This document shows, piece after piece, positions 1-64,000 of a stretch of 64,000 bases of DNA. The stretch spans positions 186,001 through 250,000 of the forward strand of contig NIVC01000449.1 of the NCBI GenBank assembly GCA_002269645.1. Reading direction: 5' to 3'. The notes under the pieces are model-generated. The model did not search any database. It saw only the letters and a program-made list of their open reading frames with translations, and had not been told where the DNA came from. Position 1 is the stretch's first letter. Each line of letters begins with the position of its first letter. Position numbers and translations under genes: made by a program. The DNA comes from Macrostomum lignano (taxonomy: Eukaryota).

Positions 1-450
1 GAAAGATAGAACTGCCAGAAGACTCAGACTAGGCATGGAGGTTCTGCCTCCCCTGCGACTCTCCGCCTCTCTTCCCATTCCTTCCCGAGTTCACGCAGAC
101 TCTGTTCACAGCCAGACTGTCGCAGCCTCTCTCCTCCCACCTGTACGTGAACTTCCGCTGCCTGAGCTGGAGTCTCCAAGCTGAGCTGCTCCGCAATCGC
201 GCACCTGCAATTAAACTGGATGATTGGAAGCGAGAGCTGGAAGAAGACCCAGACTTGGAGGAGCTGCTCACTCTGGCTCACTACAGCGACTGCCGCGAGC
301 ACGTGGAGCTCAGCCTGCAGCAGATAGAGATGATCGAGGAAGAGAGACGCGTCGCCATGGAGATGTAGGACGAGGAGAAGATCGGCTGGGTCAGGCAGAA
401 GCGGGAGAGACTGAAGAAGCGGCAGAAATACAGGCCATCCGGTAGATTTC
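1..450 (+). pseudogene. 3' end of a cGLR/Mab-21 paralog of gene B, disrupted by nonsense codons
   Basis: About 20-412 aligns almost base-for-base with 16300-16690 (DSDWAWRFCLPCDSPP...RQKR). In that frame TGG is replaced by TAG at 30-32 and CAG by TAG at 366-368. The 5' part lies outside the window. Confidence 0.8.
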
Positions 451-766
451 ATATTTAGGAAAACTGTGCATTCATGTGTAGATATTGTACAAATATGTGC
501 CATTATAATACGCGTGATTTTTGTACATGTCGAATGACCACATGCGCTAAACATGTAATGGGAGCTCGATCTACATGCACATGTAGCTCATGTGCTCGAG
601 CTACACGCCAAAATGACTCTAGGTAAGAATTTTTTGTAAACTGTAGTAATACATTTTTCCAGCTGATTGCAGACTTTGCCTAATGCATGGTTTTTGCTTA
701 AACTGTGTGCCTGCACTAAGAAGTAGTGCTAAGAAATTATTTCCAGCTGTTTGGATACTCTAATGT

Positions 767-797
767 TGATTCGAATCCGGGTCGAGCAGTGGGGATA
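767..797 (+). mobile_element. Degenerate fragment of a tRNA-derived SINE-like repeat (B-box)
   Basis: ttcgaatccgggtcgagcagtgggg matches ttcgagtccaggaccgagccgtgggg at about 19608-19633 (21/26 by eye). It contains a GTTCGA-type B-box variant but no cloverleaf. Confidence 0.3.
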
Positions 798-1887
798 CGT
801 TATCTTTTCTTCGCGGTTTAACAGTAAATTACTGAGAAGCCGTCTGCAACTGCTGACTTCATGCAGAGATGAAATTTTTTAAATTTGTTGTTAATGTCAG
901 TAGATTTTTATTATAAAACTTTTTTGTAATCCTATATACCAAAAATGAAATGTCTGTGTGTGTAGCTGTGAGATGTAGCTAACCATTTTTCTTTGAGGAA
1001 AAAGAATTTTATTCTAATAAACTCATGAGGATCCAACAGCTGCATACGTACCATCTGCACAAACTACATGTACTTCATTCAAACGAAAACCCTATTCGGA
1101 CAGATTTCGAAAATTGTGACACTATCACGACATGACAAAGCTGTGTTTTCACGGATTTTTTTTAGCTTAATAGAGTTTGAGATGGTCTTTATCCGTGGGA
1201 AATACTTAATAAGTGAGTCATTCAAGCAGCTCAAAATACAATGGAGCATTCGAGATACCGAAGTATGCACTGGTACAAGGGTACTTCCATGTACATGTAT
1301 TGCTGCCTTACTGCTGTCTAATTCTTCAATGAATGAAACGATGGAGTCACTGTTGTTTACCGCTTCAACTTAATATTACGAGTACAACGTCATTTAAAAA
1401 TTCTTATAGTCACAAAAGATTCAATGCGACGCAAAATCTATCTTATAATATAACTGATAAAGATATTTATTTTTAGCACAAGATTTGATTCATATCTTGC
1501 ACAAAGAGACTATTCTAGCTTCTGCTCTATGGAATTAAGCTTGTTCACAATGGTACAAACAGAAAAAAATGGTGATCAAACGGCTTCTCCATATGATTTC
1601 GTCTCTCTGTATGAGTCGATAGTTCAGTTGCGATAGATCAAAGCATGTAACCTACACACTGATACCTCGTATGCAATTACGAGTATATTTCGAGTATTGA
1701 AGCTTAAAATAAACAAAATTGCTGAGTGAAACAGGAGGAGAACCAAAATCATAGGATAAAAGAAAAAGCAAGGAAAGGCAGAAAAAAATTGCGAGGGCAA
1801 AACGCGCTGCTCAGACCATCGCGCACGCACGTAAAAGGCCAACCGCGCCCAGCACCCCACGCACCCCCACCCCCCACACGGGAGCAC

Positions 1888-2318
1888 GAGAAATGCCCGC
1901 AGACAAATTGCCCGCCGAGATTTGCCCGCAAGAGATTTGCCCGTGGAGATTTGCCCGCCGAGCTTTTCCCGCCGAGATTTGTCCGCGATGCTTTTTTATT
2001 GCAGCGCATTTGGCAGCTAGATTCTGTCTGCATTGCCCCCCCCCTCCCAGAAAATGCATTTGATATGCAGTTACTGTCAAAACGTTTTGATCGTGTACTC
2101 GTAAATCTCTTTATTAAGATTTACATGTACTAAGCATTGGGAATGCAATGCAGACAAATGGCCAAATGCGCTGCAATAAAAAAGCATCGCGGGCAAACCT
2201 CGGCGGGAAAAAACTCGGCGAGCAACTCACTCGCGGGCAAATCTCTTGCGGGCAAATCTCCACGGGCAAATCTCTTGCGGGCAAATCTCGGCGGGCAATT
2301 TGACTGCGGGAATTTCTC
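1888..2318. mobile_element. Foldback/MITE-like element with long imperfect inverted arms
   Basis: 1888-2036 is the reverse complement of about 2145-2318. Both arms are built from gcccgc(a/c)(a/g)agattt subrepeats. The spacer of about 108 bp contains an 8 bp hairpin gtaaatct/agatttac (2101-2124). cccccacacg occurs on both flanks (1871-1880 and 2329-2338). Confidence 0.65.
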
Positions 2319-2799
2319 ATGGACCCCCCCCCCACACGCCGGCACAAAGAACAGCCCGCGCAAGCACGCAAAAAGACGACCGTCCTGTCAGCTCAACGCG
2401 ATTACAGCGCCAGTGCCCCAGCACTGAAATCGCCAATTTTAACGCCGTAAAGAGTCAGACTTTTCAGTTGTAAGCTATCCATTGGTAGCACTGCCAACCG
2501 TGCTACGAAATTATGCAGATACGCTTTGAAAATTTAAACACAAAAGTTTCTCTCCCTTTGCAAGCTCGAGATTTTATCTGCCTTTGCAACGCTCTCCGAC
2601 GGCCAACGGCTGCATGGATTTGTTATCTTTTGCGCCATCTCCCTCTTCAGCTTTAAAGAGGCAAATCGAAATCAGCTTCAGGCTACCAGATGGAGGAGTG
2701 TCCTTTTAAGACAAACCTCCTTGCATTTCGCTAGCTAGTCAGTAAAAGCTAAGTCCAATCGAAGAAAAAAAGCTTTAACAAGCTGCAGACTGGACCGCA

Positions 2800-5700
2800 A
2801 TGAGTATGCTACCTGAGCTGAAGAGCGCCGCCATGGACGGCAGAGTCGGCAAGGTGCGGCAGTTTCTACGGAGCAGCGTCAGTCCGGACGTCGCTGACGA
2901 CCGGCAGAGGACGGCGCTGCACTGGGCAGCCGAGCGAGGCCAGTCCAGGGTGGCGAGGCTTCTTATCGAGGCCGGAGCTCAGCTGGACGCTCAGGACAGC
3001 AGCGGAGCGACCGCTCTGCACCTGGCCTCGATGCACGGTCACCGGGATGCGGTCCGGCTGCTGCTCGAGTCCGAGGCCGACACCAGCCTGGTGACGAAGT
3101 CCAGCTCCTCGGCGCTGCACCTCGCCTCGCGGAACGGCCACCTCGAAGTCGTGCAGCTGCTGAGCCGGCAGGCCGACTGCGATCAGCAGCTCGAAGACGG
3201 AGACTCGCCGGTGCACCTGGCTGCTCAGCTCGGGCAGCAGCTCGTGCTCGCTGCTCTGCTGCTGGCAGCCGCGGATCCGAGCGCCAGGAATGCGCGCGGC
3301 CAGACCCCGCTGCACTCCGCGGCTCTCCACGGCCAGCGGGCCGCCATTGAGCTGCTCGTTCGGGCGGGAGTTGCCGCCGACTCGTTGGCCAGCGACGGGT
3401 CGACTCCGCTGCACGCTGCGGCAGCGATGGGGCACGAGGCCACCGCCCAGACTCTGCTGCAGCTCGGCTGCGGGCTCGGCGACATTACAAAGGACGAGCT
3501 CAGCGCTGCTGCCGACCTTGCTGGTCGTTTTGGACATCACGAAATCCTGCATCTTCTGCTCTGCCGTGCGGATCACGTTAGTGGAATTCTACGGGAAGAG
3601 TCACGAAATGGTCTAGGCCAGATTCAAAGCGAGATAACTCGTAGCCAACACACAATTCAAATGCCTGACGAATATGTACGCGGGGAAAGGTAATGTACCT
3701 TACTCGTTCAGCTGCATACCAACCCCTCTGAAATTACCTGTGTTGTTTTTTTCAACTTTAGCATGCGAGACCCACTTATCAATATGCAACCTGGAGAAGA
3801 CGAACATTATGCTCATCATCGTGCAATCATTGATGAACGCGAAAGCAGCAATCAACTGCACCTGGCACTAAACAAGTCCGGTTTTGTCCTCGATCGTGTG
3901 AAACTGCAATCAGCATGCTCCGATGTTTTGCGACAAATTCTGATAAAACGACTCGATACTACTGAGTTCAGTGACTATCAAGTGCACATCGTTGGGAGCT
4001 ACAGTGAAGGCTGGTCCAACAGCTTGATTCGGCTGGACGGTAGAACTGACGCAGACTCAGACATCGATGTTTGCCTCATTGCCACAGGCATGCTGTTCCA
4101 TCTCAAAGGCACTTGTAGCTGCATCAACTTCTCATTTGGTGGGGAACGGCACGTGGAAGTGGAGTACGAAAATGGTCACATCTATTTGCCTGAGTCGCGT
4201 AAGAAAGCTTATATGTACAAGTAAGAGTTGTCATTGCATGCCTATAGGATATACAAAAGTGCCCCGATGCCTGCAATTTTCAGCTGCCAATCCGTCGCAG
4301 ACATGGAGAGGATGCAGCATGAGGCCCGCAGTCGATCTTGTGTGGGCGTTCCGCTGCTGTTGCTACCCTCCGGTGGCAGTCCTGGAGACAGGGTACAACA
4401 CAAATATTGCTCCATCAGTGCTGGCAGCTCTGAGGCAGGAGACGATCGACTCTCCGTGCCACCTGGTGTCAGCGGCTACCCCTGGCAAGGACGGACAGCA
4501 GCTGAGGGTCAGCACCACCTTCCTGGAGCGAAGGCTGCTCAGAAGCCTCACAACCGAGCAGGGACACGTGTTCGTGCTCATCAAGTTCATCATAAAGAAA
4601 CTGATTGCAGCTCGCACGAATGGGCTAAAGACTTACATAGCTAAAAACCTCATGTTCTACCTACTGGATGAAACACCTGTTGGTGATTGGGAGACCAACA
4701 AGCTGATTAGTCTTGCACGGAGAGCGCTACTGAAGCTGCTGGAGTGTTTGGGAGAAGTTTCGGACCCTGATAAGTGCATAAGACACTTCTTCATGAGAGA
4801 CGCCTGGGTATATCTGAAGAGACGTCACTCTGGAAAAGAGGCGATCGCACGGGTTGTGAGCAGTGTAGTCGATGAGCTGCCCCAGATTGCTCTGCGCTTC
4901 AAAGAAAGTTTACAACCGTTGGAAGAGGGCGAAGCGATGAGTTTTCATCCGTTTCTGATCTTGCCAGTGTTTAATCCAAGACCAGTGCCAATGTCTTCAA
5001 TGCTGCAGTTCCACGATGTGTATGACGCGATCCGGTTCCTGATACTACAGCTGGCCAACAGACATATCAACGGGGCAAACAAAAACGTCGAGTTGTTGAA
5101 GATAGCTCAGCGAATTCCAGACTTTGCTCGTTTTCCAAAACACTGTCTGACGGCGTTGATTCACATGAAGTTTGGCGAATGGTCTGCAGCATATTGGGCC
5201 TTGAAGTCCTGCCACTATCACCGGGTGAGCAAGGGTTTGACCAACAGGGGTGAGCCAGCAACAGATGCAGAGGCGCAGTTGGCTGTGTGGCAGCATCTGG
5301 AGAGCGTCAACTCAGTGTGGAAGGTCTTGATTCCGGTGGACGAGCCGCTGCTTTTGTATTTCCTTCCAACCAGACTCCGGAAGTGCTTCTCACTGACTTC
5401 GGGCCAATTCAACTGGTATTACATGAACTTCGATGCGCTGCTAAGAGGCCTCAGCATGTGGATGGATCATAGCAAGCCATTTGAGCTGTGGTTCGAAGAA
5501 GTTCTGCAAAGCAGGAAGCCGGATATTGCAGAGCTGCTCGTCACTTTCGAATTTTGTCGCGATGCTGACCTACTAGTTCGGCTGATTCAGAAGCACCGAA
5601 GGGACATCTGCGACCATCAGATGACAAGGCACAGGGTCAAAAAGCTGATGCAGCTGAGGGTGAGTCAGATGTGAAATACTCGTAGAATGGTATTGAAGTA

Positions 5701-6479
5701 TTCTGGTAAATGACACGTTCATTAAGGCAAAACAAAGACAAACCACTCCTGCACACATATGAACTCGTGGATACTTTACGCAGGCACACACTCCCACAGG
5801 GTGTACAGCGGTTTCCTCTTGTGGGTATGCATTGCATTACACAATAACCTTCGACCAATTTTCGGTAGCAAACCCCGAATGAATGTGGCCGCTCACGGAA
5901 CCCGACTTCGTTTTGGCATCGTCTCATCCGCCAAGTCCACCGCTGAATAATCTGCAGCTTCAGCTAACCAATAATCATATCTTTAACTTCTATGCATACT
6001 TTTTGCAGCCATCGTTGGCCAAAAAGAGCGTCGAAAGGACAGAGCGAGTTTTGGCTGGTGGAACCACAGACGGATACTCGAAACATGACAGATCGGCAAG
6101 GCCTTGCGCTGTTCAACTGCTCAAACTCTGCTGCACTCTGTCATTGCTGACCTACTTCGTGAAGCAGGCGAGGAATTGTGGACTGACCATTGGCAAGGAG
6201 TTACTCGTTGCGGCGGTCAGGGCTTTTGCTGCAGTGCAGCGGAGAGGAAGATACTTGGTTCGCGATTCCCTCAGTCTACGGATGGTGGTGCTGCACCATC
6301 TGCTGAGCTGGATTCTGTTCTGGTCTCTGTGTGCAACTGCCAATGTAAACTGGTTTACTGACATTGACCTGTGGCGTCTATTTCTCCTCCATCAGTTAGC
6401 AGCGATTCCAGCCTTTCTCATTTCCACTCTCGTAATATTTTTTAAAAGTGGGCGTGCTTCGCATTTGTTTAATAAATAG
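2800..6479 (+). CDS. Gene A: ankyrin-repeat - cGAS-like/Mab-21 nucleotidyltransferase (cGLR) - putative multi-TM tail. Exons 2800-3689, 3762-4198, 4284-5659, 6009-6479 (about 1057 aa; 905 aa if the last intron is not spliced, stop at 5674)
   Basis: About 8 ANK repeats (TALHxAA/TPLH..G). GT-AG introns 3690-3761 (phase 2), 4199-4283 (phase 1) and 5660-6008 (phase 0; GTGAGT donor, CTAAC at 5964, ttttgcAG acceptor) join four listed ORFs in frame. Mab-21/cGAS motifs: IVGSYSEGW, DSDIDV, VDLVWAF, LRVSTTFLERRLL, LKTYIAKNLMFY. The first three exons are well supported; the fourth less so. Confidence 0.85.
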
Positions 6480-6841
6480 TGCTTGGTAGGACAGGGTTCT
6501 AAAATTCTTGGCTGCATGCAGAATCTGAAAAATATATCTAAGATTTTATGTTTTCAATAGGTATTTCGGCGCTTAAATCTTTATGCACACATGCTTAAAT
6601 AGCAAAGCATCATCAGCGTTCATGTTAGTAGTATGTTTCAAAATGATCTGAAGAATTTAAATATATGAATATCCTAACCAACTTTAAAAATGCGGTACTT
6701 CAGCGGCTGCCTTTGATAGAGCAGCTCTCTCTCTGTTAAAGGGATATTTTGCAGTCTATGCAAAAAACACAGCATGACCTTCGTGTCAACTACGAGCCGT
6801 ATCCTAATCATAGAGGATAAAGTCACAAATATCCACTCACA

Positions 6842-7830
6842 AAATGTGTCGTGACTCCCGGGTGCAGAACAATGTGCTTAGCGGTTTCTGAGATGGTGAG
6901 ACGGGTTTGAAACCAAAATACGTGATAACAATATGTTTCTATTTTTAATCTTATTCCAAGTAGTTTGTTAAAATACACTGTTCCAACGGAACGGCACTAA
7001 CAACGGGGCGATAGGCTGGCACCATTGCACATTTTGCCTGCGCAGAGTTAGACCAGAAAAGCCTCTTTGTCCGCTTCGCTCACCCGGAAGGGACACTTGC
7101 CCTGCCCCGACCCATCACAGTTTTGTCGTCTCACGGTAGGGGCGTGTCTTTTCACCGTACGAGTATGCATTCGCAATGTTTTGAGTGGGGATTCAGCCTA
7201 TATTGGCCCAAAAATCACTAAGTTAGTTGATTGAGTTAGACATGCACGGTTTCTCCCCTTTTCCGAGCCTCTATTCCCTTCTCTGAAGATCTGACACCTC
7301 GTAATCTGACACATCTTAAAGCTCTTGCTCAACTTGAAAATATTATACCTAGGCTCAGAATGCCTATTTTGAAGATTTCCATCACGGTTACGAAGAGTTT
7401 CACTTACTAGCTCAGGAAGTGGTCAAGAGAGTCATAATTGACCTGTCAGCTAGGCAGAAAGCCGACAGCAACTAAGATTTGGACAGCTCCATTTAACAGG
7501 CTGCTTTCGTGAAGCCAAATTTTTTTGTTGAGCAGCCCAGCCTATCGAGCTTGTAAAAGAGAAAGCTGACGTTTTCCTACGAACTAATCGCATTTTTGTA
7601 CCAGCACAGTCCATACGCCTACAATTTCCTGCAGACAGTCAGCTTTTTGATTGTAAGGAATCTGCAGAATAGTAGAATCTGCAGAATAATAGAATAATGA
7701 CCCTGATATCAAGGCAACAGAGATTGACTACCTTGTCCAAACTTGAGAGGGCAGTGCTTCTTGCTATTGATGAAATCTATCCAATGAGCTTGCCAAAACT
7801 GTGTATGCTTTCTTGATCTAGTCGCATCAA
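6842..7830 (+). mobile_element. Decayed P-element/THAP9-like DNA transposon fragment
   Basis: Manual translations: KCVVTPGCR (6842) and RVCIR (7160) are THAP-like. YELIAFLYQHSPYAYNFLQ (7578-7634), LERAVLLAIDEIY (about 7742-7780) and, frameshifted, ELAKTVYAFLI* (7786-7821) resemble P-transposase LYxxSPxAY, LxxDE and ATxxxxFMI motifs. Stops and frameshifts are present and no TIRs were found. Confidence 0.5.
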
Positions 7831-8199
7831 TTACATGGTGACTTTTGGGTAGGCTGTTTCTCTGATTCCAAGAACTAAACTCATTCTGTTCTGGACCTCC
7901 AAAAGAACCTAAATGATTGCCTTGCTCCCCTCTTGACCGGGATCACTTGATACTTCTGTATGAAGGCCTCTTTCACGGACTTCTGTGCAAAGACAAGCTG
8001 TAGTCATCAATTCAAAATCCAGTTTCTGGTGAGCCCTCTGTTTCTTCGATCTGATCCGGTGCATTATTTAAAAATGTTTTGAGCCGCCGCTTTTGCGTCC
8101 AGCGACAGATTTTTATTAACAAATCTCTGTCACAAAAGTCTACTTATTTCTAACGACTTACTTGGAGTTTATGCTTTGGTGCAGATGAGTTAACCATAC

Positions 8200-8760
8200 A
8201 CTCGTAATCCAACGACGACAACATCAACAAAAAAGTCTGCTCCCCCGTCGGAGTCAGAATGAGGACTCTCGCATCCCTCAGAAGCAGCTCGGGATATCGG
8301 GTCGTTCGCCCTTGGCCTCGTCTTCGCTGATACTGCGCCGTCCACAACAGCAAGCCGTGTAACAGCTCGCCGCAGCGACTCCCCAACCGAATGATGCGGC
8401 CAACCAAGCCTGAGTCACTGCTCACGCAGCAGATCAGAAGGCTGCGTTAGGCCGGCTCTAGTGTAGAGCGTGATCTCGGACTCGGCGCCTGGGCCGCAGC
8501 GCATACCGAACGCAGAGCAAAGCATCGCAGAGTGCACGGCGTCCAGCTGTTTCTCCAGAAAATTCGGTTTCGACGACTGCCGAAACAGCTGATCCCTGGT
8601 CGCGTCACCGATTGCACGGGTGAGTATGCCCAGGCCTGCCGGCGTCTAATGACGCATACGAAATTTCGGCTGCGCGGAAGAGGGGTCTTGTCCCTGGCAG
8701 GATCTCGGTAAGTGTTCTCGGCAGGTTGTTTCAGCGGCACGGGGAAGACTTCCAGCCGAT
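8200..8760 (-). mobile_element. Decayed 3' end of an RTE-like non-LTR retrotransposon reverse-transcriptase ORF
   Basis: Across shifting frames: IRRRQAWA, then DQLFRQ...LEKQLDAVHSAMLCSAFG...TLYTRAGLTQPSDLLREQ*LRL, then LVGRIIR...RRRGQGRTTRYPELLLRDA. This matches the post-RT C-terminal pattern (LYxRAGL..S.LLRxRRL.L.GH.IR) of RTE-group elements. Confidence 0.6.
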
Positions 8761-9363
8761 CCTCGCTGACGCTTTTTTCAAGCTATCCAGCAATCTTTGA
8801 AACATTTTTGACCGTTAAAGACAGAAACGCGAGATCGTCCGCGTGGTCGAGAACACAGAGACGCTTCTCTCAGAAGTTCTACTCTGTTGTATTTGGACAA
8901 TTGCGAGGCGTGGTCTGCTAACCGGCGATCATCACACCACTGGAAATACTTAAATATCTCAAATGCAGCATCAGAATCACAATTGCGGCAAACCAGCAGG
9001 CAAGGCAAGCTTTTTCTTCCCGAATCCTAATCAATGTAATTCAGATTTTCCAGAAGATTTTTGTAAATTAGTGATGTGTTCCTTATTACCTGACTTCGAT
9101 AATCAAGGAACAATAACTTCTAGCTCAGTAGCTAGGCAACCCAGTACGTCAACAGAAGGTATTCAATTACCTTGCGTCCTTAAATGAGAGCTCTCGTCAA
9201 TAATCCTTGTTCGTTGTTCTCGCTATCAGTAGCGTTCCTGTCCTTCAGGAAGTGTAGACGTCTAGTCACAGTTGATCTGGTCCGGTATCTCCTTTGTCCT
9301 CTCTGACTTCTTGCCGGCCGGTATCTGTAGTTCGGACCAATCGGAAGCTTCCAAATTAACAAT

Positions 9364-10100
9364 GGGGATCCCTGCGCCAAACTGCGGTCTTAATTAAGCC
9401 TCCTTCTAGCAGTGCCTCTATGCACTCTAGGAATAGCTCCGGAAACCACTGATAGTCTTCTAAGATCTATCAGGGGCAGTCCTTCTGGAGACTGCAACCA
9501 GTAGAGTCTAAACAGACTCAAGAGTCTCAACAGACTCACAATAAACTCAAGTCACTCTTGACTTGAGCGAGACGTCTCTAACAACAACGGCGCAAATAAG
9601 GAAGGCTTACCGCAACGACTCGACCGAGTCTTAGTCCAGGAAGTCCGACTATGACTTCCTCTTCGAAGCTCTTCTCCTGCCGGAGGAAATTGTGGCTCCG
9701 GGTCCGTTCCGGACCACTTGTATTTATAGGCAAATGGACCCCCATGAAGTCACGTGGGTCCAACTCTTCAACTGTCAAAAAGGTCACGGTTTGGTTGCTG
9801 TCAAAAATGGAAGGTTAGAAAGTTACTCCATTAGTTTAGTGTAAAAACGCATGATTGGTTATCGCATTCGAGTTATTTTTAGTTACATTTGATTGGTTCG
9901 CGTGCGTACGGTTGAATTATACATCTCTCCTGGGGTTTGCGTTTGACAAGTGCGGGTTACACGTGATTGGGTGATTTCTAAAATTAGCATGCTCGAGGTC
10001 TCCCTCTTCCTATTGGTTAGTCAGAATCTACGCTTAGTTCAAAGCATGCCTTTATTCATGCTCTTCAATTTACTACTAAATAAAATGTATGAGTAGTACA
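9364..10100 (-). mobile_element. Candidate LTR with primer-binding-site-like motif and Pol II promoter elements
   Basis: On the minus strand: TGTA start at about 10100, four CCAAT boxes (about 9855, 9893, 9968, 10013), two CACGTG E-boxes, TATAAATA at 9721-9728, and ...CA at 9383-9384 followed after 3 nt by TGGCGCAG (9379-9372; tRNA-Ser-like 8-mer). No second LTR or intact gag was seen. Confidence 0.35.
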
Positions 10101-10989
10101 TTAACACTTTTATGTCTTCTTTACGGGAGGTAGAACACTCTACATTAGATTGACTTCGAAAATTCAAAGAACAAGATGGAAACGAATCGCTAGGAGTTAT
10201 TGATTTTAAGATAATCATATTTAAATTGTAACAAGAGATTTTTACATTTTTTGACTACAATAAAAAGTCATAAATTTGAAGATTGTTTTTATACTAGGAG
10301 CAGCGAATGAAGTGGCCGCTCTCAGGCTCGGGTAGTCAAAAATCTTCAAATTTATTTATAGAGAAAAACGAGACTAAACCGGTACGAGTCTCAATTTTTA
10401 TGTTGCTTTTGGCGAGCAAAGCGAGGCTATCCTGGTTAAACGATTGGCTGATCTGCAGTTTAGTTTAGTTACTCTAGCCTGGATTAGACAGGGACAGCTG
10501 GTAGATCGACGAGAGGCTTCACTGGGTGGCGCCTCGGCAGACCAGTCCTTAGTCCGGTAGAAACAAATAAACTGCTTGCCTGCCCTCTACGGTCCTCTGC
10601 CAAAGCCGCTTATGTGCTCACCCACTGCTTGATTCACCCTAAGCGAATCGATTGAAGAACTTAATCGATCTGAGCTCCTCTTTTCACTGCGCCAGCCGTA
10701 CGTCCAGCCCACCACACGGCAAATGCGCTCAGCGTGTTTCTCTTGCAGTATTTTATGTCTACACGGTTACCCAGCCTGCATTGTATCTGCTTCGATCTGC
10801 AAGCCTCTTGAGTCAATTCCTGCAGACTGACCAGCGTACCAGTAAGTGTATTTGTTGTTCAAAAGTAAGCTTTTAACTGATTAAACTGATAGAAATTTGT
10901 TTAAAAATTTTTATAAGGCTATGAGACTTAGATAAACTTGCGAAAGTGGTCAGAGCTAAGCTCAGCAGATTTGATAGAGTTAGAGTAAG

Positions 10990-11320
10990 AAATGAGCCTT
11001 CTCACCCATCTCTCTCCCTCTCTACTTTTCTCTCCTCTCTCTTATCTTCTCTCACTCTTCTCTCCCTCATTGTTGATCTACCTTCGAATTCTCACTCACC
11101 TGTCTCTCTGCTCTCCTCTCCACTCTCACTCTTCTCCCTACGAGCGTACACTTTTATTACTTCTTTTAATTTATCTGTTCTGTTCTCGCTTCTCTCCCCT
11201 TCTCTCTAGCCTCCTTCTTTCTATCCCCCTCGCTGCTATCCTCCTCTCTTATCTCTAACTTCTTTCATTTCTCTCCTTTCTCGCCCCCTTTTCATTCATT
11301 CCCTTTGATCATTCTTCCTG
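10990..11320. repeat. CT-rich low-complexity tract
   Basis: Polypyrimidine sequence; it explains the spurious Ser/Leu ORFs 10946-11258. Confidence 0.85.
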
Positions 11321-11588
11321 CTCAGCCCATACTTCAGCATGTGTAAAGAACAGTGTTCGGTCATAACTCATCAGGCTGCAAACCAAACAGCGCAATGCCT
11401 GACAGTATAACTAAACGTGGCTTTTTAAAGTTGACCATATTTTAAATTCCTCAATTTTCAAGAGATACGTAACGGACGGAGTGGTCAGACAGTAAGAAAG
11501 ATTCACCAGTCAAGCAGCGCCAAAAGACTTGAAAAAGCTGGAAGAGAAAAAGAGAAGAAGCTGAAACAGAATCTTCAAGCAGAACCAG

Positions 11589-14500
11589 ATGAGCCAAAAA
11601 GAAAGCGCCTACGTAGCCGTGAAGGCTGGAGACATCCAAGCACTGCAGCATCGTTTGCAGCTGTGGCAAAGTGATACAGACAAAACACACTTTTGTAGAA
11701 CATGTTTGCCAATTGCAGCCAAAGCGAGACAGTCAGAAATGGTTAAGTTTCTCGTGCAGACAGTCACTGAAAAGACAAACAGAAATCATTGCTGCATAGC
11801 TACAGCGAAAGAAGCTGCAGAAAATGGTCAATTAGAAGTGGTGAAGTTTCTGGTGCAGACAATCACTGACCAAATAAGCAGAGATTATTACTGCATAGAT
11901 GCAGCGAAAGAAGCTGCAGACAATGGTCAGTTAGAACTAGTGAAGTTTTTGTTGCATACAGTCACTGCCCTAAAAAGCAGAGATCAGTGCTGCATAGATG
12001 CAGCGAAAGAAGTTGCAGACAATGGTCAGTTAGAAGTGGTAAAGTTTCTGTTGGAGACAGTCACTGACCAAAAAACCGGAGTGCAGAGCTACATTGATGC
12101 AGCAAATGAACTTGTAGACAATGGTTCGTTAAAAATGTTGAAGTTTCTTTTGCATAAATTCACTGACAGTGACGAAACAAACAGAGATCAGTGCTGCATA
12201 GGTGCAGGGAATGAAGTTGCAGACATTGGTCAGTTAGAAATAGTGAAGTTTCTGTTGCATAAAGTCACTGACAATGACGAAGCAAACAGTGATCAGTGCT
12301 GCATGGATGTAGCGAAAGAAGCTGCAGACAATGGCCAGTTAGAAGTGGTGAAGTTTCTGGTGCACACAGTCACTGACCAAAAAATCAGAGATCAGTGCTG
12401 CATGGATGCAGCGAAAGAAGCTGCAGACAATGGCCAGTTAGAAGTGGTGAAGTTTCTGGTGCAGACAATCGCTGGCCAAACGAAAAGAGATCAGTGCTGC
12501 ACTAAGACAGCGAAATCTGCTGCAGACAGAGGTCACTGGCATGTGGCAAAGTTTTTAGTACAGACAATCGCAGACAAAACAAAAAGAGATCAGTGCTGTA
12601 TGGAGGCAGCGACATCTACTGCATACAACGGTGAGTTAGAATTGGTAAAGTTTCTGGTGCTGACAGTCAGTGACCAAATGAAAAGAGATCAGTGCTGCAT
12701 AAAGGCAGCGCAACCTGCTGCATTTAATGGTCAGTTACACGTGGTGAAGTTTCTGGTGCAGACAGTCGCTGACCAAACAAAAAGAGATCAGTGCTGCATG
12801 CAGGTAGCGGAATCTGCTACAATGAATGATCACTTAGAAGTCGTGAAGTTCCTAATCTCCTGCCTCTCAAGTGCGGATAAGAGAGCAGATTTGCGTTTCC
12901 AATGCGCAATCCTGGCTTGCTCTCGTCTTTTCGAAGATGTCGTCGCCTACCTCGGCCTCGAGCCCGACTGGCTTTTCCAATCCAGCACCATCCTCAGCTT
13001 CACTGCAGCAATGGCCATCGAAGGCAGGAACTCTGTTCTCACCGACACCCTCTCTCGAATGCAGCCAGCTCACATCACACAGCTGCTTTGTCTCTCCATC
13101 TCTCAAAGACACGTCGCTCTTGCTGTTACACTGATCAATGATGAGCGAGTCAGCACAGAGCATGTCGATCTGCCAGACAGCACTGGAGCCACTGCTCTCA
13201 TGCTGGCAGCTGATGCAGGTCATCACGAGCTCATTGAGAAACTCATCGATCTCGGTGCGTCAGTGCGTGTTGAAGACAGTCAGGGTCGGACTGCTCTGTC
13301 ACGAGCGTGCAAAGCCGGTCACGTGCGAGCAGCCAAGGCTCTAATGGACAGAGGAGCGGATGCGAGTCATCGAGCCGGTCAGGGTCTGACGTGTGCGCAG
13401 GTGGCACAGCGATTTGAGCAGCGGCAGGTGCTGCGGCTGCTGGATACCAGTGGAGCGGGGTGAGTGAGGCGAGAATATCGCGAATCTTTTCAGTACTCTA
13501 TGGGAATAGTGGTTTAATAAATAAACGAGTTCGAGTTCATATATTATTTCCGATGCTGGTCCTCTGCCTTTGTTCGTCGCTTCTTTCGCTTCTTAGCTGT
13601 TAGATTTTTTTTGGTTTTTCAAATCTAACGTTAAGAACATCAGACTCAACTGCTTTGAGACCCTTGGCTTTCCTTCTTGCCTTCCAGAAATCCGGAGGCC
13701 CGACAGGCAGCCGCTCACCGCTTGGATTCGGACCTTCATCGGTGAGTCTGACCTGTTCAGCTTTCACCGCCGCATTGCGCCTTCCAACAGGCTGGCAGCT
13801 TAGGGAAGAAATTGCAGCAAAACTTAGGAGGGTTGAGATTGGGTTGAGCTGAGTGACTCTCAGCTCTCCTGCTTGAGATGCCAGTCTGAGTGCTGCAGCA
13901 GCTGCACTCTCAGCTCTCCTGCTTGAGATGCCAGTCTGAGTGCTGCAGCAGCTGCACTCTCAGCTCTCCTGCTTGAGATGCCAGTCTGAGTGCTGCAGCA
14001 GCTGCACTTTCAGCTCTCCTGTTTGAAATGCCAGTCTGGTGCAGCAGCTGCACTCTCAGCTCTCCTGCTTGAGATGCCAGTCTGAGTGCTGCAGCAGCTG
14101 CACTCTCAGCTCTCCTGCTTAAGATGCCAGTCTGAGTGCTGCAGCAGCTGCACTCTCAGCTCTCCTGCTTGAGATGCCAGTCTGAGTGCTGCAGCAGCTG
14201 CACTCTCAGCTCTCCTGCTTGAGATGCCAGTCTGAGTGCTGCAGCAGCTGCACTTTCAGCTCTCCTGTTTGAAATGCCAGTCTGGTGCAGCAGCTGCACT
14301 CTCAGCTCTCCTGCTTGAGATGCCAGTCTGAGTGCTGCAGCAGCTGCACTCTCAGCTCTCCTGCTTAAGATGCCAGTCTGAGTGCTGCAGCAGCTGCACT
14401 CTCAGCTCTCCTGCTTGAGATGCCAGTCTGAGTGCTGCAGCAGCTGCACTCTCAGCTCTCCTGCTTGTTCTGTCCATTCAACTCTGAGCAAGTCACCCAC

Positions 14501-17064
14501 ACGCATCTCGGATCATTCCAGGCTCTCAGACGACTCCCAGCAAGACTGTCGTCTCAGCGAGGAGCTGCATCGACTGCTCAGCGATGCGGGATTCACCGAG
14601 CAGAGAGCGGAGTGTCAGCAGAGACTGGCTGACTGGCTGCAACAAGTGGCTCGAGTCCTCACACAGGATGACTATCGCAGGGAGATGACAGGCAGCTACG
14701 CAGAGGGCTGGGCCAACAGTCTGGTGCAAGTGAACGGCAGGACAGCTGCAGACTCGGACATTGACTGGACTGTGCTGCTGGTTGCTTGGCAGCAGTTCCA
14801 TCTGGAAGGTGGTTGCAAAAGAAGATCTGTTTCCTGCGACGACGCCACTCGGCTGCCGGTCAAGGAGGGCCACGCACAGGTGGCAGTGGGAGCAGGTAAG
14901 TAAGACTGGTTTCATCATCAGAATGCTGAGATCCGCATGAATCATGGAGGCCATTAACTTTGCTCAACTAACTTTAAATTCGCAACCGAGTGGCGCCCAG
15001 CCTCCAGCTGCTTCTGTGACTGCGAATGTCGGCTTGGGTGCTGAAACAAGCGGCAGGCGAAATTGAAAAGAAAACTCTGATGCCGACTGGCTGAGCCGGG
15101 CCATTGGGTTTTGAATTCACAGGCTCGAAAGAGAACTCAAAAGAGGTGCTCAGATAAAGGGAACTGAACCTTGTTTGTACCCCAGTCCAGCAGTTTCACA
15201 ACAACTCTTTTTTCAATAGCAAAACGCGACTCTCCGCTCACTACGCTCTGCAGGCAGCCAACCTGCAGTGACAGCCACGGCGTGCGGTGTGCGGCCTGCA
15301 CAGGACACGTGCCATGCGATCGAGTGCTGCAGCAGCTTCTGTGGGGACAGAATTAGAAAACTGCTTAGAGACAGTCCTGATACAGTTCACCTCGTTCGAG
15401 CGACCAGACCGAGCTCGACCGACGAGCTCAGAGTGAGCTTCAGCTTCCAGGAGAAAGACATCATTAGACGGCTGAGCACAGTCCAGGGCCAGCTGTTCAC
15501 ACTCATTAAGTTTATCTTTAAGAGACACTTGCCGCTCACTCTGGACACACCTGGACTCAAGACCTACCATGCAAAGACTCTGCTCTTCACAATGCTGGAG
15601 AAGCATGGCACAGATCCGAAAGCTGAAGCATGGTGGATCCCGCTTGGAATTCATGGCGCTACTAAAGCTGAAGCTTGGCAGCCCCACAATCTGATCACTC
15701 TACTCAAGGAGTCTCTCGACATGATGCTGAGCTTTATCGACTCGAGCAGCTCGCCCGATGAGTGCATGCCGCACTTCTTCATGCCCGACGCTCCGCTCTA
15801 CTTCAAGAACGCTGGAATCGGCGGCGACTTCGACAACACGAAGGCGAGGGTTCGAGACCGACTTTGTGAGCTGAGAAGCGACATCGGCGGAGTGGTCGAG
15901 CAGCTGAGGAGACTCGTGAGACCTCTGCAGTCAGAGAAGTTCTACTTTCACCCGTTCACTCTGCTGCCTCTGACAGGACCGCCTGCTGTCACGAAGATCG
16001 GGCAAAGAAGCTATTCCAATTTCGAAGATGTGTACAGTGTGGTGCACCAGTGTGTGAGCGAGCTGCAGTCGGAATCGAGCGACAGAGACACCCTGATGAG
16101 GCAGCTCAGTCTTTTGTATCGGCATTGGCTGCAATGGTGCAAGTGCGCTGCCCTGTGCATGACCGCCATGGCGCATTTGAAGTTCGGAGAATCTGGGGAG
16201 GCTGTGAGACTCGCGATGAAGCTTCAGAGACATCAGGTTGAGTCAGGATTGAAGCCACAGGATATTCAAACATCGTGTCAGCAAACTAAACTCCCACAAG
16301 ACTCAGACTGGGCGTGGAGGTTCTGCCTCCCCTGCGACTCTCCGCCTCGCTTTCCATTCCTTCCCGAGTTCACGCAGACTCTGTTCACAGCCAGACTGTC
16401 GCAGCCTCTCTCCTCCCACCTGTACGTGAACTTCCGCTGCCTGAGCTGGAGTCTCCAAGCTGAGCTGCTCCGCAATCGCGCACCTGGAATTAAACTAGAG
16501 GTTTGGAAGCAAGAGCTGAAAGAAGACCCGGACTTGGAGGAGCTGCTCACTCTGGCTCACTACAGCGACTGCCGCGAGCACGTGGAGCTCAGTCTGCAGC
16601 AGATGGAGATGATCGAGAAAGAGAGACGCGTCGCCATGGAGACGCAGGACGAGGAGAAGATCGGCTGGGTCAGGCAGAAGCGGTGGCGAGTTTTGAACCG
16701 CAGCGGCAGCGACAGCGAAGTTCACCGCAGCAGGGAAGATGAGGAGCGGAGGCTGTGGGCGAGGGCGAGGCTGCGGCGAGACGGGGCCGACTTGGGGCGC
16801 CTGGTTGCCATGGAAACTGCAGCGGAGCAGAGAGACAGCTGGACTCATGCCAAGCTCAGTCGGATTAGACTGATGAAGCTGGACAGACTTGATGCAGCAT
16901 CCGGACTACTTAATGTCAAATCGCGAAACCAAGATCGGAAAAGAACTTTCGTTTTATTTTTGTTTTGCTTTGTTCTGCTTTGGCTTGTCTATAATGTTTT
17001 TCAAAACGGGCACATTGAGAGCTGGAGAGACTTCATGAATTTCATATATTTTAATTTTGTTTAA
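11589..17064 (+). CDS. Gene B: atypical ankyrin-like array + canonical ANK - cGAS-like/Mab-21 nucleotidyltransferase (cGLR) - hydrophobic C-terminus. Exons 11589-13459, 13688-13741, 14522-14895, 15254-17064 (about 1369 aa)
   Basis: 12 x 33-35 aa repeats (DQCC..AAK.AA.NGQLEVVKFL) plus about 3 canonical ANK repeats. Introns 13460-13687 and 13742-14521 (both phase 2) and 14896-15253 (phase 1) are GT-AG and keep frame. Motifs: MTGSYAEGW, DSDIDW, RPAQDTCHAI, LRVSFSFQEKDII, LKTYHAKTLLF. The phase-1 intron sits at the same position as in gene A. Confidence 0.85.
13855..14465. repeat. 50-bp minisatellite, about 12 copies, inside intron 2 of gene B
   Basis: Unit cactctcagctctcctgcttgagatgccagtctgagtgctgcagcagctg; two units are 46-bp variants. 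Confidence 0.95.
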
Positions 17065-17144
17065 TTAAACCGCTTATTCTGATGACAAGGAAAACTAAAG
17101 CAACGTACATGTATATACAGGACGTCGACGTGACACTCACGTTT

Positions 17145-17831
17145 CATGGAAAATTTCTTGAAGTTCACTTTTCGATGAAAAATACACTACAGAGATTGAA
17201 AGTTTTCATTTTTTCAGCACAAAAATTGTTATTCCTTTCGATAGGAAGCGGACCCAATGTTCATCTTTTGATATTTTTGCGCTTCTTATAGCTCTATTGA
17301 TATTCATAAAGCTTTTCGTTCAGAAAATTAGGATTCTAGGTTAGTTTCTTTTCTACTTGTATAATCTACTACTTATACCTACTTTTACCTACTACTTACT
17401 ACTTATCTACTATTTTTCTACTTGTTAGTTTCTTTTTTTATTGTATATCTCTTATATCTCCCGTGCTTAAAATACATTGTAAGCCGTATATTGTCATTCT
17501 TAGCTGACTGTGTAACAGAGCTAGAGGCTAAAATAGATTCATAAAGCCCATTGAGTCGATCTGTGCCATGCATTTTTTAATTTATGGGTATACAGGACAT
17601 GTGTGTAGAATAAAAAAATTAACATAGAAACCTGATTTTCCGATACAAAAACTTTATGAATATCAACTGAGCTACAAGAAAGGCACAGCATATCAAAAGA
17701 TGAAAATTAGTTCTGCCTCCTATCGAAAGCAATGACAATTTTTGTGCTGGAAAAGAAAACTTCATGTACCTACCCCCGTAGTGTAATCATACTTTTCGGC
17801 GAAAAGTGGCCTTCAAAACATTTTTTCATAG
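17145..17831. mobile_element. Foldback/MITE-like element with about 210 bp imperfect inverted arms
   Basis: 17145-17350 is the approximate reverse complement of 17612-17831 (shared cagcacaaaaattg, ctttcgatagga, catcttttgata, ttgatattcataaag). The arms are diverged and no TSD was recognised. Confidence 0.65.
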
Positions 17832-18397
17832 ATTCCGAGTGCTGTGTCGTTCTAATTTAGTAGTCCTTGTTGTGATGCATGCCGACATGCAATGAGGTTA
17901 CTGCATGTTCTGCATGAAAACACCTGGAATCACCTTTACATTTTGACTGCGAATGCATGGTCGTCAGAAGCTGCATATTTCTGTCTAATTTAGCAACGGA
18001 AATGCTGCATGCTTTGGTTTGGTCTGCTTTCTAAGAAAATGAGCACATCGATAGCGACCGAGTGGAAACAGCCCTTTTGCTGTACTGCAGTTTTGCAAAT
18101 TCGTGCTGCTGCTGAATTGCTTTTTCCATTCAAACTGCGTGTCTGCTTTGATGCGGGCTTTTCTCTGCGATTTTGTTCTGCGGACGTCAAATAGCTACCC
18201 AATTGCCAATGCCGTTTAATGAAATATTCAAGCCGAATGTACAGGTAGCAGATAAATATTAGATGTACATTTACGGCCTGAAGTACTGTGTGTACATGCT
18301 TCTGCATTAATAACTAAGCACCTGGCCCTCAAAATCAGCTCAATCAAAGCAGACTACATGTACAAATAGATTTTATCATACATGTATACTCATGACA

Positions 18398-18900
18398 GCT
18401 TCATGAACATTCAGTGACTGACAGCCTGACAGCTCCGTCATGAACATTCAGTGACTGACAGCCTGACAGCTCCCTCATGAGCATTCAGTGACTGACAGCC
18501 TGACAGCTCCGTCATGAACATTCACTGACTGACAGCCTGACAGCTCCCTCATGAACATTCAGTGACTGACAGCCTGACAGCTCCCTCATGAACATTCAGT
18601 GACTGACAGCCTGACAGCTCCGTCATGAACATTTAGTGACTGACAGCCTGACAGCTCCCTCATGAGCATTCAGTGACTGACAGCCTGACAGCTCCGTCAT
18701 GAACATTCAGTGACTGACAGCCTGACAGCTCCCTCATGAACATTCACTGACTGACAGCCTGACAGCTCCCTCATGAACATTCAGTGACTGACAGCCTGAC
18801 AGCTCCGTCATGAACATTTAGTGACTGACAGCCTGACAGCTCCCTCATGAACATTCAGTGACTGACAGCCTGACAAGTCCATCATGAACATTCAATGACC
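18398..18900. repeat. 37-bp minisatellite, about 13 copies
   Basis: Unit tcatgaacattcagtgactgacagcctgacagctcc(g/c), head-to-tail with no spacers. Confidence 0.95.
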
Positions 18901-19554
18901 GGACAGGCAGGTCGCGGCCCCAGTCGCCATTCATTTTTCTGTCCGATCCAAGTGCTCCGCACGCTGCTGATGAACTCAAAACTGCGGCCATTTCAATATT
19001 GCCGTCCATATTTGATGCCTGCTCTGTGCCATAAACCAAATTCTAAATATAGAATGATGCGACCTGCCACTCGCTCTCAGTGCCAGCTCTGATGCTCTGC
19101 AAGGGTGGCTTGAGTGTCCTTGAAATGCCAGCCCTTGCTTTGCAGATTTGCCTCATAAAATTCACTTGGAGATGTGCGACCGTTTCAGCAGCCCGGTGGC
19201 TCAAGTTAAGACGACTTTTAGATGGAAAGGTGTCAGATTTTTTAATATAAATTGACAATAATTATCCCTTTTCTACTTTCTCTATGTATTTTTGCGTTTG
19301 GTGGCTCCCAATCGGGCCGTTTTAGCTGTGCCTGTTTTGTGCGTACTTAGAACGTATAGTCGTATAATAGTTCCACGATCGATAATTTAGGCCTCTAGTG
19401 CCCGTGGCGCACGAAAACGTTCATTTTATTACCTTTAAATATAACCAGGTCTCTCTCCTCCGACTTTTTACGACCGTTTAAAACTTTCACTGCCCGCCTG
19501 TTGCTAAAAATAGCCTTCCTAAGTGTTAGTCATTCTGTCTTCGTTATTTGTCCC

Positions 19555-19640
19555 ACTAGCAATTGGACAGAAGGTTACTGAAATACGAGCGTAAAATAAG
19601 TTCAGGGTTCGAGTCCAGGACCGAGCCGTGGGGTTTTAGT
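19555..19640 (+). mobile_element. tRNA-derived SINE-like head (A-box-like and B-box)
   Basis: tagcaattgg at 19557 and gggttcgagtcc at 19605-19616. A related copy lies at about 770. No complete tRNA cloverleaf. Confidence 0.35.
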
Positions 19641-19989
19641 GAGCTTCCTGTGGAGTTTATCCGCAAAATGACCAAACCAAAACTTGAACACCAGCAGTAG
19701 TTAAGTAAGTGCAGATTTAGACAGATTTTAGTGAATAAGGAATTTTCGCTTTGTGAATTTGTGGCAGTCTACTGACAATGTTAGGTGTGTATTTAGGAGA
19801 GGTAAAGAAAGATTTTAAAAACCTATCTAACAGATAAAAAGGCAGATAGAAAACTTTAATGTGTAAATTATACTCGTAAATTAAATAAGATTCACAGAGA
19901 AAAGGCACAAAGCATAGAAAATGACGCTACATGTTTAAATTGAGTAATTGAGGCTTTCCGTCCTCACAACAACAGTCCAACATTCTTAG

Positions 19990-20612
19990 TCCCATACCCT
20001 CAGTCCCACACCCTGCAGTCCCACACCCTGCAGTCCCACACCCTCAGTCTCATACCATGCAGTCCCACACCCTCAGTCCCACACACTCAGTCCCACACCC
20101 TACAGTCCCACACCCTGCAGTCCCATACCATGCAGTCTCACACCCTGCAGTCCCACACCCTGCAGTCCCACACCCTGCAGTCCCACACCCTGCAGTCCCA
20201 TACCATGCAGTCCCACACCCTCAGTCCCACACCCTGCAGTCCCACACCCTGCAGTCCCACACCCTGAGTCCCATACCCTCAGTCCCACACCCTGCAGTCC
20301 CACACCCTGCAGTCCCATACCCTCAGTCCCACACCCTGCAGTCCCACACCCTGCAGTCTCATACCATGCAGTCCCACACCCTCAGTCCCACACACTCAGT
20401 CCCACACCCTACAGTCCCACACCCTGCAGTCCCATACCCTCAGTCCCACACCCTGCAGTCCCAAACCCTGCAGTCTCATACCATGCAGTCCCACACCCTC
20501 AGTCCCACACCCTCAGTCCCACACCCTGCAGTCCCACACCCTGCAGTCCCACACCCTGAGTCCCACACCCTCAGTCCCACACGCTCAGTCTCATACCCTC
20601 AGTCCCACTCCC
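19990..20612. repeat. 14/15-bp minisatellite (cagtcccacaccctg) abutting the UNG stop codon
   Basis: About 42 units; it generates the spurious His/Pro ORF 20057-20689. Confidence 0.95.
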
Positions 20613-21985
20613 TCAATCCAGCCGCCAGTCAACTGCAGGGCCCGCAGTCAGTGCGGCGTTGGCCTTTGAAAAATGCCGACAGCCGTTGAAGGCGCCGCAG
20701 GCGGCAGGCGACGGGTGCGCGGCGGTGAGGATCACGTGACTGGGCCCGCAGCTCAGCAGGGGGGCCTTGGCCTGGGCCGGTTTGCCCCACAGCAGGAACA
20801 CCAGGGGCTGCCTGGCGTTGGCGCACAGCAGCCTCAGCACCTCGTCGGTGAAGGCGGCCCAGCCCAGCTTGGCGTGGGAGCCGGGCTTGCCGGCGCTGCA
20901 ATGCACCGGGGGGGGGCTCAGCTCAGATGCGGCCACAACAACTGGAAACTGCAATGGCACCAGCAGCAGCAGCGCTCACCCCACAGTCAGCGCCGTATTC
21001 AGCAGCAGTACGCCCTGCCTCGCCCATTTCTCCAGACAGCCCGACTTCGGCGCCACGAAGCCTGGAATGTCGGCGGCGAGCTCCTTGAAGAGGTTCTTCA
21101 GCGTTGGTGGCAGCGACTCGTTGCCCGAGAAGGAGAAGGCGAGTCCGTCTGCCTGGGGAAGCCAAGGGTTGGGGGGCATTGTGGGGGCGATGCAGGACTG
21201 ATGAGCTGTGGCACTTGAGATGAAGGAAAGAGGGATCAAAGGATTTGGGAGGGCAAACATCAAAGAATATCGGCTGGCGGCAAACATCAGAGATTGTTGG
21301 TGGCGGCAAACATCAAAGAGTTTGGGAAACGGCAAACATCAAAGAATTTGGTTGGCGGCAGACATCAAAGAATTTGGATGGGCGGCAGACATCAAATAAT
21401 TTGGGAAGCGGCAAACATCAAAGAATTTGGGTGGGCGGCAAACATCAATAAGAATTTGGATGTCGGCAAACAGCAAAGAGTTTGGGCGGCGGCATACATC
21501 AAAGGACTCAAGGAAACGTGAAAATGATAAGCCAGTCACCCCAGAGCCCCTACCTGCCCAGGCCCGTGATAAGGGTCCTGGCCAAGGATGACCACCCGAA
21601 CGGAGTCCAGAGGTGTCAGATTGAAGGCCCGCAGCACGCAGCTGACCGGCGGATAAATGACCTCCCCATCAGCCTGGCGAGCTGCCAGCTTGTCAATCAA
21701 AGCCCGCCAGCTGTCTGTCTGGAACAGCGGCTGCAGCAGCCGCCGCCAGCCCGGATCTGTCAGGGTGCCGGGCAAGTCGGCGAAAGGATTCATCGCGGAA
21801 GCAGCTGTGCCGAAATTTTTTGTTTTTGCAGATTTCTCTGCTTTTTTAGATTTCTCTGCGTTTGCAGACTTATCTGCTTTTGCAGATTTCTGTGCTTTTG
21901 CCACCTTGGCGTCTGGGGCAGTTTTGGCTGATTCTGCTAAAGCCTTTCTTTTATTTGTGTTTCTTCGAGTTGTCTTTGGTGGCAT
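20613..21985 (-). CDS. UNG: Uracil-DNA glycosylase (family 1). Exons 21985-21554, 21152-20980, 20895-20613 (295 aa)
   Basis: Motifs [14 protein letters not shown]|[61 protein letters not shown] introns in phase 0 and phase 2 give a continuous 888 nt ORF. Confidence 0.95.
21245..21505. repeat. About 26-bp minisatellite, 10 copies, in UNG intron 1
   Basis: Unit approximately tggcggcaaacatcaaagaatttgg. Confidence 0.9.
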
Positions 21986-22244
21986 GTCTGCTGCTTTTGC
22001 TGTGAGCTAGCGTTATCTAATCTGCATAAATAAATGCAGTTAGTAAATTAAAAAAGGCAGAAATGCGAAGAACTAACGATCTTTACGTAATCTTGTGCTC
22101 CTATCTGGCAAACGAGCTGGCTGCTGACTTCTCAAGTGAGTTATTTTTAGTCTCTACATGTGCAAACGAACTTTTAAGCTCTTTCACCATTTACTAAAAA
22201 TATGTGTTAGACGTGAGTTGACTTTCTACGTAAGATTATTGACT

Positions 22245-23010
22245 CATCAACACACACTGAGCGAGATTATTCAGTCATAAACACACACTGGGGGTGAGAT
22301 TATCGACTCATCAATACACACTGGGGTAAAATTATCCAGACATCAATACACACTGGGGTGAGATTATCCAGTCATCAATACACACTGTGGTGAGATTATC
22401 CAGTTCTCAACACACACTGGGGTGAGATTATCCAGTTCTCAACACACACAGTGGTGAGATTATCCAGTCATCAACACACACTGGGGTGAGATTATCCAAT
22501 CATCAACACACACTGGGGTGAAATTATACAGTCATCAACACACACTGGGGTGAGATTATCCAGTCATCAACACACACACTGGGGTGAGATTATCCAATCA
22601 TCAACACACACTGGGGTGAGATTATCCAGTCATCAACACACACTGGGTAAGATTATCCAGTCATCAACACACACTGGGGTGAGAATATCCAGTCATCAAC
22701 ACACATTGGGGTGAGACTATCCAGTCATCAACACACACTGGGGTAAGATTATCCAGTCATCAACACACACTGGGGTGAGAATATCCAGTCATCAACACAC
22801 ATTGGGGTGAGATTATCCAGTCATCAACACACACTGGGGTGAGATTATCCAGTCATCAACACACATTGGGGTGAGACTATCCAGTCATCAACACACACTG
22901 GGGTAAGATTATCCAGTCATCAACACACACTGGGGTGAGAATATCCAGTCATCAACACACATTGGGGTGAGATTATCCAGTCATCAACACACACTGGGGT
23001 GAGATTATCA
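22245..23010. repeat. 32-bp minisatellite, about 24 copies, upstream of UNG
   Basis: Unit atcaacacacactggggtgagattatccagtc, head-to-tail. Confidence 0.95.
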
Positions 23011-24690
23011 TAACGGCAGCTTAAGAGCCCCGCAAAGAGCACACAGAAGTAAATGAAAATCCTTACGCATTCATTACAATCTTGTATCGAGTCATATTTG
23101 CTAAGTTGACTAATCAAATTAAATAAAGCAACCGAAAAGCTACTCAAATCAGGTTTATAGATGAGCACACGAGCTCAAATCGATGTTATATTTTATTTAT
23201 TTTGGTGAGCCTTGAGAGCGGTACACGGCAATCGCTAAAGTACAAAATGACATCGAATTGGAGATGAATCTGGTTAAGCTGGATAATCTATGCATAATTA
23301 ATATGACGATATTAGCACTCTTGCACTTTAAAATTGTTCGCCTCGGTTCATTGGGGTCAAATAAGGTCAGACAGGGTGATAAAAGACAGGGCAGAAGGTA
23401 AAAACCATATATTAAAGTATTAGTTACAATTATTTTTTCATTTTTAGTCGAATAAAAAGCAAATATTTGGGAGAATAAAAACTTCATTAATATTTTCGGT
23501 TGCAATAATATCGTAGACGGCATTCAGTATGGCATTAAAGTTACTGCAGGACTCAGAATTACTGCATGCAGGCAGGCGGACAAAACTCTGGTAGACGCAA
23601 TGAGGTTGCGAGGTGTTCCGACAGACAAATCTGAACAGCAATGACCATCTGTGACTACTCAAAATACAAAAGTAGTAGAGCTTGAAAAAGAACTGACAAA
23701 AATAACGACTATGTGATGCAAAAAAAGACAATGCATTTTTTTATAGAAACTGATAATATTGATAATGATAATTAATACACTGATGTTAGAACTGCACTAC
23801 TGTTTTCAACAGATTTAGTAGTAGTAATACTAGAATTTTATGTTTGACAATGCAAAAGTGCAATAAGTATAATACAAATGATATTTAATGATGTACTTTA
23901 ACGACTTGCGTGCACTTTTATGACGTCTGATGTACTTTACGTTGTCAGATGCACTTTTTTGTTAGAAGCGTGAAAAGAAATATCTATCTGACCAAACATG
24001 GCAATTGTAATTACAAGTAAAATCATATTATTAGGTAAACAAAAAGTACTGTGAATACTAGGATGGGACAAGTTCAGGCAATAGTTGATGGAAAAAATAA
24101 AATTTCAATTTTCATTGCAGATCTCTAAAGAGAATTGAAGCAAATTGCAAAATTTTTTGTGTAAAACATTTATAAAAAGCCAACGATCTTTTACAGTCGA
24201 CATTTAACTTGCGCACTACTTGCAGTAGCTGAACAAGCACATGCACTTTTATGTACATAAAAATGCGATTAGAATATTGGGGATAAGCATATGGGCCAAG
24301 CAATTGAAGGGGCAAGTTTTAATATAACTGATTTAACGATCACATGTTATGAGTGTGACAGATGGCGCACAGTAAATCACATGCTTTTATCTGATTTAAT
24401 CACATTGGATTGAGTTGCGTAATTGAAAGCAATGCAAAAATAAGGGTTCAGTTTAGGGAAAGTTTAAGCACAGCAAAAATATTTTATATTAGCAACCAGC
24501 AACTAAAATCATGCGAGAAACTTTTTTTAAGCTGGGTCTCTACGCCTTCGGTAAAGCTATTTTAAACAGAAAATACTGCTAACTACTCATAGTAATGCTA
24601 GCAAACATTGCTGAAACACTTGACAATATAACAGTTGTAAACACTTAAACTACCCCATATTTAGTAGGATCGGATTGGTGTGTGATAGGA

Positions 24691-25042
24691 TGGGCGAATT
24701 ATGATTGGTCAGGAGCCAGTGTACATTTTGGGGTGGTGGGTGCATGGGCGAATTCTGATTGGTCAGGAGCCAGTGTACATTTTGGGGTGGTAGGTGCATG
24801 GGCGAATTCTGATTGGCCAGGAGCCAGTGTACATTTTGGGGTGGTGGGTGCATGGGCGAATTCTGATTGGTCAGGAGCCAAGTGTACATAGTAGAGCGGT
24901 GGGTGCATGTTCGAGTTCTGATTGGCCAGGAGCCAGTGTACATTTTGGGGAGGTGGGTACATAGGCGAATTCTGATTGGTCAGGAGCCAGTGTTAATTTG
25001 GGGTGGTGGGTACATAAGCGAATTCTGATTGGTCAGGAGCTA
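24691..25042. repeat. 54-bp minisatellite, about 6.5 copies, each with a CCAAT box
   Basis: Unit ttctgattggtcaggagccagtgtacattttggggtggtgggtgcatgggcgaa. Confidence 0.9.
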
Positions 25043-25149
25043 GAGAACCGAACAAACACGACAGACAGTGAAAATTCAGCTTCAAGTTCTTGCCACTACA
25101 GGCAAACAGTCTGCAGCAAAAAGCAGTTCTCACCAAAGCAGTCCAGAAG

Positions 25150-52959
<27,810 letters not shown>

Positions 52960-54932
52960 ACTTTTGTTAACTTGGTATGTTTGTCTTTCTGTCAAACCTG
53001 CTATTATTTTATATTAGTTGCATGAAACAAAAAAAAATTATATAAAATTAAAAAAGCAATTTATCTATCAAATTTTACATAGTTATCAAATAAATTAAAA
53101 TATATACGAGGGATGTCCAGAAAATAGTGTTACTTTTACTTGTAGCAGACATTTGGTAAGTTGCATTAATACAAGTTTGGTGTTGTTTGAAAGTGGTAAG
53201 TTTCTTCTTTAAAATGACTTGAATTGCAATTGATTTGGATTTATATTTTAAGAGATATGTGCACTTAAATAGAGGAAAAAATCTTTAAAATTATATATAA
53301 TAGAATTAGGGGTATAAATGCTGTTTCTGCATTATACTATTTTTCATAAAATTATAAGATAGCATATTGCAAAGAAGTAAACTATTGCAGATTTGTAAGT
53401 CTCACAAAGTTTATAAAAGTTTAGGAAATTTTTGCTATCAAAGATTACTAATTGGAATTATTGTTGTCAGTACAAGTAGATATTTGGCAATTGTGTTGCT
53501 TTGCATTGTAGCTGAAAAAAGCTTTCATTGTAGTCAAGCTTTAGCCTCTAGACTATGCTAGATATCCTCCTTTCTTATGCTAACCTTGCATTAGATAATA
53601 TCCTCTATATACTAAAGCTGACGTCGTGGTCCGGTGGTAGGGTGGGCCGGTGGGCCGGGTTTGTCGACGATCTCCTCCTAGGATTCTTGCAACTCAACTT
53701 TCAAACCGGTACCAAAACATGTCAAATGTCCCGACGATGCTACAATTTAAAATTCATTTTCAAATTTCAATTTTAAGTGCTTCAAAAAAGCAGAAAACAG
53801 CACAAACCAGACAGCCAGACCAGATGTCTATATATCGCATTCCATGGACTTCCCACTTGACGCTATTTTGTATGGTTGCGCCACAACTTTTCTCCTATCT
53901 CTGCAGTGTATTTCATTTCAGCTGGGGGAGGGTCGCCGGCACTTGAGAATTGGCGGCCTACTTGCTCAGTGTTAAAAAGGGGTGGAGGTGCACACTGCGC
54001 GAGAATGGATGGCTTGATTTTTTAACTCATCACAGAGTGTACATTGCGCTCTGCAAGTAAGAAACGGGAAAACTTGCACCTTAATTTCTGCTTTAAGGTT
54101 GGGAAGATTGGAAATTATCCGAGGTCGGCTATAGGCTATTTTAATTCTGAAATTTTAATTTCTAAGATCCTCAAAAAAAGCAGAAAACTGCCTTTTTGAC
54201 CCCCAATAACCTTCTTTTGCTACTCTGCCTGGGGCTTCAGCCAGTTTGTAAAAATAGCCACCCCAACCTCCGCCCGCGGGCCGCTGTGTATTGAGGGTGG
54301 TGGGTGCGCGTGTTCTGCGTTCAATGCAAATAAAACCCCCGCGAGTTGAGGGGTTGAGTTAAATTTAATGATTCCCCCGGAACGGGGGGTTGGGCTTGGG
54401 CTGAGTGTACATAGCTGTTGTAAACAGATAGAACTGTGCCGAGATTCAATTGGTTTTATTATCGGCCCTGTGTATTAGCTGGGCAGTGAATTTCAATGAA
54501 TAAACTTGCGAGCTTCTCTAGCAAGCAGTTGGGAAATCGGTAAATTTCAAACGCTAACTGTTCCTCGAGTTTTAAACTTTGAGAAGAGAAACTTATATTG
54601 CTGGAAAGATCTTGCAACGCTGAGTTCGGGGATATAAGTTGTTTGCTTTAAATATGAAAAGAAAAAGCACAGCATTTGAAAAACTATTTCCATACTTTTA
54701 ACTTTCTGCAAAGATTGTACTCAGTTTTGCGAGACGTAATAGATAAAGTTGGGGGGAGGGTTCAACTTCTCACTGCTGCTGTGTATTGGAGGGTTGATTT
54801 AGATTGCGCAATGTTTTTGTTAACTTTAACTGAGACTGGTACTGACTGACTGTGAAATCGGTTGCGCAATGAATTGATTCAATTAGTTCAATATTCTTAT
54901 CAGTGCCTTTTAACACAAACCTGTGCGTAGTT

Positions 54933-54962
54933 CTAACCCTAACCCTAACCCTAACCCTAACC
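54933..54962 (-). repeat. Interstitial telomere-type tract, 5 x TTAGGG-type unit on the minus strand
   Basis: (ctaacc)5 on the plus strand. Confidence 0.85.
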
Positions 54963-55239
54963 AATGAATCCGGAGTTGAGTTGTTTGACGGAAAAAATTC
55001 GATTGAGTCCAGTTTAGCGGAGACGATTTCAATGTTTTAATTTTGACGGAGAGAATTTCTGTTTCGTGGAGATAATTTATGATTGATTTCTGTTTTATGG
55101 AGACCATTTTGATGGATTTAAGTTTCAAGGAGAGGATTTCGAAGGAGTCCAGTTTCACGGAGAGGATTTCGATGGTTTTCAGTTGCACGGACAGGATTTC
55201 TGCTTCGCGCGGAGAGGATCTTGATGGATTTGGCATCTT

Positions 55240-56200
55240 CAATCAGTTAGAGAAGAGAGTAAAAAGAAGAATGAAAAGAGAAGAGAGATGAGATGATAGA
55301 AAACAGAGTAGAAATGAGTGGAGAGATTAGACATGACAGATGGGAGAAAAAAGGGGAGTAAGGCGGGAACGAAGGAGAGAGAAGAGAAGAGGAGAGAGGA
55401 GATGAGAGGGGAGATATGAGATAGCAAAGGGATACAAGAGAGATAATAGGAGAGAGAATAGATGAGGGATAAGAGCGTACAGAGGAAATAGAAGATAGGG
55501 AAGAGTAGAGGAGAAAGAAAGAGTGAGATGAGGGGATGAGGGATGAGAGAGCAGGGGAGAGAGGAGAGAGAAGAGAGGAGAAAAGAGGGGAGAAAGGAGA
55601 GAGAAGCGAAAGGAGAAGAGAGAGAGGAGAGAGGAGAGAGATGAAAGATCATAGATGAGAGAGTTAAGAGAGGAAAGTAGTGCGGAGAGGAGAGATGAGA
55701 GATGCGATGAGAAGAGATGCGTGAGAACATAAGAGAGAAGAGATTAGAGATTAGAGATTAGAGAAGAGAGGGGAGAAGATGAAAGGAGCAAGGAGAGGAG
55801 AAAAGAGAGAATGGAGAGGATAGAAAAGAGAGAAGAGAAGAGACAGGGGATAGTGGAAAGAAGGAAAGAAAGATGGGAGACAAGAAAGTAGAGTGTGAGA
55901 GCGTATTTGAGATATGAGAAATGAGAGCTGAGAGAAGAGAAAAGAGAAGAGAGAGAGAGGGTTAAGAGAGACGATAGATAAGTGAGTAGAGATGATATAT
56001 GAGAGAGAAGAGAAGAGGGAGAGATAAGAGAGAAGAGAGGAGACAGGAGACAGGAGAGGGTACAGACGAAAGACGAGGGAGAAGAGATAAATAAGGGAGT
56101 AGGGGTAGAGATAAGATGAGAGAGAGGAGAGAGAAGAGAGTCACGATAATAGCGAAGAGAGTAGAGAGGAGATATGATAGACGTGAGAGTCTTTGAGCTA
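55240..56200. repeat. GA-rich low-complexity tract
   Basis: Polypurine sequence without a fixed unit; source of Ser/Leu antisense ORFs. Confidence 0.9.
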
Positions 56201-56957
56201 TGGTCTTTTAAAGGTTTTGTAAAGAATTTGGAGACGATTTGGAAGATAGGGTTCAAGGCATGGAATTTCAGTTGATGGATATTTCAGGAAATGGAATTCC
56301 GGTGATGGGAGTTCTTCCCCTTTCTCCTCCGAAGGAGGAGTTCCACTCGTATATACTAAAAATGGTCTGTCTGTGTCTATCTATCTATCTATCTATGTGA
56401 TCGATTAGAGAAAAAATGGCTGGACCGATTTTGTTCGAACTTGCACTGTTCGATCAGAAATTTTCCCGTGACTGTACATGCATCGTGGCTAAGAAATTGC
56501 TCGATGCTAAAGGCATTAAATATTCGAAAAACATGCTTTTTTGCAAAGGTCAAGCAAACTTTTCGACTTGAAATGCATTGTAAGAATGCTAGAGAAAAAA
56601 CTGACTGGTTGAAGTCTGATTCTGAAATAGATTGCATCATAACTGAATTGTAACTCCGACTTGAATTGAAAATGCAGTGTGGAAGTGTGGAAATTGCGTA
56701 ACCATATTGTTAACTGATACTGACTGACTGAGAAACTGATTATGTCATAACTGCTTCATGTGATTTACTCTATGCTTGGATTTAAAAGTGTTGAGTTATA
56801 TAAGTGCAAAAGTTGATGTTATCAAAACGATGAGAGCTAGCCTAAAGGTGAACAAATTGAACTGCTAAATGCAGTGACGATGGTTTGAATTTTCATAGAG
56901 TATAATTTTTTTAATTAAAGCTTTTCAACGTCAGGAAAACTAAAAGACTTTTTAAAA

Positions 56958-57905
56958 AGAAGCATCATGTAAAAATCATAGAAGCGTCATTTACAAAATC
57001 ATAGAAGCATCATTTAAAAAATCATAGAAGCGTCATGTAAACAATCATAGAAGCGTCATTTAAAAAATCATAGAAGCGTCATTTAAAAAATCATAGAAGC
57101 GTCATGTAAAAAATCATAGAAGCGTCATGTTAAAAATCATAGAAGCATCATTTAAAAAATCATAGAAGCGTCATGTAAACAATCATAGAAGCGTCATGTA
57201 AACAATCATAGAAGCGTCATGTAAACAATCATAGAAGCGTCATGTAAACAATCATAGAAGCGTCATGTAAACAATCATAGAAGCGTCATGTAAACAATCA
57301 TAGAAGCGTCATGTAAACAATCATAGAAGCGTCATGTAAAAAATCATAGAAGCGTCATGTAAAAAATCATAGAAGCGTCATTAAAAAATCATAGAAGCGT
57401 CTTTTAAAAAATCGTAGAAGCGTCATGTAAACAATCATAGAAGCGTCATGTAAACAATCATAGAAGCGTCATGTAAACAATCATAGAAGCGTCATATAAA
57501 AATCGTAGAAGCGTCATGTAAACAATCATAGAAGCGTCATGTAAAAAATCGTAGAAGCGTCATGTAAAAAATCATAGAAGCATCATGTAAACAATCATAG
57601 AAGCGTCATGTAAACAATCATAGAAGCCTCATTTAAAAAATCATAGAAGCGTCATTTAAAAAATCATAGAAGCGTCATGTAAACAATCATAGAAGCGTCA
57701 TGTAAACAATCATAGAAGCGTCATTTAAAAATCATAGAAGCGTCATTTAAAAAATCATAGAAGCGTCATGTAAACAATCATAGAAGCGTCATGTAAACAA
57801 TCATAGAAGCGTCATGTAAAAATCATAGAAGCGTCATATAAAAATCATAAAAGCCTCATTTAAAAACTAATAAAAGTGTCATTTAAAAAATTAAGAAGCG
57901 TCACG
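56958..57905. repeat. 23-bp minisatellite, about 40 copies
   Basis: Unit aatcatagaagcgtcatgtaaac. Confidence 0.97.
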
Positions 57906-58709
57906 GTAGAATAAAAGAAACGTCATGTCAGACATGAAAGGTTCATGTAAAAATTAAATGCAACTATAATCCTGTGCTGGGGAGAAAAACTGAGACATAA
58001 AGGCTCTCAGAGAATAACTGAGATTACGGGGGGGGGGGTTTCTGAGATGTCAAAGCAAAAGTCAGAAGCTACTTCAAAGTTTATGTACTTTACACCATTT
58101 TTTTATTGCATTCTTTGTTGGCTCGTCACGGGGGGCGCTGATAGAAGAAAAGTCATGTAAAAAATAAAAGTAGCACTATGTATACATAAAGAAAAGTCAT
58201 GTCGAAGTTAAAAGATTCATTTGGGAATTGCTACGATGTCAAAGCTTGGTGGAAATCGTTATAGTGCTATGATTCTTAAAGAAAGAATCACTAAAATGTC
58301 AAGGCTTAGGGGAGAAGAATTGCTGAGATTTCAAGGCTTTAGGTTCGGTTAAAGTTAGGTTTAGGTCAGGTGTGGGTTGAGGGTTATATTTTATCGGGTT
58401 TCAAGGTTAACAGGGGATTTTTTAGATTTGAAGGTTTATGGGGGCCATTGCTGACATGTCAAGGCTTACGGGGGGAATAGCTGAGATGTCAAGGCTCACG
58501 GGGGTATAAATGAGATATCAAGGCTAAAGTCAGAAGCTACATGTAGTTTATTGAAAACTTTTTATTATATTATTTGATGCCTCCTCAGGGGAGGGATCGC
58601 TGATAAAAAAGCGTAATGTAAAAAATAAAAGAATCTTCATGTCGAAGTTAAGAGATTCATTTGGGAATCCATACGATGTTGAGGCTTGCAAGGAATCGCT
58701 ATAATGCTG

Positions 58710-59049
58710 CAGGGGCGTAGCCAGGAATTTTGTTTGGGGGGCCTTGAGTTAGGGGCGCCAGCTTCTTATAGGGGGGGGGGCGCCAGTTTCTTGTAGGGGG
58801 GGGCGCCAGTTTCTTTTAGGGGGGCGCCAGTTTCTTTTAGGGGGCGCCAGTTTCTTTTAGGGGGGTGCCAGTTTATTTTAGGGCAGGCGCCAGTTTTTTA
58901 TAGGGGGCGCCAGTTTCTTTTAGGAGGGGGGGTGCCAGTTTCTTTAAGGGGGGGCGCCAGTTTCTTTTAGGGGGAGGGGCGCCAAGGCCAGAGTTGGTGA
59001 TTATGGGATGGCCACGGCCCCCCTTGCGCCCCCTCTGGTTACGCCCCTG
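58710..59049. mobile_element. 340-bp MITE with 15-bp TIRs and 8-bp target-site duplication (hAT-like)
   Basis: Left end caggggcgtagccag; the right end reverse-complements to caggggcgtaaccag (14/15). taatgctg is duplicated at 58702-58709 and 59050-59057. The interior has about 9 copies of gggggcgccagtttcttttag. Confidence 0.9.
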
Positions 59050-59106
59050 TAATGCTGTAGTAGTGCTATAATGACTCTTAGAGAGAATTACTGAAATTTC
59101 AATGCT

Positions 59107-59153
59107 TTAGGGTTAGGGTTAGGGTTAGGGTTAGGCTAGGGTTAAGGTTAGAA
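59107..59153 (+). repeat. Interstitial telomere-type tract (TTAGGG)4 plus degenerate units
   Basis: Direct reading; a degenerate paralog lies at about 58338-58386. Confidence 0.85.
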
Positions 59154-60944
59154 GGTTGACAGATATTTTTAGATTTCCAAGGCTTATTGGGGGCATTGCT
59201 GAGATGTCAAGGGGGGAAGTTGATATGTTAAAGCTTGTGGGGGGGATAACTGACATGTCAAGGCTTACAAGGTTTGACAGGAGATTTTTTAAGATTTTAA
59301 GGATACATGTAGCTTATTAAAAAAACGTGTATTGCATTTCTTTGGCTCCCCAACGGGGGGCATAGATTGCTAGTCTATACTACCAACATACATGCATAAA
59401 CAGTTGGCTGAGTTGGCCAATCTGGCTGACCAATTTGGTAGCCAACCAAGGTGAGTTGCAAAAATGCATACTAGAAGGAATATATATGTAGTACTAATTA
59501 GATGATGAGGCTGTGAGGCATTTGGCCTTAATAGGACAGTAATAGTTACTCTTGCCATTTATCTTTTACAGGTAAGTTGCATTTTTGGCCAAAAACTATG
59601 TCATATTTTTTGTTAAAACAAGCAACATTTTTATTTTTAGTATATGGACTAAATCATATGGCTGACTGAATTTTGGAGGTTGTGCATGAATACATTTTCA
59701 ATTTGTTTTCAAGCAACATTTTCAATTTATTTACACTAAATTAGGAATGCTATAAAAGTTGTAAAATGGTGTTCATCTATCCTTATGCATGCTAGGTTTA
59801 ATAATAATAGGAATATATATAACAAAAATACAACAAATAAAAGTTGTAAAATACCTTACTTAACATAGTAGCCTACTAATGAATTGACTATGGATAGGAG
59901 ATGGGCCTAGTACTTAGTCTAGTCTTTTCTTGTGATTGTGATAATGTTTTGTTCTTTTGACTAATAATATTAGTAATATACCACAGCTATGACCTACTAA
60001 AGTTAAAGTAAGCCAAAGTCAGAGTGGTATGACATGGCAATGCAGCAGCAACAATGGTGTCTAGTAGATCAAGCCTAGGCCATGGCATGGCTCCTTTTTA
60101 GCTGGGGCCAAAAATTGTCATTTTTTTATCTTTTACCTTTCTAGAAGAGAGATATTAATATCAATTGAATAAATCTAAAAATAGACCTAATTTGATTAGA
60201 TTTGATCTGAGCTTATCTTTGATTTTAATCAATTGAGTAGGGGTTAGGTCTGAAGTTGGGGTTATTATCTGAGTGAGTTGGGGATATTACATGTGAAAGT
60301 CGAAAGTGTGAGCGACGGAAGAATTCTCTTCTATTTGTACTATCGATACGTGCAGGCACACAGTCGAGACTTAAAGCCAGATGGCATATAGCCCTATTTA
60401 AATCTGAAATTTAGCTCTTTAAGTTTTTGATCACAATAATAAAAAAATACAATTTCCAATCTTTATTCACGTTTACAAAGAACAAAGTTACAAGCGAATT
60501 GAATTTTTTGAATTAAATTGAAGTCTTTGAATTGTTACACTAGCTATAAGCTAACAGGGCAGGTCAGCCGACAGCCGCGCGCGTTGTTGCATGCAACTTT
60601 CGGTCGAAAGCGGTATTTCTTGTTTTGAATTAAGGGGAATTAAGCCAATGCACTAATTATATTACTTATAAGAAACATGTATCTTTAAAAAGCTTTTATT
60701 TGCACTGTTACACGAAGTAAAAAATAGTTTTAACATATGTATGTTCTTAAAAGCATTTCTGTTGTTTTACAGCTGATAAATCAATAAATTTCATACCGTA
60801 AAGAATGTATAGCCTATTACAACTGTGTTATCTACAATCAACAACGGCACTTTTGGGATTTATTTGCTGTAAAATGAATACGGGTATATGAATAGCAGAA
60901 AAATAGATTTCGATATTTTACTTTATTTTACTCGTATGCTTCAA

Positions 60945-61110
60945 ATAAGATCGGCTTCCAGGGCTCGCTCTGATCGCGTGTCGGTCGACGGCACAGCTTC
61001 CATGCTGTACAGGAGAATCAGCTCGACGGCCGTGCGGAACAGGCGCACCTTCAAGTCGTCTCTGGCAGCTGAATTGAAGATGTTCCTCGGGAGGTGTGTG
61101 GCGAATTTGA
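60945..61110 (-). mobile_element. Short RTE-like reverse-transcriptase C-terminal fragment
   Basis: DDLKVRLFRTAVELILLYSMEA matches the K.RLFR..VE..LLY..E motif following RT domain 7 in RTE/CR1-type elements. Confidence 0.55.
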
Positions 61111-61728
61111 TCATCGTGCCGAAAGGAATCGACATTCTACACCCAGATTTCAATTAGTAGATTGACGATCATGTGACCTTTCTTGACACCAAATTTCCAA
61201 TGTCTATCAACTTTAGGGAAATGTATTACTATTAAATTAAAATAGACATGCCTTTTACAAGTTTACCCTCGAACCATGGGTTGAAGAAGCGGCACAATGA
61301 CAACCCCTGGATCCCCTTAGCTGTGTCCTGCCAATTTTCGAGCACAATATTGCCCTAAATGAATGTACCTGCATGCACACGCAAGTCGACCCAGGGTACT
61401 CGTCCCCGCGTGTGTTCAAGGCAGTCCCTAGGGCTGCTGGACAGACTGGGTTCCGGCGCTGGCGACCCTATCCAGTGGCTTCGGCCGAATTTGGGTATGC
61501 GGGTCTGGCTCGCCAACCTGCAGGCCGTGGTACTGCTCAACGTACTCTCTAATGCCTAAGGTGTTGACCGTGCCGATGGGCTGGAAGGCCGGGGAGTAGT
61601 CCGGTCGCAAGCGGTCCCCCTCCTGGTGTCGGGCCAGCCTTGAGGGTGCTATTGGCCTACTGCCCGGTCAGGTGGAGCGGCCGGGTGGGTACCGCGCCCC
61701 TTTGAGGGTAGCCCACCAACCTTTTATC

Positions 61729-63249
61729 ATGGCCTTCGAGCCGTCTATGGATAATCAAGCTAACTCTAGGGACGGGGACCCTTCTAAACCCCAACCTCAG
61801 TCCGAAGGACCGGCCGGCCCTGCTGGCAGATCCCAACCGACTGATTCAACTGTGGCAAAGGAAGGACCGGCTGGCTCTGCTGGCAGATCCGACCAGAGCT
61901 ACCAAACTCAAAATACCCAAAGACCTGCCAGCTCCGCTGGTGGATCTAAGGGAACCGCGAGCTCTGAGCCTAAAGGACCGGCCAAATCTGGCAGATCCGA
62001 TGAAGCTCAGCGGGCTCGGCTTGAGCGCAAACGCGCTAAACAACGCGCCAAAAGGCAGGCCAAGAAGGGAGCTGCGGGGGCCAAAGCGGCGGCGTCCACC
62101 ATGGATGCTGAAGCGACTGGAGTCCCAAGGCAACCAGGCGGGCCGGCCGGTGGAAGCTCCAGTAGTTCAGCGGCGGCGCTCCCTGGAGCTGCTGCCGCGG
62201 CTGCTGAGGCCGAAACCACGGCGCAACAAATGGCCACTGCCAACAAGGAGGTTCCTTCGGGAGCTACCTTTGCGGCGAAGGCCAAGGCCAAAATCCCGGG
62301 AGTGATCATCCAAGGTCGCGACCAGGACTGGACCACTGATCAGCTTCAAAAAGTGTGGAGTGCTGTTGACTCCTATCTGATTGAGCTGACTGTCGAGGAG
62401 GGAATCTCCATCGGCATTGAGCGGATGGTGCTGCGAAGCACATTCGTTCTTATTGCTCCTAGCAGCGAGGAGGACGCTCGGCGGCTGCTCCAGCGGCTAC
62501 CGACGGTCTCCTTGGATGCTGACCTTGGCGGAGCTCTTTTTCTTCGCGAGGGCCAGCGTCCAAAGACGATACCCTATGTGGTTTTCGTCCCTGCTAAGAG
62601 CACCGCAGCTGGACCAGACGTTATTCGCCGGGTCCTACTGCGTCTGAACCCCGACCTCCCTGCTAGTGGACTGGTGTATCACCGTAAAGTCCGCAGGGGG
62701 GAGACGGGCAACTCAATTGTCCTCGGCCTTTCCAGCACTTGGGCGAGTCGGTACCCTAATGGATCCTCTTTCCAGCTGGGTGCCCTCAAGCTCAAGATGC
62801 GCCGAGGAAAGTCTGCCAAAGGGAAGGCTACTGCCAACCCCGGCATCTCCGGCAAGAGCGGGGCGCAGTCTAAGGCCCAAGGAAAGGCGCAAGCCGATCC
62901 CAAAGCCAAAGCTGCATCTCGCCCCTCTGCTAGCAGCAGTTCGGCGACCGCGGTAACGGCTCCGGCCAAGCCCCGGGAACCAAACCTGCCAGTCGGAGAA
63001 GGAGTTGAGGACGAGGCCGGGTCTTCGGAATCCGAGCTCTCCTCGGCCACCTTGGTGGGGTCTGAAGGTAAAGATGCAGGTGAGGAAGCTTCCTCCATCC
63101 TGTCATCGGAGCCTGAGGACTCTGCTGGGGGGGCCGGTGGGGGTGAGGAGGCCATGGACGTCGACCAACTCCCATCTCCCAGTCAAGCCCCAGCGGCCTG
63201 GGACGAGGACGATCTGTTGTCCAAGTCTCCTTATGGCCCGGGGCTCTAG
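61729..63249 (+). CDS. Retrotransposon ORF1 protein (506 aa from first ATG), DUF4780-like core, no CCHC knuckle seen
   Basis: Low-complexity N- and C-termini, a basic RLERKRAKQRAKRQAKK patch and a central globular region (VVFVP...RVLLRLNPDLPASG...IVLGL...FQLGALKL). It lies directly upstream of an APE ORF. The DUF4780 assignment is from recall of LOA-clade ORF1. Confidence 0.75.
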   Translation: MAFEPSMDNQANSRDGDPSKPQPQSEGPAGPAGRSQPTDSTVAKEGPAGSAGRSDQSYQTQNTQRPASSAGGSKGTASSEPKGPAKSGRSDEAQRARLERKRAKQRAKRQAKKGAAGAKAAASTMDAEATGVPRQPGGPAGGSSSSSAAALPGAAAAAAEAETTAQQMATANKEVPSGATFAAKAKAKIPGVIIQGRDQDWTTDQLQKVWSAVDSYLIELTVEEGISIGIERMVLRSTFVLIAPSSEEDARRLLQRLPTVSLDADLGGALFLREGQRPKTIPYVVFVPAKSTAAGPDVIRRVLLRLNPDLPASGLVYHRKVRRGETGNSIVLGLSSTWASRYPNGSSFQLGALKLKMRRGKSAKGKATANPGISGKSGAQSKAQGKAQADPKAKAASRPSASSSSATAVTAPAKPREPNLPVGEGVEDEAGSSESELSSATLVGSEGKDAGEEASSILSSEPEDSAGGAGGGEEAMDVDQLPSPSQAPAAWDEDDLLSKSPYGPGL

Positions 63250-63272
63250 CCAGCTATTGCATTTAGTACAGT

Positions 63273-64000
63273 ATGACTAAGCTCCACGCTGCCAAAGGAG
63301 TGACATTCTGTCTGCAAATTAATTTACAGCATTGCGTATCTGCGTCAGTAAATCTGATGAAGATTGCTGAGCTGTACAGGCCAGGCCTCATCCTGATCCA
63401 GGAACCCTGGATGCGCAACGGTAAGTTGCCCAACATTCCCTCTGGCTACTCTGATTTTTATGTGTGTGGCCCGGGGAACAGCCGCCCTAGAGCGGCTATC
63501 CTCGCTGCTAGCCATCTCCAGGCTTGGCTGAGGACTGATCTCTCTGATGGAGACCTTTGCGTCATCCAATCTAATCATTTCTCTCCGCGTACGTGTCTTG
63601 TTGCCTCGGTTTATATCCCAGGCGACAGAGACCCTGCTCCTGAGAGTTTACTGCGCCTCGCGCAGTACTGCGAGTCCCAGAACGCTGAGCTGTGCTTAGG
63701 GGGTGACCTCAACGCGCACCACAAGCACTGGGGCAGCAAAGATACCAACACTAGAGGAGAGGAGCTTCTGGCCCTCATCTCTAACACAAACCTCATGCTC
63801 TGCAACCGCGGCAGCACTCCTACCTTTAATAATGGCAGATGGACCGAGGTCCTCGACGCCACACTCGTTACCCCAAGACTCTTTGACAGAGTTGAGGAGT
63901 GGAGAGTCTGGTCTGAGGAGCCCTCCCTGTCTGACCACTGCTTTATCGCCTTTAACATCGCGGACACTAAAACCCAGTCTCCGATCACTTGGAGACGCAA
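63273..64000 (+). CDS. Retrotransposon ORF2, apurinic-like endonuclease (APE) domain, truncated by the window end (absent from the ORF track because it has no stop)
   Basis: Manual translation from ATG 63273 has no stop: LQINLQHC, LILIQEPW, ASVYIP, GGDLNAHHKHWGS..TN.RG, TPTF, LDATL, LSDHCFI. These are the canonical APE motifs. Confidence 0.93.
   Translation, partial: MTKLHAAKGVTFCLQINLQHCVSASVNLMKIAELYRPGLILIQEPWMRNGKLPNIPSGYSDFYVCGPGNSRPRAAILAASHLQAWLRTDLSDGDLCVIQSNHFSPRTCLVASVYIPGDRDPAPESLLRLAQYCESQNAELCLGGDLNAHHKHWGSKDTNTRGEELLALISNTNLMLCNRGSTPTFNNGRWTEVLDATLVTPRLFDRVEEWRVWSEEPSLSDHCFIAFNIADTKTQSPITWRR

What the first reader, a model, noticed from the sequence alone, without database searches (positions are those of the whole stretch)
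5660..6479. Hidden fourth exon would append a 3-4 helix membrane domain to the cGLR of gene A
Seen: the apparent stop of the cGLR ORF (5674) lies 12 nt after a perfect AGG|GTGAGT donor (5660). A CTAAC branch-like motif (5964) and a ttttgcAG acceptor (6008) put the hydrophobic ORF 5883-6479 exactly in frame (phase 0: ...LMQLR|PSLAKK...). There is no AATAAA/ATTAAA in 5674-6008, but AATAAA sits at 6471 next to the new stop. The added 156 aa contain hydrophobic runs AVQLLKLCCTLSLLTYFV, MVVLHHLLSWILFWSLCATANV and LFLLHQLAAIPAFLISTLVIFF. Inference: an ANK-cGLR-TM single polypeptide, either a membrane-anchored sensor or a synthase fused to its own membrane effector, conceptually like CBASS TM effectors or the STING TM region. 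No homology to either is claimed.
Basis: partly seen in the sequence, partly recalled or inferred. Interest (0 to 1): 0.8.

Follow-up and report, generated by a model that had tools for sequence, protein, structure and literature searches.

The report
Membrane-tail exon of flatworm cGLR
A flatworm (Macrostomum) gene for a cGAS-like immune sensor very probably has a fourth, final exon that adds a 156-residue helical, hydrophobic tail, which may tether the enzyme to a membrane; several sister genes carry unrelated hydrophobic tails, and we found no description of this for the family.

Summary

The exon is very likely real. A stop-free run of 156 codons has p≈2.5e-4. Codon usage looks coding only in the predicted frame. 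The spliced protein (1057 aa) aligns without a break across the junction to Macrostomum lignano paralogue models P0002/P0004 and P0001.

The enzyme part is a cGAS/Mab21-fold nucleotidyltransferase with an intact catalytic motif.

The membrane claim is only partly supported. Two C-terminal helices (993-1014 and 1025-1046) are more hydrophobic than anything in the soluble parts of the family, are not amphipathic, and have positive flanks. They are marginal on two other scales, and no paralogue model reaches them.

Independent context helps. Gene B in this window and three RNA-seq-derived paralogues (P0045, P0052, P0059) carry strong, non-homologous C-terminal hydrophobic segments. In gene B, P0045 and P0052 these lie in the same reading frame as the enzyme domain with no splice.

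There is no similarity to CBASS effectors or STING, so the "own effector" idea is unsupported. Splicing has not been shown by RNA.

The parts
2800..3689 (+). Gene A exon 1: start codon and ankyrin-repeat domain
   Evidence: Pfam Ank_2 E=2e-45. The first 200 residues are 96-100% identical to paralogue model P0001, and the N-terminal ANK region is also near-identical in P0002, P0004 and P0005 outside gaps in those models. The donor is AG|GTAATG at 3690.
3762..4198 (+). Gene A exon 2: N-lobe of the nucleotidyltransferase, with GS (aa 375-376) and DID (aa 397-399)
   Evidence: The frame is restored by the acceptor tttag|C at 3761. The motif columns are nearly invariant in a 20-sequence alignment.
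4284..5659 (+). Gene A exon 3: rest of the cGAS/Mab21-like domain plus a C-terminal helical extension. Intron 2 is 4199-4283.
   Evidence: This splice gives ...GHIYLPESPANPSQTW..., matching P0001 and P0005. AF2 pLDDT is about 90, and Foldseek hits MAB21L1, cGAS and cGLR structures. The Pfam Mab-21_C hit scores 22.6 bits, below the 24.1 cut-off.
5660..6008 (+). Intron 3 (349 nt): donor GTGAGT at 5660-5665, retained-intron stop TGA at 5672-5674, CTAAC at 5964-5968, polypyrimidine tract plus AG at 5996-6008
   Evidence: Read from the sequence. The codon-usage score is negative in all three frames. It is the best of three in-frame acceptors by pyrimidine content.
6009..6479 (+). Exon 4: 156 codons plus TAG. 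It encodes the C-terminal helical tail, residues 902-1057 of the long form.
   Evidence: Stop-free run p=2.5e-4. Coding-like codon usage in both halves. Residues 1-71 align to the tails of P0002 and P0004 at 37% identity, contiguous with the upstream alignment.
6105..6161 (+). Tail helix H1 (CAVQLLKLCCTLSLLTYFV, aa 934-952): moderately hydrophobic, conserved in P0002/P0004 and followed by basic residues
   Evidence: WW-octanol -5.9, KD 1.71, Eisenberg <H> 0.46 with moment 0.12. It aligns to SSLVKLLTCFSLSLLISLA+KRSRRRG in P0002.
6282..6347 (+). Tail helix H3 (MVVLHHLLSWILFWSLCATANV, aa 993-1014): candidate transmembrane helix
   Evidence: WW-octanol -13.2, below the minimum (-10.65) of 25,259 windows from soluble family sequence. 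<H> 0.56, moment 0.06, with a +4 flank before it. KD 1.5-1.6 and Hessa sum +2.5 are marginal.
6378..6443 (+). Tail helix H4 (LFLLHQLAAIPAFLISTLVIFF, aa 1025-1046): candidate transmembrane helix
   Evidence: WW-octanol -10.7, KD 1.94-1.99, <H> 0.67. The H3-H4 loop has net charge -1 and the C-terminal flank +2.
6471..6476 (+). AATAAA poly(A) signal abutting the exon-4 stop codon
   Evidence: It is the only + strand A[AT]TAAA between 2181 and 9539. Gene B has the same layout: stop at 17062-17064 and ATTAAA at 17064-17069.
16945..17001 (+). Context: gene B (paralogous ANK-cGLR, last ORF 15268-17064) carries a strong C-terminal hydrophobic helix, TFVLFLFCFVLLWLVYNVF, in the same continuous ORF as its Mab21 domain
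   Evidence: KD 2.42, Hessa sum -2.2, WW -18.4. Gene B is 27% identical to gene A and 85% identical to BOX15_Mlig016402g1.

Best explanation
Gene A is a four-exon gene of a Macrostomum (lignano-like) flatworm. It encodes a 1057-aa protein made of an N-terminal ankyrin-repeat domain, a catalytically competent cGAS-like (Mab21-fold) nucleotidyltransferase, and a C-terminal tail supplied entirely by exon 4.

Shown by the evidence: the sequence features are present, the exon looks coding, and paralogue protein models continue across the same junction.

Inferred: the tail consists of a linker helix, a conserved moderately hydrophobic helix with a basic flank (H1), an amphipathic helix (H2) and a terminal pair of hydrophobic helices (H3-H4). 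H3-H4 insert as a hairpin, so the ANK-cGLR module and the extreme C-terminus both face the cytosol. The tail therefore acts as a membrane anchor. It places a nucleotide-second-messenger-producing sensor on an organelle surface. It is not an effector.

Speculative: because the donor is followed four codons later by a stop, retaining intron 3 would give a soluble 905-aa form. Splicing could then switch the protein between soluble and anchored forms.
For: Splice signals, phase and the unique poly(A) signal are as described. The 156-codon open frame has p=2.5e-4, and coding-type codon usage appears only in the predicted frame, in both halves. BLASTP of the spliced protein aligns residues 1-987 (of the provisional 1069-aa model) to P0002 1-965, and 1-930 to P0001 1-919, running straight through the junction. 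LMQLRPSLAKKSVERT aligns with LMQRLPSLAEKSSQRT without a gap.

AF2 gives pLDDT about 90 for the enzyme part. Foldseek top hits are MAB21L1, cGAS, Cv-cGLR1, Sp-cGLR1 and MB21D2 (E about 1e-6, TM 0.5-0.59). The GS, DxD and D columns are nearly invariant.

Tail helices H3 and H4 are more hydrophobic on the WW-octanol scale than any of 25,259 windows of soluble family sequence. They have low hydrophobic moments, and the flanking charges of +4 / -1 / +2 obey the positive-inside rule.

Family context: gene B in this window, and P0045 and P0052, carry strong C-terminal hydrophobic segments in the same continuous ORF or exon as the Mab21 domain. P0059 has about three such segments. The BOX15 models behind P0045, P0052 and P0059 derive from RNA-seq (PMC5730564).
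Against: No RNA evidence for the 5659/6009 junction could be obtained. The exon-4 peptide has no homologue outside the family.

Paralogue models cover only the first ~74 tail residues. P0002/P0004 stop after H2 and P0001 stops after ~40 residues, so H3-H4 are unsupported by conservation. Those paralogue models are predictions from an older assembly, not independent proof of splicing.

H1, H3 and H4 contain K, HH and HQ. Their Kyte-Doolittle scores are 1.5-2.0, and an ankyrin helix in the same protein scores 1.71. Their position-independent Hessa sums are +2.5 to +3.1 kcal/mol. AF2 confidence for the tail is low, with pLDDT 44-64 in context and 62.6 alone.

In the gene-B clade, close paralogues differ in whether the hydrophobic tail is present. 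Such tails could therefore be evolutionary accidents of shifting stop codons.
Confidence: 0.6

Rival explanations
1. Exon 4 is coding and spliced as proposed, but the tail is a soluble or peripheral helical module, for example an oligomerisation or autoinhibitory bundle packing on the C-terminal extension of the cGLR. It is not membrane-embedded.
For: Each hydrophobic helix contains polar or charged residues. Kyte-Doolittle is at threshold and the Hessa sums are positive. H2 is clearly amphipathic, with moment 0.46. AF2 predicts helices that could form a bundle. The parts conserved in paralogues are the linker and H1, not H3-H4.
Against: H3 and H4 have almost no hydrophobic moment (0.06-0.19), so they lack a polar face for a soluble bundle. 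They exceed every soluble window of the family on the WW scale. The charge distribution fits a hairpin. Sister genes carry unambiguous hydrophobic anchors at the same end.
Confidence: 0.22
2. The protein ends at 5674 (905 aa, ...LMQLRVSQM*). The region 5675-6479 is 3' UTR, and its open frame and splice-like signals are fortuitous.
For: The stop lies only 4 codons past the donor. Paralogue model P0005 ends exactly at the junction (...ELMQR). More distant paralogues such as P0012 end at about this position with no downstream exon. No transcript data were available.
Against: The open frame has p=2.5e-4. Codon usage is coding-like in one frame only, and GC content drops only after 6479. The peptide similarity to P0002, P0004 and P0001 continues in frame past the junction at a divergence where neutral DNA would have lost the frame. 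Without the splice, the gene would need an ~800-nt 3' UTR, whereas gene B's poly(A) signal overlaps its stop.
Confidence: 0.12
3. The hydrophobic ORF belongs to a separate downstream gene, starting at ATG 5883 or trans-spliced at 6008, or to a transposable element.
For: The ORF has its own ATG at 5883. M. lignano uses spliced-leader trans-splicing and polycistronic precursors (PMC5730564).
Against: Paralogue proteins join the same peptide directly to the cGLR. There is no other copy in the window and no protein homologue in 5.8 billion or 1.8 billion sequence libraries, so it is not a known mobile-element protein. From acceptor 6008 the first in-frame Met is residue 92 of the tail, yet the region before it scores as coding.
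Confidence: 0.03
4. The tail is an effector: a membrane-disrupting or channel-forming module controlled by the fused synthase, as the first reader suggested by analogy with CBASS TM effectors or STING.
For: Only the architecture (enzyme plus several hydrophobic helices) and the recurrence of such tails in paralogues.
Against: No PADLOC, Pfam or PDB match. There is no nucleotide-binding domain between the enzyme and the helices. Tails of close paralogues vary from 0 to ~3 helices and are not homologous, which fits interchangeable anchors better than a conserved effector.
Confidence: 0.03

Closest known systems
ANK-cGLR fusions of animals (Li et al. 2023, cGLR survey; PMC9980059)
   Same: An N-terminal ankyrin-repeat module is fused to a cGAS-like nucleotidyltransferase core. 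The paper lists ANK, TPR, death-domain and tandem-cGLR architectures. Its Table S3 shows that five M. lignano proteins were screened, including BOX15_Mlig016402g1, which is 85% identical to gene B.
   Different: No transmembrane or membrane-anchor architecture is listed there, and 'transmembrane' occurs only for STING. Here a hydrophobic C-terminal tail is appended. [quoted passage not shown]
OAS1 p46 versus p42 isoforms (human; from my own knowledge, not checked here)
   Same: A nucleotidyltransferase-fold innate sensor whose alternative terminal exon adds a membrane-targeting signal, so splicing decides between soluble and endomembrane-bound forms. This is the closest analogue for how gene A may work.
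   Different: OAS1 p46 uses a four-residue CaaX prenylation box, not helices, and OAS belongs to a different branch of the fold. Alternative use of intron 3 in gene A is an inference only.
MiD49/MiD51 (MIEF2/MIEF1), membrane-anchored Mab21-fold proteins
   Same: A cGAS/Mab21-type fold tethered to an organelle membrane with the domain facing the cytosol. They appear among the Foldseek hits (E 1e-3 to 3e-3).
   Different: Their anchor is a single N-terminal helix, and they lack the catalytic residues and act as Drp1 receptors (own knowledge). Gene A keeps GS/DxD/D, and its anchor is C-terminal.
Tail-anchored and hairpin-anchored membrane proteins
   Same: There is no N-terminal signal sequence. 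Hydrophobic helices sit at the extreme C-terminus with basic flanks. Gene B and P0045 look like classical single-helix tail anchors.
   Different: Gene A has two to three moderately hydrophobic helices rather than one strong one, and insertion has not been shown.
CBASS transmembrane effectors and the STING transmembrane domain
   Same: Hydrophobic helices within a cyclic-nucleotide signalling pathway.
   Different: There is no sequence or structure similarity and no ligand-binding domain. In those systems the membrane part is on the receptor or effector, not on the synthase.

Membership tests
cGLR (cGAS-like receptor, Mab21-type nucleotidyltransferase) | Bilobed cGAS/Mab21 nucleotidyltransferase fold | tested here: met
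   The AF2 model has pLDDT about 90 over the domain. Foldseek PDB top hits are MAB21L1, human and mouse cGAS, Cv-cGLR1, Sp-cGLR1 and MB21D2, with E 4e-7 to 1e-5 and TM (target) 0.5-0.59. This is a predicted structure, not a solved one.
cGLR (cGAS-like receptor, Mab21-type nucleotidyltransferase) | Catalytic motif hG[GS]...[DE]h[DE]... plus a third acidic residue | tested here: met
   VGSYSEGW (G375, S376), DSDIDV (D397, D399) and AVDLVWAF (D460) in the 1057-aa numbering. The columns are nearly invariant among 20 family members.
cGLR (cGAS-like receptor, Mab21-type nucleotidyltransferase) | Significant match to Pfam Mab-21 / Mab-21_C models or to solved cGAS/cGLR sequences | tested here: inconclusive
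   Mab-21_C scores E=1.2e-4 and 22.6 bits, below the 24.1-bit cut-off. Paralogues P0045 and P0052 pass at 24.9 and 24.6 bits. A single-sequence phmmer search against PDB sequences finds no cGAS.
cGLR (cGAS-like receptor, Mab21-type nucleotidyltransferase) | Ligand-stimulated synthesis of a cyclic di- or oligonucleotide | not testable with these tools
   This needs a biochemical assay. Li et al. screened related M. lignano constructs but do not discuss them in the main text.
C-terminally anchored integral membrane protein (tail anchor or helical hairpin) | At least one C-terminal segment of about 19-25 residues hydrophobic enough to span a bilayer | tested here: inconclusive
   Met on WW-octanol (H3 -13.2 and H4 -10.7, against a soluble-family minimum of -10.65) and on Eisenberg <H> 0.56-0.67 with low moment. 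Borderline on Kyte-Doolittle (1.5-1.99). Not met on position-independent Hessa sums (+2.5 to +3.1). The scale values were taken from memory. No trained predictor (DeepTMHMM, TMHMM) was available.
C-terminally anchored integral membrane protein (tail anchor or helical hairpin) | Positive-inside charge distribution and absence of an N-terminal signal peptide | tested here: met
   Net charge is +4 before H3, -1 in the H3-H4 loop and +2 after H4. The N-terminus, MSMLPELKSAAMDGRV, is hydrophilic and begins the ankyrin domain.
C-terminally anchored integral membrane protein (tail anchor or helical hairpin) | Demonstrated membrane integration | not testable with these tools
   This needs fractionation, carbonate extraction or imaging.
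CBASS transmembrane effectors / STING | Homology to known effector or STING families, or presence of a cyclic-nucleotide-binding domain next to the helices | tested here: not met
   PADLOC gives 0 families for the tail. Pfam gives only DUF4017 at E=0.13. Foldseek PDB on the tail model gives a best E of 1.4. The exhaustive representative search found only a spurious repeat protein.
Terminal exon shared with paralogues (same exon in sister genes) | Paralogues join a homologous peptide at the same junction | tested here: met
   P0002, P0004 and P0001 continue ...LMQRLPSLAEKSSQRT... and ...LMQESQSLAERSFRRT... at the position of LMQLR|PSLAKKSVERT. This holds only for the first ~40-74 residues. The paralogue DNA could not be retrieved.

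The most novel reading that the evidence does not exclude
Macrostomum has evolved a class of membrane-resident cGAS-like receptors. Within one expanded ANK-cGLR family, C-terminal anchors of unrelated sequence have been gained repeatedly: the hairpin in gene A, single helices in gene B and P0045, one or two helices in P0052 and about three in P0059. These place nucleotide-second-messenger synthases on organelle surfaces. In gene A, splicing or retention of the last intron chooses between the anchored and the soluble sensor. This would be a cGLR counterpart of the OAS1 p46/p42 switch, and a way of localising pattern recognition not so far described for cGLRs.
Probability: 0.3. Interest if true: 0.7.

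Novelty: new variant of a known kind. Interest (0 to 1): 0.5.

Why it matters
cGLRs are treated as soluble cytosolic sensors. In the 2023 family survey read here, the recorded domain fusions are ankyrin, TPR, death domains and tandem cores (PMC9980059).

If gene A and its sister genes are truly anchored through C-terminal helices, then where the second messenger is made becomes a variable of the pathway. It could be made next to ER-resident receptors, or on organelles that pathogens remodel. This flatworm family would offer natural anchored and soluble pairs to test that idea.

The finding also matters for annotation. The ORF-based protein of 905 aa would miss 152 residues. Recombinant screens that use only the core domain, as was done for M. 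lignano constructs, would miss any regulation by the tail.

If the tails turn out to be neutral by-products of shifting stop codons, that would be a useful caution about hydrophobic C-termini in fast-evolving gene families.

Tried and rejected
1. Homology searches with the 156-aa tail. The word-indexed search found nothing at E<=0.01. The exhaustive HMMER search of 1.84 billion representatives gave one hit, P0029, a repetitive artefact matching 'HDRSxRxC'.

2. Transcript or locus retrieval. P0001, P0002 and the 198-aa ORF are not on record, so no paralogue DNA was available for dN/dS and no RNA contigs could be examined.

3. A search for a hidden tail exon downstream of the distant paralogue P0012 (L001). 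There is no adjacent donor and only noise ORFs. The exon is confined to the gene-A subfamily.

4. A profile search of PDB sequences with the full alignment was swamped by ankyrin repeats. The single-sequence search gave no cGAS hit. The fold assignment therefore rests on AF2 and Foldseek.

5. My first gene model used the acceptor at 4247 and gave 1069 aa. The paralogue alignment showed that the true acceptor is 4283, giving 1057 aa. The first AF2 run carried the wrong 12 residues, which lay in the low-confidence stretch between residues 148 and 170.

6. AF2 of the tail alone gave pLDDT 62.6, and Foldseek gave no match better than E=1.4.

7. PADLOC gave no hits for the tail, for the enzyme parts of genes A and B, or for P0059.

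8. Literature searches for membrane-anchored cGLRs, or for Macrostomum cGAS/STING, found nothing specific. One search failed.

9. Whether M. lignano has STING could not be checked, because the protein searches were exhausted.
Full report
**What is in the sequence.** The cGLR reading frame runs ...CTG AGG | GTG AGT CAG ATG TGA. A consensus donor GTGAGT starts at 5660, and the stop is at 5672-5674. CTAAC lies at 5964-5968. The acceptor is ctttttgcAG, ending at 6008. Exon 4 begins at 6009 in phase 0 and gives ...KKLMQLR|PSLAKKSVERT.... It stays open for 156 codons to the TAG at 6477-6479.

On the + strand the only AATAAA/ATTAAA between 2181 and 9539 is AATAAA at 6471-6476, touching the new stop. 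Two other in-frame acceptors exist at 5957 and 5963, but their pyrimidine tracts are poorer.

**Is it more than chance?** A 156-codon stop-free run after a fixed acceptor has p=2.5e-4 under local composition. Random 64-kb sequences of this composition hold 0.1 open stretches of >=198 codons.

A codon-usage log-odds trained on other coding parts of the window gives +0.159 bits/codon for exon 4 in the predicted frame. The first half scores +0.185 and the second half +0.133, and the other two frames are negative. Exons 1-3 score +0.19 to +0.24. Intron 3 scores -0.25 to -0.36 depending on frame, and flanking non-coding DNA scores at most -0.067 in its best frame. GC content falls from about 0.5 to about 0.37 immediately after 6479.

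**Gene model and organism.** All relatives of the enzyme part come from Macrostomum lignano. They are ankyrin-Mab21 proteins, at best 61% identical to gene A. Gene B (11589-17064) is 85-87% identical to BOX15 proteins. The window therefore comes from M. lignano or a very close relative.

My first model gave 1069 aa. Alignment with P0001 and P0005 (...GHIKWPGSPSNPSQTW...) showed that intron 2 is 4199-4283. The corrected exons are 2800-3689, 3762-4198, 4284-5659 and 6009-6479.

**Identity of the enzyme part.** Pfam gives only a sub-threshold Mab-21_C hit of 22.6 bits against a cut-off of 24.1. Sequence search of PDB chains finds no cGAS.

An AlphaFold model built with 19 relatives is confident over the domain, at pLDDT about 90. 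Foldseek places it with MAB21L1, human and mouse cGAS, the oyster and coral cGLR1 structures and MB21D2 (E 4e-7 to 1e-5, target TM-score 0.5-0.59). The membrane-anchored MiD49 and MiD51 appear further down the list.

The catalytic signature is intact: VGSYSEGW, DSDIDV and AVDLVWAF, which are G375/S376, D397/D399 and D460. These columns are nearly invariant in the family. The 2023 cGLR survey included five M. lignano proteins in its recombinant screen, among them the closest database relative of gene B. It lists ankyrin fusions as a known architecture.

**Evidence that exon 4 is joined to the cGLR.** The tail alone has no detectable homologue in either large protein library. However, the closest paralogue models continue past the junction with alignable sequence:

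- P0002 and P0004 read ...ELMQRLPSLAEKSSQRTVQALAS...SSLVKLLTCFSLSLLISLAKRSRRRGFRAVSEAFLEAAMRKRA.
- P0001 reads ...QLMQESQSLAERSFRRTARALPG....

BLASTP of the spliced gene A protein aligns end to end with P0002, up to tail residue 74, in one segment through the junction. There is no gap at the joint. P0005 ends exactly at the junction, as a retained-intron reading would.

These UniProt-only models are predictions, so they do not prove splicing. Still, the tail is only 37% identical between them and gene A. Two lineages keeping the same frame open after the same joint at that divergence is what a coding exon predicts and what neutral DNA does not. I put the probability that exon 4 is a real, in-frame terminal coding exon at about 0.8.

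**Is the tail a membrane domain?** AlphaFold predicts a linker helix continuing from exon 3 and then four long helices, all at low confidence. pLDDT is 44-64 in context and 62.6 for the tail alone. Foldseek finds nothing for the tail, with a best E of 1.4.

Simple hydropathy measures disagree:

- Kyte-Doolittle 19-residue means are 1.71 (H1), 1.5-1.6 (H3) and 1.94-1.99 (H4). This is at the usual threshold, and an ankyrin helix in the same protein also scores 1.71.
- Position-independent Hessa sums are +2.5 to +3.1 kcal/mol, which is unfavourable.
- On the Wimley-White octanol scale, H3 (-13.2) and H4 (-10.7) exceed every one of 25,259 windows from the soluble parts of the family, whose minimum is -10.65. 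H1 (-5.9) lies in the top 0.3%.
- H3 and H4 have Eisenberg mean hydrophobicity 0.56-0.67 with almost no hydrophobic moment. H2 is a typical amphipathic helix.
- Net charges are +4 before H3, -1 in the short NVNWFTDID loop and +2 after H4.

This pattern is what a hairpin with both ends in the cytosol would show. No paralogue model reaches H3-H4. The scale values came from memory, and no trained predictor was available. I rate membrane insertion at about 0.55-0.6, given that the exon is translated.

**Family context.** Gene B, in the same window, ends with ...RNQDRKRTFVLFLFCFVLLWLVYNVFQNG.... This lies in the same continuous ORF as its Mab21 domain (KD 2.42, Hessa -2.2, WW -18.4), and its stop overlaps ATTAAA.

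Of the 66 family proteins retrieved, exactly three have strong hydrophobic segments, and all of these lie near the C-terminus. P0045 has ILALHFLIVVVLIVIVIFV at the extreme end. P0052 has one or two helices. P0059 has about three.

In P0045 and P0052 the hydrophobic tail and the C-terminal half of the enzyme lie in one exon. In P0059 the hydrophobic region contains a canonical intron. These GenBank models derive from an RNA-seq-guided transcriptome (PMC5730564).

None of these tails resembles another or gene A's. Close relatives of gene B lack its helix: P0031 ends ...RGRKRKAESD, and the fragment at window 1-422 has an early stop. Hydrophobic C-termini are therefore recurrent but labile in this family. 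That fits repeated selection for anchoring. It also fits accidents of stop-codon drift into T-rich sequence, although gene A's exon 4 is not T-rich overall, at 28% T.

**Mechanism.** The best-supported reading is a membrane-tethered ANK-cGLR. The ankyrin repeats and the active nucleotidyltransferase face the cytosol, held at an organelle surface by the exon-4 tail. The tail is an anchor, not an effector. It has no match to CBASS effector models, STING or any solved structure, and there is no nucleotide-binding domain between the enzyme and the helices.

Retaining intron 3 stops translation after four codons, so the gene could make a soluble 905-aa form as well. This switch is speculative. It would parallel the human OAS1 p46/p42 isoforms (own knowledge).

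**Novelty.** ANK-cGLR fusions are known. A C-terminal hydrophobic anchor on a cGLR is absent from the architectures listed in the 2023 survey, and no paper describing one was found in the library searched. Membrane-anchored Mab21-fold proteins do exist (MiD49/51), but they have an N-terminal anchor and no catalytic residues.

I class the finding as a new variant of a known kind, of moderate interest. It is well supported as an annotation correction. It is plausible but unproven as a membrane anchor. It is unsupported as a fused effector.

Noticed in passing
window 15268-17064 (TM-like helix 16945-17001): Gene B, a second ANK-cGLR gene, ends in a strongly hydrophobic helix (TFVLFLFCFVLLWLVYNVF). 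The helix is in the same ORF as its Mab21 domain, and the stop overlaps an ATTAAA signal. It looks like a classical tail anchor. Close database relatives (P0030-P0037) lack it.
   Followed up: partly
window 1-422: This is the 3' end of a third cGLR gene. It is 95% identical in DNA to gene B 16289-16683, but has an in-frame stop (…RRVAMEM*). Homology ends abruptly at 404/16683, so it is a truncated or differently tailed copy.
   Followed up: partly
window 2800-3450: The first ~200 residues of gene A's ankyrin domain are 96-100% identical to paralogue model P0001, and the same ANK region is near-identical in P0002, P0004 and P0005 apart from gaps in those models. The enzyme part is only ~55-60% identical. 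This is a mosaic that suggests gene conversion or recent swapping of the ANK exon.
   Followed up: partly
window 1880-2326: A large foldback lies about 475 bp upstream of gene A's start codon. Its arms are 1880-2014 and 2161-2326, 94-96% complementary, and are built partly of 14-15-bp GCGGGCAAATCTC repeats. It may be a MITE-like element or a regulatory palindrome.
   Followed up: no
window 11730-12799: Gene B's first exon contains 10.7 tandem copies of a 99-bp (33-aa) unit (…QLEVVKFLVQTVTDQ..RDQCCI.AAKEAADNG). This is an ankyrin-length repeat that Pfam recognises as ANK only at its C-terminal end.
   Followed up: no
window 13856-14467: A 50-bp tandem repeat (12 copies, 94% matches) runs into the start of the ORF 14382-14903, which encodes gene B's GS/DxD catalytic motif. 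The exon boundaries of gene B here are unresolved.
   Followed up: no
window 17000-64000: The rest of the window consists largely of tandem arrays. They include (TCTA)n at 31653-34932, (TGTC)n and (CTGT)n blocks, a 22-bp repeat spanning 38214-45897, a purine-rich array at 28882-30699, and many 22-55-bp minisatellites. Several arrays are open in all three frames for ~550-600 codons, which explains most of the 'long ORFs' in the window.
   Followed up: partly
L002 4001-6755 (P0059, BOX15_Mlig002844g1): This is a Mab21-like paralogue with about three C-terminal hydrophobic helices, and a canonical intron lies inside that region. Its catalytic motif looks degenerate (…GKDSIKW… where relatives have DSDIDW), so it may be an inactive, membrane-bound family member.
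   Followed up: partly
proteins P0009, P0011, P0013, P0022, P0032 (M. lignano paralogues): Several paralogues begin with short hydrophobic or amphipathic N-termini, for example MFSNLLSAFFQSIAVVFMQ, MQLAVGVLLKLALSALMQ, MRFLEWLLNFVGAFCMPVF and MLLISIIKTALELLVKLL. These may be a different, N-terminal way of associating with membranes.
   Followed up: no
proteins P0003, P0038: Some database models carry two Mab21 cores in one polypeptide. These are either true tandem-cGLR fusions, as listed in the 2023 survey, or mis-joined neighbouring genes from tandem arrays like the one in this window.
   Followed up: no
protein P0050 (JGI source, 467 aa, contig 3238 bp): This is the only non-M. lignano hit to gene B, at 46% identity. 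It comes from a JGI environmental assembly, which suggests a related flatworm in a metagenome sample.
   Followed up: no
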